Source of the DNA: Ilumatobacteraceae bacterium
Lineage (GTDB): Bacteria > Actinomycetota > Acidimicrobiia > Acidimicrobiales > Ilumatobacteraceae
Assembly (NCBI GenBank): GCA_035527095.1
Contig: DATLBC010000140.1
Location: 6,820-70,819 of the forward strand
Length of the DNA: 64,000 nucleotides
Reading direction: 5' to 3'
Shown here one piece after another: positions 1-64,000 of this stretch. Under the pieces are notes generated by a model. It saw only the letters and a program-made list of their open reading frames with translations, did no database searches and was not told the origin of the DNA. The first letter of the stretch is position 1. Every line of letters begins with the position of its first letter. The position numbers and the translations under genes are program-made.

Positions 1-799
1 GCAGTTCGATCGCCGGCAGGTACTTGGCGCGGATCCGGGCGGCCCCGATCGAGGCGTTTCGGATGTCGTCCGCCTCGGTACGCAACCGCTTCGATTGGAC
101 GGATTCGGCGCCGAAACCCTTGACGACTCGAACCCCGCCGACGGTCTCCTCGACCACCGTGGCCAACTCGGCCTGCTCGGCCTGCACGGCGAGCACCGCC
201 GAGTGGATCGAGTGCGAGAACCGCCGTCCCGCGATGTTGACGAACGGCAGCGGCGCCAGCGCGATGAGTGCGAGTTTCCAGTCGGTTGCGAACAAAATCA
301 CCGAGACGGCGATGATCATCGAGAAGTTCGACAACGTGATCGGAATCATCACGACGAACGACTGGATCTGGTTCAGGTCGCTCGACGAGCGGCTCATCAG
401 CTGACCGGTCTGGGCCCGGTCGTGGTATCCGATGTGCAGCGACAAGATGTGGTTGAACAGTTGCTCGCGAAGACGCGTCTCGGTCCAGCGGGCTTCCCGG
501 AAGGCGTAGAACCGTCGCAGCGCGGTGAACGTGCCGACAGCGACACCGGCGAGCGCGATGAGCGACGCCCACAGCAGCAACATGTCGTCCTGCTCGATAC
601 CGCGGTCGATGCTGTAGCGCACGAGCAGAGGCACCGAGACCTTGCCGACCATCCACAACAGGCCGACCGCACTACCGATGATCAGGTTCTTGCGCTGCGC
701 GCGCAACGTCGACGACAGCAGCTTCCACCGCGACGGCGAATCGTACGCGTCGGTCCCCGGCGCAGGAACCTCGTTCAGCGTTGCGGTGTCAGCACTCAC
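1..799 (-). CDS. ABC transporter, exporter-type transmembrane domain (5' part of the gene; the 3' end lies beyond the window start)
   Basis: The reverse-strand frame is open from the window edge up to GTG at 799, immediately after the TGA at 802..800. My translation reads VSADTATLNEVPAPGTDAYDSPSRWKLLSSTLRAQRKNLIIGSAVGLLWMVGKVSVPLLVRYSIDRGIEQDD...GYHDRAQTGQLMSRSSSDLNQIQSFVVMIPITLSNF..., typical of six-helix ABC exporter membrane domains. It is absent from the ORF track because it runs off the window. Confidence 0.8.
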   Translation of the reverse strand, partial: MSADTATLNEVPAPGTDAYDSPSRWKLLSSTLRAQRKNLIIGSAVGLLWMVGKVSVPLLVRYSIDRGIEQDDMLLLWASLIALAGVAVGTFTALRRFYAFREARWTETRLREQLFNHILSLHIGYHDRAQTGQLMSRSSSDLNQIQSFVVMIPITLSNFSMIIAVSVILFATDWKLALIALAPLPFVNIAGRRFSHSIHSAVLAVQAEQAELATVVEETVGGVRVVKGFGAESVQSKRLRTEADDIRNASIGAARIRAKYLPAIEL

Positions 800-1198
800 T
801 CAACCGGCATCGTTCCCCGACCGCGATGCGAGCGGCGCGAGCAGCTCGGTGACGCGTTCCTTGGGCCGACCGACGATCGCCGTGTCGGCGGTGACCACGA
901 CCGGTCGTTGCAGCAGTTGCTTGTGCTTGACCAACAGGTTCACGATCTGCTCGTCGGTCGCAGCGTCGTCGTCGGTCAATCCGAGCTTCTTCCACATGCT
1001 GTCGCGCCGTACCAGCGCCGTTGGCTCGTCCTCGAGCTTGGCGATGATCGACCGCAGGGTGTCCGCGTCCGGCGGTGTCTTGATGTACATCACGATGTCG
1101 ACCTCGACGCCCAGGTCTTCGGCAATGCGCACGGCATTGACGGAGGAGTTTCAATGCGCGTTGTGGAAGATGGTTGCGACTGCGTTGCTGCTGGCCAT
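800..1198 (-). CDS. ArsC/Spx-family (glutaredoxin-fold) reductase with in-frame TGA at the catalytic Cys position (candidate selenocysteine)
   Basis: The track ORF 800..1132 (…DIVMYIKTPPDADTLRSIIAKLED…LLQRPVVVTADTAIVGRPKERV) extends in the same frame to ATG 1198: MASSNAVATIFHNAH-[TGA 1153..1151]-NSSVNAVRIAEDLGVEV…. This aligns with the E. coli ArsC N-terminus ITIYHNPAC(12)GTSRNTLEMIRNSG, with the TGA opposite Cys12. Confidence 0.65.
1123..1139 (-). other. SECIS-like hairpin downstream of the arsC-like TGA
   Basis: On the coding strand, 11 nt after the TGA: CAAUGC-CGUGC-GCAUUG, a 6-bp perfect stem with a 5-nt loop containing GU. Confidence 0.4.
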
Positions 1199-1313
1199 GC
1201 GTCGAGGTTACGACCTGATTGGAACACCGCTCTCATCGGTTGTGCGGGGAGATCGATAGTGTCAGTGGCACCGACTTCCTCCTTCGCAGATCATCTCGAC
1301 CGAAGGAGACGTC

Positions 1314-1745
1314 ATGTCTCGCGACCGCATGTTCCGCCGGGTGCCGAGAGGTGGCATCGACCCGATCCGCTGCGCCGACGATGCGCTGGCCGTCCTCGCG
1401 CTGGCCGCACCGTACGATCACGACACCATCGTCGTCCTGCTCGACGCCAACCGTTGCGGCTCGTCGGTGATGGTCGTCACGGACACCATCGATCACGACG
1501 CATTGTTCGAGGTGATCGGCGTCTGCGTCGCTTCGGCCGCGCCGCAGACGGCGATCGAGGCGATGATCGTGGCCTCGAGCCGACCCGACGGCGATGTCGA
1601 GCCGGACGATGTCCATCGATGGCTGGAGGCCAGCGACCAATGCCGCGCCGGCGGCCTCGAGTTGGTCGAGTGGTTCGTGCTCGGCCGGTCGGGCCCGAGA
1701 CTCCCCCGCGAACTGTTCGGTGAGCGCGATCGGTGGGCGCCATGA
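1314..1745 (+). CDS. hypothetical protein
   Basis: 143-aa ORF with ATG start preceded by GAAGGAG, genome-typical G/C third positions and a non-repetitive composition. I recognised no family. Confidence 0.55.
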   Translation: MSRDRMFRRVPRGGIDPIRCADDALAVLALAAPYDHDTIVVLLDANRCGSSVMVVTDTIDHDALFEVIGVCVASAAPQTAIEAMIVASSRPDGDVEPDDVHRWLEASDQCRAGGLELVEWFVLGRSGPRLPRELFGERDRWAP

Positions 1746-1768
1746 CCGAAGTGCGCGATCTCCGAGCA

Positions 1769-2047
1769 TCACCCCGTGCGGGCGCGACGTTCGGCCGGCG
1801 TCAGTCGCAGGCCGGCGGCGCGCAGACGCCGGACCAGCTCGCGACTCTCGACCTGCTCCGCGCCGGCGGCGATCAGTTCGGCTCGGTACTCCTCGGGGAT
1901 GTCGTAATGGTCGCCTTGGAACCCTCGACGGGGGATACCGGTGCGGTCGGCGAACTCGTGCAGTTCGTCGTACGACGAGTCGCTGACGAGGTGGCACCAC
2001 CTCTTGCCTCGCCACCACCAGCGCGCTTCGTCGATCAGGATCGTCAC
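1769..2047 (-). CDS. DUF4031-like protein
   Basis: VTILIDEARWWWRGKRWCHLVSDSSYDELHEFADRTGIPRRGFQGDHYDIPEEYR matches the DUF4031 signature as I remember it. I chose the GTG at 2047 rather than the longest ORF start at 2077. Confidence 0.7.
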   Translation of the reverse strand: MTILIDEARWWWRGKRWCHLVSDSSYDELHEFADRTGIPRRGFQGDHYDIPEEYRAELIAAGAEQVESRELVRRLRAAGLRLTPAERRARTG

Positions 2048-2084
2048 CGCATCACCCTGCCACGACCGCTGGCACACTGGTGCG

Positions 2085-2717
2085 ATGAGCGACCGAGACC
2101 TCGAACTGGACGTTGCCTGGCAGCGCCACGTCGCGACCGACCGAACGCTCCTCGACGGGTTGCTCGCGCGTCATCGGGAGAAACACCGGCGCTACCACAC
2201 CGCCACTCACGTTGCGTGGGTGATCCGTCACGTCGACGAGCTCGCCACCGCGGAACCGGTCGAGCACCTCGACGAGGTGATGGCCGCCGCGTTCTACCAC
2301 GACGCCGTCTACGAACCCACGTATCCGGCCAACGAGCGAGCAAGCGCACGGCTGGCCCGCCGCGACCTCGCCTCGATCGGCTGGCGCGACGACGCGGTCG
2401 GCCGCGTCGGCTCGATGATCGAGGCGACCGAACACGACGCAACGAACACCGAACAGCCACAGGGTGACACGGCGATCCTGCTCGATGCCGACCTCGCGAT
2501 CCTCGGCGCCGACCCAGCCGGCTACGCCGCCTACGTCACCGGCATCCGAGGTGAATACCGACACGTCACCGACGACGGCTGGCGCACGGGACGCGCCAAG
2601 GTCCTGCGCGACTTCCTGGAACGCCCGACGATCTACCTCACCCCGACGGGCCGAGAACGGTGGGAGCCCCGAGCCCGCGCCAACCTGGCTGCCGAACTGG
2701 CGCCGCTGGCCGACTGA
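2085..2717 (+). CDS. HD-domain metal-dependent phosphohydrolase-like protein
   Basis: ATG at 2085 lies inside track ORF 1941..2717. Motifs are HRRYHTATHV… and AAFYHDAVYE (H…HD). The upstream part of the long ORF is low-complexity and overlaps the divergent gene. Confidence 0.7.
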   Translation: MSDRDLELDVAWQRHVATDRTLLDGLLARHREKHRRYHTATHVAWVIRHVDELATAEPVEHLDEVMAAAFYHDAVYEPTYPANERASARLARRDLASIGWRDDAVGRVGSMIEATEHDATNTEQPQGDTAILLDADLAILGADPAGYAAYVTGIRGEYRHVTDDGWRTGRAKVLRDFLERPTIYLTPTGRERWEPRARANLAAELAPLAD

Positions 2718-2718
2718 C

Positions 2719-3993
2719 TCAGGGCGTCGTCACCTCGGCGATTGCACCGATCTCGTCGAGTGGAATGCCGTGCTCGATCTCGAGCTGTACCTCGCGCTCG
2801 AGGATCCCGTATCCGACCACGGTCGCGAGCGTGACCGAACCCATCACTACGATCGCGCCGCGCAGACCCATCGCCTCCGCGAGCAGACCGAGCGGCGCCG
2901 CGGCGATCCCGAAACCGGCGAAGCTGAGCATCATCAGCGACTGGACCCGACCCTGATGCGTGTCGCCGGTCATGTTGAGTGCGATCGAGTTCGACAGCGA
3001 CTGGTAGCCAGTCGTCCCCGCCCCGATGAACGCCACAACGAGGATGCCAATTCCGAAGAGCGGCGACAGCCCGAGCGCGATCACGGCGACGCCGAACAGC
3101 AGACCCGAGCCGACCATCAGCTTCCAGACTCCTGCACCGTCGGCTCGACTGGCGAGCGGCACGGCAACCGCGACCGCTCCGATCGAACTCGCCGACATGA
3201 TGATCCCGACCCAGCCGTCGCCGAGACCGAACTCGCCCTTGACCAGCGCCGGGATGAACGCCACGTAGTTGAAGCCGAACATGATGATCACGAACGAACT
3301 GAGCACGAGGCGTCGCAGGTGTGGCCGGGCGGCGACGTAGCGGACACCGTCGACGATCTCGGCGAGCGGGCTCGCTGTCGACGTCGCTCGCGGTGCCGAC
3401 CCGGGCGGGCAGCGGATGTAGAGCGCGAACGACAGCAGTGAGAACGCTGCCGAGACGACATACGCGCCACCGATGCCGATGAACACGATTCCGGCGAGTG
3501 CTCCGGCAAACGCAGGAGCGATGACGCGGGTGCCGTTCATGCTCAACATCGACAGCGTGATCGCATTGCCGAGCTGGTCACGGCCGACGATCTCGGACGT
3601 GAACGCCACCCTGGTCGGACCGAGGAACCCGAATGCGATCCCCTGGGTCACCGCGGCCACGAGCAACATCCAGAACTCGACGACATCGGTCAGCACCACG
3701 ACCCCCATGCCGGCTGCCGCGGCCAGAATCGCTCCCTGGCTCACGATGAGCACGCGGCGCTTCGGGAGCCGGTCAGCCGCGACTCCGCCGAGCGGGGTCG
3801 CGATCAACAGCGCGATCCCGAAACAGAGGTAGACGAGCCCGAGCGCGCCTTCGCGTTCGGTGAGATCCCACGCCAGCACCCCGCGCAAGAGGAACTGCAT
3901 CTGCACCGACATGAACGAGAACGTGCCCGCCCACCACAGCTTGCGATAGTCGAGGTTCTGGAGCGACGCAAATGAAGCCTCGAACCGCGACAT
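2719..3993 (-). CDS. MFS transporter
   Basis: The internal ATG at 3993 gives MSRFEASFASLQNLDYRKLWWAGTFSFMSVQMQFLLRGVLAWDLT… followed by about 12 hydrophobic segments. The 95-aa N-terminal extension of track ORF 2719..4278 is S/R-rich and overlaps the malic enzyme gene. Confidence 0.85.
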   Translation of the reverse strand: MSRFEASFASLQNLDYRKLWWAGTFSFMSVQMQFLLRGVLAWDLTEREGALGLVYLCFGIALLIATPLGGVAADRLPKRRVLIVSQGAILAAAAGMGVVVLTDVVEFWMLLVAAVTQGIAFGFLGPTRVAFTSEIVGRDQLGNAITLSMLSMNGTRVIAPAFAGALAGIVFIGIGGAYVVSAAFSLLSFALYIRCPPGSAPRATSTASPLAEIVDGVRYVAARPHLRRLVLSSFVIIMFGFNYVAFIPALVKGEFGLGDGWVGIIMSASSIGAVAVAVPLASRADGAGVWKLMVGSGLLFGVAVIALGLSPLFGIGILVVAFIGAGTTGYQSLSNSIALNMTGDTHQGRVQSLMMLSFAGFGIAAAPLGLLAEAMGLRGAIVVMGSVTLATVVGYGILEREVQLEIEHGIPLDEIGAIAEVTTP

Positions 3994-4018
3994 TGCCCTA
4001 CCCTGCCCGATCCTGCGC

Positions 4019-4049
4019 TGGTTCCCCGAGCCCAGGTCTCGGGGAACCA
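4019..4049 (-). terminator. perfect 10-12 bp hairpin just downstream of the malic-enzyme stop; shares its core with the element at 18055..18114
   Basis: GTTCCCCGAG (4021-4030) and CTCGGGGAAC (4038-4047) form an inverted repeat with a 7-nt loop, extendable by 2 bp. It lies between the stop at 4058 and the MFS start at 3993. Confidence 0.5.
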
Positions 4050-4057
4050 CGACCGGA

Positions 4058-5293
4058 TCAGCTGCGGACGAAGCCCTGCTCGAGCGCCATGGCACGAACC
4101 GCGTCCGCAACAGCATCGGCAACACCCGGCTCGAACGCTCCCGGGATGACCCGCTGGGCAACCGGTTCGGTGACGAGCGAGGCGAGCGCGTCAGCGGCAG
4201 CGCGCTTGATCTCGATCGTGCAGCGTGTGGCCTGGACGTCGAGGAGACCGCGGAACACGCCCGGGAAGGCGAGCACATTGTTGATCTGGTTCGGGTAGTC
4301 GCTGCGCCCCGTGGCGATCACCTTGACGTTGTCGGGCATCAGCTCGGGCATCACCTCGGGTGTCGGGTTGGCCATGGCGAACACGATCGCATCGTCGGCC
4401 ATCTCACCGAGCCACTCGGGCTGGATGATGCCGGGACCGGAGAGCCCGAGCAGCACATCGGCGCCCTGGAGGGCTTCGCGGACGCCGCCACGCCGGTCGT
4501 CGCAGTTGCCGTTCTCGACGAACCACTGCTTGGTCGGTGTCAGGTTCTGGCGTTCGCGATGGAGGATGCCCGTGCTGTCGACACCGATGATGTCGCCGGT
4601 GCCGTCCTGGCCGACACGAGCGTCGTGCAGCAACTCGGCGACCGCAACTCCCGCAGCGCCGGTACCGACGATGACCACACGCAACTCCTCGACACGCTTG
4701 CCGACCACCTCGGCTGCGTTGATCAACGCAGCGAGGGCGACGATCGCAGTGCCGTGCTGGTCGTCGTGGAACACTGGGATGTCGAGCGCCTCCTGCAGAC
4801 GGCGTTCGATCTCGAAGCATTCGGGAGCCTTGATGTCCTCGAGGTTGATCCCACCGAACGTCGGGGCGATCGCCGTACCGATCGCCACCATCTCGTCGAC
4901 GGTGCGCGCGTTGACGCACACGGGATAGGCATCGACGCCACCGAACTGCTTGAAGAGGACGGCCTTGCCCTCCATGACGGCCATCGCCGCCTCGGGGCCG
5001 ATGTCGCCGAGACCCAACACCGCAGTGCCGTTCGACAGCACGGCCACGGCGTTCGATCGCCCGGTGAGCGTCCACACGCGGGCCGGCTCGTCGGCGATTG
5101 CCTGTGACACCCGTCCCACGCCAGGCGTGTAGGCGAGCGAGAGATCCTCGGGTCCGTCGATGGGCACTCGCGAGGCGATCTCGAGTTTGCCGCCCTGATG
5201 CAGGACGAACGCCGGGTCGTCGGTGTATGGATCGGTCATGTCGATCCCGTCGGGGATGGTCGTCTCGACGGTGTTGTTCTGCTTCGTGGTCAT
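4058..5293 (-). CDS. NAD(P)-dependent malic enzyme (short, about 410-aa bacterial type)
   Basis: …LSLAYTPGVGRVSQAI…GTAVLGLGDIGPEAAMAVMEGKAVLFKQFGGVDAYPVCV…FGGINLEDIKAPECFEIERRL…IPVFHDDQHGTAIV…VIVGTGAAGVAV…FAMANPTPEV… are hallmark malic-enzyme motifs. Confidence 0.95.
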   Translation of the reverse strand: MTTKQNNTVETTIPDGIDMTDPYTDDPAFVLHQGGKLEIASRVPIDGPEDLSLAYTPGVGRVSQAIADEPARVWTLTGRSNAVAVLSNGTAVLGLGDIGPEAAMAVMEGKAVLFKQFGGVDAYPVCVNARTVDEMVAIGTAIAPTFGGINLEDIKAPECFEIERRLQEALDIPVFHDDQHGTAIVALAALINAAEVVGKRVEELRVVIVGTGAAGVAVAELLHDARVGQDGTGDIIGVDSTGILHRERQNLTPTKQWFVENGNCDDRRGGVREALQGADVLLGLSGPGIIQPEWLGEMADDAIVFAMANPTPEVMPELMPDNVKVIATGRSDYPNQINNVLAFPGVFRGLLDVQATRCTIEIKRAAADALASLVTEPVAQRVIPGAFEPGVADAVADAVRAMALEQGFVRS

Positions 5294-5564
5294 GGTCGGT
5301 CCTTCGTGGGGAGTAACGGGGTGTCCCGAAGACCTGCAGCGGAGCCCGCCGCCGGTTTCCGGCTGGGTCGGGCGAGTTCGACGAATACTCAGCGCTGGCG
5401 CTGAACTCGTGTCCCCCGCCTGACCCGTACCGGAATGAGTACGGGTGCGGGGCCGCGTGCTGCCACTGCACCTGCTGCCGCTGCTGCGGCGGCGGCTGCC
5501 GCTACTGCGGCGACAATGACGATGAGCACGTGACGCACCCTACCGGATCTGTTTGACTGACACC

Positions 5565-5855
5565 ATGACCGACCTCGAAACGATGCCTGTCGAGCGTGTC
5601 GATGTCGACACCGACGAGACCACCGAAACCGGCGAACCGACCGCTGCTCACATCGTCAAGACCAAGCGCGGCGAGAATGCCGCAGCGGTCGTGTTGGAGG
5701 CGCGAGTGATGGGCACTCCGATCGAGGCGCTGTGCGGGTTCGTGTGGGTGCCCTCTCGCGATCCCAAGCAGTTGCCGGTGTGCGAGAAGTGCAAGAGCGT
5801 CTACGGGATGTACAAAGCGTTCAACGACGGCTTGAGCGACACGCCGAACGACTGA
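5565..5855 (+). CDS. DUF3039-like protein
   Basis: …AAHIVKTKRGENAAAVVLEARVMGTPIEALCGFVWVPSRDPKQLPVCEKCKSVY… resembles the conserved actinobacterial DUF3039 core (ALCG…P.CP.CK..Y). I chose ATG 5565; a TTG at 5553 is the alternative. Confidence 0.75.
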   Translation: MTDLETMPVERVDVDTDETTETGEPTAAHIVKTKRGENAAAVVLEARVMGTPIEALCGFVWVPSRDPKQLPVCEKCKSVYGMYKAFNDGLSDTPND

Positions 5856-5864
5856 CCCCCCCCG

Positions 5865-6356
5865 ATGGCCCAACTCCGCATCCGCCAGGCGGTGCGCGCG
5901 CTCCTCGTCACACCCGACCAGCACATCCTGCTCGTCCGTTTCGAGTTCCCGACCCGCACGGTGTGGGCGCTGCCCGGCGGCGGCCTCGACCCGGGCGAGA
6001 CGCACATCGACGCGTTGCACCGCGAGCTGATCGAAGAGGTCGGGCTGCACGATCCTGTCGTCGGTGCGCACGTCTGGGATCGCGAACACCTCATCGCCCA
6101 CGACGACGGCCTGTGGGACGGTCAACGCGACCGCTACTACCTTGTCGAGACGGTCGAGCGGTTCGAGCCGGCGCCGGCGCTGAGTTGGGAACAACTGCGC
6201 GCCGAGCGGCTCCACGAGTTGCGCTGGTGGCACATCGACGACATCGAACGGGCCACGATTGATGGCGCGTGGTTCTCGCCTCGAGCGCTCGCTGCCCATC
6301 TCCGGGTACTGATCAGCGACGGGCCGCCGGCAGCGCCAATCGACACCGGCGTGTGA
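5865..6356 (+). CDS. NUDIX hydrolase
   Basis: Nudix box: WALPGGGLDPGETHIDALHRELIEEVGL. Confidence 0.85.
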   Translation: MAQLRIRQAVRALLVTPDQHILLVRFEFPTRTVWALPGGGLDPGETHIDALHRELIEEVGLHDPVVGAHVWDREHLIAHDDGLWDGQRDRYYLVETVERFEPAPALSWEQLRAERLHELRWWHIDDIERATIDGAWFSPRALAAHLRVLISDGPPAAPIDTGV

Positions 6357-6365
6357 CAGGCGCGG

Positions 6366-6605
6366 TCACTCGGTGACTGTGTGGGCGACCAGCACGTTGT
6401 GCGGCGCCCGCTTGATCACGTCGCCTGCCGCCGAACCGGGCACCCGGCTCAACCCTCGGACTCGGCGCTTGCCGACGACGATCGTTCGGGCCTGGAGCCG
6501 CTCAGCCTCGACACACAGCACCGTGGCGGGGTCCCCCTGGCCGATTGTTCGACTGATCGACGGACCCTTTGGCCCGAGCACATACGCGTATTGATCAGCA
6601 TCCAA
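6366..6605 (-). pseudogene. universal stress protein (UspA family), C-terminal remnant only
   Basis: …GDPATVLCVEAERLQARTIVVGKRRVRGLSRVPGSAAGDVIKRAPHNVLVAHT is the C-terminal half of a USP domain with a degenerate G-x2-G-x9-G-S motif. The frame is closed by TAA at 6608..6606 and the upstream sequence is AT-rich non-coding, so the N-terminal half is missing. Confidence 0.55.
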
Positions 6606-6796
6606 TTACACCGTCAGACTTGTCGATCTACTCGGTCGTCACCCCAACAATGCACACGATTTGGGACGAATCTCCAGCTATTCATCTGTGTATGCAACTA
6701 TTACTCGCGCAATGTATTGGAGAATTGACCCCGACATATTCCTTGTATTTCGGCAATGATTTGGTTAACGTTTGCTGGATAGGGAAGGGGACGGAC

Positions 6797-7231
6797 ATGG
6801 GGTCAATTCACAAGTCGATCGCGCTTCTTGCGCTGGGGTCGCTGATATTCGTGGGGTCTGCATGCGGGTCTGACGACGACGGGGGAAGTAGCGGTTCAAC
6901 ACAACTCGAGGCGACGCTGTCCGACTTCCAGTTCGAGCCTGACAGTTGGACCGCTGCGGCCGACGAGGACGTGACGATCGCCCTGACGAACGACGGAGCC
7001 GTCGCCCACGAATGGGTGATCCTGCAACCGGACGTCACCATCGCGAGCGAAGCCGATCTTCCCGCCACAGAGGAAGAACTGCTTGCCGACTTCGTGCTCA
7101 CCGAGACCGAGGTGGAACCCGGCGAGACGCAGGACATGGTCTTCAACGTGCCGGCCGGGACATACCAGATCATCTGCGCCATCGAAACCCATTTCGACGC
7201 CGGCATGGAGGGCACGCTCACCGTCGAGTGA
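6797..7231 (+). CDS. cupredoxin (type-1 blue copper) lipoprotein
   Basis: ATG 6797 follows GGGAAGGGG. The signal peptide with Cys reads MGSIHKSIALLALGSLIFVGSAC. Copper ligand pattern is …AVAHEW… and YQIICAIETHFDAGMEG (C-x4-H-x4-M). Confidence 0.85.
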   Translation: MGSIHKSIALLALGSLIFVGSACGSDDDGGSSGSTQLEATLSDFQFEPDSWTAAADEDVTIALTNDGAVAHEWVILQPDVTIASEADLPATEEELLADFVLTETEVEPGETQDMVFNVPAGTYQIICAIETHFDAGMEGTLTVE

Positions 7232-7235
7232 TGCC

Positions 7236-7694
7236 ATGTTCTCCAAGTCCGATCATCGAGGCATCACGAACGGTCGTGCATCCGCACTTGCGTCGATGCT
7301 CGCATCAGTTGCGCTGACGCTGGGGGTTGCGGGGTGCGGGCCCGACGGACCCGACATGGTGGGCGGGCAGATCGTCGACGTCGACGACACCGACGACGTC
7401 GCGCTCAGTTCGGGCGACTCGGTTCGAATCGCCATGTCCGAATTCGAGTTCTCCCCCCACGAATTCATCGCCGAGCCCGGCGATTACTCCGGCGAACTCG
7501 TCAACGAGGGAGCGGTGCTGCACAATCTGACATTCGCCGACGGCACGTCGTACCCGGTGGCACCGGGCGAGTCCGTCACGATCGAGTTGCTGGTGCCCGA
7601 TGACGGCCTGACGTTCTTCTGCTCGATCGAAGGCCACGAAGCCGCCGGTATGACTGGCGAGATCCACACACCAGAGACGCACGACAGCACCTGA
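7236..7694 (+). CDS. cupredoxin (type-1 blue copper) lipoprotein, paralog
   Basis: ATG 7236. The lipobox is LTLGVAGC. Ligand pattern is …AVLHNL… and FFCSIEGHEAAGMTG (C-x4-H-x4-M). It sits in tandem, 4 nt after the previous gene. Confidence 0.85.
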   Translation: MFSKSDHRGITNGRASALASMLASVALTLGVAGCGPDGPDMVGGQIVDVDDTDDVALSSGDSVRIAMSEFEFSPHEFIAEPGDYSGELVNEGAVLHNLTFADGTSYPVAPGESVTIELLVPDDGLTFFCSIEGHEAAGMTGEIHTPETHDST

Positions 7695-7719
7695 CGGCCA
7701 CCATCTCGGTCGTGCACCC

Positions 7720-8539
7720 TCAGCGCTGGTGGTGACTCGTTCGGATGATGCAGGTCTGCTGGGCGGTCGACGCGGTCGACATCAGGCGTCCGTCCTGGCT
7801 CCACATCCTCAGCACGCCGTGGCCGATCGAGCGGTGGAAACGCTCGGGGATCGACTCCATCAGCACCCACTCAGTCGGCTCGGTATCGATGACACGCAAG
7901 GTGTTGTCGATGCTGGTCGCTCCCGGCATCGCACCCATCGCGGCGCCGTGCCCATGGGAATGATGTCAGCGGCGTATGCCTGCGACGCCGGCGTGCCAAT
8001 CTGGTAGCGACGATGCGGCACCAGATCGACAAGCTGGCGTGCTGCGGGTTGTCGACCGCCTCCATCCCGAAGGTTCCTGCAGCCAACCGGTGTTCCATCG
8101 TCCTGAAGAACGAGGTCGACAGATCCATCGCGAACGGGCCACCCATGTTCGGACAGTCATCCGGCCCCGAAATACCGGGCATCTGGACGAACTGCGCCGT
8201 GTCAACCCCAGGCCGGATCGTGTGAGCGCACATCGACGTGAAGACGGGTGCGCCATCGACGGTCGCAACGACTGGCGACTGGGACGTGACACGCCCCTCA
8301 GCGAGGACCGTGACCTGGAGTTCGACGGCGGAGCCAGGGGCCGGCGACCCGATGAACTGCGTCGTGATCCACTGCGGCGGTCGGTCGGTCGTGCGTTCCG
8401 CTGCTTCGATCGATGCGGCGATGCCACTGCCCCCGTAGAGGAACCCGGACGGCGTCGAGAGATCGGGACGAACAGCGAGTCGGTAGTGCCCGTCGCCTTC
8501 CGACTTCTGGAGATCGAGGAAGTCGAAGGTCGCCAGCAC
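7720..8539 (-). pseudogene. acyl-CoA thioesterase (double hot-dog, TesB-like) disrupted by two frameshifts
   Basis: The N-terminal 175 aa in frame A (8539 downward: MLATFDFLDLQKSEGDGHYRL…SLSIWCRIV) are sensible and then degrade to ATRLARRRRRH…. The continuation YQIGTPASQAYAADIIPMGTAP is in a second frame (about 8006..7941). The C-terminus MGAMPGATSIDNTLRVIDTEPTEWVLMES…GHGVLRMWSQDGRLMSTASTAQQTCIIR is in the third frame (7938..7720). Confidence 0.65.
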
Positions 8540-8562
8540 GAGCGGAGGGGTCAGTCGGCCGA

Positions 8563-8795
8563 GCCGTCACGGGCGAGGACGATCTCCCCGACACCGAGGA
8601 GGAATTGCTCGCCGACTCGTGCTCACCGAGCACGGAAGTCGAATCCGGCGCGACCGAGGAAATGGTCATCAACGTTCCTGCGGGGACCCATCAGATCATC
8701 TGCGCCATCGACACCCATTTCGATGCCGGCATGGAAGGCACGAAGCGGCGGGAATGCGCGGCGAGATCCGCACGCTCGAACACCGCGACACCTGA
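8563..8795 (+). pseudogene. relic of a third cupredoxin gene (3' half only, frameshifted, chimeric tail)
   Basis: …DDLPDTEEELLAD(frameshift)…EVESGATEEMVINVPAGTHQIICAIDTHFDAGMEG parallels gene 1 (ADLPATEEELLADFVLTETEVEPGETQDMVFNVPAGTYQIICAIETHFDAGMEG) at both DNA and protein level. After a +2 shift it continues HEAAGMRGEIRTLEHRDT*, resembling the gene 2 tail GHEAAGMTGEIHTPETHDST*. There is no N-terminal half and no start codon. Confidence 0.6.
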
Positions 8796-8828
8796 CTGCC
8801 CGCGGGCGCCGCCCGTACAGTTGGGTGG

Positions 8829-9437
8829 GTGACCATCGTGGCGATCGACGGGCCGACCGGCGTCGGGAAGAGCACCACCGCGCGTGCCCTGGCCGAACGA
8901 CTCGGAGCCGACCTCCTGCTCGACCCCGTCTCGGTCAGTCCACTACTCGACGACTACTACACCGGCGAGGCGGCGCCGGCGGCCGCACTCGACAGCGAAC
9001 TCGCGTTCCTGCACGGGCGGGCGCGCTTGATGGCCGACGTCGAGCCGGGCCGGTTGGTCGTCAGCGACTTCACGGTGATGCGCACCGCGCCCTTCGCCGA
9101 GTTCCTTCACGACCCTGCCGATCGCCGACGGGTGCTCGACGAGATGCGAGAGCTCCTGGTGATGCTGCCGCGGGTGGACGTCCTCGTCCTGCTCGATGCG
9201 GCACCGGAGGTCCTGCTCGGGCGCGTCCGAACCCGCGACCGCAGCGCCGAAGAGGCGCTGACGATCGAGCACCTCGTCGAGCTCCATCGCCACTTTCGTG
9301 CGTGGCGCTCCGAACTGACCGCGCACGCCGACTCGACACTGGAGATCGACACGACGGACTGGGACCCTCGTAGCAACAGCGACGTCGATGATCTCGTCAC
9401 ACGAGTCGCCTCCCTGCTCACCGTTCGCGGCACCTAG
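8829..9437 (+). CDS. deoxynucleoside kinase family protein
   Basis: GTG start. The P-loop is IAIDGPTGVGKST, and …LLLDAAPEVLLGRVRTRDRSAEE… is the dNK-type LID/R-rich region. Confidence 0.75.
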   Translation: MTIVAIDGPTGVGKSTTARALAERLGADLLLDPVSVSPLLDDYYTGEAAPAAALDSELAFLHGRARLMADVEPGRLVVSDFTVMRTAPFAEFLHDPADRRRVLDEMRELLVMLPRVDVLVLLDAAPEVLLGRVRTRDRSAEEALTIEHLVELHRHFRAWRSELTAHADSTLEIDTTDWDPRSNSDVDDLVTRVASLLTVRGT

Positions 9438-9448
9438 GGTCGTCGGCG

Positions 9449-10636
9449 ATGCGCATCGTCGACTGCACCACGTTCGTGATCGCCAACCCGCCGCCGCACT
9501 TCGGCGGGCGGTACTTCATCGTGGTGAAGCTGACGACCGACACCGGCGTCGTCGGCTACGGCGAGATCTACGTTGCGACGTTCGGCCCGCACACAGTGGC
9601 GGCGATGGTCGCCGATCTTGCCGATCGATGGGTGATCGACGCTGACCCCAACCGCATCGAGTTGCTCTGGCGGCAGATGTACTCGTCCGGTTATGCGCTG
9701 CGGCCAGACCCGACGCTGGTCGGGGTGATGAGCGGGATCGAGATGGCGTGCTGGGACATCGTCGGCAAGGACGCCGGCAAGCCGATCTACGACCTGCTCG
9801 GCGGGCGGGTACACGAACGGATCCGCACGTACACCTACCTGTACCCCGCCGACGGACTACCCGACGTCTACACCGACCCAAAGCAGGCTGCCGAGCAGGC
9901 GGCGTTCGAGGTGTCGCGTGGGTTCACCGCTGTGAAGTTCGACCCGGCAGGGCCGTACACGGCGTTCGACGGGCACCAGCCGAGCCTCGGCGACATCGAT
10001 CGATCGGTGACGATCACGGGCGCGATCCGTGAGGCGGTCGGGTCGCGGGCCGACCTGCTGTTCGGCACCCATGGACAGTTCACCGCCGCTGGCGCGATCC
10101 GGTTGGCGCAGCGGCTGGAGCAATTCGGCCCACTGTGGTTCGAGGAGCCGACGCAGCCCGACCAGCCCGAGGAGATGGCGCGGGTGGCGCGCCAGACGTC
10201 GATCCCCGTCGCCACCGGCGAGCGGTTGACGACGATCACCGAGTTCGCTGCGCTCGCGCGCCATCAGGCAGCGGCGATCTGGCAGCCGAACCTCGGGCGC
10301 TGCGGCGGGCTCTTGGCCGGCAAGAAGATCGCCGCGATCGCCGAGGCATCGGGGTGCCAGATCGCGCCGCACCTGTACTCAGGTCCGATCCTCGGCGCGG
10401 CCAACATCCAGCTGGCGGCGACGTTGCCCAACCTGCTGATCATGGAGGGGATCCAGGACTGGACCGGCTTCCACGCCGACCTGCTGACCACGCCGATCCG
10501 GTGGGAGGACGGCCACGTGATCCCGTCGGTCGAGCCCGGCCTCGGCGTCGAGTTGAACGAAGCGGTGGCGCTGGCCCATCCCTACCCCGACGACGACGAC
10601 CTCCACCTCTCGATGTCCACCGCCCCCGAGCGTTGA
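9449..10636 (+). CDS. enolase-superfamily enzyme (mandelate racemase/muconate lactonizing family, sugar-acid dehydratase-like)
   Basis: MRIVDCTTFVIANPPPHFGGRYFIVVKLTTDTGVVGYGE…SGIEMACWDIVGKDAGKPIYDLLGG…FGTHGQF…LWFEEP…PVATGERL…QPNLGRCGG… shows the typical MR/MLE N- and C-domain motifs. Confidence 0.9.
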   Translation: MRIVDCTTFVIANPPPHFGGRYFIVVKLTTDTGVVGYGEIYVATFGPHTVAAMVADLADRWVIDADPNRIELLWRQMYSSGYALRPDPTLVGVMSGIEMACWDIVGKDAGKPIYDLLGGRVHERIRTYTYLYPADGLPDVYTDPKQAAEQAAFEVSRGFTAVKFDPAGPYTAFDGHQPSLGDIDRSVTITGAIREAVGSRADLLFGTHGQFTAAGAIRLAQRLEQFGPLWFEEPTQPDQPEEMARVARQTSIPVATGERLTTITEFAALARHQAAAIWQPNLGRCGGLLAGKKIAAIAEASGCQIAPHLYSGPILGAANIQLAATLPNLLIMEGIQDWTGFHADLLTTPIRWEDGHVIPSVEPGLGVELNEAVALAHPYPDDDDLHLSMSTAPER

Positions 10637-10644
10637 GTGTGTCC

Positions 10645-10663
10645 ACTGGGGTCAGACCCCAGT
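10645..10663. terminator. bidirectional hairpin between convergent genes
   Basis: ACTGGGGT-CAG-ACCCCAGT is a perfect 8-bp stem lying between the stops at 10636 (+) and 10672 (-). Confidence 0.5.
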
Positions 10664-10671
10664 TGACACGG

Positions 10672-13600
10672 TCATCGGAAGTCGCGGGACTTCACGTTGG
10701 CGGGCATGGGGAGCGGGGCGAGGTGATCGGCGACGATGTTGACGACGCCTTCGGAACGCTCCAGGCGACCACGGATCAGCATCGCCGGTGCTTGCCGAGC
10801 GACCTTGCGGAACCTCGCCCAGCAGCCCTTCGAGATCACGACGTTGATCAGGCCCGTCTCGTCTTCGAGGTTGAGGAACGTGACCCCCTGCGCAGTCATC
10901 GGCCGCTGACGATGGGTGACCACACCGGCGACCTGCACGATCGAACCAGCTTCGGGATCCCACAGCTGCGACGACGTGAGTACACCGAGCCGGGTCAACT
11001 CGTCACGCACGAAGATCGTCGGATGACCGTCGGGCGACACACCGGTGGCCCACAGGTCGGCGACCGCTTCCTCGACCGGGGTCATCCCCGGCAGGCGCGG
11101 CGCGACGTCACCGGTGACCACACCTGGCAGGCGACCCGGCCGCGACTGGGCGGTGGCACCGACGGTCCACAGCGCCATGCGGCGATCGAGGTCGAAGCAC
11201 TCGCCGAACAACCCACCGGTCGCCATCGCCTCCAGCTGCACCAGCGTCAGCGACGGCACCCGGCGCACCAGGTCCTCGGTGTCGGTGAACAACCCGCCGG
11301 CCGTGCGCGTCGCCTCGATCTCGGCGGCCAGCTCCGAGCCGATCCCCCGCACCGAGCCGATCCCCAACCGGACCGCAACGCCGCCTTCTGAACCGTCACA
11401 CGGCTCCAGCGTCGCTCCCGCCAACGACGCGTTGAGGTCCGGCGTATGGACCACCACCCCATGACGACGGGCGTCGCGCACCAACGTGTGGGGCGACCAG
11501 AACCCCATCGGCTGCGCGTTGAGCAGTGCCGCGCAGAACGCTGCGGGCTCGTGATACTTGATCCACGACGACGCGTACACGAGGTAGGCGAAGCTCACCG
11601 AGTGTGATTCGGGGAAGCCGTAGTTGGCGAACGCCTTCATCTTCATGAAGAGCTCCTCGGCGATCTCCCCGGTGATGCCCCGCTCAGCCATCCCGGCGAA
11701 CAACCGCTCCTTCAAACGTTCCATCCGCGCCGCCGAACGCTTCGAGCCCATCGCCTGGCGGAGCTCATCGGACTGAGCTGCAGTGAACCCTGCCACGTCG
11801 ATCGCCATCTGCATCAGCTGCTCCTGGAACAGCGGCACCCCGAGCGTCTTGCCCAATGAGTTCTCGAGCAACGGATGCAGGTACGTGATCGGCTCGACAC
11901 CGTTGCGACGCCGGATGTAGGGGTGCACCGACCCGCCCTGGATCGGCCCCGGCCGGATCAGCGCCACCTCGACCACCAAATCGTAGAAACGGCGCGGCTT
12001 GAGCCGCGGCAGCGTCGCCATCTGCGCCCGCGACTCGATCTGGAACACGCCGACCGTGTCGGCACGGCACAGCATCCCGTAGACGTCGTCGTCCTGCGGA
12101 ATGGTCGCCAGATCGATCTGGTAGCCGCGGTGTTCCCGAACGAGATCGACTGCATAGTGCAGCGCCGACAGCATCCCGAGGCCGAGCAGGTCGAACTTGA
12201 CGAGGCCGGTTCGGGCGCAGTCGTCCTTGTCCCACTGCAGCACCGACCGCTTGTCCATCCGCCCCCACTCGACCGGGCACACCTCGATCACCGGCCGGTC
12301 GCAGATCACCATGCCACCGGAGTGGATCCCGAGGTGCCGTGGCGCGTCCTCGACCTCCAACGCCAGTTCCAGGACCGGCTCGGGGATCGAACAATCGGGC
12401 TGTGCAGCGGTCGACGCCACCCCGCCCCAGCCATCGACCTGCTTCGACCATGCGTCCTGCTGGCCGGGCTCGAATCCGAGCGCCTTGGCCATGTCGCGCA
12501 CCGCCGAACGTGCCCGATACGTGATCACGTTCGCGACCTGAGCCGTGTGATGGCGCCCGTAGCGCTCATACACGTACTGGATCACTTCCTCTCGCCGGCC
12601 GCTCTCGATGTCGACGTCGATGTCGGGCGGGCCGTCGCGTTCCGGCGACAGGAACCGTTCGAACAGCAGGCCGAGCGACACCGCATCTGCTGCCGTGACG
12701 CCGATCGCATAACAGACCGCCGAGTTGGCTGCACTCCCGCGCCCCTGGCAGAAGATGTTCGAGCGGCGACAGAACTCGACGATGTCCCACACGATCAAGA
12801 AGTACCCGGCGAAGTCGAGCTGTTCGATCAGCGCCAGTTCGTGGTCGATCGTCGTCCACGCCCGGGCCCGCAGCGACAGGTCGTCGGCATGCACCGGCCG
12901 TTCTCCATAGCGACGGCGGGCACCCTCCTCGGTCACCTGTCGCAGGTGCTGCATCTCGGTCATGGCCGAGCCGTCGGGATGACGGGGACACGGGAACGGC
13001 GGCAGCTTCGGAGCGACGAGCGACAGGTCGAACGCTGCCGCCCGGCCGATCTCGGCAGCCCGCTCGATCACGCCGGGGTAGCGCAGGAATCGCTTCGCCT
13101 GCTCGACCCCCGAGCGGAGGTGAGCACCGGCCGCCGCAGGGAGCCACGGGTCGATCTGGTCGAGGCTGCGTCGAGATCGCACCGCGGCGAGCGCGGTCGC
13201 CAGCCGACGTTGCGCCGGGGTGGCGTAGTGGACGTTGTTGGTCGCCACGCACTCGACGCGCTCGCGGTTGGCGATCTCGACGAGCGCGTCGTTGCGGGCG
13301 GAGTCGAGCGGGTCGCCGTGGTCCCACAATTCCACCAACACCCGGTCGCGCCCGAACGCGTCGACCAACCGGAGCAGCTCACGGCGAGCAGCCGCCGGAC
13401 CATCGGCGACCAACGATGCAGGCACCGCGCCCTTGCGGCAACCGGTGAGCACCCAGCCGTGCCCGGCAACGGCGTCGGCAACGTCACCGAACGTGAACTG
13501 CGGTGCCCCCTTCTCGCCGGCCAGATGTCCGTTGCTCAACGCCCGGGAGAGCCTGGCGTAGCCGTCGGGGCCGTCGGCAAGCGCGAGCAGGTGCGTACCG

Positions 13601-14115
13601 GACGGATCGGGCGCGTGCGAGTCCGGCACCATGCCGGTGTCGACCTGACGGAGTGTGTCGGCTTCCGACCGAGCGACGCGGGAGTTGCTCGGCGACTCGG
13701 CCGAGAGCGTGATCTCGGTGCCGAACACCGTTGGGAGGCCAACCGCCTTGGCCGCCTCGGCGAAGCGGACCACCCCGTAGAAGCCGTCGTGATCCGTGAT
13801 CGCCAACGCCTCCAGCCCAAGGCGAGCAGCCTCGGTCGCCAGCTCCTCGGGATGCGATGCCCCGTCGAGGAACGAGAAGTTCGAATGACAGTGGAGCTCG
13901 GCGTACGGAACCGTCGGCATCCGCACGGTGGGCTGCGTCAGGTCGGATGGTGTCTCGAATGGCTGGCGCTTCCGGCCCCATGCCGGGCCGTCACCCCCAG
14001 AGTTCCACGACGGACTCCCCGGAGCGCGCCCGTCTCGGCGTGCCCCTGCCGCCGGTTTGCCCGACAGCGTCGCTTCCAGTTCGCTCCACGTCCACGACGG
14101 GTTGTTGAACCCCAT
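10672..14115 (-). CDS. dnaE2: error-prone DNA polymerase III alpha subunit DnaE2 (ImuC)
   Basis: The ATG at 14115 gives MGFNNPSWTWSELEATLSG…YAELHCHSNFSFLDGASHPEELA… (PHP domain), followed by pol III alpha palm/fingers motifs and a C-terminal OB fold. A LexA box lies 10 nt upstream, and imuA'/imuB are nearby. Confidence 0.93.
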   Translation of the reverse strand: MGFNNPSWTWSELEATLSGKPAAGARRDGRAPGSPSWNSGGDGPAWGRKRQPFETPSDLTQPTVRMPTVPYAELHCHSNFSFLDGASHPEELATEAARLGLEALAITDHDGFYGVVRFAEAAKAVGLPTVFGTEITLSAESPSNSRVARSEADTLRQVDTGMVPDSHAPDPSGTHLLALADGPDGYARLSRALSNGHLAGEKGAPQFTFGDVADAVAGHGWVLTGCRKGAVPASLVADGPAAARRELLRLVDAFGRDRVLVELWDHGDPLDSARNDALVEIANRERVECVATNNVHYATPAQRRLATALAAVRSRRSLDQIDPWLPAAAGAHLRSGVEQAKRFLRYPGVIERAAEIGRAAAFDLSLVAPKLPPFPCPRHPDGSAMTEMQHLRQVTEEGARRRYGERPVHADDLSLRARAWTTIDHELALIEQLDFAGYFLIVWDIVEFCRRSNIFCQGRGSAANSAVCYAIGVTAADAVSLGLLFERFLSPERDGPPDIDVDIESGRREEVIQYVYERYGRHHTAQVANVITYRARSAVRDMAKALGFEPGQQDAWSKQVDGWGGVASTAAQPDCSIPEPVLELALEVEDAPRHLGIHSGGMVICDRPVIEVCPVEWGRMDKRSVLQWDKDDCARTGLVKFDLLGLGMLSALHYAVDLVREHRGYQIDLATIPQDDDVYGMLCRADTVGVFQIESRAQMATLPRLKPRRFYDLVVEVALIRPGPIQGGSVHPYIRRRNGVEPITYLHPLLENSLGKTLGVPLFQEQLMQMAIDVAGFTAAQSDELRQAMGSKRSAARMERLKERLFAGMAERGITGEIAEELFMKMKAFANYGFPESHSVSFAYLVYASSWIKYHEPAAFCAALLNAQPMGFWSPHTLVRDARRHGVVVHTPDLNASLAGATLEPCDGSEGGVAVRLGIGSVRGIGSELAAEIEATRTAGGLFTDTEDLVRRVPSLTLVQLEAMATGGLFGECFDLDRRMALWTVGATAQSRPGRLPGVVTGDVAPRLPGMTPVEEAVADLWATGVSPDGHPTIFVRDELTRLGVLTSSQLWDPEAGSIVQVAGVVTHRQRPMTAQGVTFLNLEDETGLINVVISKGCWARFRKVARQAPAMLIRGRLERSEGVVNIVADHLAPLPMPANVKSRDFR

Positions 14116-14125
14116 CCACCCAGTA

Positions 14126-14141
14126 TCGAACACATGTTCGC
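14126..14141. promoter_or_regulatory. LexA (SOS) box upstream of dnaE2
   Basis: TCGAAC-ACAT-GTTCGC is one mismatch from the actinobacterial consensus TCGAAC-N4-GTTCGA. It sits 10 nt from the dnaE2 ATG. Confidence 0.75.
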
Positions 14142-14175
14142 TTCTCCGCAACCCGCACTCTCCACCCCATCCCCG

Positions 14176-14223
14176 AAAAATGCGCAGGACCGGCGCAGGA
14201 GCGGGCAGATCTGCGCATGTTTT
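14176..14223 (-). terminator. intrinsic-terminator-like hairpin after the NUDIX gene, insulating the dnaE2 promoter
   Basis: On the minus strand: AAAAC-ATGCGCAG…(23-nt loop)…CTGCGCAT-TTTTC. The 8-bp arms are at 14211-14218 and 14180-14187, followed by a T-run. Confidence 0.45.
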
Positions 14224-14237
14224 GGGTTCGGTCCGGG

Positions 14238-14780
14238 TCAGGTGGCGAGAGCGAGCAGGATGCCGCGCAAGCCGGGATCCGCGCGGTCGATGGCCGCATC
14301 CCAGCTGAACCAGTCGATCTGCTGGCTCTCACCCTCGGGTGGATCCGGATCGGCGTCACCGCCCTCGATCAGATAGCGCAGATCGAGGTGCGTGTGTCCA
14401 CGACCACCCTCGTGCACATCGACGTGGATCAACTCAGGGACTCCAGCATCATCGACCGGGCCGGCAAAGCAGACCTCGAGACCCGTCTCCTCTCTGCTCT
14501 CACGCAGCGCAGCATCCCAGGGCGTTTCACCAGGGTCGATGTGCCCCCCTGGCTGCAACCAGATCCCGAGTCGCTTGTGTTCGAGCAGCACCACGCCCCG
14601 CCGCCCGACGACGATGCCCGATCCGGTCACGTGGACCGGATCGGCGTCGAGGTCGAGCGGTGCCTCCAACGCGTCGAACGCGTCGATGAACCGCTCGATC
14701 GAGAGAATCTCACGCTCATCGACTGCCTGACGAGCGACGACGTCGGCCCGAATTCGCTGATGGAGCTGGTCCGCGTGCAT
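14238..14780 (-). CDS. NUDIX hydrolase
   Basis: Nudix box: WLQPGGHIDPGETPWDAALRESREETGL. I chose ATG 14780; the longest ORF starts with TTG at 14807. Confidence 0.8.
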   Translation of the reverse strand: MHADQLHQRIRADVVARQAVDEREILSIERFIDAFDALEAPLDLDADPVHVTGSGIVVGRRGVVLLEHKRLGIWLQPGGHIDPGETPWDAALRESREETGLEVCFAGPVDDAGVPELIHVDVHEGGRGHTHLDLRYLIEGGDADPDPPEGESQQIDWFSWDAAIDRADPGLRGILLALAT

Positions 14781-14820
14781 CTCACAGATGTAGCAGGGCG
14801 AACGCAAATGACACCGATGT

Positions 14821-14840
14821 GATTTCTTTCGATTTCTTCT
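14821..14840. promoter_or_regulatory. tandem 10-bp direct repeat, candidate OmpR-family binding site
   Basis: GATTTCTTTC GATTTCTTCT share 9 of 10 positions with exactly 10-bp phasing. They lie in the AT-richer divergent region between the NUDIX gene and the response regulator gene, 83 nt upstream of ATG 14923. Confidence 0.3.
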
Positions 14841-14922
14841 TGAGTTCGTCAGGTTCCTGCCGATACCTCAACCAGGCATACGACTCACAACCCACCCATC
14901 GTGGCGAACTGGCGGACTACTC

Positions 14923-15690
14923 ATGGACAACGACATCAACATCGCACCTCGCATCCTGATCGCCGTCGACGATCCGGATCTGCGGCGAATCAGCGTCGCC
15001 GGGCTCCGGTCGGCCGGATTCAGCGTGAGTGCTCCAACCGACGGTGATGCAGCAATCATGCTCGCCGAGTCGTTCTCCCCCGACGTATTGATCGTCTCCT
15101 CCAACCTTCGCGCCCCTGACGGCCGCCCGCTGTACGAGCGCCTGCGCGACTCGAGCGAGCAGTATCTGCTGTGCATCACCGACGAAGGCGCCCACCGCAC
15201 TCGCGCCGCCATGCTGCACTCAGGCGCCGACGATGCGGTCTCGGTACCGGTGTCGCCCGACGAGCTGTCGGCTCGCTGTCATGCACTGCTGCGCCGCCCC
15301 CGCCAGATGCAGGGTCGTCCCGACACCGCCCTGTCCTCGGTACTCAACCTCGGACCACTCACGATCGACCTCGGCCGACGCGAGGTCCGCGTCGACGACG
15401 AGGAAGTCGCCACGACCCGCATCGAGTTCTCACTGCTCGAACAGCTCTGCCGCCGCCCGACCGAAGTGTGCACCAGGGAGGACCTCCTCGACGCCGTGTG
15501 GGGCCCGACCTGGGTGGGCGACAATCATGTCGTCGACGTGCACCTGTCGAACCTGCGCCGCAAGCTCGACAAGGCCGGCCCGGAGATCAAGGTGATCCAC
15601 ACGGTTCGCGGCGTCGGCTTCCGCCTGGCCAACGACGTGACCGATCAGCTCGAGATCTCGCACCCGTTCGGCCTCGCCGCCGTTGTCTGA
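14923..15690 (+). CDS. OmpR/PhoB-family response regulator with an atypical (non-phosphorylatable-looking) receiver domain
   Basis: The C-terminal winged helix reads …IEFSLLEQLCRRPTEVCTREDLLDAVWG…VVDVHLSNLRRKL…IHTVRGVGFRL. The receiver has the DD pair (ILIAVDDPD), but the acceptor position reads DVLIVSSNL (Ser instead of Asp) and the conserved Lys position reads VSVPVSP. Confidence 0.85.
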   Translation: MDNDINIAPRILIAVDDPDLRRISVAGLRSAGFSVSAPTDGDAAIMLAESFSPDVLIVSSNLRAPDGRPLYERLRDSSEQYLLCITDEGAHRTRAAMLHSGADDAVSVPVSPDELSARCHALLRRPRQMQGRPDTALSSVLNLGPLTIDLGRREVRVDDEEVATTRIEFSLLEQLCRRPTEVCTREDLLDAVWGPTWVGDNHVVDVHLSNLRRKLDKAGPEIKVIHTVRGVGFRLANDVTDQLEISHPFGLAAVV

Positions 15691-15714
15691 TGTGCACGGC
15701 TGGCACAGCCGCCG

Positions 15715-17379
15715 TCAGTCGTAGCGGGCACTGATCCACCAACGTCGGTGCTCGGCAACGACCAGAAACCCGTCGCCGTCATCGGTGACCACCTGGAACC
15801 TGGCCAGTCGGCGCTGCCGCCCTGGCTCCCACCAACGCTCCTCGATCGGCCACGGACCTGCCCATGCAGCAATCCGTCGAGGACGTCCACGCTGCCAACC
15901 TGTGGCCTCGTCACCGGTCAACAGCAACAAGATCGCCGGTCGGCCCGACAACATGCTGCGGGCACTCACCCGCACCGCTTCGCCATGCTCGTCGAGCAGT
16001 TCGGCGGGGTGCGGTTCGGTGAACACCGTTGCCGGCGACGGTGATGGCAACGTTCCGGGCCATGGACCGGTGGGCCCACTGCCGGTGCCAGCCCCCGAGA
16101 CCGCCCGCGCCCGCCCATCGAGGTCGACCATGGCCGCCGGCACCCACCGGTATCGATCGGCGGGAAGCCGACCGCCGTGCCAGACCGGCACCGTCACTGC
16201 GTCGTCGGACGTGAGTGTGGTCAGCCGGGCGATCGCACGAGCGGCCTGCCGGTCGGCTTCGGACTGACCGCCCCACAACCCGAGCTGCATGCCATCGTCG
16301 GCGCGCACCTCGTCGGGCACCAGGCGAACCAACGCGACACCGCCGGTGAGTTCCTGATCGCTTCCCCGAGGAAGATTGATCCAGGCATCGAGCTGCCAGC
16401 GCACCCGTTCGACCATCGCCGCCGCCGAGAGTCCCGCCGATCGGTACCACGAGCGCTCGGATCGTTCGCCGTGTTCGGATTCGAGCACCACGACGAGCCG
16501 CGTGCACACCCGACCGTCAGCGGCGAGCGTCCCGGCCAGCTCGTCGGCCAGTTGCTTGGCGATGAAGACCACGGCGCTCGACTGGGCCGCCGGAGCGTCG
16601 AGGACGTGGTCGAGACGCCGCTCGGGTGCCGGGTCGGTGGTGCTGGTCGGACGGACGTCAGCGCCGGAAGCCAATCGGTGAGCGTGGACACCGGGATGTC
16701 CGAACCGACCGAGCACATCGGTCGCCGAGAGCGCAGCCAGATCACCGAGCCGGCGAAGCCCGAGCCGACCGAACAGCTCGATCAGCTCGGCGTTGCACTC
16801 GCCGAGCGTCTGCAGCCACCCGATCGGGAGGTCGGCGCAGAACGTCGGCGACGCACCCGGCTCGACGATCAACGCGTCGACACGGCGGGCCGCCAATCGC
16901 GCCGCCACGCTCGACGCGAATCGGCCGTCGGCGACACCGATACCGACAGCGGTTGCAGGTGTGCCCGCCGCGGTGATCGCCTCGATGAGCTGCTCGGACA
17001 GCCGGTCGACGAGCGCCTGATCGCCGCCGAAATACCGAGCGGGCCCGCGCGCCAACAGGCTGATCCAGCCCGGCTCGACCACATCGAGACGCGGGGACAG
17101 CTCGGCGATGCCACGGACGACCGGTTCGAATTCTCGAGCATCACGATCGATGTCACGATCGACCAGGGTCGCGTGGGGACAGCGCCGTTGGGCTTGACGG
17201 CGTCGATGACCGATGACCACACCCTCGGCGGCGGCAGCTGCCGTGCGGGCGATCACCCGATTTGCCCCCATCACGGCGGCCGTCACATCAGCCCCGAAAC
17301 CAGCGGCGGTCACCGGCCAGTCGGGGAACCAGATCGAGACGATCCGCGGCGGCGGTTCCGCCGAGCGAGCAGGAACCAC
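15715..17379 (-). CDS. imuB: ImuB, Y-family-polymerase-like mutasome subunit
   Basis: …RIVSIWFPDWPVTAAG… is the characteristic ImuB N-terminus, followed by Y-family-like palm and little-finger regions. It is about 550 aa, starts 4 nt downstream of the imuA' stop, and has a GTG start. Confidence 0.85.
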   Translation of the reverse strand: MVPARSAEPPPRIVSIWFPDWPVTAAGFGADVTAAVMGANRVIARTAAAAAEGVVIGHRRRQAQRRCPHATLVDRDIDRDAREFEPVVRGIAELSPRLDVVEPGWISLLARGPARYFGGDQALVDRLSEQLIEAITAAGTPATAVGIGVADGRFASSVAARLAARRVDALIVEPGASPTFCADLPIGWLQTLGECNAELIELFGRLGLRRLGDLAALSATDVLGRFGHPGVHAHRLASGADVRPTSTTDPAPERRLDHVLDAPAAQSSAVVFIAKQLADELAGTLAADGRVCTRLVVVLESEHGERSERSWYRSAGLSAAAMVERVRWQLDAWINLPRGSDQELTGGVALVRLVPDEVRADDGMQLGLWGGQSEADRQAARAIARLTTLTSDDAVTVPVWHGGRLPADRYRWVPAAMVDLDGRARAVSGAGTGSGPTGPWPGTLPSPSPATVFTEPHPAELLDEHGEAVRVSARSMLSGRPAILLLLTGDEATGWQRGRPRRIAAWAGPWPIEERWWEPGRQRRLARFQVVTDDGDGFLVVAEHRRWWISARYD

Positions 17380-17382
17380 GAC

Positions 17383-18006
17383 CTACCCCGGCAGCGCGAG
17401 TCGGCAACGGCGGCGACCGTGCAGGCGACGGCCGGATGCCTCGACGACGAGCCGACGGTGCTGCAAGTGGCCGTGGCCGTTGCCGAGCCCGACCCATTCC
17501 ACATCGTCGGCGTCGAGCACCCCATCGCACGACAGTGCACCCGGGTCGCCGAGCACGAGCATGACGACGTCACGCTGACGCAGACGGGTGGCGACCTTGC
17601 GCATCGCCGACGGTGAGAGCTCGGCCGGAACTCGAGCGATCAGGAGATCGAACCCGTCGGCAGCCGCCGCGACGACATCCGGCCATCGGGCCGCCTCGGC
17701 GCGTACGGCGACGACTCGTTCGAGCGGAATTCCGAACTCGCTGGCGGCGTCGAGGCCGATCGTGGGCACGTCGATCGTCGCCAGCCACGACCCTGCCGCC
17801 ACCGCAGGCGCCGCCAGTGCCAACGCCAACGACGTGGCCGCTTGGCCGGCACAAGCAAGCGTGCGTCCTCTGACCAGGCCACGCTCCGGAAAGAGCTCGG
17901 CGAACGCAGCGGCGACCGGCAATGTGCGTTCGCCCGCCAATGCCAGGGGCGCCACACGCTCGGCCAGCGCCGAGAGTTCACTCGGGAGTTCGACAGCGAG
18001 TTCCAT
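17383..18006 (-). CDS. imuA': ImuA' (RecA-fold, inactive) mutasome accessory protein
   Basis: The ATG at 18006 gives MELAVELPSELSALAERVAPLALAGERTLPVAAAFAELFPERGLVRGRTLACAG…. The gene sits immediately upstream of imuB and carries a LexA box 12 nt upstream. This call rests mainly on position and overall resemblance. Confidence 0.7.
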   Translation of the reverse strand: MELAVELPSELSALAERVAPLALAGERTLPVAAAFAELFPERGLVRGRTLACAGQAATSLALALAAPAVAAGSWLATIDVPTIGLDAASEFGIPLERVVAVRAEAARWPDVVAAAADGFDLLIARVPAELSPSAMRKVATRLRQRDVVMLVLGDPGALSCDGVLDADDVEWVGLGNGHGHLQHRRLVVEASGRRLHGRRRCRLALPG

Positions 18007-18018
18007 TGCAGCATGGTA

Positions 18019-18034
18019 TCGAACACACGTTCGC
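18019..18034. promoter_or_regulatory. LexA (SOS) box upstream of imuA'-imuB
   Basis: TCGAAC-ACAC-GTTCGC. The extended 19-nt GTATCGAACACAYGTTCGC is shared with the dnaE2 box. Confidence 0.75.
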
Positions 18035-18054
18035 ACTTCCACCGCGGGCGGATA

Positions 18055-18114
18055 GTCCCCGGAGCCCGGGTCTCGGGGAACCACAGTGGTTCCCGGAGAC
18101 CCGGGCTGGGGGAG
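18055..18114. repeat. long imperfect palindrome (about 27-nt arms), REP-like or terminator element
   Basis: GTCCCCGGAGCCCGGGTCTCGGGGAACCAC-A-GTGGTTCCCGGAGACCCGGGCTGGGGGAG. The core GGTCTCGGGGAACCAC is identical to 4035..4050. It sits between the CarH-like stop (18120) and the imuA' operator. Confidence 0.6.
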
Positions 18115-18119
18115 CCGGT

Positions 18120-18974
18120 TCAGTGGGCAGCGGTGTGAGCGGCGAGGAGTTCGTGCATTGCGTCGCCACTCGAGGCGCGAGCGTGGGCTCCGAGCGCCAA
18201 TGCGTGCTCGTCGTCGAGCACCGCGTGACCACCGACCACCACCAGCACGTCAGGATCGACCTCGCGCGCCCGAGCGCATGCATCGGCCAACGCCGGCAGG
18301 TTCTCCGATGACATCGCCGACAACCCGACCGCCAACAGATCATTGGTCTCGCGGATCACGTGGGCGATCGACTCACTCGGTACGTCGACGCCGAAGTCGG
18401 ACACCTCCCATCCACGCAGCCGCAACAGATCCCCCAACATCGCCACCGGAAGCGCATGGAACTCGCCGGCGGGTGCGCCGAGCGCCACCACGCCTCGAGA
18501 CCGGCCCCGTCGGGTGAAGCGCGGTCCGATCCGTCCGACGATGCGCATCGCGATACCCGTCGCCCGGTGCTCGATCGAGATGTCGAGTTCGCCTGTCGCC
18601 CATCGCTCGCCGATGCTCACCATCGCAGGGGTCAAGACGTCGAGATAGATCTCGTCCAGTTCGGCCCCTGCTGCCATCGCAGCTTCGACCACACTCCAGC
18701 TCCCCGGCGCATCACCGGCGACCAGCCGAGATTCGAGCCGTGTCGCCCACGGCGCCTTACGGTTACGGGCACCGCCCTTGCCGGACGGTCCGGTTGCGGC
18801 CGATGCTTCGGCCGCCTGCTCGCGGAAGCGATCGAGCGCCGAACGCTGCACCTGCCAGACACCGCCGGACTTGGCGGCGTCCAACACCCCGAGGCGCACA
18901 TACCGGTACGCGGTCATGTAGTGCACGCCGAGTTCGTCGGCGACTTCCTGCAAGGTGAGTACAGCGTCGGTCAT
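18120..18974 (-). CDS. CarH/LitR-like regulator: MerR/excisionase-type HTH fused to a cobalamin-binding domain
   Basis: The N-terminus LTLQEVADELGVHYMTAYRYVRLGVL is an HTH. ERW-ATGELDISI-EH is a W-x9-E-H motif, followed by GAPAGEFHALPVAML (E-x-H) and a Rossmann-like B12-binding fold (…LLAVGLSAMSS…VLVVVGGHA…). Confidence 0.72.
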   Translation of the reverse strand: MTDAVLTLQEVADELGVHYMTAYRYVRLGVLDAAKSGGVWQVQRSALDRFREQAAEASAATGPSGKGGARNRKAPWATRLESRLVAGDAPGSWSVVEAAMAAGAELDEIYLDVLTPAMVSIGERWATGELDISIEHRATGIAMRIVGRIGPRFTRRGRSRGVVALGAPAGEFHALPVAMLGDLLRLRGWEVSDFGVDVPSESIAHVIRETNDLLAVGLSAMSSENLPALADACARAREVDPDVLVVVGGHAVLDDEHALALGAHARASSGDAMHELLAAHTAAH

Positions 18975-19080
18975 GTCAGGTCCCCAGCCATCGCTGGCGA
19001 GCCGACGCTAGAGCGGACGCACCCCGGCGCGCCCAACCCTGCTCTGATGATGATCAGATGGCCTGTCGACGAAATCGGTG

Positions 19081-19548
19081 TCAGCCCTGCTTGGCGTTCC
19101 AGCGCTCGCGGCCCAACCGGCCCCGCTCGAGCAAATGGGCCGGTACTCGTTTGACGGCCTCGGAGAGCTCGGCGCCGCCCTCGCCGCCGTCACCACTCGA
19201 CGGTGCCGCCTCGGGCTCGTCGAGTTGCAGGTCCTCGAAACTTGGCGGCTCGACACCCGGCTTCCAGTACTGGTACAGGTCGCGTACGATGTCGGCCAGG
19301 CCAGCGGAGTCGTGGCCCTTCCCGAGGTCGACGGTGATGATGTTGCCGTACACGTGGACCGCATCGACCTGGCCGGTCGCGAACATCCGGCGCGCCAGTT
19401 CGTCGGACGGCGTGTTGCCCCATGCGTCGGCAACCGACGCGAAATGCTCGTGGCCCATGCCGGACAGACTGCGATTGATCTCGAAGCGAACGACCCCGCG
19501 TGTCGAACTCGGCTTCTCGGTGACGGCGACCAACTGACCCATGGGCAT
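19081..19548 (-). CDS. Nfu/NifU N-terminal-domain-like protein
   Basis: …RGVVRFEINRSL…SDELARRMFATGQVDAVHVYGNIITVDLGKG… fits the Nfu_N pattern (…LA..LF.I.GV..VF.G.DFITV.K) as I recall it. The C-terminus is an acidic/Gly tail. Confidence 0.5.
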   Translation of the reverse strand: MPMGQLVAVTEKPSSTRGVVRFEINRSLSGMGHEHFASVADAWGNTPSDELARRMFATGQVDAVHVYGNIITVDLGKGHDSAGLADIVRDLYQYWKPGVEPPSFEDLQLDEPEAAPSSGDGGEGGAELSEAVKRVPAHLLERGRLGRERWNAKQG

Positions 19549-19595
19549 CGAACGCTAGCGCCCCGAGACGGTCGCCGACCCCATCCGTGACCCAC

Positions 19596-20264
19596 TCATG
19601 TCGACGACTCGACGACGTTTGCGAGCTGCACGGCGACCAGACGATCCTCGGAGGTCCCTCGCACGGCGATCACGGCGCCCTCTCGACGGCTCACGAGCGC
19701 AATCGTGTAGCCGGCGCCGGAGTCCGAGCCCGGCGCGAGGAACTCGGCGATCCCGACAGCATCCGCGCTCACGTCGCCGACCGGTTCGATCGCGTCACGA
19801 CGGAACCAGTCCGACTCGATGACATCCTCCGAGACGTAGTGGATCTCGGCCACACCCGCGCCAGCGGTGAATCGACAGGCACCGTCATCGATCGGCTCTG
19901 CCGACGCCACGCCCACCCCCGCTGCGGCACCGAACTGTTCAGCGACCTGGTACTCACCCAGCCGTACGCAGGCGTCGAACGGCAGTGCCTCGGGAAGCGG
20001 TGGGAGGGCGACGTCGCTGTCCGGATCGGGGCGCGGGTCACCGACCAGCTCGGTCGTGACCGGTCCGGTCGGGCTCTCGGGGGCGACGGCGACGTCCTCC
20101 CCAGAACCGAGCGTGGCCGGAACGGTCGGGACCGGCCGCATCTCACCGCTCGACGACTCGTCGAGGCGACTCCAGCTGCACCCGGCGGCCAGGACACCGA
20201 GCAACACCACGATCGCCGCTGCGCGGGCGCCGTTTCGTGGGGTTCGTCGGCGGTGTTCGACCAT
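19596..20264 (-). CDS. lipoprotein, function unknown
   Basis: The ATG at 20264 gives MVEHRRRTPRNGARAAAIVVLLGVLAAGCS, a signal peptide with an LAAGC lipobox. Confidence 0.65.
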   Translation of the reverse strand: MVEHRRRTPRNGARAAAIVVLLGVLAAGCSWSRLDESSSGEMRPVPTVPATLGSGEDVAVAPESPTGPVTTELVGDPRPDPDSDVALPPLPEALPFDACVRLGEYQVAEQFGAAAGVGVASAEPIDDGACRFTAGAGVAEIHYVSEDVIESDWFRRDAIEPVGDVSADAVGIAEFLAPGSDSGAGYTIALVSRREGAVIAVRGTSEDRLVAVQLANVVESST

Positions 20265-20357
20265 GAAGTGCCACGGTACCGCCCGTGACCTGGTGCGATT
20301 CGTCGCTCCAGCGCCACATCGCCTCAAGATTTCGTCTGCCTTCGACGCAGCAGCCTG

Positions 20358-21614
20358 TCAGCGCAGCGCGTCGGCCAAGACCGCAGGAAACTCATCGGGG
20401 GTGGTCGCCAGCACGCTCGCGCCGAGCGCAACAAGCGCCGCAGCATGATCGTGATCATGGGCCGGTGCGCCTTCGTCGCTGAGCGCGAGCAGCACGATGA
20501 CCTGCACTCCCGACTCGACGAGTTCACCGACCCGACGACGCATGACCTCGGCGTTGCCGCCCTCGTAGAGGTCGCTCACCACGAACAGCACCGTCTCGCG
20601 CGGCCGCTCGATCAGCTGTTGGCAGTAGGCGAGTGCGTTGGCGATGTCCGTGCCGCCCCCGAGCTGCACGCCGAATAGCACCTCGACCGGGTCGTGGAGA
20701 TATGCCGTGAGGTCGGTGATCGCCGTGTCGAACGCGACGAACGAGGTCCGCAGCGCCGGGAGTTGTGCGAGGACGCCGCCGAACAGCGACGCGTACACCA
20801 CGCTGTCTGCCATCGAGCCCGATTGGTCGACAGCGATGATGACGTCGCGAGCGAGGCTGCGCTGGCGGCGTCCGTGACCGACGAGTCGCTCGGGCACGAC
20901 GGTGCGGTGTTCTGGTATCCAGTGCCGCAGATTGGCAGCGATCGTGGTCGGCCAGTCGATGTCCCCGGGCCGCGGTCTCCGAGTGCGCGCCGACCGCGAC
21001 AGGGCACCGCGAACGGCCTGGCGTGTGTGGTCGGCCAGACGGCGCTCGAGGTCGGCGAGCACCTGGGCGATCACCTGGCGGGCAGTCGCCCGGGTCTCGT
21101 CGGGGAGGTGGCGATTCAGTTCGACGAGCAGCGTGACCAGGTGGATGTCGGGCTCGACGCTTTGCAGCAGCTCGGGTTCGAGCAGGAGCTGGCGCAGGTC
21201 GAGCCGCTCGACGGCGTCGCGTTGGAGGATCTGGACCACGGGCGTCGGGAAGTACCTGCGGATGTCGCCGAGCCAGCGCATCACCGACGGTTTCGATCTG
21301 CTCAACCCGCCGGCACGATTCGTCCCACGGGCGCCCTGCTCGCCGCGGTCGTACAACGCTCCCAGCGCAGCGTCGATGCGTCGGTCGTCTCCACGCAAAC
21401 CTGCCCCGGCCGACGGGCGGCCCGAGGCAGCGGCACCCTGGCCGGATCCATCCTCGTGTCCCCCATCGCCATCGCCATCGCTCGCGACAGTCGTGTCGTC
21501 GAGCCCCGCCTGGCTGTCGGCCTCGGCCCACACGTCGTCGGCGGCGGGGCCGAGCAGGAGACGCCAGCGTCGACGTCGCTCGGATTCGGACACGGTCGGC
21601 GTCGCCGGGTTCAC
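20358..21614 (-). CDS. VWA-domain protein (CoxE-like)
   Basis: The GTG at 21614 overlaps the upstream stop (GTGA). The MIDAS motif is VIIAVDQSGSMADS, followed by …GGGTDIANAL…FVVSDLYEGG…. The first roughly 590 aa of track ORF 20358..23384 are R-rich and overlap the upstream gene out of frame, so I discarded them. Confidence 0.85.
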   Translation of the reverse strand: MNPATPTVSESERRRRWRLLLGPAADDVWAEADSQAGLDDTTVASDGDGDGGHEDGSGQGAAASGRPSAGAGLRGDDRRIDAALGALYDRGEQGARGTNRAGGLSRSKPSVMRWLGDIRRYFPTPVVQILQRDAVERLDLRQLLLEPELLQSVEPDIHLVTLLVELNRHLPDETRATARQVIAQVLADLERRLADHTRQAVRGALSRSARTRRPRPGDIDWPTTIAANLRHWIPEHRTVVPERLVGHGRRQRSLARDVIIAVDQSGSMADSVVYASLFGGVLAQLPALRTSFVAFDTAITDLTAYLHDPVEVLFGVQLGGGTDIANALAYCQQLIERPRETVLFVVSDLYEGGNAEVMRRRVGELVESGVQVIVLLALSDEGAPAHDHDHAAALVALGASVLATTPDEFPAVLADALR

Positions 21615-23800
21615 GAGAGACCCACCCCGAGCATGTGGCGCACCGTCGACAACGCGGCCGCGGCCCGTGCGGGGTCGACGTCGGCCCCGAACCCCCCGGA
21701 ACGTTCGACGCCGATGCCCATCAGGAGTCGCATGAGCTGTCGTCGTTCGGCTGCTTCGAACGCACCGAACGTGCGGCGCAGCAGGGCGATCACCGCATCG
21801 AAGGCATCTGGTTGCAGCGACGCAACCCATCCGTCGAGCACGGCGAGGAGGTCGGCGTCGTGGATCAGCACCGACCCGGATCCGGCGAGGAACCCTTCGA
21901 CGAACGCTGCGCCGCTCGCGGGTGGCGTGCCGGCCGACAGCGCCTGCGACAGTCGACGCTGCACGGCGTCGACCGACCAGACTCCGGCGTCGTGGAGAAG
22001 TCGCGTGGCGCGACCCTGCACCAGACCGTGGCCGCTCCCCGTCGCGAGTTCGACGAGCACGATGGGCAGGCCGTGACGACGGGCCGGATGATCGAGCACG
22101 GCGAGCGCTCCCTGCAAACCGGCGAGGCGTTCGACGAGCACGGCCGCACCGTCGTCGTCGAGCGAGTGCGCCGATGCAACGAGGCCGGCCAGGATCCGAA
22201 CGACGATGCCGTCGACGACCTCCCGAAGCGCGCCGGCATCGGTCGAGCGGACATCGCCATAGCGCAACGCAGCCGCGAGCGGCGGCAGCGCATCGAGCAG
22301 TCGACCGACGTCGGGGTCGGTGGCCGCCCTGCTCGCCAGGCGCTGCACGGTGGGCTCGACCGCTTGAGGAAGGTCCGCGAAGAGCGCCGAGCTGATGATG
22401 CCGACCAGCTCGACGATGCCCGACGATGCGGCGGCTCGTTCCAGCAGTCGGGCGGTCGCTGCGGTGTCCAGCGTCGTGCCGTAGCCGGCACGTTCGATCA
22501 GGCGCACCGACAGCTCGGGATCCCATCGCACCTCCCACGTCTCGCGGAATGTGCCAGACGATCCCCGACCGTCGACAACTGCACCCCACGGCACGCCGAG
22601 CGCGACGAGACGGTGGAGGAGATGCGACTTGCGCAGGCCGGTCGGGGTGCGCAGGTCGACCTCGACGAGTGTGGTCTCGGCACGAGGTGGGAGGCGAGCC
22701 GACTTCTGCGCCTTCGCGACGTCGCGGGCGAGCGGCACCTGCGGGGCGGCGTCGGGGACAGTGCCGAGTTCGTCGCCGACCACCAGTTCGCGTCGCACGA
22801 GGTCGAGGCCGCCCATCACAGCGTCGGCGGCGTCGAGCACTTCGGACAGCCCGACCCGGGGTCGGCCGCGCATTGCTGCGAGCGACTCGGCCAGCCGGGT
22901 GCCGGCGATCAGGTGATCCGGCGACGCCGACCCGCCGCGTTCGCGGACGAGTCGCGCCGCGTCGACGAAGAATCGAGCGACGCCGTCGCTCCCGGGGTGA
23001 TCGAATACGTGGCGATACCAGCCGGGGCTGTCGACGCCTGCGGCGTAACCGGAACCCGCAACGAGCCGGCGATGTGTCCACGGCACCCAGGCAACGGCGG
23101 TCTTGACCTTGGGGAGCCCACGCAACGTAGCGGTGTCGGTGGAGACGTTGGGGGTGCCAGGGGCGTCGATGTCGAGGGCGGGCACGTGCCACGCTCCACA
23201 CACGACAACGATTTGTTCGTGCCCGGCCCGGCGGGCAGCGCGTATCGATCGGCGCATGTGAGCCTCGCGTTGCAGCTCTCGTCGCGTCGGCACGAAACCG
23301 TCGCGGGCAGCGGCCATCGCCTCGGCGACGGCGTCGAACGCTGGGGCGCCGTCGCCCCGGTGCTCGATCACGTCCTCCCACCATCGCTCCGGGTCGGGGT
23401 CGCCGGCCGCGGCGGCGAGTTCGCGCAGCGGGTCGGGCGGTGCCGACTCGGCAACGAGCGAGACATCGTCATCACCAGCAGCGGCGGCGAGCGTGACCGC
23501 CAGCGGCAGGTCGACCGCGTGGACCTCCACGTCGTGGACATTCGCCCAGGCGATCGCCTGCCACTCGGGGCTGAACGTGGCGAACGGCGCGAACGCGGCC
23601 CGCCCGGGCTCGGCCGGAACGTAGGTGAGCAGCGCGACCGGCGGCACGAGGCCCGGCTCGCCCACCCACCGCAGCGCAGCATCGACGTCGGCAGGCGCTT
23701 CGACGAGCACCACGTCGGGTTGGATGTCCTCCAGTGCCCGCAGCACCGACCGAGCCGACCCGGGTCCGTGATGACGGATGCCGAGCAGGTGGACGCTCAC
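21611..23800 (-). CDS. large conserved protein, DUF5682-like
   Basis: 729 aa, starting MSVHLLGIRHHGPGSARSVLRALEDIQPDVVLVEAPAD…VVVCGAWHVPAL…. The family name comes from my memory of how this protein is annotated in actinobacterial SWIM/AAA/VWA clusters. The GTG start overlaps the AAA stop (GTGA). Confidence 0.7.
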   Translation of the reverse strand: MSVHLLGIRHHGPGSARSVLRALEDIQPDVVLVEAPADVDAALRWVGEPGLVPPVALLTYVPAEPGRAAFAPFATFSPEWQAIAWANVHDVEVHAVDLPLAVTLAAAAGDDDVSLVAESAPPDPLRELAAAAGDPDPERWWEDVIEHRGDGAPAFDAVAEAMAAARDGFVPTRRELQREAHMRRSIRAARRAGHEQIVVVCGAWHVPALDIDAPGTPNVSTDTATLRGLPKVKTAVAWVPWTHRRLVAGSGYAAGVDSPGWYRHVFDHPGSDGVARFFVDAARLVRERGGSASPDHLIAGTRLAESLAAMRGRPRVGLSEVLDAADAVMGGLDLVRRELVVGDELGTVPDAAPQVPLARDVAKAQKSARLPPRAETTLVEVDLRTPTGLRKSHLLHRLVALGVPWGAVVDGRGSSGTFRETWEVRWDPELSVRLIERAGYGTTLDTAATARLLERAAASSGIVELVGIISSALFADLPQAVEPTVQRLASRAATDPDVGRLLDALPPLAAALRYGDVRSTDAGALREVVDGIVVRILAGLVASAHSLDDDGAAVLVERLAGLQGALAVLDHPARRHGLPIVLVELATGSGHGLVQGRATRLLHDAGVWSVDAVQRRLSQALSAGTPPASGAAFVEGFLAGSGSVLIHDADLLAVLDGWVASLQPDAFDAVIALLRRTFGAFEAAERRQLMRLLMGIGVERSGGFGADVDPARAAAALSTVRHMLGVGLS

Positions 23801-24912
23801 GTGTCGAGGGCGCGGCAGGCGTCGTAGAACTCGTCCCAGCCGGGACGTTCGCGCACGACGGCCTCGAGATACTCGCGCCAGGCGATCGCGTCGTGAACCG
23901 GATCGCTCACGACCGCGCCGATGATCCCGGCGGCGACGTCGGTCGAACGCAGTTCTCCGTCGCCGAAATGTGCAGCAAGGGCAAGCCCGTTGGTGACGAC
24001 CGAGATCGCCTCGGCGGTCGACAGGGTGCCGGTGGGGATCTTGACGCTGTTGCGCTCGTCTTCGGTGAGGCCGGATCGGAGCTCGCGGAACACGGTGACG
24101 ACCCGGCGGATCTCGTCCGCGGCGGCGGGAACGTCGGGCAGCGCGAGCGCCACGCCGAGTTCACCGACGCGCCGGCTGACGATGGCGATCTCCTCGTCGA
24201 TCGTGGTGGGGAGCGGCAGCACGACCGTGTTGAAGCGCCGCCGCAGCGCGCTCGACAGGTCGTTGACGCCACGGTCGCGGTCGTTTGCGGTCGCGATGAC
24301 GTTGAACCCCCGGATCGCAGCCACCTCGGTGTCGAGCTCCGGCACCGGCAGCACCTTCTCGGACAGCACGGTGACCAAGGCGTCCTGCACCTCGGGTGGC
24401 ATACGGGTGAGTTCCTCGACACGCACGATGGCGCCGCGCTCCATACCCCGGTAGATCGGGCCGGGCACGAGCGCCGCGGTGCTGGGACCTTCGGCGAGCA
24501 GCCGGGCATAGTTCCAGCCGTAGCGCAACGTTTCCTCGGTGGTGCCTGCGGTGCCCTGGACGAGCAGCGTGGAGTCGCCGCTGATCGCTGCCGCGAGGTG
24601 CTCGCTCACCCAGGTCTTCGCTGTGCCCGGCACGCCCAGCAGCAGCAACGCCCGGTCGGTGGCGAGCGTGGCGACAGCGATCTCCACGAGCCGCTGCTGG
24701 CCGACGTACTTCGGCGAGATCACCGTGCCATCGGACAACTGGCCACCGAGCAGATAGCGCACGACCGCCCACGGCGACATCTTCCAGCCCGGCGGGCGTT
24801 CGCGGTCGTCGAGTGCGGCGAGTGCGGCCAGCTCGTGCTCGTACTGGTGCTCGGCGTGCGGACGCAGCACGTCGCCGGACGGCATGTCACCCGGAGGGAC
24901 TGGTGCACTCAT
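23797..24912 (-). CDS. MoxR/AAA_5-type AAA+ ATPase
   Basis: Walker A is LLLLGVPGTAKTW. The Walker B-like motif is AIVRVEELTRMPPEVQDALVTVLSE. The sensor and Arg-finger region is …VIATANDRD…LSSALRRRF. I chose ATG 24912; upstream alternatives exist at 24963/24966. Confidence 0.85.
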   Translation of the reverse strand: MSAPVPPGDMPSGDVLRPHAEHQYEHELAALAALDDRERPPGWKMSPWAVVRYLLGGQLSDGTVISPKYVGQQRLVEIAVATLATDRALLLLGVPGTAKTWVSEHLAAAISGDSTLLVQGTAGTTEETLRYGWNYARLLAEGPSTAALVPGPIYRGMERGAIVRVEELTRMPPEVQDALVTVLSEKVLPVPELDTEVAAIRGFNVIATANDRDRGVNDLSSALRRRFNTVVLPLPTTIDEEIAIVSRRVGELGVALALPDVPAAADEIRRVVTVFRELRSGLTEDERNSVKIPTGTLSTAEAISVVTNGLALAAHFGDGELRSTDVAAGIIGAVVSDPVHDAIAWREYLEAVVRERPGWDEFYDACRALDT

Positions 24913-24965
24913 CGACGACGACGCTACCGACCGACCGTCGCTCTGTTCCTGCTGCCCGACCATCA

Positions 24966-26228
24966 TCAGGCGGCGGTACTTCGCTGGGATCGGCCTGGTG
25001 GTCCGGTCGCGTGGACGCTCCCGTCGGGGAGGTGGAGGGTGAGTTGTCGGTTCGGTCCGAGTTCGATAACCCATCCGTCGTTGTGGATCTTGGCGTGATG
25101 CACCGAGCAGACGGGCAGGAGGTTGTCGAAGTCGGTGCGGCCCTGGTTGCGCCACCAGATGATGTGGTGGAGTTTGCAGCGGTCGTAGGCCACCGTGCAG
25201 CCCGGGATGGCACAACACCGGTACAGCCCGCGTAGCGCGCGTCGTTGGGCGCGGTTCGCCAGGCGGGTGGTGCGTCCCAGGTTCAACTCTCCGGGTGCGT
25301 GCAGCACCACACCGTTGCGAACCACGACCGCGTGCACGTCGGCGTCGCCGGCCAACGTGGCGAGCACGCGGGCGGGGATCTCGACAGGGATCGAGAACTC
25401 GCCAACCGGGCCGACCTGGTCCTCAGCATCGGCGTGGACGACCACGACATATTCCGGTCGGCCCAGCTTCGGCCGCACGAGCGGTGCAGGATCGTTGCTG
25501 CGTTCGTTGCCCAACGCTTCGTCGAGGAGGAGTCGAGCGACGGCCTGGGCGGCGAGGTAGCGCTGCTTCTCGATGGGGTCGTCGGGGCAGTCGGCGGGCT
25601 CGGCTTCACCGAAGAGCGTTTGGACTGTGGTGTCGATCCGAGCGGCGATCTTGATGCCGGTGACGGGGTCGAACTTGGCGGTCAGGTTCCACATGCCGTC
25701 GGTGTCGACCCAGGTGCGGGCTCGTGCGTTGCGGCGTTGTCGGGCGAGACGGTCGAGGCCGTCGTCTTCTTGGAGTCGTTTGGTTTCGAGGTCCAGGCGG
25801 CGGGTGAACTCGTCGACCGTGCCGGCCTTCGCAACGGCGGCCAATGCGTCGGCACGCTTGATCAGCTCGCCGCGTTTGGACGCATCGACCTTCTTCGAGG
25901 CCCGGGTGACGGCATCGACATGGTCAGCGGTGATCGCACCGTCGCCCAACGCGTCAGCCAGCTTGGGTGTCTGCTTCAACGTCGTGGAGCGTTCGGTGGT
26001 CTTGGCCGCCTGGCTCAGCGATTTCTTCGACGCGTTCGCGATGCGCTGCTCGGGGAACGAATCGATCCCCTCGAGTTGCCTGACCAGGCCGGCGTGCTGA
26101 GCGTCGCACCACGCCTGCACTTCACGCACCGCGACCAGACCGGACTCGATCAGATCAGCACCCGCCGACGAGTTCGAACGCACCGACGCAATCGCCCCGA
26201 CCCGCTCGACCACCGCAGCGATCTCCAT
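24966..26228 (-). CDS. DUF222 + HNH endonuclease (13E12-repeat-type, selfish-element-like)
   Basis: The N-terminal DUF222-like region reads …VQAWCDAQHAGLVRQLEG…ITADHVDAV…. The C-terminal HNH region is CAIPGCTVAYDRCKLHHIIWWRNQGRTDFDNLLPVCSVHHAKIHNDGW. Confidence 0.9.
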   Translation of the reverse strand: MEIAAVVERVGAIASVRSNSSAGADLIESGLVAVREVQAWCDAQHAGLVRQLEGIDSFPEQRIANASKKSLSQAAKTTERSTTLKQTPKLADALGDGAITADHVDAVTRASKKVDASKRGELIKRADALAAVAKAGTVDEFTRRLDLETKRLQEDDGLDRLARQRRNARARTWVDTDGMWNLTAKFDPVTGIKIAARIDTTVQTLFGEAEPADCPDDPIEKQRYLAAQAVARLLLDEALGNERSNDPAPLVRPKLGRPEYVVVVHADAEDQVGPVGEFSIPVEIPARVLATLAGDADVHAVVVRNGVVLHAPGELNLGRTTRLANRAQRRALRGLYRCCAIPGCTVAYDRCKLHHIIWWRNQGRTDFDNLLPVCSVHHAKIHNDGWVIELGPNRQLTLHLPDGSVHATGPPGRSQRSTAA

Positions 26229-26314
26229 GCCGGCAACCCTAGACAGGGGGTGTCACACAGTTGATCGGCGCAAGACTTCGGCCATGAGCGACGCCGTCGA
26301 CGACGTGGGACCGC

Positions 26315-27166
26315 TCAGCTGACCGACAGTTCGTCGAGCATGCGTTGACGAGTGCGGCCAAGGTCGGCGAGGACCGATGCGAGGGGAAAACCGGGCGATC
26401 CGCCGTCGATCGCTTCGAGAGCCGACGCCACCTGACCGGGAGCATCGGGCCGCATGCGTGCGATGAGATTGACGAGAACTGCTCGGTGAGCGTGGACCAA
26501 CATGCCGGCGTCGATCGCTCTGGCGAGTTGTCGAGCGACGACGTCACCGTCGGCGTGGAGCAGCGGCTCGAGATCGGGCGGGATCGGAAGCGGTGGCAAC
26601 TCGGCGATGTCGTCCGCCGACGGATCGGGCTGCGCGCCAGCGGCGCCTCGGGCGCCCAACTCGGGGAGGTGACCGACGAGCCAACCGGCGAGCGGTCCAC
26701 ACGCCAGCTCGGCACGGGCTCGGCGAATGGGATCGGTTCGGTGTCGGGTCAGCAGCTCGGGCACGAGGTCGGGTGGCACGCGCCACCCATTCATGACCAG
26801 GCTCAGCATCCATTCGTCCTCGAGCACCGGCCACGACGACACGATGTGATGCCAGCGTTCGGCCGCAGCGGGCACACAGACCGGTCGATCATCGGTGCCG
26901 GGACCATCGACCGGCGACAAGGGTGCCCCCGGAAGGACGCCGGCACGGCGAACAGCCACGGTCGCGGCGACCTGGGCGAGCATCCGCTCCGACGGTGTCG
27001 ACCGGACTGTGTCGTCGACGAGGTCCGCGATCAGCCCGTCCGGCTCGGGCGGGTTGCGACGGTCGGTGCCGAGCATCGCCACCGACACCAACTCGCGCCA
27101 CTGCTCCACCTGCGTCACGCCGCCCCACCCCCACGTTTGCGTCGAGGTTCGGGTGACCCGCCGCAC
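26315..27166 (-). CDS. DUF5691-like protein (short)
   Basis: …WRELVSVAMLGTDRRNPPEP…ERMLAQVAATVAVRRAG… The name is assigned from the gene's position between the SWIM and AAA genes and from my recollection of the family. The start is uncertain (GTG at 27166 or 27118). Confidence 0.5.
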   Translation of the reverse strand: MRRVTRTSTQTWGWGGVTQVEQWRELVSVAMLGTDRRNPPEPDGLIADLVDDTVRSTPSERMLAQVAATVAVRRAGVLPGAPLSPVDGPGTDDRPVCVPAAAERWHHIVSSWPVLEDEWMLSLVMNGWRVPPDLVPELLTRHRTDPIRRARAELACGPLAGWLVGHLPELGARGAAGAQPDPSADDIAELPPLPIPPDLEPLLHADGDVVARQLARAIDAGMLVHAHRAVLVNLIARMRPDAPGQVASALEAIDGGSPGFPLASVLADLGRTRQRMLDELSVS

Positions 27167-27191
27167 ACAAACTCTGACGCAAACGTGGTGA

Positions 27192-28598
27192 TCATGCCGC
27201 GCTCACGAAGGAGTCGTCGGCACGGGGGCCGATGTCGATCGAGTGGTCGTCGAGGTGGATGGTCAGCGGCACGACACCGTGCGGCGTCCACTCGCACGAC
27301 ACGTCGACAGTGCCACCGCCGGCGACCGCGAGCAACGTCGCCAGGGGACGGCCGCCGGCGATCAACGGCAGCGAGCCGCCGCTGTCGGTGAGGGCGAACC
27401 GCGTGCCGTCGACGGCGACCGCTGCGGTGGCCGTGAACGGGATGCGGTCGAGCCACGGCTCGGCGGCGAGCAGTACGCCGACCTCGTCGCAGGCCGCCAC
27501 GACATCGACGGCAGGTGGACGGGCGGGCTCGATCGGATCGCCGTGGCGTGTGCCGACCAGCGCGCGCAGCGCAGGTCCGGGATACCGATGCAGGTCTGCT
27601 TCGACGGCGGTCCCGACGATCAACGACGTGTCGAGGCTCTGGCGGTACGCAGCGAACGACAGCACGAGGGCCCAGCGTCCCGACGTCGACCCGCGCAGCC
27701 AATGGCGACGCACCTCGATGCGGTCCTCGCGGGTGTCGCTGCGGGCCGCAACGACCCACGTGTCGGTGTCGGGAACACCGCAGAGCACGTCGGCCTGTCG
27801 CACCTGCCAACCGACCGTGGTGGCCACGGCGTCGGCGAGCGGGCCCGGCAGCGACCCGAGTCGGCGGCCCGCCTGTGCGAGCAGATGCAGCAACCCGAGC
27901 TCGGCGAGCACGTCGCTGTGCCAGTCGGGGGAGGCACCGACGAGACCGGCCAGCCTGCGGATGCGATTGGCGAGGCTGCCTGCTTGCGCATCGACGAGAC
28001 GAGCGGCCAGCTCGTCCCACGTCGCGTACTTCGCCAGTGCCGGATCGGCCAGGCCGGTGCGCATCCGATCGTCGAGCCAACGGTCGAGTTCGGTCAGCCC
28101 TGCGAACATCCGCTCGATGCGCTCGTCGCGCGCCCGGTCACGGTCGGGTTCTGGAGGCGGTTCCCGCTCCCCCTCGGGCAGTGCATCGGAGATCGCGTCC
28201 GAGGTCGGCGCCGATGCGGACGCCGCCGTGTCGCGAGCCGACGGCGGGAACGTCGTGTCCGGACCGCGACGGCCGGCGGAGGCCTCGCGAGCCTCGACCC
28301 AGCTCGCCACCTGCGGCGGCGCCGTCGTGTCCGGGACGTCGCCGCTCACCCACAGCAACAACATCGCGAGCACGTGTTTGCACGGATGACGCCGACTTGG
28401 GCACGTGCACCGGAAACCGACGCCGACATGGTCGACCATCGTGTCGTACGGCTCTGCACCGCTCCCCCGACAGGACCCCCACACCGCCCGGTCGTCGGCG
28501 CCGAGCCCGCCCCACTTCGTCAACGTGGTCAGCGGCCGGGCGGCGCTCAGCGCGGCCGGGGTCGGCGCGATCGCCTCGACCTGTTCCACCGACCACAT
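27192..28598 (-). CDS. SWIM zinc-finger protein
   Basis: The N-terminal SWIM motif is FRCTCPSRRHPCKHVLAMLLLW (C-x-C…C-x-H). A long C-terminal region follows, and the product is 468 aa. Confidence 0.8.
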   Translation of the reverse strand: MWSVEQVEAIAPTPAALSAARPLTTLTKWGGLGADDRAVWGSCRGSGAEPYDTMVDHVGVGFRCTCPSRRHPCKHVLAMLLLWVSGDVPDTTAPPQVASWVEAREASAGRRGPDTTFPPSARDTAASASAPTSDAISDALPEGEREPPPEPDRDRARDERIERMFAGLTELDRWLDDRMRTGLADPALAKYATWDELAARLVDAQAGSLANRIRRLAGLVGASPDWHSDVLAELGLLHLLAQAGRRLGSLPGPLADAVATTVGWQVRQADVLCGVPDTDTWVVAARSDTREDRIEVRRHWLRGSTSGRWALVLSFAAYRQSLDTSLIVGTAVEADLHRYPGPALRALVGTRHGDPIEPARPPAVDVVAACDEVGVLLAAEPWLDRIPFTATAAVAVDGTRFALTDSGGSLPLIAGGRPLATLLAVAGGGTVDVSCEWTPHGVVPLTIHLDDHSIDIGPRADDSFVSAA

Positions 28599-28634
28599 GC
28601 GCCCGATGGTACCGAGGGGGTGTCCCTACCTCGG

Positions 28635-29072
28635 TCAGGCCCGCTGGCGCAACACCGCTTGGGTTTGAGTCACTTTCGCGATGAGACGGTCATCCGACCG
28701 GATCTCCGTTTCGACGACGATCGTGGTCGAACCAACATGAAGCGGCGTTGCGACGGCGCGAATCATCCCGGTCGAGGCACCGCCGAGGAAGTTGGTCTTC
28801 GACTCGATTGTCGACGTGCCGGTGGCTCCGGCCGGGAGGTTCATCGCGGCGACCACCGCCCCGGCCGAATCGGCGATCGCCATCACGGCACCACCGTGGA
28901 CCAGCCCGCCAGAGGTGCTCACATCATGCGTGACGTCCATGGCGACTTCGACCCGGTCGGGCGTGGCCGATACTCCGACGATGCCGAGCGTGCCACACAG
29001 CGGCATCGCCCCGCGGAGCATGTCGGTCAGGTCAGCATCAGCGACGGTTTCGGACAGCGGCGCTTCGGACAC
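28635..29072 (-). CDS. PaaI-family hot-dog thioesterase
   Basis: …GGLVHGGAVMAIADSAGAVVA…TSTIESKTNFLGGA…VGSTTIVVETEI… I chose the GTG at 29072. Confidence 0.8.
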   Translation of the reverse strand: MSEAPLSETVADADLTDMLRGAMPLCGTLGIVGVSATPDRVEVAMDVTHDVSTSGGLVHGGAVMAIADSAGAVVAAMNLPAGATGTSTIESKTNFLGGASTGMIRAVATPLHVGSTTIVVETEIRSDDRLIAKVTQTQAVLRQRA

Positions 29073-29141
29073 GGAGTACAAGCTATGACATCGGCGTCGC
29101 ACCCTGCCACGACGTTCCACGCGTGGGCGCGGCCACCGACC

Positions 29142-30827
29142 TCAGGCACGGATGGCGACAGCGACCGGCTCGTCGTGCACCGACCGGGCGGCCGACTTCG
29201 CGTGGTAACTCGACCGGGTGAGCGGGCTCGCTTCGACGTGCCCGACGCCGTACGACTCGCCGAGCTGCTTCCACTGGTCGAACTCGGCCGGCTCTGCGTA
29301 GCGGGCGATCGGAAGGTGGTGCGACGTCGGGCGCAGGTACTGCCCGATCGTGACGATGTCGACGCCCAGGTCGGCGAGGTCGGCCAGCAACCCCTCGATC
29401 TCGTCGTCGGTCTCGCCGAGCCCGACCATGAACCCGGTCTTGGTGGTGAGCCCCGCTGCTTTGGCACGGGCGAGCACGCCGAGCGATCGGGCGTATCCGG
29501 CCGACGGCCGCACGGCGCGCTGCAAGCGAGCGACCGTCTCGACGTTGTGGTTCACCACATCGGGTCGCACCGCGAGCAGCAGGTCGAGCGCTGCCTCGTC
29601 GCCCTTCGCATCGGAGATCAGCGTTTCGATCTGCGTTGCTGGGCGACGCACGCGGATCGCCTCGACACACGCCGCCACATGGGCCATCCCACCGTCGGCG
29701 AGGTCGTCGCGTGCGACCATGGTCAGCACCGCATGGTCGAGGCCCATCCGGTCGATCGCCTCGGCGACCCGCGCCGGCTCGTCGCCTGCGGGCGAAAGCG
29801 GCTTGTTCGTGTCGACGAGACAGAACCCGCACGCTCGAGTGCAGCGCTCGCCCAGGACCATGAACGTGGCGGTGCCGTCGGCCCAACACTCGGACAGATT
29901 GGGGCAGCCCGCGTCCTCACACACAGTGACGAGGTCGAGATCGCGCACCGTCTTCTTGAGAGACATCACATCGGCGCCGAGTGCGACCTTTGGTCGCAGC
30001 CACGCGGGCTTGCGCGTCTCGATCGACAGGCCCTCCGTGACACCCGCAGCCTCGAGACGACCAGCAGCCCGGTCGGACACCAGCTTCACCTGCTCTCCCG
30101 GGCCCTCGCCCCGCGAGAACGCGGACACGTCGCGGCCGTCCGCGGCGTGCTTCCATGCGACGTCTTGTCGTTCGATGGCGCCGCCGGCCCACCGGTCAGC
30201 GGCGAGACGGGCGATCACGTCGACGACCTCACGCATCGACACGTCGACGCTTTCCTCGGCAAGCGACGTGACCGGCTTGTCGCCGATGCCACACGGCACG
30301 ATGTGGTCGCGCAGATAGGTCATGTCGGTCGTGACGTTGAGGGCGAAGCCGTGCATCGTGCGACCGTGCGCAAGCCGGACCCCGATCGCACAGATCTTGC
30401 GGGGCTGTACCGACGGGTCGGGGTGGTCGACGTCGAGCCAGACGCCGGCGAATCCCTCCAACCGACCGGCGTTCGCCAACCCGAGTTCGGCGAGCGCGTC
30501 GATGACGAGCCCCTCGACGTTGCACACGTGATCCGAGGCGCCCAGACGGTTGTCGACGTTGACGACCGGATACCCGACCAACTGGCCCGGGCCGTGGTAG
30601 GTGATGTCGCCACCGCGCTTGACCGACACCAGCTCGGCACCGACCACCGCGGGCTCGCAGCGGAGGTTGTCGGCAAGGTTCGCTCGCTTGCCATGGGTGA
30701 ACACGTGCGGATGTTCGAGCAGCAGCAGGTGCTGTCCCTCGCCGCGCTCGAACACGGCCGTCTGCACGGCCAACGCTTCGCGGTATGGCACCCGCCCCAA
30801 CCAGCGGACGCGCAACGGGCCAGTCAC
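29142..30827 (-). CDS. lipB-lipA: fused lipoyl(octanoyl) transferase LipB / lipoyl synthase LipA
   Basis: A single 561-aa ORF. LipB motifs lie in residues 1 to about 215 (LLLLEHPHVFTHG, GGDITYHGPGQLVGYP, RKICAIGV, IVPCGI). After a roughly 50-aa linker come the LipA motifs (CEDAGCPNLSEC, CTRACGFCLV radical-SAM CxxxCxxC, …HNVETV…GLGETDDE…ITIGQYLRP…SSYHA). Confidence 0.9.
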   Translation of the reverse strand: MTGPLRVRWLGRVPYREALAVQTAVFERGEGQHLLLLEHPHVFTHGKRANLADNLRCEPAVVGAELVSVKRGGDITYHGPGQLVGYPVVNVDNRLGASDHVCNVEGLVIDALAELGLANAGRLEGFAGVWLDVDHPDPSVQPRKICAIGVRLAHGRTMHGFALNVTTDMTYLRDHIVPCGIGDKPVTSLAEESVDVSMREVVDVIARLAADRWAGGAIERQDVAWKHAADGRDVSAFSRGEGPGEQVKLVSDRAAGRLEAAGVTEGLSIETRKPAWLRPKVALGADVMSLKKTVRDLDLVTVCEDAGCPNLSECWADGTATFMVLGERCTRACGFCLVDTNKPLSPAGDEPARVAEAIDRMGLDHAVLTMVARDDLADGGMAHVAACVEAIRVRRPATQIETLISDAKGDEAALDLLLAVRPDVVNHNVETVARLQRAVRPSAGYARSLGVLARAKAAGLTTKTGFMVGLGETDDEIEGLLADLADLGVDIVTIGQYLRPTSHHLPIARYAEPAEFDQWKQLGESYGVGHVEASPLTRSSYHAKSAARSVHDEPVAVAIRA

Positions 30828-30841
30828 GACAGACCCGAGCG

Positions 30842-32242
30842 TCAGAGCTCGGTCGACCAGTCCTTGGTCTCGAGGATCTCCTTGACCCGAGCGAGGAACC
30901 GCGCCGCATAGGCGCCGTCGAAGGCTCGGTGGTCCCAGCTCATTGCGAGGTTGCCGACTGGGTGAATAGCAATCGCCTCGCCGCCGTCGGGGCCGGTCGT
31001 CACGACCGGCTTGCGAACGATCGCGTCGGTCGAGATGATCCCCACCTGTGGCTGGTTGATGATCGGCATCGTGAGCACCGAGCCCGCCGAGCCGTTGTTG
31101 CTGAGCGTGAACGTTCCGCCCGAGATCTCGTCGGGGCTCAACTTGCGGCTGCGGGCGCGGTCGGCGAGATCGGAGATCTCCGATGCGATCGCGGCGAGCC
31201 GCTTGGTTTCGGCATCACGAACGACCGGAGCGAGCAGACCGTCGTAGTCGAGGTCGACGGCGATGCCGAGGTCGACGAAGTTGTGCACGATCAGGTCGTT
31301 GTCGCTGACGCTGGCGTTGAGGTGCGGGAACTCGCTCAACCCGTCGATGACGGCCCGGGCGATGAACGGCAGGTAGGTCAGGCTGAATCCGTGCGTGGCC
31401 TTCCAGTCGTCCTTGACCTTGGTGCGCACGACGTCGACGTTGGCGAAGTCGACCTCGACGACGCTGAAGGCGTGTGGGCTGGTCGCCTTGCTCATCACCA
31501 TGTGATCGCCGGTGAGGCGGCGGATCTTGGACAGCGCCACGACCGTGTCACGCTCCCCGGCAGCTGCCTGAGGTGCCGGCGCGGCCGGTCGTGCAGGGGT
31601 CGGCACCGGCGGCGAGGCCGCGGGAGTCGGCGCGGCGGCGGACGGAGTCGACGGAGCGGGCGCACTGGCCACCGCGGGGTCCTGGCGGCTGGCGCCGGTG
31701 GCATCGATGTGATCGAGCACGTCGTCTCGAGTGATGCGACCGCCGGGTCCCGATCCGGTGATTGCGTCGGCGTCCAGGCCGTGCTCGTTCACCAGGCGGC
31801 GAACGACCGGTGACAGCAGCCGGTTGTCACCGGCCTGGGCGGCTGCGGGCGCAGCAGGAGCAGACGGCGGCGCAGCAGGAGCAGATGGCGGCGCAGCAGG
31901 AGCCGCAGCGGGTGCGGGCGGGGGCGGCGGTGCCGGCGCTTGCGGGGCGGGTTCCGGTGCCGGAGCAGGCTCGGTAGCCGCCGCCGGAGCGGATGGAGCC
32001 GCACCATCGGCGTCGCCGACGACAGCGATGACCGTGCCGACGTCGACGGTGTCACCTTCTTGGACGCGGATCTCGGTGAGCACACCGGACACCGGCGACG
32101 GCACCTCGGTGTCGACTTTGTCGGTGGACACCTCGAACAGTGGCTCGTCGGCGGCGACGGTGTCACCGACGTTCTTGAACCACTGCGTGATGGTGCCCTC
32201 GGTGACCGTTTCGCCGAGTTGTGGGAGGGTGACGTCTGCCAT
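30842..32242 (-). CDS. dihydrolipoamide acyltransferase (E2) of a 2-oxoacid dehydrogenase complex
   Basis: The lipoyl domain is …LFEVSTDKVDTEVPSPVSG…. Pro/Ala linkers precede the E3-binding domain LLSPVVRRLVNEHGLDADAITGSGPGGRITRDDV, and the catalytic motif is SWDHRAFDGAYAARFL. Confidence 0.93.
   Translation of the reverse strand: MADVTLPQLGETVTEGTITQWFKNVGDTVAADEPLFEVSTDKVDTEVPSPVSGVLTEIRVQEGDTVDVGTVIAVVGDADGAAPSAPAAATEPAPAPEPAPQAPAPPPPPAPAAAPAAPPSAPAAPPSAPAAPAAAQAGDNRLLSPVVRRLVNEHGLDADAITGSGPGGRITRDDVLDHIDATGASRQDPAVASAPAPSTPSAAAPTPAASPPVPTPARPAAPAPQAAAGERDTVVALSKIRRLTGDHMVMSKATSPHAFSVVEVDFANVDVVRTKVKDDWKATHGFSLTYLPFIARAVIDGLSEFPHLNASVSDNDLIVHNFVDLGIAVDLDYDGLLAPVVRDAETKRLAAIASEISDLADRARSRKLSPDEISGGTFTLSNNGSAGSVLTMPIINQPQVGIISTDAIVRKPVVTTGPDGGEAIAIHPVGNLAMSWDHRAFDGAYAARFLARVKEILETKDWSTEL
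31849..31903. repeat. 21-bp tandem repeat (about 2.6 copies) encoding the PAAPPSA linker repeat of E2
   Basis: GCGCAGCAGGAGCAGA(C/T)GGCG occurs twice, followed by a partial third copy. It encodes …PAAPPSAPAAPPSAPAAPAAA…. Coordinates may be off by 1-2 nt. Confidence 0.6.
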
Positions 32243-32297
32243 GGGAGGAGTCTCTTCTCGTGTGGGGCGTGGAGTCGAATTGGTTGCTGATCTCTGT

Positions 32298-33701
32298 CTA
32301 GCCGTTGAAGTTGCGACCGGTGAGTGACATCACGGTCTCGCCGAACAACTCGGACAGGCTCGGGTGCGGTTGGAGGAACTCGGCGATCTCGTCGACCGAG
32401 GCCTCCCAGTTGACCGCGAGGTAGCCACCGCTGAGTTGCTCCGTGACCCAGGGGCCGACCATGTGCACGCCGAGGACCTGGCCAGCGGAACCGTCGGGGC
32501 GCTTCTTGGCGATGATCTTCACGAGACCTTCGGTCTCGCCGAGGATCATCGCGCGACTGTTGAACTTGAAGGGATGCTTCGCAACCACGACGTCGTGGCC
32601 GGCCGCACGGGCCTGCTCTTCGTCGGGTCCCGCCCACGCGACTTCGGGGTGGCAGTAGATCGCCCACGGCACCCGGTCGTACGCAACGGGCATCGGTGAC
32701 TCACCGAGTACCTGCTTGACCACCAGGATCGCCTCGGCGTAGGCGACATGTGCGAGCTGCGGAGTGGCGATCAGGTCGCCGACGGCGTAGACGTCGGGTT
32801 CACCGGTACGGCAGTACTCGTCGACCTCGACGAAGCCGCGCCCGTCGACGACGACACCGGTGCCGTCGAGGCCGAGCTGGTCGGCGAAGGGACGGCGCCC
32901 GACCGACACCACGACAGCGTCGACCTCGACCGTGTCACCGTCGCCGAACGACACCGTGGTGCCACCGAATGCATTGGGTGTGTGGCCATTGACCATCACT
33001 CCGGTGCGGATCGTGATCTTCTTCTTCTTGAACGACTTCTCGACGACCTTTGCGAGGTCGGCGTCGAGGCCGGGGAGGATCTTGGGGAGGCCCTCGAGGA
33101 TGATGACCTCGCTCCCGAGGTCGGCGAACGTCGACGCGAATTCACACCCGATCGCGCCACCACCGATGACCGCCACCCGGGGCGGCACCGTGGTGAGGTC
33201 GAGCACTTCGTCGCTGGTCATGATCGGACCACCACGTTCGAAGTTCGGGATCAGACGTGGTACCGACCCGGACGCGAGCATCACGGCGTCACCGGTGATC
33301 GTCGCCGCCGAGCCGTCGGCCATCGACACGTTCACGCTGCGATTCGCACCGAGGGCGCCCACGCCGTTGAAGACCTCGACCTTGCGCCCCTTGCACATCG
33401 CGGCGATGCCCTTGACGAGTCCATCGACGATGCCCTGCTTGCGCGCCTGCGTCCGGGCGAAGTCGACGCTCGCCGGGCCGCCGGACTCGATGCCGAAGTC
33501 GCTGGAATGATCGACGTGGCGCTTGACAGCGGCGGTCTCGAGAAAGGCCTTGGCCGGGATGCAACCCCGATTGAGACACGTTCCGCCGAGCGCATCCTTC
33601 TCGACGAGCGCGACGTTCAAGCCCGCCGAGGCTCCGTAGAGGGCAGCTGAATAGCCACCAGGACCGCCACCGATCACCACCAGGTCGAAATGGTCACTCA
33701 T
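32298..33701 (-). CDS. lpd: dihydrolipoyl dehydrogenase (E3)
   Basis: The FAD-binding region is DLVVIGGGPGGY. The redox-active disulfide is GGTCLNRGCIPAK, the NAD site is VIGGGAIGCEFA, and the C-terminal interface motif is HPSLSE. Confidence 0.95.
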   Translation of the reverse strand: MSDHFDLVVIGGGPGGYSAALYGASAGLNVALVEKDALGGTCLNRGCIPAKAFLETAAVKRHVDHSSDFGIESGGPASVDFARTQARKQGIVDGLVKGIAAMCKGRKVEVFNGVGALGANRSVNVSMADGSAATITGDAVMLASGSVPRLIPNFERGGPIMTSDEVLDLTTVPPRVAVIGGGAIGCEFASTFADLGSEVIILEGLPKILPGLDADLAKVVEKSFKKKKITIRTGVMVNGHTPNAFGGTTVSFGDGDTVEVDAVVVSVGRRPFADQLGLDGTGVVVDGRGFVEVDEYCRTGEPDVYAVGDLIATPQLAHVAYAEAILVVKQVLGESPMPVAYDRVPWAIYCHPEVAWAGPDEEQARAAGHDVVVAKHPFKFNSRAMILGETEGLVKIIAKKRPDGSAGQVLGVHMVGPWVTEQLSGGYLAVNWEASVDEIAEFLQPHPSLSELFGETVMSLTGRNFNG

Positions 33702-33754
33702 CGCCGTTCACCGTAGCGTTCGATCGACCCGTCGTCATCCGGGCCCGACCGAGA

Positions 33755-34180
33755 TCATGGTGTTTCGAGCACCCAGTTGCGTTGCTGGTCGCCGCGGCGC
33801 AGTATCAGCACCCGATTCGACCCGTCGGCAGCGCTCACGTCGAACTCGATCCGGCAGCGCTGCTCAGCGACCGCGATCTCGGTGCAGCGGCCATCAGCGT
33901 CGGCCGTGACCGGCTGCAGGCGGCGGTCGCCCGTCGCGAGCGAAAAGCCCGCCAGGTCATCGTCGACGCCGCCGACTTCGACATCCACGGAGAACAATGC
34001 GTCGGTCTCGTCCGCACCGAACACGACGACATCGACATCTCCGACGCGCACGACGTCGCCGACTTCGGCAGGTTCGACGGCCGCTGATTCGTTCGCGAGT
34101 TGCAGCAGCAGCACCCCACCGGCCAGCAGGATCATCAGCCCGACACCGACCGACAGCAGCAGCAGCGTCCGGGTCTTCAT
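33755..34180 (-). CDS. membrane-anchored hypothetical protein
   Basis: The N-terminal TM helix is MKTRTLLLLSVGVGLMILLAGGVLLL, followed by an acidic beta-rich ectodomain. Confidence 0.6.
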   Translation of the reverse strand: MKTRTLLLLSVGVGLMILLAGGVLLLQLANESAAVEPAEVGDVVRVGDVDVVVFGADETDALFSVDVEVGGVDDDLAGFSLATGDRRLQPVTADADGRCTEIAVAEQRCRIEFDVSAADGSNRVLILRRGDQQRNWVLETP

Positions 34181-34325
34181 CGCCGTCCGAGCCTACGGAT
34201 CGCGCTCGAAGGTCGCACCGTCATGCCGCCACGCCGTCACACGGCGCCTGGCTGATGTGACGAATCTCGAAACACGACCGACCGTGACGTTCAAAGGCCC
34301 AGGCGCTGTCACTACCTTCCGTGCG

Positions 34326-34973
34326 GTGAGAACGACACGACGCCACGCCGTCAGCGGCGCAATCGGGGCCGCTGTGCTGCTGCTCGCAGCGACCGCCTGC
34401 GGCTCCGAGTCGAACGATTCGACCACCGAGTCGCTGCCCGGGGCCGTGGTCGAAGCGACGACCGGCCCGACCGAGGCACCCATCACCTCAGCGCCGACGA
34501 CGGCCGGCACCGGCGACACATCACCACCGGCCGTCGACGCCGACCCAGCGCCGGCCCAACCCGCCGTCTTCGTGCCCGAGGCACTGCAGTTCACCGCCCC
34601 CCTCGTCGGAGGAGGCACCTTCGACGGCGCGGCTGCCGCCGGCAAGCCGACGGTGTTCTGGTTCTGGGCGCCCACTTGAAGCGCGTGCAACCGTGAAGCC
34701 ACCTCGGTCGAGGAGGCAGCAGTGCAGTTCCAGGATCAGGCCAACTTCTACGGTGTTGCATGGACCGGAAGCGACGACTCGTTCCAGGGGTTCATCGACA
34801 AGCACGGCCTGACGTTCCCGCAGATCAGCGATGATCCCGGCGACGTCTTCGACCGATTCGATGTGTCGTATCAGCCGGCATTCGCGATCGTGAACACCGA
34901 TGGATCGACCGAACTGGTCCTCGGAGCCATCGACGACCAACTGCTCGGCCAGATCATCTCCGAAGCGACTTGA
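34326..34973 (+). CDS. TlpA/ResA-like thioredoxin-fold lipoprotein with TGA in place of the first Cys of CxxC (candidate selenoprotein, U-S-A-C)
   Basis: Track ORFs 33777..34679 and 34722..34973 are in the same frame, separated only by TGA 34677..34679. The N-terminus (GTG 34326) is RTTRRHAVSGAIGAAVLLLAATAC (lipoprotein signal). The active-site region reads …GKPTVFWFWAPT-U-SAC-NREA…, and the downstream fold includes …GLTFPQISDDPGDVFDRFDVSYQPAFAIVNTDG…. Confidence 0.7.
34698..34717 (+). other. SECIS-like hairpin downstream of the tlpA-like TGA
   Basis: 18 nt after the TGA: GCCACCUC-GGUC-GAGGAGGC, giving 7 Watson-Crick pairs, one A·A mismatch and a GGUC tetraloop. Confidence 0.45.
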
Positions 34974-35040
34974 CCGCCAACTGTCGCCCGGGGACAGGCC
35001 CCGTGTCTCGTTCCCGCTCGATCGCTCCTACGCTCGCCTC

Positions 35041-35937
35041 ATGCGTGTTGCCATCACCGGATCGACGGGCCTGATCGGCTCGGCCCTCAAGCCCCACCTC
35101 GAATCGCTCGGTCACGACGTGATCCGAGTGGTGCGAGGCAATCCATCGGGAACCGATGTCTCGTGGTCGCCGACCGATGGCCGCATCGACCCGGGAGCGC
35201 TCGACGGCGTAGACGCCGTCGTCCACCTGGCCGGAGCAGGCATCGGCGACAAGCGCTGGACCGACGACTACAAGCGGGAACTGCTCGACAGCCGCACCAA
35301 GGGCACGACGCTGATCTCCGAAGCGATCGCGTCGGCGACCGACGGACCCGAGGTACTGCTGTCGGGCTCGGCGATCGGGATCTACGGCGCCCGCGGCGAC
35401 GAGGAACTCACAGAGGTCTCGTCACCCGGCGAGGGATTCCTCGCAGACATCTGCGTGCAGTGGGAGCAGGCCACCGGTGTCGCCGAAGCCGCGGGCACAC
35501 GTGTGGTGCACCTGCGAACAGGCATCGTCTTGTCGGCCAAGGGCGGCGCGCTCAAGAAGCAACTGCCGCTGTTCAAGTTCGCCCTCGGCGGCAAGATGGG
35601 CTCAGGAGCCCAGTGGCAGAGCTGGATCTCGATCGACGACGAGGTCGCTGCGATCACGCACCTCCTCACCACCGACACGACGGGCGCCGTCAACCTGACC
35701 GCTCCGAAGCCGGTCACCAACGCCGAGTTCACCGACACCCTGGGCGATGTCCTGCACCGCCCGACGTTTCTGCCGATTCCGAAATTCGGCCCCAAGCTCC
35801 TGCTCGGCGCCGAACTCGCCGACAACCTGCTGTTCTCGGGACAACGCGTCGTGCCGGCGGTGCTCGAAGCCGACAGCGGCTTCACATTCCAACACCCCGA
35901 TCTGGCCACCGCGCTCCACGCGCTGCTCGGCAAGTGA
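35041..35937 (+). CDS. TIGR01777/YfcH-type NAD-dependent epimerase family protein (SDR fold plus DUF1731)
   Basis: MRVAITGSTGLIGSAL… (GxxGxxG), followed by …VVHLAG…RWT…SR… and the C-terminal …LLFSGQRVVPAVLEADSGFTFQHPDL…. Confidence 0.85.
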   Translation: MRVAITGSTGLIGSALKPHLESLGHDVIRVVRGNPSGTDVSWSPTDGRIDPGALDGVDAVVHLAGAGIGDKRWTDDYKRELLDSRTKGTTLISEAIASATDGPEVLLSGSAIGIYGARGDEELTEVSSPGEGFLADICVQWEQATGVAEAAGTRVVHLRTGIVLSAKGGALKKQLPLFKFALGGKMGSGAQWQSWISIDDEVAAITHLLTTDTTGAVNLTAPKPVTNAEFTDTLGDVLHRPTFLPIPKFGPKLLLGAELADNLLFSGQRVVPAVLEADSGFTFQHPDLATALHALLGK

Positions 35938-37193
35938 GCGCGACCACCCGACCCGACGAATCGGTGGTCGTCGTCGGCGCCGGGTTGGCCGGTTTGTCGT
36001 GCGCCGTCGCACTTCACGACGCCGGCATCCCGGTGCAGGTGTACGAAGCGAGCGACGGCATCGGCGGACGGGTGCGCACCGACCGCGTCGACGGATTCAC
36101 GCTCGACCGCGGCTTCCAGGTCGCCCTGACCGCGTACCCCGAGATGCACCGCCAACTCGACATGGCCGCGCTCGACCTCCAGGCCTTCGACCCGGGTGCC
36201 CTCGTGTGGCGCAACGGGAAGGGTGCTGTTGTCGGAGACCCGTTCCGGCGCCCGACGACAGCGCTGTCGACGGTCACGTCACCGATCGGTTCGTTGTTCG
36301 ACAAGGCCCGGATCGCCGTGCTTCGCCATCGACTGCGCAGCGTGCACCCGGTCAGGCTCCTCCAGGGAGACGACACCTCGACACGCACTGCGCTCGCCGA
36401 CGCCGGCTTCTCCGACACGATCATCGAGCGGTTCTTCCGGCCGCTCGTCGGGGGCATCCAACTCGACCCCGACCTCGCCGACAGCCGTCGCATGTTCGAC
36501 GTGATCTTCCGCATGCTCGCCGATGGCGACTCGGCTGTCCCCGCCGCAGGTATGCAGGCCATCCCCCGTCAACTTGCCGACCGGTTGCCCTCGGGCACCA
36601 TCCATCTCGACGCGCCGGTGACGGCAACCACCCCGACCTCGGCCACGGTCGACGGCACAACGATCGCTGCGTCGGCCGTCGTCGTGGCCACGGAGGGTCC
36701 GGCTGCATCAACCCTCCTCGGCCTTCCTGCCGTCGAGTCCAAGTCGGTCGGCGCTGTCTACTTCTCGGCGCCCGCGGCCCCGATCGCCGACAAGCTGGTC
36801 GTTCTCGACGGAACGGGTCGCGGCCCGGTGCTCAACGTCGCCGTGATGAGCAACGTCGCTCAGAGCTACGCGCCGCCCGGGTCACACCTGGTCGTCGCCG
36901 CACTCCCCGGCCACGACGGCCCGACGATCGAGGCCGATGCCCGTTCGCAGCTGCGCGGATGGTGGGGGCCGCAGGTGGAGACGTGGGATCATCTTGCGAC
37001 GTATCGCATTGCGCACGGCCAGCCGCGTCAACGTCCGCCCTTCGATCCCAAGCGACGAGTACGCCTCGACGACGGGCGCTTCGTGTGCGGCGACCATCGC
37101 GACACCGCCTCGATCCAGGGTGCGATGTACTCCGGGCGGCGGTGCGCTCTGGCCCTCGCCGCCGAGATCGGCCAGACTGGCCCTCATGGCTGA
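35934..37193 (+). CDS. FAD/NAD(P)-dependent oxidoreductase (amine-oxidase/phytoene-desaturase-like fold)
   Basis: The GTG at 35934 overlaps the previous stop (GTGA). The dinucleotide motif is VVVVGAGLAGLSCA…YEASDGIGGRVRT, and the C-terminal motif is …GDHRDTASIQGAMYSG…. Confidence 0.85.
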   Translation: MSATTRPDESVVVVGAGLAGLSCAVALHDAGIPVQVYEASDGIGGRVRTDRVDGFTLDRGFQVALTAYPEMHRQLDMAALDLQAFDPGALVWRNGKGAVVGDPFRRPTTALSTVTSPIGSLFDKARIAVLRHRLRSVHPVRLLQGDDTSTRTALADAGFSDTIIERFFRPLVGGIQLDPDLADSRRMFDVIFRMLADGDSAVPAAGMQAIPRQLADRLPSGTIHLDAPVTATTPTSATVDGTTIAASAVVVATEGPAASTLLGLPAVESKSVGAVYFSAPAAPIADKLVVLDGTGRGPVLNVAVMSNVAQSYAPPGSHLVVAALPGHDGPTIEADARSQLRGWWGPQVETWDHLATYRIAHGQPRQRPPFDPKRRVRLDDGRFVCGDHRDTASIQGAMYSGRRCALALAAEIGQTGPHG

Positions 37194-37662
37194 CGGGACA
37201 TCCGACAACGCATCCACCTCGATCGACGACGACAAGGTGGTGCGAGGGATCCGATTCGTGCCGGCCGAGCCCCAGGCGATCTTCGATCTCCTCGCCGATC
37301 CCGCGCAGCACCCGCAGATCGACGGTTCGGGATCGGTCCGAAGCAGCGCCGCGGACGCGCCCGAGCGTCTGACGTTGGGTTCGAAGTTCTCGATGTCGAT
37401 GAAGCTGGGCACGCCGTACAAGATCACGAACGAAGTCGTCGAGTTCGACGAGCCGTCGTTGATCGCCTGGCAGCACGTGGGCAAGCACATCTGGCGCTAC
37501 CGGTTGCGCCCCGTCGAAGGCGGCACCGAAGTCACCGAGGAGTTCGACTTCCGCCCCGCCCGCAGCGCAACAGCGCTGAAGCTGTTCGGTGCCCCCAAGC
37601 GCAACGGGAAGGCGATCGAAGCCACGCTCGATCGACTCGTCGCCCACTTCCAGGCCGACTGA
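37186..37662 (+). CDS. SRPBCC-fold (polyketide cyclase/dehydrase-like) protein
   Basis: The ATG at 37186 overlaps the previous stop. The sequence …FDLLADPAQHPQIDGSG…KITNEVVEFDEPSLIAW…WRYRL.PVEGGTEVTEEFD… fits the fold. Confidence 0.7.
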   Translation: MADGTSDNASTSIDDDKVVRGIRFVPAEPQAIFDLLADPAQHPQIDGSGSVRSSAADAPERLTLGSKFSMSMKLGTPYKITNEVVEFDEPSLIAWQHVGKHIWRYRLRPVEGGTEVTEEFDFRPARSATALKLFGAPKRNGKAIEATLDRLVAHFQAD

Positions 37663-37754
37663 CGCTGCGGTCGCCCCGCCCGCACCCCCGAAAGGGGCGC
37701 TGGTTGGGACCTTTGACCGTCGCAACAATTGTGAGGTAGGGGTAGGTTCGAGGT

Positions 37755-38204
37755 ATGGGCACGACATGGCTGACCGCGAGCGAGATGACGGCATGGCGCA
37801 CGTACATCGAGACGTTCGGCGACCTGATCGCCGCGATCGAGCGTGATCTGGCCGAGCACGACCTGACACTCGGCGACTACCAGGTGTTCGTGTACCTGTC
37901 CGAGGCGCCGAACCATTCGATGCGCATGTGCGATCTCGCCGATCTGCTGCAATTGTCACCGAGCGGCTTGACCCGTCGCCTCGATGGGCTGGTCAAGGCA
38001 GGATTCGTGACTCGCGAACCGTCGACCGACGATCGGAGGGTGATGCTGGCCACGCTCACACCGACGGGATTCAGCACCCTCGAGGCCGCTGCCCCCGTTC
38101 ACGTGGCGAGCGTGCGTCGCCACATCTTCGACCATCTCGACGACGACCAGGTCGATGCGCTGGCGTCGATCTTCCAGTCGATCAAGCTCGGGCTGGAAAA
38201 GTGA
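37755..38204 (+). CDS. MarR-family transcriptional regulator
   Basis: The winged HTH is …LGDYQVFVYLSEAPNHSMRMCDLADLLQLSPSGLTRRLDGLVKAGFVTREPSTDDRRVMLATLTPTG…. Confidence 0.9.
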   Translation: MGTTWLTASEMTAWRTYIETFGDLIAAIERDLAEHDLTLGDYQVFVYLSEAPNHSMRMCDLADLLQLSPSGLTRRLDGLVKAGFVTREPSTDDRRVMLATLTPTGFSTLEAAAPVHVASVRRHIFDHLDDDQVDALASIFQSIKLGLEK

Positions 38205-39358
38205 CCACCCTCCCGCAGGGTTTCCGCAGCCACGTTGCGAACATCGGCGTCAAGGACGACACCGACGACTTCGTGGTGATCACGGCTGAACACGCAGTCC
38301 CCGTCGCCGGCGTGTTCACGAAGAGCCGGTTCGCCGGGCCGAGCGTCACCCTCAGTCGAGCTCAGATTGCCGACGGTCAGGCCCATGCCGTCGTGGTCAT
38401 CTCGAAGAACGCCAACGTCGCCACAGGCCCGCAGGGCCATGCCGACGCCGTCGAGGTCGCCCAGCGGGTGGCTGCACGGCTCGGCTGCGAGCCGACTGAC
38501 GTCGTGGTCACCTCGACCGGCGTGATCGGGCGTCGTTACCCGATCGAGCGCATCCGCGCCGGGATCGATGCCCTGCCCGCGGAACTCACGTCCGACGATG
38601 CCGCCGGGCCGGCGCGCGGCATGATGACCACCGACACGGTCCCCAACCTCGCCGAGGCGTCCGTCGCCGGCTCATCCGCACGCGTCCTCGGGATGGCCAA
38701 GGGCGTCGGGATGATCGAGCCCGACATGGCGACGCACATCTCGCTGATCTTCACCGACGCCGCACTCACGAGCACCGACCTCGACGCCGTGTTCCGGCGC
38801 GTGGTCGACCGGACGTTCAACTGCGTCAGTGTCGACACCGACACCTCGACCAGCGACTCGTCGGTGATCATGGCCTCGGGCGCCGCCGGCCCGGTCGACC
38901 TCGATGCCTTCGAAGTGGCACTGCACGCTGTGGCGCTCGACCTGACCACGCAGATCGCCAGCGACGGCGAGGGTGCTCACTCGTTGATCGAGGTACACGT
39001 CGATCGCGCCCGCGACACCACACAGGCCAAGCGCGTCGCCAAGGCGATCGTCAACTCGCCGCTGGTGAAGACCGCCGTCCACGGCGGGGATCCCAACTGG
39101 GGTCGGGTGGCGATGGCGATCGGCAAGTGCAGCGACGACACCGACATCGATCAGGATGCGGTGGTGATCCGCTTCGGCGACACCGAGGTGTACCCGCGCC
39201 AACTCGATGACACCGCCCTGGGCGCATTGTCGGACTACATGCGCAGCCCCGAGGTCCGCATCCACGTGTCCCTCGCCACCGGCGACGACGAAGCCACCGT
39301 GTGGGGCTGCGACCTGAGCGACACCTACGTCCGCTTCAACGCCGACTACACCACCTGA
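38201..39358 (+). CDS. argJ: ArgJ-family protein (ornithine acetyltransferase / N-acetylglutamate synthase fold)
   Basis: The GTG at 38201 overlaps the marR stop (GTGA). Motifs include …KSRFAGPSV…, KGVGMIEPDMATHISLIFTDAA (self-cleavage A-T site), …SVDTDTSTSDS… and …PNWGRVAMAIG…. Confidence 0.85.
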   Translation: MTTLPQGFRSHVANIGVKDDTDDFVVITAEHAVPVAGVFTKSRFAGPSVTLSRAQIADGQAHAVVVISKNANVATGPQGHADAVEVAQRVAARLGCEPTDVVVTSTGVIGRRYPIERIRAGIDALPAELTSDDAAGPARGMMTTDTVPNLAEASVAGSSARVLGMAKGVGMIEPDMATHISLIFTDAALTSTDLDAVFRRVVDRTFNCVSVDTDTSTSDSSVIMASGAAGPVDLDAFEVALHAVALDLTTQIASDGEGAHSLIEVHVDRARDTTQAKRVAKAIVNSPLVKTAVHGGDPNWGRVAMAIGKCSDDTDIDQDAVVIRFGDTEVYPRQLDDTALGALSDYMRSPEVRIHVSLATGDDEATVWGCDLSDTYVRFNADYTT

Positions 39359-39471
39359 CCACCCGTTCAGCGGTGTGCGAACCCGCCGCATCTGCGTGAT
39401 TCGCTCATCATCACCAGTGGGACAGCCGGCAATGCTCGCGGGGCGACCTCTCGGCTGTGCGAACATGCGCG

Positions 39472-40494
39472 ATGGCCGAACCGCGACTGCTGGCACACCT
39501 GGCGAAACTCGGCGCCACCGCCGCCCAGATCTCCGATCTCGACGACGACGACCTGATCGGCCTTGCGGGCGACCTGCAACTTGCCAGCGGGCTGTCACTC
39601 ACGCTCGACGACGTTGCCCGACAGACGGGCTGCGAACGCGATGAGGTGCGCGCAATCTACGAGGGTCTCGGCCTCCGAGTCGACGACCTGGCTGGTTTCG
39701 GCGACGGCGACGTCGCCCTGGTCTCGCTGATTGCGCACGACACGAGCGGGATCATCGAGACGGTCGGGACACAGATCCTGCGGGTCGCCGGAAGTTCACT
39801 TTCACGCCTGGCCGAGGCAACGGTGGCGGCCTACGTCCAAGACGTGGAGCATCGAGACGACTCACGTGACGTCATCGCCGAGGCGGATCAGAACGCGTTC
39901 GCGTCGACTCTCGTCCTCGTGCTGGGGGACATGCTGCCCACCGTGTTCCGTCATCACATGTGGACGTCGGTCCGTCGCCAACGCGTCGCACAGCACGGCA
40001 TCGCCGATCCACAGGTCGTCCGCATGGCCGTGGGATTCGTCGATCTGGTCGGGTTCACCTCGTTCTCGCGATTTGCGTCACCTGCCGAACTCATCGCAGT
40101 GATCGAGGACTTCGAGCGGCGAGCGTTCGAGACGGCACACCGGTACGGCGGCCGGATCGTCAAGAGCATCGGCGACGAAGTGATGATCGCAGCGAGCGAC
40201 GCTCGCATCGTTTCAGCGATCGCCCTCGAACTGATCGGCACGACCGGCGATGATCCCTCGGTTGCTCCGCGGGCCGGGGTCAGCGCCGGCGACGTGTTGT
40301 TCAGACTGGGCGACTACTACGGTCCAGTGGTCAATCTGGCCTCGCGGCTCACCGCTGAAGCGGTGCCCGGCGAGGTGCTCACCGATCAGTCGACCGACGT
40401 TGGCCCGGACATGGCGCTGCAGCCCGCCGGCCGGAGAACCCTCAAGGGGTTCGCCGAACCGGTCACGGTCTGGTCGATCGAGCCGTTCACCTGA
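39472..40494 (+). CDS. class III adenylate/guanylate cyclase-domain protein
   Basis: The C-terminal catalytic domain reads …MAVGFVDLVGFTSFS…RIVKSIGDEVMIAA…AGVSAGDVLFRLGDYYGPVVNLASRL…LKGF.EPV.VW…. The N-terminal region of about 180 aa is unassigned. The start is uncertain (a GTG at 39457 is possible). Confidence 0.8.
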   Translation: MAEPRLLAHLAKLGATAAQISDLDDDDLIGLAGDLQLASGLSLTLDDVARQTGCERDEVRAIYEGLGLRVDDLAGFGDGDVALVSLIAHDTSGIIETVGTQILRVAGSSLSRLAEATVAAYVQDVEHRDDSRDVIAEADQNAFASTLVLVLGDMLPTVFRHHMWTSVRRQRVAQHGIADPQVVRMAVGFVDLVGFTSFSRFASPAELIAVIEDFERRAFETAHRYGGRIVKSIGDEVMIAASDARIVSAIALELIGTTGDDPSVAPRAGVSAGDVLFRLGDYYGPVVNLASRLTAEAVPGEVLTDQSTDVGPDMALQPAGRRTLKGFAEPVTVWSIEPFT

Positions 40495-40518
40495 CCCTCT
40501 CGGATCGGGCGATCTCGG

Positions 40519-41295
40519 TCACTTCGGCGGCATACGGATGCCGCCGTCGACTCGAATCGACTCGGCGTTCATGTAGCTGTTGGTGATGCACTCGACCACC
40601 ATCGAGGCGAGCTGCTCCGGATCGCCGAGGCGCTTCGGAAACAGCACGCCCTTCTGGAGGTTCTCCTTGAACGCTTCACTGGCGTCGCCTTCGCCGTAGA
40701 TCGGGGTGTCGATCAGGCCCGGAGCCACCGTGTTGACGCGGATGCCCACGGCGGACAGGTCGCGGGCGACCGGCAGAGTCATGCCGACGACACCGCCCTT
40801 CGACGCCGAGTAGCTGGCCTGGCCGATCTGCCCGTCGAACGCCGCCACGGAGGCGATGTTCACGATGGCGCCGCGCTCGCCGTGTTCGAGCGGCTCGGTG
40901 GTGCTCATCGCTGTCGCCGCAACTCGGATGCAGTCGAACGTACCGATCAGGTTGATGGCGATGACCTTCTTGAAGGCGTCGAGGTTGGCGGCCGACTCGA
41001 GCGACCCGTCCTTACCGATCGTTCGCTGCGCCCAGCCGATGCCGGCGGAGTTGACGAGCACCCGAACCGGTCCCATCGACTTCGCCATCTCGACGGCGTT
41101 GACGATGTCGTCGGTGTTGGTGACGTCGACCTTGCAGAACGCTCCGCCGATCTCGTCGGCGAGTTCGTTGCCCTTGTCCTCCTGCAGGTCGGCGATGACG
41201 ACCTTGGCACCGCGGGCGGCCAGCATGCGGGCTGCGGCCGCACCGATTCCCGATGCTCCACCGGTGACGATTGCACTTGCTCCAGAAATGTCCAT
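40519..41295 (-). CDS. short-chain dehydrogenase/reductase (3-hydroxyacyl-CoA dehydrogenase type-2-like)
   Basis: The cofactor motif is TGGASGIGAA. NSAGI and the catalytic SYSASKGGV (Y-x3-K) are present, with the C-terminal …IRVDGGIRMPPK. Confidence 0.92.
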   Translation of the reverse strand: MDISGASAIVTGGASGIGAAAARMLAARGAKVVIADLQEDKGNELADEIGGAFCKVDVTNTDDIVNAVEMAKSMGPVRVLVNSAGIGWAQRTIGKDGSLESAANLDAFKKVIAINLIGTFDCIRVAATAMSTTEPLEHGERGAIVNIASVAAFDGQIGQASYSASKGGVVGMTLPVARDLSAVGIRVNTVAPGLIDTPIYGEGDASEAFKENLQKGVLFPKRLGDPEQLASMVVECITNSYMNAESIRVDGGIRMPPK

Positions 41296-41362
41296 GAGGC
41301 CGAAAGCTATTCGCCGGGCGGCCTCGGCAAGGAATCCGACCGGGGGAACTCGCTCGGCTGGT

Positions 41363-44300
41363 TCAGGCCGGGGCGGGCCCGACGCCGTACCGAGTGTCGA
41401 CCACCCGGTCGGGCACCATCGCGGCGTAGGTGTCGGTTCGGTTGAACCAACCGTTCACGTCGAGGAGAAAGTGTGTGTCGCTGTGGGTGTAGATGCACAC
41501 CGATCCACCGGCACCGATCGTTGCGATGACGTTGTTCGCCGTCACCCGCCCGCGCGAGTAGTTCAGGTTTGCCGTCAGCGGACGGGGTGTTCCGCACGGC
41601 CACACCGTCGCGAATCCAGCTCCGGGGGGATTGACGGCCGTGACATTCACCGACACGGACTCGGCGTCGGCGGGGATCGTGACCGTCTGCCCGGCCACGA
41701 CCATCTCGCGACCCGTGACCTGGACCTGCAACGGCTGACTCGGACGGATGAACGTCCGCGATCCAAGACCCTCACGGGTATCGACCCAACGCTGGGGGAC
41801 GGCCGACACGAACGCCGACGATGCAGGAGTGGCCCCAGCCGTGAACCATCCGACGACGTCGACGACGAGGTCGGTCCGTGCGTGCGTGTAGAAGCACAGG
41901 GTGCCACCGGCGCCGAGCGGCGCGATCGCTCCGTTGGCCCTGACGGCACCGGCACTGAAGTTCAGCGTCGACACGACAGGCCGGTCCACACCACATGGCC
42001 ACACCGTGACGTAACCAGCGCTGACCGGGTCGACGGCGGTGACGTTGATCGCCGCGGCCACGGCGTTCGCGGGGATGACCGTTGCGCTGCCGTCGATGCG
42101 TTGGGCTCCGGCGCCGATCACCTGCAGGGTGACTGGCGTCTCCGGACGAATCCGTCCGAGTGGCACGCCGAGACCTTCGCGGGAGTCGATGAGCCGCTTC
42201 GGGGTGATCGCGGTGAATCCGGATCCGGACGCGTCGGCCGGTCCGAACCATCCACCGATGTCGATCACGACGTCGGTGGCAGCATGGGAGTACACGCAGG
42301 TCTTGCCGTTGGCATCGACCGGAGCGATCACTCCGTTGCCGTCGACCGCCCCTCGCGAGTAGTTGAGGTTCGAGGTGAGGGGTCGAGGCGCCGCGCAGGG
42401 CCACACGGTCACGAATCCGCCGCTCACCGGATCGATGGCAGCCACGTTCAACGACACGGCCGTCACATTCGCAGGGACCGTGGAGACGGCGCCGTCGGCT
42501 GCCGTGACGGTCCGACCCACGACGGGGATCTCGATCCGCCTGGGCGGGGCGAGGCGGCCGCCGATCGATGGCGACATCGTGACGAGCGACTGACGAAGCC
42601 AGAGCGCGAACTGCGCCTGTCCGGTGGTGGTCAGATGCACACCGTCGCTGAACCAGCGAACACGCTCCGGCCCCGAACTCGCCGTGTTCCAGTCGAGCAC
42701 GGTCAGGTTGGGCCAGCGCGACCGGGCAGCGCTCAGCGCGGCGTTGGTGGGTCCGTAGACAGACGCACCGGCACTCTTGCGGATGTCGGCGAGATTCACC
42801 CATGCCACCTGCCTGACGCCTCGGGCAGTGAGCGCCGACATCATTGCGTCGATGTCGGCGGCGATGTTGGCCGACGGGTTGTACCCCAACTCCACCACGG
42901 CGAGCGCCGTGTTCACGGGTACCGATGCCGCAGCCTGCACACCGCTCGGCGACGGCGGGGTCTTGGTGATGAAGCGGCTGTCGAGCACGTCGACGCGCAG
43001 CGACGGGAACGTTCCGTCGGAAAGTATCCGGAACTCCGAGGTCGTGGATCCGGCGATCGAGTTGCCAACCGAGTCTCCGATCAGCGCAACCGACGACGAC
43101 ACGGTGTCACGAGTGATCACACGCACGGTGAACCCAGGCGACGGAAGGGCATTGGCGCCACGAAAGTCCCACGCCTGCTGACGGAAGGTCCTGCCGTTCG
43201 AGCCGGTGAGCACGATGTCGTTGAACCAGATGCCGTCGAACTGCTGATAGGTCGTCGACGCGGCCTGGACCATCGACGCCGACGTGATCGAGCCGAGCCC
43301 GTACCGAGCGGCGAGCGTGTCGGCGTCGAGTATCCGCGTCCAGCGGTGGTTCGGGTTGTTCGCCGTGGCGTCGCCCGGAGCGTCGTCCACGGCGGTGAAG
43401 ACGCCGCCGGCAGTGCGCGGCCCATTCGAAGCGGAGAACTCGGTCGACGCGACGTTGCCGTTCGGGAACTTGCGGACCATGCCGGCGGTCGCCGCGATCG
43501 CGGCGTCAGTGCGCGGGTCCTCGACATTGACCGGCGCCGCGGTCGCCGTCGATCGGCGGGCCGACCCGAAGTAGACCTGACACGACTGCGAGTCACAGAT
43601 CGATGCGTACGAATACCGGCGCTGTTGGATCCCGTACGACCGTGCGGCGACTGCCTGCGCCCGAACCGCATTCACGCCCCGTCCTGATCCGGCATCTGCC
43701 CAGCTTGCGGAGATCTCCTTCGGGACGACCCCGCGCAGGTAGTCCTCGGTCTTCACGTCGTTGACGACCCGGTTGCCATCGGACTCGCTGCGGACCTCGA
43801 CCCGACCTCGGTAGTGGGTGACGACGCCGTTCGAACTGCACAGTCCGAGGACACTCGACGGCGCCGCAGCCGAGTTCTCGCCGGTCGCCGTCGTGAACGT
43901 GACGGGCCCAGTGACCGTGGTCAGCAGCGACCAACTCGCCGCGGAGGACCCGCCGGCGATGAGTTGGCGAGCGCGAGTCGCGTCGGCCGACTGCCACACT
44001 CCGGTCACCGGAAGCCCCTGGTCTCCCTGCCAATCGCGCAGGCGCGCCTCGGTGAGATTCCCGAAGGCGCCGTCGACGGAGAGCGCGCTGTCGCCCGCGA
44101 TGCGGAACGTGTTGAGGAATTCCTGGATTTGGCGGACTCCGGCGTTGTCGCCGGACCCCTTGGCAATCGGACCGTTCGGCACGACGAGACTCGACGCGCT
44201 GGGGCACGCCGAGGAGTTCGAGCCATAGATCTGGAATCGGTTTGCCGAGATCTCTCGGGCGTACATCGACACTCGGCTGAGCCCGGCCGCAGACACGGTG

Positions 44301-44626
44301 CCCGAACCCGCCGTCACCCCGACGATGGACGCGTTGTCGAGGCCGAGGAGTCGAACCCTGATTCGCGCCTGGCTGGTTGCGACCTCACCGAGTGTCGTGC
44401 CGCCGTAGTAGTGATCGAGGATCCACTGCCACGACTTGTTCTGGTCGACTGCCCAGCCGTAGGCGCCCCACTGGCTCATCCCGCGCCCGTGACCGAGTCC
44501 GGTGCCCTCGATCACGACGGCGACAACGTCGCTGGGCGCAGCGGACGCGGTCCTGGATCCACCTGGAACGACCGGAAGAAGCGTCGCTCCGAGCACGGCG
44601 GCGACGACGAGGGCAACTCGACGCAT
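41363..44626 (-). CDS. secreted multidomain cell-wall enzyme: SpoIID/LytB-type domain, peptidoglycan-binding domain, SGNH hydrolase domain and three C-terminal repeats of about 134 aa
   Basis: The signal peptide is MRRVALVVAAVLGATLLPVV…ASA. Domain motifs are GTGLGHGRGMSQWGAYGWA…ILDHYYGG (SpoIID signature), VRQIQEFLN…VDGAFGNLTEARLRDWQ…GLPVTGV (PG_binding_1-like), YLRGVVPKEISASW…AVRAQAVAARSY…CDSQSCQVYFG (SpoIID core), and VALIGDSVGNS…SDGVHLT (SGNH GDS and DxxH). The repeats each contain TVWPCG…LN(Y/F)S.G…C.Y…D(V/I).GWF. An alternative start is ATG 44665. Confidence 0.85.
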   Translation of the reverse strand: MRRVALVVAAVLGATLLPVVPGGSRTASAAPSDVVAVVIEGTGLGHGRGMSQWGAYGWAVDQNKSWQWILDHYYGGTTLGEVATSQARIRVRLLGLDNASIVGVTAGSGTVSAAGLSRVSMYAREISANRFQIYGSNSSACPSASSLVVPNGPIAKGSGDNAGVRQIQEFLNTFRIAGDSALSVDGAFGNLTEARLRDWQGDQGLPVTGVWQSADATRARQLIAGGSSAASWSLLTTVTGPVTFTTATGENSAAAPSSVLGLCSSNGVVTHYRGRVEVRSESDGNRVVNDVKTEDYLRGVVPKEISASWADAGSGRGVNAVRAQAVAARSYGIQQRRYSYASICDSQSCQVYFGSARRSTATAAPVNVEDPRTDAAIAATAGMVRKFPNGNVASTEFSASNGPRTAGGVFTAVDDAPGDATANNPNHRWTRILDADTLAARYGLGSITSASMVQAASTTYQQFDGIWFNDIVLTGSNGRTFRQQAWDFRGANALPSPGFTVRVITRDTVSSSVALIGDSVGNSIAGSTTSEFRILSDGTFPSLRVDVLDSRFITKTPPSPSGVQAAASVPVNTALAVVELGYNPSANIAADIDAMMSALTARGVRQVAWVNLADIRKSAGASVYGPTNAALSAARSRWPNLTVLDWNTASSGPERVRWFSDGVHLTTTGQAQFALWLRQSLVTMSPSIGGRLAPPRRIEIPVVGRTVTAADGAVSTVPANVTAVSLNVAAIDPVSGGFVTVWPCAAPRPLTSNLNYSRGAVDGNGVIAPVDANGKTCVYSHAATDVVIDIGGWFGPADASGSGFTAITPKRLIDSREGLGVPLGRIRPETPVTLQVIGAGAQRIDGSATVIPANAVAAAINVTAVDPVSAGYVTVWPCGVDRPVVSTLNFSAGAVRANGAIAPLGAGGTLCFYTHARTDLVVDVVGWFTAGATPASSAFVSAVPQRWVDTREGLGSRTFIRPSQPLQVQVTGREMVVAGQTVTIPADAESVSVNVTAVNPPGAGFATVWPCGTPRPLTANLNYSRGRVTANNVIATIGAGGSVCIYTHSDTHFLLDVNGWFNRTDTYAAMVPDRVVDTRYGVGPAPA

Positions 44627-44836
44627 GTAACGCAACCGTAACGTGCGCGCGGAACGTGAGAGCATCACCACGCAACGTTCTTCGGCACGACCACTGCTGG
44701 GCTTGACGGCATCTTGCCGAACGATGCTCCGATCCACGGCCTCCCACGGCGTCGCGTACTACGTTGCCAGCATGTGCACGGTGGACCTCGGTGAATTCGA
44801 GCTGCCCATGCGACCCTCCGCCGCCGAACAGAGCGC

Positions 44837-46255
44837 ATGCTGTTTTCCTCGCCGGTCTTCCTGACCGTCTTCCTCCCGATCGTTCTGGGGCTCTACTTCG
44901 TCGCCCCGACGCGGCTCCGCAACGCCGTGTTGCTCGTCGCAAGTTTGGTGTTCTACGCCTGGGGTTCCGGCGTGTACGTGCTGGTACTCATGGGCTCAGG
45001 GCTCGTCGCGTGGTTGTTCGGAGCCCGAGTTCACCAGCGCCGCAGCGCTGGCGCCTCCACGACATCGACGATCGCTGCAGCGACGATCGTGCTGTTGGCG
45101 CCGCTGATCTGGTTCAAGTACGCGAGCTGGTTCAGCGTCAACATCGACGCAATCGTCGGCATCGTCGGCATCTCCTTTCCGGAGCTGTCGACACGCAACC
45201 TCCCGATCGGGATCTCGTTCTTCACGTTCCAGGCCATGTCATATGTCTTCGACGTCAATCGTGCCGTGGCGCTCCGTCAGCGACGTTTCCGCGATTTCCT
45301 GCTCTACCTCGCCCTGTTCCCGCAACTGATCGCCGGGCCGATCGTTCGATACCAAACCGTTGCCGACCAACTCACCCATCGCATCAGCGACTCCGAACGC
45401 GTCACACTCGGACTGCAGCGTTTCGTGTTCGGTCTGGCGAAGAAGGTGATCGTCGCCGACTCGGTCGGGTCCGTCGCCACTGCCGCGTTTGCGTCGCCGA
45501 ACCCTTCGACGCTGACGGCATGGATCGGTGCAGTGGCATTTGCGCTCCAGATCTACTTCGATTTCAGCGGGTACTCCGACATGGCCATCGGACTGGGGAA
45601 GGTCTTCGGTTTCGACTTCCCAGAGAACTTCCGACGCCCATACTCCGCGCTGTCGATCACCGACTTCTGGCGCCGGTGGCACATCACCCTGAGCGAGTGG
45701 TTCAGGGACTACGTCTACATCCCGTTGGGCGGAAACCGCGTGTCCACGGGTCGCCAGTACGTCAACCTCATCACGGTCTTCTTCCTGACCGCACTGTGGC
45801 ACGGCGCAGCCTGGACGTTCATGGTGTGGGGCGGTCTCCATGCTGCAGCGTTGATCGTCGAGCGCGTCACCGGTCGCAATCACGTCGAGCAATGCGCTCA
45901 CCCGGTCATCGCTCGCACACGAACAGCGTTCCTCGTCGTGGTGTTCTGGGTGTTCTTCCGCGCCGAGGACCTCGGCATCGCCCAACGGATGCTCACGTCC
46001 ATGTTCACCTGGCAGGGGATCGCGCTCGAGCCGGCATTCGTTGCCACGCTCACCTCGAGAAGCGTTCCCGCGCTGATCGGCGGCTCCGCAGTGTTCCTGC
46101 TGCCGCGCGAGCCACGCACGCTGTTCGTCGACTATCAGCAGCCGTCGACGATGCGGGCGATTGGACGTCCGGTCGCGCTGGCCTGCGGTCTGATCGTGTC
46201 GTTCAGCCTCATCAGCACGGGCTCTCTCAGCCCATTCCTCTACTTCCAGTTCTGA
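44837..46255 (+). CDS. MBOAT-family membrane O-acyltransferase (AlgI/DltB/PatA-like)
   Basis: MLFSSPVFLTVFLPIVLGLYF…ISFFTFQAMSYVFDV…DFWRRWHITLSEWFRDYVYIPLGGNR…FFLTALWHGAAW…, which includes the conserved His. Confidence 0.92.
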   Translation: MLFSSPVFLTVFLPIVLGLYFVAPTRLRNAVLLVASLVFYAWGSGVYVLVLMGSGLVAWLFGARVHQRRSAGASTTSTIAAATIVLLAPLIWFKYASWFSVNIDAIVGIVGISFPELSTRNLPIGISFFTFQAMSYVFDVNRAVALRQRRFRDFLLYLALFPQLIAGPIVRYQTVADQLTHRISDSERVTLGLQRFVFGLAKKVIVADSVGSVATAAFASPNPSTLTAWIGAVAFALQIYFDFSGYSDMAIGLGKVFGFDFPENFRRPYSALSITDFWRRWHITLSEWFRDYVYIPLGGNRVSTGRQYVNLITVFFLTALWHGAAWTFMVWGGLHAAALIVERVTGRNHVEQCAHPVIARTRTAFLVVVFWVFFRAEDLGIAQRMLTSMFTWQGIALEPAFVATLTSRSVPALIGGSAVFLLPREPRTLFVDYQQPSTMRAIGRPVALACGLIVSFSLISTGSLSPFLYFQF

Positions 46256-46263
46256 TCAGGACC

Positions 46264-47409
46264 ATGCGACATCGACTCGAACACATCCTCACCGTGGGTC
46301 TCTTCGTTGCGTTGATCCTCTCACCGTGGGTCGTGGGAGCGCTCGGAGTGCGAGCTTCGGCAGAACGCGAGAACCGTCCCCTCGCCGAGTCGCCTGGCTG
46401 GTCGGTCGGCGATGCGCTCGACAGTGGTCGGTTCGCCGACTTCGAAGCGTTCGTCACCGACCACCTCCCTCTGCGCCAGGAGTCGGCGGCCGCGATCAAC
46501 TGGGCGCTCTACGCCGCGACTGGTGAATCTCCGGTCGAGAACGCCTTCGTCGACGCATCCGGTGTCTGGAGCCTGTCGGAGGACTTCCTCGATGCGTGTG
46601 TCGGAGAGTTCCGCGCGACCGCACTCGCCGACAGCGTTGCCGGATGGGAAGCGGCGTCGGATGGGACGACCGACATCGTGATCATGGTGGCCCCTGACAA
46701 GAGCTCGGTACTCAACGCCGAGTTCGGCGTACGGAATCGGATCGCCGACAGCTGTCAGGCGCAGCGAGAGCAGCAGTTGCGAGACGCCTTCGCAGTCGGC
46801 GACGATCTCGTCGACCTGTGGTCGCCGCTGCGCGGACGCGCAGCGGCAGGCGAGGACGGCCTCTACTTCGTGAACGATTCGCATTGGACGTCAAGAGGAT
46901 CGATCACGATGGCCGCTGCGCTCGTCGAGCGGTTCAGTCCCGACCTGTTCGACTCGACCCAGGTCATGCCAGCCGCCCCAGCCGCGGTCACGGTCACCGG
47001 AGACGTCACCAGACGGCTCGGCTGGGAGCGCGACGAGACCATCGACCGCCTGGCCTCGTTTCGTCCTGGAGTCTCGACCGACCAAGAGGTCGTGCCGTCG
47101 CTGACCGATCAGGGCGTTCGCATCTACACGTCGGCTGCCGGTCGGCCGGAACAGCTCATCTCCGGGACGACCGTGATCGTGAACGATTCGATGGGCAACT
47201 ACGCCGAAGGGATGCTGGCGCCCTACTTCGAGCGCGTGGTGTTCGTGAACTGGAACGACCTTGCCGGCGGCGAATTCCTCCCGTTCGTCCCGTCCGCTGA
47301 TCGCATCGTCTTCGAAACTGTCCAGCGGGCGATGTATCCGAGGGCGATCGATCCGCTCCTCGACCCAGCGTTCGACCAGGAGCTACGGTCCGCGCTGGCG
47401 CCCGATTGA
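46264..47409 (+). CDS. AlgX/AlgJ-like (DHHW/SGNH-related) O-acyltransferase partner protein
   Basis: An N-terminal TM anchor is followed by …IVIMVAPDKSSV… and …YFVNDSHWTSRG… (D-x-H-W motif). The gene lies 8 nt downstream of the MBOAT gene. Confidence 0.72.
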   Translation: MRHRLEHILTVGLFVALILSPWVVGALGVRASAERENRPLAESPGWSVGDALDSGRFADFEAFVTDHLPLRQESAAAINWALYAATGESPVENAFVDASGVWSLSEDFLDACVGEFRATALADSVAGWEAASDGTTDIVIMVAPDKSSVLNAEFGVRNRIADSCQAQREQQLRDAFAVGDDLVDLWSPLRGRAAAGEDGLYFVNDSHWTSRGSITMAAALVERFSPDLFDSTQVMPAAPAAVTVTGDVTRRLGWERDETIDRLASFRPGVSTDQEVVPSLTDQGVRIYTSAAGRPEQLISGTTVIVNDSMGNYAEGMLAPYFERVVFVNWNDLAGGEFLPFVPSADRIVFETVQRAMYPRAIDPLLDPAFDQELRSALAPD

Positions 47410-47427
47410 CGGCGACCCAGTGAGCGA

Positions 47428-47886
47428 TCAGGGCCGGGCGTTCGGCACCGCGGCGACGGCCAGTCGGTCGACGAGGTCGTTCATCGGATCGCCGCTGTGG
47501 CCCTTGACCCAGCGGAAGCTGACGTGGCCGGCGTTCACCAGCTCGATGAGCGGCTGCCAGAGGTCGACGTTCGCGACCGGCTTCTTCTGGGAGTTCGTCC
47601 ACCCGTTGCGCTGCCACTTGACCCACCACTGGTCTCGGAAGCAGTTGACGACGTAGGTCGAGTCGGACACGATCTCGATCGGCATCGGTGCGCCGTGGTC
47701 GTCGGCGAGCGCGGCATGCGCTCGAAGCGCATCGAGGACGGCATGGATCTCCATACGCTGGTTCGTGGTGTGTGCCTCGCCACCCGCGCCGTGCGGCTCA
47801 CCCGTCGGCGCGACCGCCCAGGCCCAGCCACCGGGCCCCGGATTTCCACTGCAGGCGCCATCGGTGTAGATCACGAGTCCAGACAT
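47428..47886 (-). CDS. rnhA: ribonuclease HI
   Basis: The ATG at 47886 gives MSGLVIYTDGACSGNPGPGGWA…TTNQRMEIHAVLDAL…SDSTYVVN…W.KNGW…W.WVKGHSGDPMNDLVD…, with the DEDD catalytic pattern. Confidence 0.9.
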   Translation of the reverse strand: MSGLVIYTDGACSGNPGPGGWAWAVAPTGEPHGAGGEAHTTNQRMEIHAVLDALRAHAALADDHGAPMPIEIVSDSTYVVNCFRDQWWVKWQRNGWTNSQKKPVANVDLWQPLIELVNAGHVSFRWVKGHSGDPMNDLVDRLAVAAVPNARP

Positions 47887-47945
47887 CGGCTCGAACCTAT
47901 CGGTCGCCGATTGGTCGCCGATGCCCGCCGGTAACGTCGTCATCG

Positions 47946-48671
47946 ATGTCTCGAACATGGCGCGACACGCTCGGAACCCTCATCGCAGCGCTCTCCGTCG
48001 GCGCCATCGCCACGTCGAGTGGACCGGTCGAGGGTCGGCCCGGCCAGCCGGACGTGGTCATCGTCGGCGACTCGTTGACCGGAGGCAATGCCTCCTACAT
48101 CGCACCGAGGCTCCGCAGCGCCGGGCTCGACGCGCAGGTCGAGGGACTCAGCGCCCGCCGCATCGCCGTCTCGTTCGAGTTCCTGGGATATCGCGATTCG
48201 GGAATCGAACGGATCCGCAGGTTGCGCGCCGCCGGGGTCGATCCGGACTTGTGGGTGATACAGCTCGGCACCAACGACCTCGGCGCGGTGAAGAACTGCA
48301 GATGCGTCGACCGGGTGGCCTTCGCCGTCGAGCTGATCGACCGCTTGCTCGCCGAACTCCCACCCAACCGGCCGGTTGCGTGGGTCACGCTGATGAACCG
48401 CGCCGACTACGACGTGACGAACATCTTCAACGAAGCGCTGCGACGCCGCGCCGTGATCAACCCGTACATGCGTCTCATCGACTGGGCCAAGATCTCGCTG
48501 CAGCGGCCGGACTGGTTCATCGACGCGGTCCACCCGAACAACGTTGGCATGATCAGATTCACACAGATGTACATCGACGACATCCGAACGCTGCTCGCCG
48601 ACCCGCCGGGGCCGACGCCGCCGCGACCAGGCGTGCAGCCAGCTCTCCGGCTCGGGACGCCACTGAAGTAG
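47946..48671 (+). CDS. secreted SGNH/GDSL-family hydrolase
   Basis: After a signal-like N-terminus: VVIVGDSLTGGN (block I), …IQLGTNDL… (block III) and …DAVHPNNVG… (block V, DxxH). Confidence 0.8.
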   Translation: MSRTWRDTLGTLIAALSVGAIATSSGPVEGRPGQPDVVIVGDSLTGGNASYIAPRLRSAGLDAQVEGLSARRIAVSFEFLGYRDSGIERIRRLRAAGVDPDLWVIQLGTNDLGAVKNCRCVDRVAFAVELIDRLLAELPPNRPVAWVTLMNRADYDVTNIFNEALRRRAVINPYMRLIDWAKISLQRPDWFIDAVHPNNVGMIRFTQMYIDDIRTLLADPPGPTPPRPGVQPALRLGTPLK

Positions 48672-48742
48672 GTCACGGGGTCGGCCAACTGATTCGACCG
48701 ATCCGGTGCGTACCGATCGGTAACACTGCGAGACTGCCCGAC

Positions 48743-51466
48743 ATGATCTTCGACGGCCATGTGCATCAGCTGCCCGACATCGATCCGACCGAGACGAAGG
48801 AATGGTTGGACAGCCTCGATGCCGTCGTCGACACGCACGGAAAGACCCGGGCCCGCTACTTGCTCAGCCGCCTGATGGAACGCGCCACCGAGAGTCAGGT
48901 CTCGTTCCCGGCCACGGTGTCGACGCCGTACGTGAACACGATCCCGCGCGAGCAGGAGCCGTGGTTCCCCGGCGACGAACACATCGAACGGCGCATCCGT
49001 GCGTTCATCCGCTGGAACGCGGCGATGATGGTGGTTCGGGCGAACAAGACCGCTGACGGCATCGGGGGCCACCTGTCGACATTTGCCAGTTCAGCGTCGC
49101 TGTACGAGATCGGCTTCAACCACTTCTTTCGCGGCAAGGACGACGGTCGCCCGGGTGACCACGTCTACTACCAGGGCCACGCTGCCCCCGGCGTGTATGC
49201 CCGAGCATTCCTCGAAGGTCGTCTGACCGAGGACGACCTCGACCACTTCCGCCGCGAGATCGGGCGAGGTGGGCGAGGGCTCTCCTCGTACCCGCACCCG
49301 CGGCTGATGCCCGATTTCTGGGAGTACCCAACGGTGTCGATGGGCCTCGGGCCCATTTCGGCGTTGTACCAGGCGCGATTCAACCGCTACCTCCAGAACC
49401 GGCACATCGACGACACATCCGACAGCCGTGTCTGGTGCTTTCTGGGCGACGGCGAGACCGACGAACCCGAGACCCTCGGCGCGATCTCGCTGGCCTCGCG
49501 CGAACAACTCGACAACCTCGTATTCGTCGTCAACTGCAACCTGCAGCGCCTCGACGGCCCAGTGCGCGGCAACGGCAAGGTGATCCAGGAGCTCGAAGCG
49601 ACGTTCCGAGGCGCCGGCTGGAACGTGATCAAGGTCATCTGGGGTTCGAAGTGGGACGACCTGCTCGCCCAGGACAAGGACGGCGTGCTGCTCAACAAGA
49701 TGAACGTGACCGTCGACGGCGAGTTCCAACGCTACGCCGTCGAGAACGGCGAGTTCATCCGTGACAGCTTCTTCGGGCCCGACGAACGCCTCCGCAAGAT
49801 GGTGGCCGACCTCAGTGACGACGAGCTGCGGAGTCTTCCGCGCGGCGGCCACGACTACCGCAAGCTGTATGCCGCCTACAAGGCGGCCACCGAAAACCTG
49901 GGTTCGGGTCGCCCGACAGTGATCCTGGCCAAGACGGTCAAGGGCTGGACGCTCGGCCCCGGCTTCGAGGGCCGCAACGCCACACACCAGATCAAGAAGA
50001 TGACCAAGGATCAGATCCTTGCGATGCGCGACCGACTGCATCTCGAAGACGTGATCAGCGACGAGGGCCTCGACGCCGAGCATCCTCCCTACGTCAAGCT
50101 CGGCAAGGACTCGATCGAATACCAGTACATGATGGAGCGCCGCAAGGCCCTCGATGGGTCGATCCCGAAGCGCACCACCGTCGCCCGACGTCCACTGGAG
50201 TTGCCCGCCGACGGCCCGTTTGCCGAGATGCGCGCCGGCTCCAATGGTCAGGAGGTCTCGACCACGATGGCGTTCACGCGCCTGCTGCGCGGCCTCGCCC
50301 GCGACGAACACATCGGCCCGCGGGTCGTGCCGATCATTCCCGACGAGGCCCGCACATTCGGGATGGACGCGCTGTTCCGCGAGCTGAACATCTACGCCTC
50401 GCAGGGCCAGAAGTACGAGCCGGTCGACCACGACCTGCTGCTGTCGTATTCCGAGTCGACCAAGGGCCAGATTCTCGAAGAAGGCATCACCGAAGCCGGC
50501 TCGATGGCGAGCTTCATCGCCGCCGGCACGTCGTATTCCACGCGTGGCGTGCCGATGGTGCCGTTCTACACCTTCTATTCCATGTTCGGGTTCCAGCGGA
50601 TCGGCGATCTGATCTGGCAAGCAGCCGACATGCGTACGCGAGGCTTCTTGATGGCTGCGACCGCTGGTCGCACGACGTTGCTCGGCGAAGGCTTGCAGCA
50701 TCAGGACGGCCACAGCTTGGTGCTGGCGTCGACCGTGCCGTTCGTCCAGGCCTACGACCCGGCTTTCGCCTACGAGGTCGGCGCGATCGTGCAGGCGGGC
50801 ATGAACCGCATGTTCGGTGGCGGCCCGCCCGAGGTGAGCGACGTCTTCTACTACATCACCCTCTACAACGAGAACTACGAGATGCCGCCGCTGCCCGACA
50901 CACCCGGGCTGGCCGAGGCCATCGTCGAAGGGCTCTACAAGTGGGCCGACGCGCCGGCGGACGCGTCGATTCCGGCGACCGTGCTGTTCTCCGGATCGGC
51001 CCACACGGCCGCCCGCGAAGCAGCGGTGGAACTCGCTGAGCACTATGACGTCGGCGTCGAGTTGTGGTCGGCGACGTCATACAAGTCGCTGCGCGAGGAG
51101 GCACTGGCGACGGAACGTTGGAACCGGCTGCATCCGTCGCAGGAGCCGCAGGTGCCGCGGGTCGAGCAGATCCTCGGTGAGTCGCGGGGTCCGATCGTGG
51201 CCGTCTCCGACTTCATGAAGATCGTGCCCGAACAGATCCAGCGCTTCGTCCCCGACCGCACCTTCGTCCCCCTCGGCACCGACGGCATGGGCCGCTCCGA
51301 CACACGCGAGGCGTTGCGCCGCCACTTCGAGGTCGACACCGGCCACGTCGTGCTCGCCGTGCTCGACGGCCTGTTCGCCGACGGCAAGGTCGACGAGTCC
51401 GTGGTTGCGGACGCCATCGCCCGCTACGACATCGACCCCGACGCCGCCGACCCCTACTGGGCCTGA
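48743..51466 (+). CDS. aceE: pyruvate dehydrogenase E1 component, homodimeric type
   Basis: The ATG at 48743 gives …DPTETKEWLDSLDAVV…GGHLSTFASSASLYEIGFNHFFRG…GDGETDEPE…NCNLQRLDGPVRGNGK…. It is about 907 aa with typical AceE motifs. Confidence 0.95.
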   Translation: MIFDGHVHQLPDIDPTETKEWLDSLDAVVDTHGKTRARYLLSRLMERATESQVSFPATVSTPYVNTIPREQEPWFPGDEHIERRIRAFIRWNAAMMVVRANKTADGIGGHLSTFASSASLYEIGFNHFFRGKDDGRPGDHVYYQGHAAPGVYARAFLEGRLTEDDLDHFRREIGRGGRGLSSYPHPRLMPDFWEYPTVSMGLGPISALYQARFNRYLQNRHIDDTSDSRVWCFLGDGETDEPETLGAISLASREQLDNLVFVVNCNLQRLDGPVRGNGKVIQELEATFRGAGWNVIKVIWGSKWDDLLAQDKDGVLLNKMNVTVDGEFQRYAVENGEFIRDSFFGPDERLRKMVADLSDDELRSLPRGGHDYRKLYAAYKAATENLGSGRPTVILAKTVKGWTLGPGFEGRNATHQIKKMTKDQILAMRDRLHLEDVISDEGLDAEHPPYVKLGKDSIEYQYMMERRKALDGSIPKRTTVARRPLELPADGPFAEMRAGSNGQEVSTTMAFTRLLRGLARDEHIGPRVVPIIPDEARTFGMDALFRELNIYASQGQKYEPVDHDLLLSYSESTKGQILEEGITEAGSMASFIAAGTSYSTRGVPMVPFYTFYSMFGFQRIGDLIWQAADMRTRGFLMAATAGRTTLLGEGLQHQDGHSLVLASTVPFVQAYDPAFAYEVGAIVQAGMNRMFGGGPPEVSDVFYYITLYNENYEMPPLPDTPGLAEAIVEGLYKWADAPADASIPATVLFSGSAHTAAREAAVELAEHYDVGVELWSATSYKSLREEALATERWNRLHPSQEPQVPRVEQILGESRGPIVAVSDFMKIVPEQIQRFVPDRTFVPLGTDGMGRSDTREALRRHFEVDTGHVVLAVLDGLFADGKVDESVVADAIARYDIDPDAADPYWA

Positions 51467-52806
51467 GGAGTTGCTGCGCCGCCGACAGTATGTGGCGCCT
51501 CACCGGAGTCTCCGAACACCTGATGGATCGACGGGTCGCCGACCCCGTCGTCCGAGCTTCTGATGCGTGCGGTCAGTGCCATCAGGAGGATCCCGAACGC
51601 GACGGCGAACGAGCGGTAGGTGAACCAGAAGTGGACGGACGTGTGATTGCGCAGCACGATGTGCCAGACGACGGGGATCGTCGCCGCTGCGGCGAGCACG
51701 AGCCGCGGCGCCCATGACGATCGCAGGTCTCCGCGCCGCATCGCCACCCCAATCGCCACTGCGGCCAGGCCGACCAGCGCGAACGTGGTCAGCGGCTGGT
51801 CGCGCCAGACACCCCAGGCGGCGCTCACGCCTGAGAACACCGACGAGTCCGCACCGTCGACCTCGCCGCTCAGCCGCTCTTCGGCCTTCTCGGTGACGAC
51901 GAACCGGACCGTGTCGTATCCGATCACCAACGCTGCGATCACCCACTTCGTGAACCAGAGCCAGGCAAATCCCGCAATCCAGCCGACCGCGGCGGCACCG
52001 GTCCGCCACACAGCACCTCGCAGACTCATCGACCCCACGGCGAGCACGGCAGCGCTGGCCACGACGAGCGCCCAGGCGGCGTCGGGGTTGGTGAGGTCAC
52101 CGAAGAACTGGAACACCGCTCCGCAGCCGAAGGCTGCGGCCGCATAGGTCTCCCGCCGGGCGCCGGGTGAGACGAACCAGAGGAACGCCGCGCTCGCACC
52201 GAGCGCAACGATCATTCCGATGGCCTGAACAAGGGCACCCGGCAGGTCGATCGCGTCGGTCGTCACGGCGAGCGGAGCCAGCGCCAGCAGCGCCGGGCCC
52301 ATCCCGACGCGGCGACCGGCTCGCCAGAGCCACGCCAAGGCCGCGGCAGCGAGCGCCAGTGCTGCGAGCAGCCTGGTACCCGGAAGTCCGACCGCAGCCA
52401 CCGAGGGCCGCAGCGCAACAGTGCTGCCGTTCCAGTAGCGGAAGTAGTCGTATCCGCCCGTGAGCCCTTCACCGTTGGCCCAGCCGAGCACCTTGGGCAC
52501 CGCCGTCTCGCACGGACCCAGAGTGACGCTCCGAACGGCCGATTCGAAGGTGCCGACACCCGGGTCCACCCCGAGCCCGATCGTCAGTCGTTTGCACTCG
52601 CTGTAGCCGTCGACCTGGCCGCCGGCGTAGCCGACGTCATAGGAGTGTTCGTCGAGCTGACCAGCGACGATCGCATCACGAAGCCGATAGGCGACGAAGC
52701 GATCCGGGATCATGTCGGACAGCACGACCAGCGACAGCGCCGCGATCGGGAGCCCCACGATGATCGCCGACCATCGCAACACCGTGGCCCGCGACATGAC
52801 CAGCAT
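51454..52806 (-). CDS. polytopic membrane protein, function unknown
   Basis: 450 aa with about 10 hydrophobic segments after an extracytoplasmic loop. Its 3' end overlaps the aceE 3' end by 13 nt (convergent). Confidence 0.6.
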   Translation of the reverse strand: MLVMSRATVLRWSAIIVGLPIAALSLVVLSDMIPDRFVAYRLRDAIVAGQLDEHSYDVGYAGGQVDGYSECKRLTIGLGVDPGVGTFESAVRSVTLGPCETAVPKVLGWANGEGLTGGYDYFRYWNGSTVALRPSVAAVGLPGTRLLAALALAAAALAWLWRAGRRVGMGPALLALAPLAVTTDAIDLPGALVQAIGMIVALGASAAFLWFVSPGARRETYAAAAFGCGAVFQFFGDLTNPDAAWALVVASAAVLAVGSMSLRGAVWRTGAAAVGWIAGFAWLWFTKWVIAALVIGYDTVRFVVTEKAEERLSGEVDGADSSVFSGVSAAWGVWRDQPLTTFALVGLAAVAIGVAMRRGDLRSSWAPRLVLAAAATIPVVWHIVLRNHTSVHFWFTYRSFAVAFGILLMALTARIRSSDDGVGDPSIHQVFGDSGEAPHTVGGAATPQAQ

Positions 52807-52838
52807 GATCGCACAGGCGACCTCGGTAACGTGTTCCC

Positions 52839-53423
52839 ATGCCTGGCACCCTCTACATCACGGGCGACACCGCTGCCGACAAGCTGCTCAACACCAACGC
52901 CAACGCGCTGCTGATCGGGATGCTGCTCGACCAGCAGATCCCGATGGAGTGGGCGTTCACCGGCCCCGCCACACTCAAGAAGCGACTCGGGCATCTCGAC
53001 CCGAAGATGATCGCCGCGATGGACGTCGAGGAGTTCGTGTCGATCTGCTGCGAGAAGCCCGCCATCCACCGCTTCCCCGGCTCGATGGGCAAGCGCATCC
53101 ACGCCGTGTGCGAGGCGTTGGTCGACGGCTACAAGGGCAACGCCGTCAACATCTGGAAGAACGTCGACGACGCCGACGAGGTGTACCGGCGCCTGCGAGC
53201 ACTCCCCGGCTACGGCGACGAGAAGTCGAAGATCTTCATCGCCATTCTCGGCAAGTCACAGGGCGTCGACCTGAACGGATGGCGCGAAGCTGCCGGGAAG
53301 TTCGGCGACGACGAGCCGCGCTCGGTTGCCGACGTCCACGACGACGCTTCGCTCGGCAAGGTACGCGACTGGAAGAAGGCCCAGAAGGCCGCCAAGAAGG
53401 ACAAGCAAGACCGCCCGACCTGA
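52839..53423 (+). CDS. HhH-GPD-type base-excision-repair-like protein
   Basis: …NALLIGMLLDQQIPMEWAF.GP..L..RLG…L.ALPG.G..K..IF.A.L…, with a Lys-rich tail. It matches the family usually annotated as HhH-GPD-type base excision DNA repair protein. Confidence 0.75.
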   Translation: MPGTLYITGDTAADKLLNTNANALLIGMLLDQQIPMEWAFTGPATLKKRLGHLDPKMIAAMDVEEFVSICCEKPAIHRFPGSMGKRIHAVCEALVDGYKGNAVNIWKNVDDADEVYRRLRALPGYGDEKSKIFIAILGKSQGVDLNGWREAAGKFGDDEPRSVADVHDDASLGKVRDWKKAQKAAKKDKQDRPT

Positions 53424-53429
53424 GTTGCA

Positions 53430-53447
53430 GCGACGGGCCACCGTCGC
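53430..53447 (+). terminator. hairpin after the HhH-GPD gene
   Basis: GCGACGG-GCCA-CCGTCGC sits 7 nt after the stop. There is no T-run. Confidence 0.35.
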
Positions 53448-53516
53448 ATCGCCAGGGAGGTGACCACCGTCATCCGACCCGCCGTCGCAGCCAGTCGATA
53501 ACGTTGTCCCGTTCCC

Positions 53517-54422
53517 ATGACCGCCCTCGACCAGCCAGCCCGACGCCCAGCGTCCGACGAACTCCGCCCGATGGCGCAGCGCCGGTCGATCCTCGGCCAC
53601 GTTCGCGAGATCTTCCAGTTCCGCGAGCTGCTCGGCAGCCTGACCCGCAAGGAACTCACGGTCCGGTACAAGCACTCCACGCTCGGCTTCGTGTGGTCGA
53701 TGATCCAGCCGCTGTTCCTCTTGGTCGTCTACACCGCGGTGTTCGCGATCCTCGGAGCCGGCTTCCCCAGGTTCGCCATCTGGGTGCTGTGCGGGCTGTT
53801 GGTGTGGACCTTCGCAGCAACCTCCATGCTCACGGCGACCGTCTCGATCACAGCGAACGCTTCGCTGGTCGGCAAGGTCAAGTTCCCTCGGGCGATCCTT
53901 CCGCTGGCCAACGTCGGTGGCGCGCTCACTCACTTCTTGCTGCAGTCCATCGCGTTCGCAGGGGTGCTCCTCGTGAGCCGTCACACGGTCGACTGGACCT
54001 ACATGTGGTTGTTGCCGATCGCGTTGTTGGTGGCGGTCCTCGTCGTCAGCGGTCTTGCGCTGCTGTTGGCGCCCCTGAACGTGATGGCCCGCGACACGAT
54101 GCACCTGTTGGAGCTGCTGGTCATGGGCTGGTTCTGGATGACGCCGATCCTGTATCAGTACGAGCGAGCCGTCCCCTTCCTCGAACGGCACGGCATCCCT
54201 GGTGAAGCGCTGCTCCTGAACCCGTTCACATCGGTCGTGATCACGTTCCAACGAGCGATCTACGGCAAGTCGGAAGTCGAAGGAATCGCTCTGCTGCCCC
54301 CCGACGGGCCGCTGTGGTATCTCGGCGTTCTCGCATTCACCGGAGCCGTGGCCTTGGTCATCCTGGCCGTCGCGCTGAAGGTGTTCGACCGTGCCGACGC
54401 CAACCTCGCCGAGGCACTGTGA
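53517..54422 (+). CDS. ABC-2-type polysaccharide export permease (Wzm/TagG-like)
   Basis: …FRELLGSLTRKELTVRYKHSTLGFVWSMIQPLF… is the typical ABC-2 N-terminal signature, followed by 6 TM segments. Confidence 0.88.
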   Translation: MTALDQPARRPASDELRPMAQRRSILGHVREIFQFRELLGSLTRKELTVRYKHSTLGFVWSMIQPLFLLVVYTAVFAILGAGFPRFAIWVLCGLLVWTFAATSMLTATVSITANASLVGKVKFPRAILPLANVGGALTHFLLQSIAFAGVLLVSRHTVDWTYMWLLPIALLVAVLVVSGLALLLAPLNVMARDTMHLLELLVMGWFWMTPILYQYERAVPFLERHGIPGEALLLNPFTSVVITFQRAIYGKSEVEGIALLPPDGPLWYLGVLAFTGAVALVILAVALKVFDRADANLAEAL

Positions 54423-55621
54423 CTTCCACCTCGTCCGCCCGCCCTGGCAACGAGGCGATCGTCGTCGACGACGTGTCCAAGGTGTTCAGGATCTCGACCA
54501 CGCCGGTCACGTCGCTCAAGGAACGTCTGCTCGGCATGGGGCGCAACCACTACGAGGAGTTCCCCGCACTCCACGACGTGAGCTTCACGATCGAGCAGGG
54601 TGAAACGGTCGGCATCCTCGGCCACAACGGCTCAGGTAAGTCGACCCTGCTCAAGTGCATCGCCGGCATCCTCACCCCGTCCACTGGCGAGGTGCTCGTA
54701 CGCGGCCGCCTTGCCTCGCTGCTCGAACTCGGCGCCGGGTTCCATCCCGATCTCACGGGCCGCGAGAACGTGTTCATCAACGCCGCGTTCCTGGGGATGC
54801 CGCGCAAGGAGATCGCTGCCCGATTCGACGACATCGTCGATTTCGCGGGGCTCGAACAGTTCATCGACGAGCCGGTCAAGCACTACTCGTCCGGCATGTA
54901 CGTCAGGCTCGGCTTCGCTGTCGCGGTCAACCTCGACCCCGACGTCCTGCTCGTCGACGAGGTGCTCGCCGTCGGCGACGAAGTGTTCCAGCTCAAGTGC
55001 ATGAGTCGAATCAAGCAGTTCCAGGACGAAGGCCGCACGATCGTGCTCGTCACACATGCAGCCGAGACCGTGCGTCAGGTCTGCAACCGTGCGATCGTGC
55101 TCGACCACGGCAACATGGTGATCGACGACGAGCCGGGCAAGGCGATTCGAGTGTTCCGCGAGTACCTCCATGGACACCCGCAGGCGACGATCGACTCCGA
55201 CGCGCTGGTCGAGAGCCCGCTCACCATCGGTGATGTCCAGGTTCACCACGACCACGAGGCCAGCCGCCGCCACGTCCACGTCGGCGAGTCCGTGTGGGTC
55301 GACATCGAGGTCACCACGACCTGCCGGATCGACGATGCAATCCTCGATCTCGAGGTAACCGACAACGAGGGACGCATCCTGTACCACGTCGACACGGACT
55401 CGCTCGACGAGCGGATCGCCACACTCGACGGGGCAGGCTCGATCCGTGTCGACATCGGCCGCATCGGCCTGCTCGACGGCGAATTCCCGATCAACCTCAA
55501 ACTGATCCAGCGCTCCACCGGCCGCGTGCTGGACTGGAAGGAACGAGCAACTGCGTTCGAAGTGCTCAACACGACGCGTGCGAACGGCACCGTCGCGTTC
55601 GATGTGTCCGTGCGGTCCTGA
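54419..55621 (+). CDS. polysaccharide-export ABC ATPase (Wzt/TagH-like) with a C-terminal extension of about 150 aa
   Basis: The GTG at 54419 overlaps the permease stop (GTGA). Motifs are Walker A GHNGSGKST, signature YSSGM, Walker B LLVDEVLAVGD and H-loop VTHA. The beta-rich C-terminal domain (…ILDLEVTDNEGRILYHVD…FPINLKLI…AFEV…) resembles Wzt glycan-terminus-binding domains. Confidence 0.9.
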   Translation: MTSTSSARPGNEAIVVDDVSKVFRISTTPVTSLKERLLGMGRNHYEEFPALHDVSFTIEQGETVGILGHNGSGKSTLLKCIAGILTPSTGEVLVRGRLASLLELGAGFHPDLTGRENVFINAAFLGMPRKEIAARFDDIVDFAGLEQFIDEPVKHYSSGMYVRLGFAVAVNLDPDVLLVDEVLAVGDEVFQLKCMSRIKQFQDEGRTIVLVTHAAETVRQVCNRAIVLDHGNMVIDDEPGKAIRVFREYLHGHPQATIDSDALVESPLTIGDVQVHHDHEASRRHVHVGESVWVDIEVTTTCRIDDAILDLEVTDNEGRILYHVDTDSLDERIATLDGAGSIRVDIGRIGLLDGEFPINLKLIQRSTGRVLDWKERATAFEVLNTTRANGTVAFDVSVRS

Positions 55622-55625
55622 CCGC

Positions 55626-57269
55626 TCAGCGACGCAACTGTACGAGGCGCGCCCTGATCGCCGCCAGCAGCGTGGCGCGCTCGCGTGGCAGCCACACCGC
55701 CTGCTTCGGCGCGAACGCCTGATTGCCGTACGGATCGCATCGCAGCTCGTCCGGCCAGCGTTCGTAGAGCAAGTCGATCTCGTGCTGATCGGCATCCGGG
55801 CGCCGCGTCTGAGATTCGAAGTGGAACAGCGTCGAGTGGGCACTCCAGATGATCCGCCGACCGGTCGCACGGACGCGAAGGCAGTAGTCGAGGTCGTTGA
55901 ACGCGATGCGGAACTCCTCGGGAAGCCCACCGAGCTCGTCGAACACCCGGCGCGGGGTCAGTAAGCACGCGCCGGTGACGGCGCTGACCTCACGATCAAT
56001 TTCGAGGAGGCCGAATGGACCGGGGTCGTCGCCGCCGAAGCCGTGGAAGATGTGCAGCGGCTGCTCGTTGAGCAGCAGCCCGCCGTGCTGCAGGGTCCCG
56101 TCGGCATAGAGCAGCCGGGCACCGACCACTCCAACACTGGGTTCGGCGAGGAAGCCGACCATGGTGTCCAGCCAGTCGGCCTGCTCGACGAGTGTGTCGT
56201 CGTTGAGGAACAGGAGCACATCGCCCGTCGAGGCCGCAGCACCCTCATTGCAGCGTTGGGAGAAGTTGAACTCGCCGCTCGCCCGGACAACCATGCACTC
56301 GAGCAGGTCGAGGTCGTCCAACACCTCACCCGGTGTCCCAGGGTCGGCGACGACGATGATCTCGAAGCTCGGGTAGGTCGTGACGTCGAGCACTGAGCGA
56401 ACCGCGCCCAACACCAACGGACGTTCGACGCCCCACACGGGACGAGCCGTGCCGACCGTGGGGATCACGATGCTCACCATCGGAGGGTCCGCAAGCCGAC
56501 GACGCGAGCGATAGTGACCCGGCGTCTCGAGTTGTTCGACGGCACCGTCGATCCCCAGGCGCGCGAGGTGTTCCTCCACCGCCCGACGGCCCGCTTCACG
56601 GGCATACGGCTTCGCATCGGCATCGCCGGCTGCGGATCCCGGTGTGATGCACCAGTGATAGAGCACCGATGGGATGTGGTGGACGGTGCGGGCACGTTCG
56701 GTGACGCGCAGGATCAGGTCGTGGTCCTGCGAACCGTCGAAGCCGTCACGGAAGCCACCCACCTCGGCCACCAGTGACCTTCGCAGCACCGAGAGATGCG
56801 TGCAGTAGTTCTGCGAGCGGAGACGCTCGGGCGACCAGTCGGGCTTGAAGAACGTGTCGTAGACGCTTCCGTCCGGCGCCAGTTTGTCCTCGTCGGTGTA
56901 CAGGTAGTCGATCGTCGGATCGGCATCGAGCGCGGCGGCCACGACCTCCAGGGCATTCGGCTCGATCCGGTCGTCGTGATCGACGAGCACCACGAACTCA
57001 CCGACCGACATCTCCAACGCCGCATTCGAGGCAGCGACGATCCCGCCGGCCTCCGCCCGCTCGACGAGACGGATCCGGACGTCGCCCTCGACTCGTGAGC
57101 GCAGCTCGCTGAGCACCTCGACCCGCTGTGAGCCGTCGTCGACGAGGCACAGCTCCCAATCGGTGATGGTCTGCGCAGCAATCGAGTCCAGACAGGCCCG
57201 CAGTAGGTCGAGTGGCGGATCGTGGACCGGTGTGCAGATCGAAAACCGCGGGACGCCCCCGGCCTTCAC
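55626..57269 (-). CDS. tandem-domain family-2 glycosyltransferase
   Basis: Two GT-A modules are present: FSICTPVHDPP…LCLVDDGS…VLVDHDD…DEDK and VSIVIPT…IIVVAD…LFLNDD…. The GTG at 57269 overlaps the upstream small ORF stop (GTGA). Confidence 0.85.
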   Translation of the reverse strand: MKAGGVPRFSICTPVHDPPLDLLRACLDSIAAQTITDWELCLVDDGSQRVEVLSELRSRVEGDVRIRLVERAEAGGIVAASNAALEMSVGEFVVLVDHDDRIEPNALEVVAAALDADPTIDYLYTDEDKLAPDGSVYDTFFKPDWSPERLRSQNYCTHLSVLRRSLVAEVGGFRDGFDGSQDHDLILRVTERARTVHHIPSVLYHWCITPGSAAGDADAKPYAREAGRRAVEEHLARLGIDGAVEQLETPGHYRSRRRLADPPMVSIVIPTVGTARPVWGVERPLVLGAVRSVLDVTTYPSFEIIVVADPGTPGEVLDDLDLLECMVVRASGEFNFSQRCNEGAAASTGDVLLFLNDDTLVEQADWLDTMVGFLAEPSVGVVGARLLYADGTLQHGGLLLNEQPLHIFHGFGGDDPGPFGLLEIDREVSAVTGACLLTPRRVFDELGGLPEEFRIAFNDLDYCLRVRATGRRIIWSAHSTLFHFESQTRRPDADQHEIDLLYERWPDELRCDPYGNQAFAPKQAVWLPRERATLLAAIRARLVQLRR

Positions 57270-57469
57270 GATCGGCGGGCCTTCGCCAACACCCGCTCGA
57301 GCCGCGACTGCCAGAGCTGACGGCGGGCCGTACGCCGCCACATCATCAGTTCGAGGCGCTTGACCTGGCCGCGAAGTTCACCGAGTTGCATCTCGACTTC
57401 GCGCACGCGATCGACCGCCGAGTCACGCTCGGCGCGCAGCCGCTCGACGTCGTCCGCCGTCCCGGTCAT
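57266..57469 (-). CDS. small coiled-coil protein (hypothetical)
   Basis: MTGTADDVERLRAERDSAVDRVREVEMQLGELRGQVKRLELMMWRR…. It has heptad character, and its stop overlaps the GT2 GTG start. This is a weak call. Confidence 0.4.
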   Translation of the reverse strand: MTGTADDVERLRAERDSAVDRVREVEMQLGELRGQVKRLELMMWRRTARRQLWQSRLERVLAKARRS

Positions 57470-57525
57470 CGGTGCCACCTGGCCGGTAGTGTCGGCCGTC
57501 GACCGGCCCTCGGTCGGCACCACCC

Positions 57526-59964
57526 ATGCGCATCGCCTACGTCACCGCTCACCTGCCGCCCGACTTCACCAGCGGCGCCACACTGTTGGTCGAGCGTCTC
57601 GCCCACGAGGCAGTTGCCCTCGGCCACGAGGTCGAGGTGCTGTCCGGAGCGATCAACCAAGGCCTCGTCGATGGCGAGGTCCGCCGCGACCCGCCGACCG
57701 CCGCACGAGGCTTTTCGGTCCGTTGGATCGGCACCTCCGAACGCATCGATCAGGACGACGACGGCAACTGGGACAACCCGGCCGCAGCCGCTGCGGCGCG
57801 CGAGTGGTTGCGGGAGTTCCGCCCGGACGTCATCCACATGCATACGTTGCAGACTCTAGGTGTCGGCGTGGTCGAGGAGGCGGTGGCCTCGGGGATCCGA
57901 ACCGTGGTGACCATGCACGATCTGTGGTGGTGGTGTGCTCGGTTGTTCCTCGTCGACACCGAACTCCGCCCGTGCCCGCTCGTCACCGACGTGAACACCT
58001 GTGCGTGCGCTCGCAACGCAGTGTGGCGGTCCGAGCGGGCCGCCCGACTGCGCCGAGCCCTCGACGGCGTCGACCGGATCCTCGCGCCGTCGAGCGCGCT
58101 GCGCGACGTGATCGTGGCAAACGGGGTGGACCCGGACCGGGTCACCGTCGACGAGAACCACGTGGTCGAGTCGCTCGACGCCGTCGGTTCACCGACTCCA
58201 TCACCGACGCAGCCGGTGAGGTTCCTGTACATGGGCGCCGACAGCCCATTGAAGGGAGCGGGCGTGTTGCGCCAGGCGATGACCCTGGCCGACGACGTCG
58301 ACGGCTGGGTGCTCGACGCCTACGGGCTCGCCCGGACCGACGATCTCCCGGCCCAGTGCCGCGTGCACCCTGCGTTCGACCCGGTCTCACTCCCTGCGAT
58401 CCTCGGTCGGGCCGATGCACTGGTGATCCCGTCGATCGCACGTGAGAGCTTCTCGATCGCCGCCCGCGAAGCACTCTCGGCCGGCTTGGCGGTCATCACC
58501 TCTGACTGCCTGGGCCCCGAGGAGGTCGTCGTCGATGGTCACAACGGGCTCCTGGTGCCCACCGGAGATTCGCAAGCGCTCGCTGACGCCCTGCGGATGC
58601 TGGCGAACGACCGGACGCTGCTCGGCCGGCTGCGCGCCAACGCCCGATCCGAGCCGCCCGCACTGCGCTCGGCGCTCGAGCAGGCCAACGGTCTGCTCCC
58701 GATCTATGCGGGCCCGGTGGCATCGGTCAGACCACATGAGCCTCGACGCGTGGCGTTCGTCGTCGGCGCCGACGGCGCCATGGCCCGTTATCGGGTACAC
58801 CACCCCTGCGAGGCGCTCGCCCTACGTTCGGGGCGCGCCCCCGCCGTGGCCCACTACCTCGACCCGGAACTCGCCCGGGCCACGACCGGTGCTGACGTCG
58901 TGGTGCTGCAACGCGTGCCGGCAACCGTGCAGATCCTCGAGTTGATCGACACCTGGCACGCCGCGGGCGCGCTCGTGGTGTTCGACACCGACGACCTGAT
59001 CTTCGATCCCGAGCTGGCGACCGCGATCCCCACGGTGATGGCCATGCCAGCGCCGGCCCGCGAGCGGTATCTCGAGGGCGTCCGGCGATATCGCACCACG
59101 CTCGAAGCGTGCGATGGCGCACTCGTGTCGACACCAACGATCGCCGAACACGTCCGCTCGCTCACCGGCCTGCCAGCCGTGGTCGTACCCAATGGGCTGG
59201 GGCTCGTCGAACTCCGACTGGCCGAGACGGCCAACCGCCGACGAGCGTCGCGACGCGCCGAGCGGGTCCGCATCGCATACCTGAGCGGATCGGACAGCCA
59301 TCAGCCTGACATGAACATGGTCAGCGGCCCCATCGCTGCGATCCTCGACCGCCACGCCCGGGTCGAGTTCGTGGTGGTCGGACCGGTCGAGCCGGGCCCC
59401 GAATTGGTCCGCTTCGGTCCGCGCGTGTCGTCGGTCGGGTTCCAGTCGTGGCACACATTGCCGGCGCTGCTGTCGGACGTCGACATCAATGTCGTGCCAC
59501 TGGTGCTGCCCTCACAGTTCAACGAGGCCAAGAGCGCCGTGAAATGGCTCGAAGCGGCGGCGATGAGCGTTCCTTCGGTGGCGTCGGCGTCGCAGCCCTT
59601 CGTCGACACGATCGACGATGGCATGACGGGTCGGTTGGCGATGACGCCCGACGATTGGGTCGAGGCACTCGACGAGCTCGTCGACGACGACGTCGGCCGT
59701 GCCCGCATCGGGTCGGCAGCTCGACGTCGAGCCGAGGTGCATCACGGCCCACACATCACGGCATTCGCCTACGACGCGGGGTTGGCGGCGCTTGCCGAGC
59801 AACGCAGCCAACGTCCCGGCATCTCGTCGTGGACGCCCGTTGCCCCTGACGAGCGTGCGCCGTCAGCGCCCCCGCTCGACGCCTACGACGTCGACCTCGC
59901 TGTCGATCGTCGCTCCGGCGCTCGACGGTTCCGGCGGTGGGCCGCTCGACGACTGCGACGTTGA
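57526..59964 (+). CDS. large glycosyltransferase with two GT-B (GT4-like) modules
   Basis: MRIAYVTAHLPPDFTSGATLLVERLA… and …PSIARESFSIAAREALSAGLAVITSD.LGPEEVV.DG.NGLLV (E-x7-E region) form the first module. A second module follows: …VAFVVGADGAMARYRV.HP…FDTDDLIFDP…. Confidence 0.85.
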   Translation: MRIAYVTAHLPPDFTSGATLLVERLAHEAVALGHEVEVLSGAINQGLVDGEVRRDPPTAARGFSVRWIGTSERIDQDDDGNWDNPAAAAAAREWLREFRPDVIHMHTLQTLGVGVVEEAVASGIRTVVTMHDLWWWCARLFLVDTELRPCPLVTDVNTCACARNAVWRSERAARLRRALDGVDRILAPSSALRDVIVANGVDPDRVTVDENHVVESLDAVGSPTPSPTQPVRFLYMGADSPLKGAGVLRQAMTLADDVDGWVLDAYGLARTDDLPAQCRVHPAFDPVSLPAILGRADALVIPSIARESFSIAAREALSAGLAVITSDCLGPEEVVVDGHNGLLVPTGDSQALADALRMLANDRTLLGRLRANARSEPPALRSALEQANGLLPIYAGPVASVRPHEPRRVAFVVGADGAMARYRVHHPCEALALRSGRAPAVAHYLDPELARATTGADVVVLQRVPATVQILELIDTWHAAGALVVFDTDDLIFDPELATAIPTVMAMPAPARERYLEGVRRYRTTLEACDGALVSTPTIAEHVRSLTGLPAVVVPNGLGLVELRLAETANRRRASRRAERVRIAYLSGSDSHQPDMNMVSGPIAAILDRHARVEFVVVGPVEPGPELVRFGPRVSSVGFQSWHTLPALLSDVDINVVPLVLPSQFNEAKSAVKWLEAAAMSVPSVASASQPFVDTIDDGMTGRLAMTPDDWVEALDELVDDDVGRARIGSAARRRAEVHHGPHITAFAYDAGLAALAEQRSQRPGISSWTPVAPDERAPSAPPLDAYDVDLAVDRRSGARRFRRWAARRLRR

Positions 59965-61191
59965 CACCACGACGATCGCACCGAGCATCGCCACGGCAAG
60001 TTGGCCACCGACCCACAGGGTCTCCGCCAGGTTCTCCATGATCACGAACACCAACGCCGCAAGCGGCCAAGCTGCGAGGAGCCCCACACCGGTCAGGGCG
60101 CGTCGTCCAGCCGCGATCCAGGCGAGCGCGAACAGCGCTACGGCCAGCCCGAAGCCCACGATGCCCGCACCGAGCAGCAACTCGACGAACGAGTTGTGGG
60201 TGGACCCGAGCACCTCACCACGCGCTGCGAGTTGGGCGGCAGCGAATTCGGGATCGAACCACGCTCCCAAGTAGCCCTGGCCGACGATCGGCTGTTTCCA
60301 GAACCAGTCGATCGCGACGTCCCACGCCTCGGTCCTTCCCGTGAGCGTGCTCGACCGGCCCACAGCGGACAACCACGAGCTCCGTGTCGCCCAGGCAACC
60401 GTGGCGACCGCGACCAGGCCCACGCCGACCACCGCGGACACACGACCCGCATCGGTGGGCCATCGCCCGACGGGACCGACGATGCGCCGGCCGAGAATCG
60501 CCGACCCGGCGACCGCCAGACCGACCACCAACCCGACGAGCGGCGTCAGCGCCCCGGCCCCGATGATCAGCCAGAGGTCGGCGACAATGGCGGCCGTCAG
60601 CACGCCGAAGGCGATCCATCGGTGCTGATGCCGGGCCAGTTGCAGCGCGGCGACGAACGACAGGAAGATGCCGACGGCGGCGACCAGCGCGAGCGAGTTC
60701 GGGTTGAAGTAGACGCCGGCGAACTCGCCGCCTCGGTCCTGAGAACCCGGCTGCACCGTGACGATGACCACCGCACTCCAAGCGAGACCCAGTTGGATGC
60801 CGATCCAGGAGCCGACGACGAGTGTTCGTTCCGTCACCGCAGCCGCCGCACCCATGCCGGCGGCCAAGGTCACCCCGACCATCAGCGACTCACGCAAGGT
60901 CGTCGACGCATCCGGCGACCACAGCGCCCCGAACGCCATCCAGGCGACCAGTGCGAGGGCCACGACGCCCATGCGCGGATCGACTCGCCGCCACCGACCG
61001 TCGGTCGCCAGTGCCACGATCGCCACGGCGCCGACCAGCACCTGAACTGCGACGACAGCGACGTCGGCGGCCAACGGATCGCTGAAGGCCCACCACGTGC
61101 GAACTCGATACAGCGGGCCGGTCGTGAGAACGAGCGCGCCGAGGGCCACGACGCTCCCCACCGCAAATGTGCGGCGCGACGGCAGTTCCAT
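59863..61191 (-). CDS. O-antigen ligase / Wzy-like polytopic membrane protein
   Basis: More than 10 TM segments. The Wzy_C-type motif is …GSTHNSFVELLLGAGIVGFGL…. I chose ATG 61191 (a GTG at 61212 is alternative). The 3' end overlaps the convergent GT gene by about 100 nt. Confidence 0.72.
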   Translation of the reverse strand: MELPSRRTFAVGSVVALGALVLTTGPLYRVRTWWAFSDPLAADVAVVAVQVLVGAVAIVALATDGRWRRVDPRMGVVALALVAWMAFGALWSPDASTTLRESLMVGVTLAAGMGAAAAVTERTLVVGSWIGIQLGLAWSAVVIVTVQPGSQDRGGEFAGVYFNPNSLALVAAVGIFLSFVAALQLARHQHRWIAFGVLTAAIVADLWLIIGAGALTPLVGLVVGLAVAGSAILGRRIVGPVGRWPTDAGRVSAVVGVGLVAVATVAWATRSSWLSAVGRSSTLTGRTEAWDVAIDWFWKQPIVGQGYLGAWFDPEFAAAQLAARGEVLGSTHNSFVELLLGAGIVGFGLAVALFALAWIAAGRRALTGVGLLAAWPLAALVFVIMENLAETLWVGGQLAVAMLGAIVVVSTSQSSSGPPPEPSSAGATIDSEVDVVGVERGR

Positions 61192-61201
61192 CGTGGCAAC
61201 G

Positions 61202-62950
61202 CTAGTTGGCACGACGTTCGGAGCCGATGCGCTCGCGAACCGTGTTCAGCCGCAGCTTGAGCAGCGAAATCGACGCTCCTCGGCGTCCGGTGATCCAGCG
61301 CAGTGGTGCTGTCAGCTTCCAGTACCGGGATCGCTCGAACGCCTCGACCTGCGCCATGGCCGCGTCGTACGCCGCCGACATCGCTGCCGCGTCTTCGCGC
61401 AGCCTGGCCATCGGTTCGATCGATCCCGCCGGCAGCAACGTCGGTGTCATGTCCAGCCGGTTGCGGATCGCGTATGCGGTTTCGAGCCACACCGCTTCAT
61501 CGATGCTCTTCGTCGATCCCCACCCGTCGGTGAATCGGCGGTAGACGCTGGTGAACGCCGAACGGTTGCTGACGCCCAACAGGCCTGCGGCTCGCACCAG
61601 AAACTCCCAGTCTTCGAGCACGGGGAGTTCGTCGTCGAATCGGAGTCGGAACGCGCGTACAGCTCCCATCGGGACCGCCCACGAGCAGATCGGCGACTGG
61701 TTGAACTGACGATGCTGCACCAGGTCGAACTCAGGGTTGTACGGGGCGCTGAAACCCTCGATGGGAGCGAAGTCGATCAGTCCGTCCGGCGTGCTGGCAT
61801 GCTCCTGGGCGACGCACTGTGCCCGCACCACCGTGCCGGGCGCTCGCACGGCAGCCGCCCGGAACTCCTCGATCCAGTTGGCGGTGACGACGTCGTCGTC
61901 GTCGAGGAAGGCAAGGTATCGCCCGCTCGCCATCTCGAGGCCGGCATTCAGCGGTGCCGACCGTCCCCCGCTCGGGATTCGAAGGACGACGATCTGGCGT
62001 CGGAATGCCGATCCGTACCGAGCGACTCGGGCCTCGACCGAGGCCACCACATCGTCGTCGTCGCTGTGGACTGCGACGATCACCTCGACGTCGCGGTCGG
62101 TCTGCGCGGCAAGGCAGGTGAGCGCGTCGTCGATCGAGGCGCGCCCGCCTTGGGTCCGCACCAGCACCGAACAGAACGGCTGTGTCCTCGCGGACGACCC
62201 CGGATCAGGCGTCGACTCCGTCGGCGTGACGCCCTCGAAGCGGTAGGCCCGGACGAACTGGTAGGTGTCGCGATGGTCATCGGGCAGTGCCCGCAGCGCC
62301 TCGGTGAACTGGCGAAGCGTCGTCGCCCTGGAGACCGCCGGGTGATCGAGCGGGAACTCCTGCTCCGTCACCGTCATCTGTTTGTCCCGGCGGTCGAGTT
62401 CGACAAAGCCACTGGCTCGGGCGATTCGCTCGAGGTGATCGCCGTCGAAGAACGTGACGTGAGTCGAGTCGAGCAGGCCAGTCGACGTGGTGTCCCAACG
62501 GCCGAGCAGGAGCTTCGAGGCGATGTCGATGTGGGTGACGTTCGGAATGCTGACGACGAGACGAGCGCCACCGAGACGTTCCAGGAGCCGACCGAGGTCA
62601 GCGAAGACGCGGGCCGGGTCGACGAGGTGTTCGATCACGTCGAGCATCGCCACCGCCGCGACGGGTCGACCCCCAACGAGTTCGACCAGACGATCGTGGA
62701 CCGCATCGGTGTCGGGGTCGGCGAGATCGATCAGATGGACGTCGAGTCCTTGCGCCTGGCACCGATCGACCGAGCCCGGGTCGAGCTCGACACCGAGATA
62801 TTCGCGTTCGAGTTCGGCGAACGGCTGAGCGAAGGTGCCTTCACCGCAACCGAGGTCGAGGACGAGCCCGGGGCCGCACGTGTCATCGAGCATGCGAGCG
62901 GCGATGCCGTAGGTCGAATCCCACGAGAAGTCGAAGCTGTAGCGGCTCAT
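61202..62950 (-). CDS. class I SAM-methyltransferase fused to a family-2 glycosyltransferase, with a C-terminal coiled-coil tail
   Basis: The methyltransferase motif I is VLDLGCGEGTFA, and …MLDVIEHL… follows. The GT-A module is FCSVLVRTQGG…LAFLDDDD. The tail reads …AYDAAMAQVEAFERSRYWKLTAPLRW…. The ATG at 62950 overlaps the upstream stop (ATGA). Confidence 0.85.
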   Translation of the reverse strand: MSRYSFDFSWDSTYGIAARMLDDTCGPGLVLDLGCGEGTFAQPFAELEREYLGVELDPGSVDRCQAQGLDVHLIDLADPDTDAVHDRLVELVGGRPVAAVAMLDVIEHLVDPARVFADLGRLLERLGGARLVVSIPNVTHIDIASKLLLGRWDTTSTGLLDSTHVTFFDGDHLERIARASGFVELDRRDKQMTVTEQEFPLDHPAVSRATTLRQFTEALRALPDDHRDTYQFVRAYRFEGVTPTESTPDPGSSARTQPFCSVLVRTQGGRASIDDALTCLAAQTDRDVEVIVAVHSDDDDVVASVEARVARYGSAFRRQIVVLRIPSGGRSAPLNAGLEMASGRYLAFLDDDDVVTANWIEEFRAAAVRAPGTVVRAQCVAQEHASTPDGLIDFAPIEGFSAPYNPEFDLVQHRQFNQSPICSWAVPMGAVRAFRLRFDDELPVLEDWEFLVRAAGLLGVSNRSAFTSVYRRFTDGWGSTKSIDEAVWLETAYAIRNRLDMTPTLLPAGSIEPMARLREDAAAMSAAYDAAMAQVEAFERSRYWKLTAPLRWITGRRGASISLLKLRLNTVRERIGSERRAN

Positions 62951-63846
62951 GTCACGTACCGGAACCGGTGAACGGCGTACTCGCCGTCGACGAACTCGGC
63001 GACACGTTCGGCCCCTGGCACGAGCGCGGGTACGTCGCCCTCGGCAACACGACGCCGGAACTCCGACGCAGCCGCGCGATGACCCGGACTGCCGTGGGTG
63101 TCGATCCACGTGAGCGTCTCGGCTTCGATGTCCGAGCGCCCATACCGGCGCGTCATCCACAGCCGAGCGAGCGTGCCCGAGGTGATCTCGAACTCGGAGA
63201 TGGCGACCCCAGCGCCGACCGTGATGCGCTTGTCATGGAACACCGCCGCACGCGGGGCGTGACACACCCGCCACCCGGAGAGGCGCAGACGCCACGAGAT
63301 GTCGACGTCGTCGCAGTACATCGGGAAGAAGTGCGAGTCGAATCCATCGACGGCATCGAAGGCCTGCCGGCGAAACATGAAGCAACTCCCGCTCCCCCAC
63401 GATGTGTCTGCGGTGACCGGATCGTGGTCCTTCGGGTGTTCGATCGGTATCTGGCGGCCGTCGACAGCACCCACTCCGTCGCCCGCCAGCGTGGCGAGGA
63501 GTTCGACCGCGCACTGTGGCGACGGATACGTGTCTGGGTTCAACACCCAGATGACGTCGTCGTTTCGCCGCGCGGCGAGGGCATTGGAACCCCCGCCCGA
63601 CCCGAGGTTCTCGCCGAACGCCACAGTGGCAACATGGTCGGCCACTCCGTCGAGCTCGGCTGCGAGCGCCGAGTGGAGCGACTCGATCGATGCCGGGTCA
63701 CCACAGTCGCCGAACTCCACAGACACCTGTTCGACGCCGGCCTCTCGAGCCTGCGCCATCGTGGCGGCGATCCCCTCGGCCAGCCGGATCAACTGCTGCG
63801 GATCGTTGTGGTACGTCACGATCTGGACGCCGACGCTTGGAAACAT
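62947..63846 (-). CDS. family-2 glycosyltransferase (rhamnosyltransferase-like)
   Basis: VGVQIVTYHN…NLGSGGGSNA…VLNPDT…GSCFMFRR.AF..VGGFD..FF.YCDDVDISWR…. Confidence 0.85.
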   Translation of the reverse strand: MFPSVGVQIVTYHNDPQQLIRLAEGIAATMAQAREAGVEQVSVEFGDCGDPASIESLHSALAAELDGVADHVATVAFGENLGSGGGSNALAARRNDDVIWVLNPDTYPSPQCAVELLATLAGDGVGAVDGRQIPIEHPKDHDPVTADTSWGSGSCFMFRRQAFDAVDGFDSHFFPMYCDDVDISWRLRLSGWRVCHAPRAAVFHDKRITVGAGVAISEFEITSGTLARLWMTRRYGRSDIEAETLTWIDTHGSPGHRAAASEFRRRVAEGDVPALVPGAERVAEFVDGEYAVHRFRYVT

Positions 63847-64000
63847 GGCGCCATGACGCTACCCGTCCGAGTCGGCGTCGGTTCGGACACTCGGCCGCGA
63901 CATGGCGATGTGGCCCGACCGGCACCGAACTCACCGATACGCTCACATCGGTGCCCGCAGCGACTCGCGCTCAGACGGCGGCGACGCCGCGTCCGTTCCC

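Follow-up and report, generated by a model that had tools for sequence, protein, structure and literature searches.

Does a TGA codon within the minus-strand frame of an ArsC-family gene end translation, or is it read as selenocysteine (Sec)? The question arises in a stretch of 64,000 nucleotides (64 kb; referred to here as the window), in which a frame running from an ATG at 1198..1196 to a TGA at 802..800 on the minus strand is interrupted by a single TGA at 1153..1151. From the ATG, this frame reads MASSNAVATIFHNAH-[TGA]-NSSVNAVRIAEDLGV... Translated across the interruption, the coding sequence at 800..1198 (minus strand) consists of 132 codons plus the stop, with the internal TGA as codon 16 and the TGA at 800..802 as the true stop codon. 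Gene callers cut this gene to a 110-amino-acid open reading frame at 800..1132, and the mechanical list of open reading frames for the window contains only this GTG-initiated product for arsC. A preliminary description of the locus had extended the listed frame 5' from its GTG through one TGA to an ATG at 1198 and had read the gene as that of an ArsC-family reductase containing Sec, with the hairpin as its SECIS. The coordinates given there are exact, and the interpretation is supported by the presence of TGA in 79 of 80 genomes, the conserved upstream frame, and a control with cysteine (Cys)-type genes. On the sequence evidence set out below, the frame at 1198..800 is a predicted selenoprotein gene, with an estimated probability of about 0.9.

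Family and active site of the predicted read-through product

Profile searches with Pfam and NCBIfam were run on the translated protein with a C in place of the U. Pfam ArsC (PF03960) is hit with an E value of 5.9e-13 and scores 49.4 bits, where the cutoff is 24. Among the NCBIfam models, arsC (TIGR00014) comes first with 94.2 bits, which misses the equivalog cutoff of 106.05, and the second rank is held by the model for the Grx-dependent arsenate reductase. The Spx models lie far below (48.7 bits versus 75.05 for TIGR01617 and 19.3 bits versus 123 for NF002459). Of the earlier label ArsC/Spx, the ArsC part is retained on the basis of PF03960 and TIGR00014, whereas the Spx part is given up, with both Spx models under their cutoffs and a redox motif of the UxxS type. 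Since the TIGR00014 score stays below its cutoff, the gene is filed as an ArsC family member with probable arsenate reductase function and not as a proven equivalog.

The structures 1I9D and 1JZW of ArsC from E. coli plasmid R773 align colinearly with the window protein over R773 residues 4 to 117 (E value of ∼3e-17), and position 16, encoded by the TGA, sits opposite Cys12. This bears out the proposed colinearity with E. coli ArsC and the placement of the TGA opposite Cys12. In the 1I9D alignment, R773 His8, Ser15, Arg60, Arg94, and Arg107 correspond to H12, S19, R64, R98, and R111 of the window protein, and the redox motif is U-N-S-S, of the UxxS type and not CxxC. The protein therefore resembles the glutaredoxin-coupled R773 ArsC in its fold, its colinear alignment, and these residue equivalents but differs in its nucleophile, which is predicted to be Sec instead of Cys12, in the position of its gene outside an ars operon, and in its score below the TIGR00014 equivalog cutoff. 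To our knowledge, Actinomycetota generally lack glutathione.

If the TGA were a genuine stop, the locus would comprise a 15-codon upstream open reading frame followed by a 110-amino-acid ArsC-fold protein starting from the GTG at 1132, in line with the products of 103 to 113 amino acids that gene callers and public databases give for most relatives and with the absence of detectable Sec machinery from the window. Such an arrangement is highly improbable. The first strand of the ArsC fold and its catalytic residue come from the 15 upstream codons, in agreement with the earlier claim that the active site and the first fold unit would be lost without read-through. These codons and the ATG are conserved at the protein level, with synonymous variation, in 79 genomes, and full-length Cys orthologs at this locus stay colinear with them through the TGA position. 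Furthermore, the annotated GTG "start" at 1132..1130 (minus strand) lies within the loop of the hairpin described below and is preceded by CUCCUCC, which is not a Shine-Dalgarno sequence.

Selenoproteins of the type favored here have been described before. In 2005, 14 Sargasso Sea sequences with a predicted SECIS were reported to make up a new family of selenoproteins, "arsenate reductase" with the motif UxxS (Zhang, Fomenko, and Gladyshev; PMC1088965), and a survey of the GOS data counted 77 Sec versus 784 Cys homologs of the UxxS arsenate reductase (Zhang and Gladyshev, 2008; PMC2398784). A 2026 AEM review places arsenate reductase (ArsC) 1, UxxS, under TIGR00014 and regards nearly all such selenoproteins as functionally uncharacterized (PMC13188914). 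Like the members of the ArsC-1 UxxS family, the window gene is a homolog of ArsC/pfam03960 (COG1393) in which a TGA replaces the codon for the catalytic Cys, giving U-x-x-S, with a stem-loop straight after the UGA that carries a G in a small apical loop, and with abundant Cys homologs. The published sets stem from marine metagenomes, with no taxonomic assignment in the available text, whereas the carriers found here belong to Ilumatobacteraceae/Acidimicrobiia. Nothing essential separates the window gene from this family; the window gene is conservedly paired with an ABC exporter. As it fits every feature tested, the window arsC is, judged by its sequence, a member of the known UxxS ArsC selenoprotein family. 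Arsenate reductase 2, or arsenate reductase-like (cd03032, NF041106), is likewise a selenoprotein of the ArsC/Spx superfamily that carries Sec at its N-terminal redox site, but it is UxxC and Spx-like, in contrast to the UxxS of the window protein. NF041106 is absent among the NCBIfam hits of the window protein.

Conservation of the TGA codon and its cysteine counterparts

The arsC protein has 2,661 relatives in a protein search. Most of the closest ones (85 to 94% identical) are annotated as products of 103 to 113 amino acids, with the truncation falling where it does in the window gene. A smaller set, of 120 to 125 amino acids, spans the N terminus with the sequence ...HN.HCNSS..., which has Cys exactly at the TGA position, and the motif HCNSS is present in 10 full-length homologs. 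One returned protein from an ENA metagenome, P0012 (183 amino acids), consists of an unrelated N terminus with the P-loop motif GATGSGKT joined to ArsC at RIAEELGV. This junction lies downstream of the Sec position, and P0012 is probably chimeric as a result of assembly or gene calling.

A genome scan with one genome per species yielded 80 arsC loci, nearly all of them from Ilumatobacteraceae or other Acidimicrobiia, including the isolate Ilumatobacter nonamiensis YM16-303. At the Sec position, 79 of the 80 genomes have TGA, the remaining one (L065) has TGC, and every non-TGA homolog carries the catalytic Cys at this position. Across the related loci, an ATG, corresponding to the one at 1196..1198 in the window, is located 8 to 15 codons 5' of the TGA and is followed by the conserved peptide.ATI[FY]HN.H. 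The codons of this peptide vary synonymously (ACG/ACC, ATC/ATT, TAC/TAT, and AAC/AAT) with the peptide itself conserved, so that the segment before the TGA is under protein-level selection.

TGA and TGC are one base apart, and either a pseudogene or a TGC misread in sequencing or assembly could in principle account for the interruption. The same TGA is, however, shared by 79 independent assemblies in which protein identity falls to 66 to 71%, and the comparative data show purifying selection on both sides of it, which leaves this explanation a negligible chance. A global reassignment of UGA was considered separately and is ruled out by the use of TGA as the terminator of 34 of the 38 predicted window genes, arsC included.

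Sec-type arsC genes also occur on contigs labeled as belonging to other phyla, namely, L072 and L073 (Polyangiaceae), L056 (Isosphaeraceae), and L080 (a Bifidobacterium breve metagenome-assembled genome with 53% GC). These copies show 71 to 74% identity to the window gene and lack the conserved neighbors; they could result from horizontal transfer or from mis-binning or mislabeling.

The DNA of eight distinct Cys-type genes, L065 among them, provides a control. These genes have the same neighborhood as that in the window, with a divergent gene for a 143-amino-acid protein and DUF4031 upstream and the ABC exporter downstream, and are therefore positional orthologs. In the alignment of Cys and Sec homologs, they are colinear across the TGA, with Cys exactly at its position. 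A crude neighbor-joining tree places the Cys forms at three to four separate positions among the Sec forms, which suggests that the replacement of Sec by Cys happened repeatedly.

The hairpin, its codon context, and a second TGA-containing gene

A perfect 6-bp hairpin with GU in its loop had been described 11 nucleotides 3' of the TGA, and the element CAAUGC-CGUGC-GCAUUG is indeed found at 1139..1123 on the minus strand, which corresponds to nucleotides 15 to 31 counted from the U of the UGA. In the window sequence, the hairpin core has a free energy of -5.0 kcal/mol, and the 60-nucleotide fold reaches a z value of -0.46, which is no better than chance. Thermodynamic significance was accordingly dropped as evidence for the hairpin, whose significance is therefore entirely comparative.

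Synonymous entropy in the 80 TGA-type genes is near zero at codons +4 to +9 (GTC AAT GCC GTG CGC ATT), with the flanking 4-fold sites free, and the six-codon window of minimum synonymous entropy begins exactly at +4 (0.07 versus a median of 0.70). AAT and ATT, both rare codons in these high-GC genes, are fixed in the stem: Asn is encoded by AAT in 71 of 71 cases (elsewhere, 202 AAC and 18 AAT), and Ile is encoded by ATT in 79 of 80 (elsewhere, 360 ATC and 18 ATT). The stem pairs 15:31 to 20:26 are formed in 79 to 80 of the 80 sequences. Variation is confined to a change from A-U to G-U in 9 sequences, a change from C to A in the loop in 12, and a double change at the loop edge in 2, which adds a G-C pair (CAAUGCG-GUC-CGCAUUG). 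The check for a SECIS structure proposed in the preliminary description comes out in favor through the strong conservation of the stem; covariation proper is sparse, with only the 9 G-U changes and the 2 double changes. The argument for a SECIS structure is based on the synonymous-site constraint. Extension of the SECIS by a lower stem was rejected, as the additional pairs of the minimum-free-energy fold, 12:34 and 13:33, are formed in only 32 and 40 of the 80 sequences, respectively. The form with the added G-C pair is carried by both copies labeled Polyangiaceae.

The Cys-type genes retain the peptide NAVRIA, but its codons are free (AAC/AAT, GCG/GCC/GCA, GTG/GTT/GTC, and CGC/CGA/CGG), with Ile always encoded by ATC, and 3 to 5 of the 6 stem pairs are left in the eight genes. 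A conserved hairpin in the TGA forms, compared with a broken stem and free codons in the Cys forms, is the pattern that would be expected of a SECIS. It had been pointed out earlier that TGC relatives with an otherwise identical context and no conservation of the hairpin would speak against Sec; the opposite is seen, with the codons relaxed and the stem broken in the Cys-type genes. The decay of the hairpin is graded across the Cys-type orthologs L081, L086, L088, L065, L082 to L085, and L087. L081 (positions 1350 to 1400) retains CAATGCCGTGCGCATCG, with 5 of 6 stem pairs, and looks like a decaying SECIS following the replacement of Sec by Cys.

The SECIS core of E. coli fdhF is a 17-nucleotide stem-loop at nucleotides 15 to 31, 11 nucleotides from the UGA, with G23 and U24 in the apical loop and a bulged U17 (PMC8659212). 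The arsC hairpin shares the position at nucleotides 15 to 31, the length of 17 nucleotides, and the presence of G and U in the apical loop. In contrast to the fdhF element, it has a perfect 6-bp stem with neither a bulged U nor a lower stem, and its loop is CGUGC instead of GGUC, with G22-U23-G24 placing the GU one position earlier. The bulged U and G23/U24 are features of recognition by E. coli SelB, which other SelB proteins need not share.

A second gene with an internal TGA is located at 34380..34973 on the plus strand and encodes a lipoprotein-like AhpC/TSA-Redoxin (TlpA-like) protein with the UxxC motif ...FWFWAPT-[TGA 34677]-SAC-NRE..., in which the TGA occupies 34677..34679. This codon is TGA in all 76 metagenomic relatives in which the motif was located. 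A conserved hairpin, GCC(C/A)CCUC-GGUC-GAGGAGGC, follows 18 nucleotides 3' of the TGA (34698..34717 in the window), and a compensatory change from C-G to U-A is found in 10 relatives. The gene matches the known selenoprotein family "thiol-disulfide isomerase-like, UxxC," and the TGA in 76 of 76 relatives together with the conserved hairpin backs the earlier naming of a second candidate selenoprotein in the window. That two unrelated genes retain a TGA in the place of a redox Cys and that each is accompanied by a conserved hairpin of its own would be hard to explain without Sec decoding.

The bases flanking the UGA codons of these two genes are also conserved across loci L001 to L168. The preceding base (1154 on the minus strand for arsC and 34676 on the plus strand for the TlpA-like gene) is U in 79 of 80 arsC genes, as part of CAT or AAT, and in 76 of 76 TlpA-like genes, as part of ACT or GGT. 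The following base (1150 and 34680, respectively) is A in 79 of 80 arsC genes and in 74 of 76 TlpA-like genes. A C-ending codon precedes the TGC in seven of eight Cys-type arsC genes. As T-ending codons are otherwise rare, the U-UGA-A context appears to be selected.

Decoding, genomic neighborhood, and predicted function

No selA, selB, selC, or selD was found in the 64-kb window: ARAGORN and Rfam gave no tRNA and no Rfam match, and a six-frame scan of the window found no signature motifs of SelA, SelB, or SelD. Among 35 predicted window proteins, Pfam identified only housekeeping functions, such as DnaE, the pyruvate dehydrogenase complex, ArgJ, and envelope glycosyltransferases. In ∼715 kb of related loci, ARAGORN and six-frame motif scans found neither tRNA-Sec nor SelA, SelB, or SelD motifs. 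Rfam covers bacterial SECIS elements poorly (bioRxiv 10.64898/2026.04.03.716425, methods), and the blank results of Rfam and ARAGORN on the window are therefore uninformative. A generic scan for in-frame TGA codons is too noisy in the high-GC DNA of the window, and a scan for redox motifs was used instead. A literature search for Ilumatobacter and selenocysteine returned nothing relevant. According to a 2026 preprint, each of the 84 complete Actinomarina genomes carries selA, selB, selC, and selD; Actinomarina (Actinomarinales) represents another order of the class Acidimicrobiia (bioRxiv 10.64898/2026.04.03.716425).

These blank searches, covering the window and the related loci, would also agree with read-through of the UGA without Sec, either by near-cognate insertion of Cys or Trp or by stimulation through the hairpin without SelB, as would the small size of the hairpin and its lack of a bulged U, which is present in the E. 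coli SECIS. Read-through of this kind is nevertheless very improbable. Cys at the TGA position in every non-TGA homolog is a hallmark of Sec/Cys pairs, and the size and position of the hairpin equal those of the minimal SelB-dependent SECIS (PMC8659212). The TlpA-like gene in the same window, with its UxxC motif and GGUC-loop hairpin, behaves identically. In addition, UxxS ArsC is a curated selenoprotein family (PMC1088965, PMC2398784, and PMC13188914), and another member of the class Acidimicrobiia is documented to possess Sec machinery (bioRxiv 10.64898/2026.04.03.716425).

In the Sec reading preferred here, the gene at 1198..800 would encode a 132-residue ArsC-family thiol (selenol) reductase with Sec as the nucleophile in the place of R773 Cys12. 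During translation, the UGA at 1153..1151 would be recoded as Sec, with the 17-nucleotide hairpin located 11 nucleotides downstream bringing SelB-GTP-Sec-tRNA(Sec) to the ribosome, and the terminal UGA at 802..800, which has no such hairpin, would stop translation normally. Arsenate would most probably be reduced via a Se-As adduct, which would then be resolved by the cellular thiol system. In this scheme, the dependence on SelB, the actual insertion of Sec, the choice of arsenate as substrate, and the nature of the reductant are inferred, whereas the sequence features, the membership of the family, the conservation of the TGA and of the frame before it, the synonymous constraint specific to the hairpin, and the positional orthologs of the Cys type are shown.

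The arsC gene is followed by the 5' part of an ABC exporter gene at 2..799 (minus strand; Pfam ABC_membrane, 1.1e-32), which is co-oriented with arsC and cut by the window edge. Its GTG stands directly after the arsC stop and in the same frame. Across the related loci, the exporter starts 1 to 25 nucleotides past the arsC stop on the same strand, and this adjacency is conserved in 61 loci, including those of the Cys type, which makes an operon of arsC and the ABC exporter probable. In L001, a full-length tandem pair of ABC exporter genes occupies 5400..9025. The pair matches only generic MsbA/SmdAB-like models, with all scores below the (equivalog) cutoffs, and the identification of the downstream genes as a thiol exporter (CydDC) was dropped for this reason. 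The neighbors of arsC are the ABC exporter pair, the 143-amino-acid protein, DUF4031, an MFS transporter, and malic enzyme; no arsR, arsB, or ACR3 lies near arsC, and the gene has no ars operon context.

Two further genes adjoin arsC on the plus strand, at 1314..1745 (143 amino acids) and 1941..2717 (258 amino acids). Both lack a match in Pfam and NCBIfam, yet their synteny extends over more than 50 related loci. Elsewhere in the window, a 561-amino-acid open reading frame at 29142..30827 (minus strand) combines a LipB-type octanoyl/lipoyl transferase domain (residues 15 to 206) with LIAS_N and Radical_SAM (residues 270 to 483) and appears to be a LipB-LipA fusion. It adjoins the genes for E2 and E3 of a 2-oxoacid dehydrogenase complex.

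With the residues of the arsenate site intact, arsenate reduction via the selenol is the most likely chemistry, and the arsC product is reasonably likely to be an arsenate reductase. The subcutoff TIGR00014 score, the lack of ars genes nearby, and the generic ABC exporter partner weaken this reading. The same observations, namely, the score under the equivalog cutoff, the absence of nearby ars genes, and the tight pairing of arsC with the ABC exporter in 61 loci, would suit a genuine ArsC-fold selenoprotein with a physiological substrate other than arsenate, for example, a selenol reductase serving the ABC exporter or another thiol/redox pathway. Nearly all selenoproteins of this kind are functionally uncharacterized (PMC13188914), which also leaves room for such a role. 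Against it stand the retention of all R773-type site residues (His8, Cys12 as Sec, Ser15, Arg60, Arg94, and Arg107) and the arsenate reductases as the top matches in both family and structure searches, so that a substrate other than arsenate is unlikely. A more specific and decidedly tentative proposal is that the Sec-ArsC of the Ilumatobacteraceae might form the selenol redox part of a module of arsC and the ABC exporter, acting on another substrate outside arsenic resistance, and that, separately, the SelB of this lineage might read a compact signal common to both selenoprotein genes and composed of a sequence-invariant 17-nucleotide hairpin and the selected U-UGA-A context.

The current understanding of selenoproteins is unchanged by the window arsC, as its family has been known since 2005 and the gene has so far been misannotated. 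The main value of the finding is the correction of this annotation: in no fewer than 79 species-level genomes and in most of the relatives from metagenomes, the gene is entered as a fragment of 103 to 113 amino acids without the active site. The gene would also offer a clear natural case of a bacterial SECIS with minimal geometry, in which matched Sec and Cys orthologs indicate the decay of the SECIS after the replacement of Sec by Cys. If true, the compact SelB signal would provide a lineage-specific rule for the prediction of selenoproteins in high-GC Actinomycetota. The finding would place Sec decoding in the Ilumatobacteraceae, a common actinobacterial family of aquatic and soil habitats, with two predicted selenoprotein genes in a single 64-kb window.

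Follow-up and report, generated by a model that had tools for sequence, protein, structure and literature searches.

Does the TGA at positions 34,677 to 34,679 of this DNA end a gene, or does it encode selenocysteine (Sec) in the middle of one? The window, by which we mean the whole 64,000-nucleotide stretch of an Ilumatobacteraceae contig that was analysed, holds two open reading frames, 33777..34679 and 34722..34973, which a preliminary description made from the letters had placed in one and the same frame, with only this TGA and 14 sense codons between them. Re-checking gave the same result. That description proposed that the frame, read through, encodes a lipoprotein of thioredoxin fold whose CxxC motif has Sec as its nucleophile, and that a hairpin just downstream serves as SECIS element. 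This central claim is supported here by the occurrence of TGA in 80 of 80 related species, by an intact downstream frame and by covariation in the hairpin. The features on which the argument turns are collected in Table 1.

Table 1. Coordinates of the features discussed in the text, counted from the first letter of the window
Feature	Position	Strand	Description and support
Predicted selenoprotein coding sequence	34326..34973	+	215 codons, GTG start, terminal TGA 34971-34973; translation, with Pfam and PDB matches across the internal TGA
Predicted signal peptide and lipobox LLLAATA-C	34326..34400	+	Read from the sequence; codon of the lipidated Cys25 at 34398-34400
UGA, putative selenocysteine codon	34677..34679	+	First, nucleophilic position of U-S-A-C; TGA in 80/80 related species
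Resolving Cys codon of UxxC	34686..34688	+	Residue invariant in all orthologues; TGC/TGT synonymous variation
Candidate SECIS hairpin of the redoxin	34698..34717	+	8-position stem (7 pairs and A.A), apical loop GGUC 34706-34709
Q-P-A cis-proline loop of the thioredoxin fold	34872..34880	+	Invariant in 80 orthologues; aligned with QPA of MPT53/DsbF
Divergent 141-aa membrane-anchored protein	33755..34180	-	No Pfam match; exactly two cysteines; beside the redoxin in 51 loci
Predicted ArsC-family selenoprotein, motif U-N-S-S	800..1198	-	UGA 1151-1153; translation, TIGR00014, Pfam ArsC
Candidate SECIS hairpin of the ArsC-like gene	1123-1139	-	CAAUGC-CGUGC-GCAUUG; nearly invariant in relatives

A redoxin frame with a single internal TGA

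Across 34326..34973 on the forward strand, the TGA under study is the sole internal stop. The start codon of the redoxin was set by its orthologues, which begin MRTTRR... or VRTHRR... at this point. The translation runs ...LLLAATAC-GSES...GKPTVFWFWAPT, then the TGA, then SACNREATSVEEAA...VSYQPAFAIVNTDG... up to the terminal stop. In its N-terminal part it reads VRTTRRHAVSGAIGAAVLLLAATAC-GSES, with T-R-R present in the n-region of the signal peptide, followed by a Pro/Ala/Thr-rich linker and by FTAPLVGGGTFDGAAAAGKPTVFWFWAPT; the TGA comes next, then SAC-NREATSVEEAA...GVAWTG...LTFPQISDD... and finally SYQPAFAIVNTDG. When the stop is replaced by Cys, matches to Pfam AhpC-TSA (3e-14), Redoxin (2e-8) and Thioredoxin all cross the TGA.

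The redoxin gene is 100% identical on two contigs from two different metagenome samples, so the TGA is no assembly error. Nor is the genetic code altered globally. TGA is the stop codon of 64 of the 81 orthologous sequences described below and of most open reading frames in the window, so we discarded genetic codes 4 and 25, in which TGA is reassigned throughout. Automatic annotation, as the preliminary description had anticipated, splits the gene: in both metagenome contigs it appears as fragments of 131 aa and 83 aa, neither with a Pfam domain.

Conservation of the TGA among orthologues

One genome per species was scanned for the redoxin, which yielded 80 loci or, with the window, 81 sequences. 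Nearly all of the 80 are from Ilumatobacteraceae or other Acidimicrobiia MAGs; among them is also the isolate Ilumatobacter nonamiensis YM16-303 (locus L023), which carries a TGA orthologue. The order Lpd, 141-aa protein, redoxin and epimerase is kept across loci, and owing to this conserved synteny the compared genes can be regarded as orthologues. Whether orthologues have TGC/TGT or TGA at the codon in question had been posed as a check, and the outcome is uniform: all 80 species representatives retrieved have TGA, in proteins that are 41-77% identical to the redoxin of the window.

The sequence beyond the TGA behaves as coding sequence in nearly all of these species. In 80 of the 81 sequences, the frame stays open for 95-100 codons past the TGA, and nucleotide diversity at codon positions 1, 2 and 3 of the orthologue set is 0.27, 0.24 and 0.43, respectively. 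Such a bias toward third positions is the signature of translated sequence under selection, to which this alignment points; the locus is not degraded. The resolving Cys is invariant, as are the motifs E-A, S-V-E, G-V-x-W and Q-P-A.

Alignment with Cys-containing proteins also bears out the claim that the TGA stands at the nucleophilic Cys of the CxxC motif. It coincides with the first Cys of this motif in eight Cys-type homologues as well as in MPT53 and DsbF, and full-length Cys-type homologues read WAPWCxxCNREA in this region. A protein search returned dozens of fragments of 118-154 residues without a Pfam domain. In those inspected, the N-terminal regions vary widely, and all of them terminate in ...(F/S)WAPT at the identical stop. 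The putative lipoprotein signal (...LLLAATAC) that had been read in the redoxin is seen in the translation; of the 81 orthologues, 76 have a lipobox-like motif ahead of the domain, and the N-terminal fragments have one as well. On this comparison, we take the Sec form of the redoxin to be old and to have become fixed in Ilumatobacteraceae and related Acidimicrobiia.

A covarying hairpin downstream of the TGA

The redoxin hairpin has the sequence GCCACCUC-GGUC-GAGGAGGC and folds as predicted; the 7 bp with one A.A mismatch, the GGUC loop and its distance from the UGA were all re-checked and stand as originally described. The hairpin spans nucleotides 19-38 past the UGA, its loop begins 26 nt past it, and in the window it lies within the codons of A-T-S-V-E-E-A. 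As a bacterial SECIS we counted a small apical loop with G (G-U) located roughly 16-37 nt from the UGA; the GGUC loop at 26 nt lies within this definition. The preliminary description had given the same loop for the E. coli fdhF SECIS, and inspection of the K-12 sequence bore this out.

Comparison across species provides the evidence for this element. All orthologues carry the hairpin. Among the 74 distinct orthologous sequences it is kept with 89.5% of cells paired, and the GGUC loop is the same in all 74, down to the wobble positions of Ser UCG and Val GUC. Covariation, which had been suggested as a further check, is present: compensatory changes were found at four of the eight pairs, in 30 cells, among them 16 changes of C27-G36 to U-A, where one U.G intermediate also occurs, and 8 changes of C24-G39 to U-A. 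None of 500 shuffles reached the observed covariation score, and every slid-register control scored lower. Pair 25-38 is mismatched in 61 of the 74 sequences and Watson-Crick in 13. Because the arms encode the conserved residues A-P-S-V-E-E-A, nucleotide conservation in the hairpin could be partly driven by the protein; synonymous sites are the only ones where changes escape this objection. Position 27 is a third codon position with synonymous change, and the same holds for the other three in most sequences; the synonymous changes fall in Ala GCY, Pro CCY and Glu GAR codons.

Folding energy and family models do not help in this case. Relative to shuffled sequences, the hairpin has a z of -0.15 to -1.0 in this 67% GC DNA, no better than chance. 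The validated fdhF SECIS of E. coli, extracted and folded alike, has a z of 0.10, so the test does not discriminate. Searching the whole window with Rfam at gathering thresholds gave no match, a result that is uninformative either way because bacterial SECIS elements are described as unlike those of eukaryotes and archaea, both in sequence and in structure (PMC1088965), and are poorly represented in Rfam (2026 preprint). It is the cross-species comparison that argues for a hairpin that is more than chance.

In three loci (L033, L037 and L056), a Cys paralogue lies directly upstream of the Sec-form redoxin. These paralogues have no hairpin in the register of the Sec form, and the corresponding region does not have the Sec-type conservation. 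At L056, the Sec-form gene is frameshifted inside the hairpin: 1 nt of a run of C is missing, perhaps through an error of assembly.

A second gene with TGA at a catalytic cysteine

The preliminary description had pointed to a second gene in the window with the same phenomenon, and this observation holds as well. The minus-strand gene listed in Table 1 translates as ...TIFHNAH-[TGA]-NSSVNAV..., with TGA at the catalytic Cys, and all 80 of the metagenomic relatives compared, at 67-92% identity, share this TGA. Its product scores 94 bits against TIGR00014, below the curated cutoff of 106. In the relatives, the TGA is accompanied by a near-invariant hairpin, CAAUGC-CGUGN-GCAUUG, in which G-U occupies positions 22-23 from the UGA, a spacing close to that of fdhF. 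The folding energy of this hairpin gives z of -0.46 to +0.53 versus shuffles. Its core never varies, and the support for a SECIS function would come from conservation, not from covariation. The gene appears to be an ordinary member of the arsenate reductase (UxxS) selenoprotein family.

In a relaxed scan of the window for further genes with in-frame TGA, 157 candidates were obtained, none of them convincing by eye. A strict scan missed even the redoxin and the ArsC-like gene, and GC3 does not separate reading frames in a window of 67% GC.

Selenocysteine machinery and the alternative readings of the TGA

Genes for Sec incorporation were sought in the window and in 1.76 Mb of flanks (162 loci). 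Within this scope, ARAGORN found no tRNA-Sec, and tblastn with E. coli queries found no homologue of SelA, SelB or SelD. One cross-match to SelB was seen, in L081, adjoining genes for tRNA-Thr/Met/Trp; it was set aside as probably EF-Tu. Evidently, the Sec machinery genes are unlinked to the two selenoprotein loci. Within the genus Ilumatobacter, both I. coccineus and I. nonamiensis YM16-303 are SelD+/SelA+/SelB+ (Peng et al. 2016, PMC5029168, Table S1), and 15 and 10 selenoproteins are known from them, respectively, versus 1 in most Actinobacteria (PMC5029168, Table S2). The remark in the preliminary description that redox selenoproteins are rare in Actinobacteria fails for Ilumatobacter in view of these counts. 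Universal Sec machinery has likewise been described in Actinomarina, which also belongs to Acidimicrobiia (2026 preprint). In the literature we found these supplementary tables and the Actinomarina preprint, no dedicated paper on selenoproteins of Ilumatobacter or Acidimicrobiia, and no report of selenium demonstrated in an Ilumatobacter protein.

From the comparative evidence, we estimate a probability of about 0.92 that 34326..34973 encodes one 215-residue, SECIS-bearing selenoprotein and not two fragments. Of the other readings, recoding of the UGA to a different residue survives best, and even to this we give only a slim chance. The residue would be Cys or another amino acid, inserted by a SelB-like factor together with a tRNA-Sec-like tRNA, or Trp or Cys from near-cognate read-through aided by the hairpin. 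UGA-to-Cys recoding via tRNA-Sec-like tRNAs has indeed been proposed in some bacteria, the residue inserted at a recoded UGA looks the same to sequence analysis whichever it is, and the genomic regions that we searched hold no Sec machinery. However, the genus possesses SelA, SelB and SelD along with 10-15 known selenoproteins, and a catalytic Cys position in a redox motif together with a G-U loop is the classic signature of Sec. In addition, a recoding hairpin kept for the insertion of Cys would be of little use, because a TGC codon suffices for that purpose and Cys paralogues adjoin.

It is less probable still, to the point of being negligible, that translation stops at the TGA and restarts, so that the locus would produce a lipoprotein stub and a separate cytoplasmic polypeptide of 83 residues from 34722..34973. 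TGA usually serves as stop codon in this DNA and a GTG does stand 14 codons past it in the window, yet neither half makes up a complete thioredoxin fold, and the matches in PDB and Pfam run across the break. The 14 codons between the TGA and GTG 34722 form the best-conserved stretch of the redoxin (xxCNREAPSVEEA, with the Cys invariant), the GTG of the window is replaced by non-start codons (CAG, AAG etc.) in many orthologues, and no start codon downstream of the TGA is conserved among them. Since the intervening codons are the most conserved ones and the GTG is not kept as a start, a restart is ruled out.

The weakest reading, a pseudogene in which a TGC-to-TGA nonsense mutation struck a Cys-type redoxin and left two fragments as decaying remnants, would need just one C-to-A change and agrees with the two fragments given by gene callers and with the frameshifted hairpin of L056, but this defect is possibly an artefact of assembly, and with an identical TGA in all 80 species at 41-77% protein identity, an intact downstream frame, third-position-biased variation, a covarying hairpin and the same pattern at the catalytic Cys of the ArsC-like gene, it is in effect refuted. 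Nor are the orthologues copies of one contaminating sequence, which is excluded by their divergence.

Nature and proposed activity of the redoxin

The closest solved structures of the predicted selenoprotein are DsbE/MPT53 of M. tuberculosis (1LU4; E 4e-25, 39.5% identity over 114 residues) and DsbF (3IOS; E 4e-23, 38.7% identity over 124 residues). Both matches span the TGA, align their CxxC with U-S-A-C and have the QPA loop in common with the redoxin. ResA, StoA and the thioredoxin domain of MsrAB are much weaker structure matches, with an E of 2e-7 for ResA in the PDB. No dedicated NCBIfam model matches the redoxin clade; the best is ResA, at 42 bits versus a cut-off of 170, and StoA reaches 33 versus 210. 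The annotated neighbours include Lpd, E2, LipB-LipA, epimerase and amine oxidase, and ccdA, resB and resC are absent among them. With scores below the family cut-offs and no linked ccdA/resBC, a cytochrome-c-maturation reductase of the ResA/TlpA/CcmG kind was rejected. The original label of a TlpA/ResA-type redoxin thus stands in so far as it names a redoxin of thioredoxin fold; a ResA or TlpA proper it is not, as DsbE/MPT53 and DsbF are closer.

Because a signal peptide and a lipobox are present, the redoxin most likely leaves the cytoplasm and is tethered by a lipid to the outer side of the cytoplasmic membrane. Given the structure matches, the alignment of the CxxC and QPA motifs and the prevalence of the lipobox among orthologues (76/81), the best-supported reading is that of an exported, lipid-anchored actinobacterial thiol-disulfide oxidoreductase of the DsbE/DsbF type, in which Sec would be the attacking residue.

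From the anatomy of the element, its conservation and the established E. coli mechanism, we infer how the recoding step would proceed. During translation, the hairpin with its apical GGUC would recruit SelB, an elongation factor specific for Sec, carrying Sec-tRNA(Sec), and the UGA would then be read as selenocysteine instead of as a stop. Exported and anchored by means of its signal peptide and lipobox, the redoxin would have envelope proteins as its substrates in thiol-disulfide exchange. Sec would act as the nucleophile, and the reaction would pass through a selenenylsulfide with the invariant Cys three residues further on.

A two-cysteine neighbour

The 141-aa protein encoded beside the redoxin has an N-terminal membrane anchor. 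All 51 sequences keep its Cys99 and Cys109, the remainder being ~53% identical. As a working hypothesis, it could be a partner or substrate of the redoxin. We are doubtful of the stronger proposal that the Sec redoxin and this two-Cys protein would form a dedicated envelope redox pair whose pairing and lineage-wide fixation are perhaps undescribed, but keep it as a speculation. If it were true, a selenium-dependent extracytoplasmic disulfide system would be fixed across a family of aerobic aquatic Actinobacteria.

Consequences for annotation

Current database records illustrate how such a gene is handled. In an NCBI record from the MAG of a relative (P0099), the fragment is named 'hypothetical protein'. 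A JGI record (P0003) was translated with genetic code 4; as TGA was read there as a sense codon, the Sec position is filled by Trp and the call runs past the true terminal TGA. A protein profile combined with a GGUC-loop SECIS motif would permit correct annotation in many Ilumatobacteraceae genomes.

The redoxin would represent a strictly conserved selenoenzyme, predicted to be exported, of abundant marine, freshwater and soil Actinobacteria. As the cultured I. nonamiensis YM16-303 carries the gene, the function of Sec versus Cys in the cell envelope is open to experiment. Knowledge of selenoproteins in general is unchanged by this locus, and its practical value lies in annotation.

Relation to known selenoproteins and SECIS elements

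Both genes have counterparts among published families. A protein named 'thiol-disulfide isomerase-like' (UXXC) and an 'arsenate reductase' (UXXS) were predicted as selenoproteins in Sargasso Sea data (Zhang et al. 2005, PMC1088965), and the two families are listed as cd02966/UxxC and TIGR00014/UxxS in a 2026 review (PMC13188914). Each of them was found in only 3 of ~5,200 genomes (Peng et al. 2016, PMC5029168), a count that may include the two Ilumatobacter isolates. By its Pfam matches and its U-S-A-C motif, the redoxin combines a TlpA-like domain with UxxC, and it can provisionally be placed in the thiol-disulfide isomerase-like family, an assignment by domain and motif. The family shares with it the TlpA-like domain, the UxxC with Sec first, the widespread Cys homologues and a SECIS that follows directly downstream and has G in its small apical loop. 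The 800..1198 gene corresponds in the same way to the 'arsenate reductase (UxxS)' family, with its ArsC domain, its U-N-S-S at the catalytic Cys and its candidate SECIS with a G-U loop.

The redoxin call is thus correct but not new: the literature already contained this type of family and of SECIS as well as the richness of Ilumatobacter in selenoproteins. In the literature cited here, we found no mention that the Sec form is fixed among Ilumatobacteraceae/Acidimicrobiia (80 of 80 species), that the SECIS has an invariant GGUC loop and covaries, that the redoxin is a lipoprotein, that it is related to DsbE/DsbF or that it has a two-Cys neighbour. These points add detail to a known kind of system and do not define a new one.

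Among characterized enzymes, the thiol-disulfide oxidoreductases MPT53 and DsbF, which are secreted or lipid-anchored, resemble the redoxin in their WFW-x-P-x-C-x-x-C-x-x-EAP and QPA motifs and in being actinobacterial and exported. They differ in that they use Cys where the redoxin would use Sec, and in that W precedes their active site whereas T precedes that of the redoxin. Oxidase behaviour has been reported for MPT53 and DsbF, and it is not simply transferable to a Sec enzyme. ResA, TlpA, CcmG and StoA, membrane-anchored reductases that act in cytochrome c maturation and in sporulation, share the fold and the position of the CxxC with the redoxin, and match it less well in sequence. With regard to the recoding element, the E. 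coli fdhF SECIS is the nearest reference. Its loop starts 18 nt past the UGA and not 26 nt as in the redoxin, and the redoxin hairpin has no bulged U and is usually mismatched at the position four pairs below the loop. The two are alike in lying within the coding region just past the UGA and in presenting the identical GGUC loop.

Sec-type and Cys-type redoxins side by side

In three genomes (L033, L037 and L056), a tandem Cys-type paralogue lies directly 5' of the Sec-type redoxin gene, placing a selenocysteine form and a cysteine form next to each other. The paralogues carry the motif WAPWC[SG]VCNREA with a TGC codon, and the GGUC hairpin is absent from all three of these Cys copies at the register that it occupies in the Sec form. 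The Sec-type copy of L056 is also the only broken one among the 81 copies compared (the window and 80 species-representative orthologues): a 1-nt deletion within a C run, on the 5' side of its SECIS stem, shifts the frame. The copy is a genuine pseudogene, or else the assembly went wrong in this homopolymer.

At another locus, L165, an annotation artefact masks a selenoprotein. TGA was taken for a sense codon when genes were called on this contig, so that the database entry P0003 has Trp at the Sec position and runs past the true terminal TGA, gaining 14 extra residues.

Features of the window and of related loci
Feature	Location	Strand	Details
ArsC-family gene	window 800..1198	-	TGA 1151-1153; hairpin 1123-1139
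LipB/LplA-type octanoyl/lipoyl transferase domain fused to lipoyl synthase	window 29142..30827	-	561 residues
Two-Cys neighbour	window 33755..34180	-	141 residues; adjoins Sec redoxin gene, divergent orientation
Sec redoxin signal peptide	window 34326..34400	+	
Cys-type paralogues	L033 ~1646; L037 ~9382; L056 ~6568		each ~720-760 nt upstream of Sec copy
Broken Sec-type copy	L056 ~7325-7370		1-nt deletion
P0003	L165:246-905		JGI 3300055292
92-nt tRNA calls	L012 6582-6673; L013 3100-3191		ARAGORN

Export and genomic surroundings

The signal peptide of the Sec redoxin and the orthologous N-termini start with M/V-R-T-x-R-R-(R)-A-A-x-G-A, a twin-arginine-like n-region that precedes the lipobox. Judged from this motif, the selenoprotein could be exported by the Tat instead of the Sec route; Tat-signal models gave no match at E <= 0.01. 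The divergent neighbour, a protein that matches no Pfam family and carries a membrane anchor at its N-terminus, is kept beside the Sec redoxin gene in 51 loci. Although its overall identity across these loci is ~53%, its sole two cysteines, C99 and C109, are invariant (51/51), and it is possibly a partner or substrate of the redoxin.

Elsewhere in the window, the lipoyl synthase part of the fusion protein comprises LIAS_N and Radical_SAM, and the fusion gene adjoins genes for E2 and lipoamide dehydrogenase. The two unusually long tRNAs called in the flanks of two relatives are ruled out as tRNA-Sec by their anticodons (Trp-CCA and Met-CAT), and are probably false positives.

A second TGA-containing gene

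The ArsC-family gene has TGA at its catalytic Cys position, within the motif U-N-S-S. Both the TGA and the hairpin, an almost invariant CAAUGC-CGUGN-GCAUUG, are common to all 80 metagenomic relatives, and the gene is consistent with a selenoprotein family that is already known, 'arsenate reductase UxxS'.
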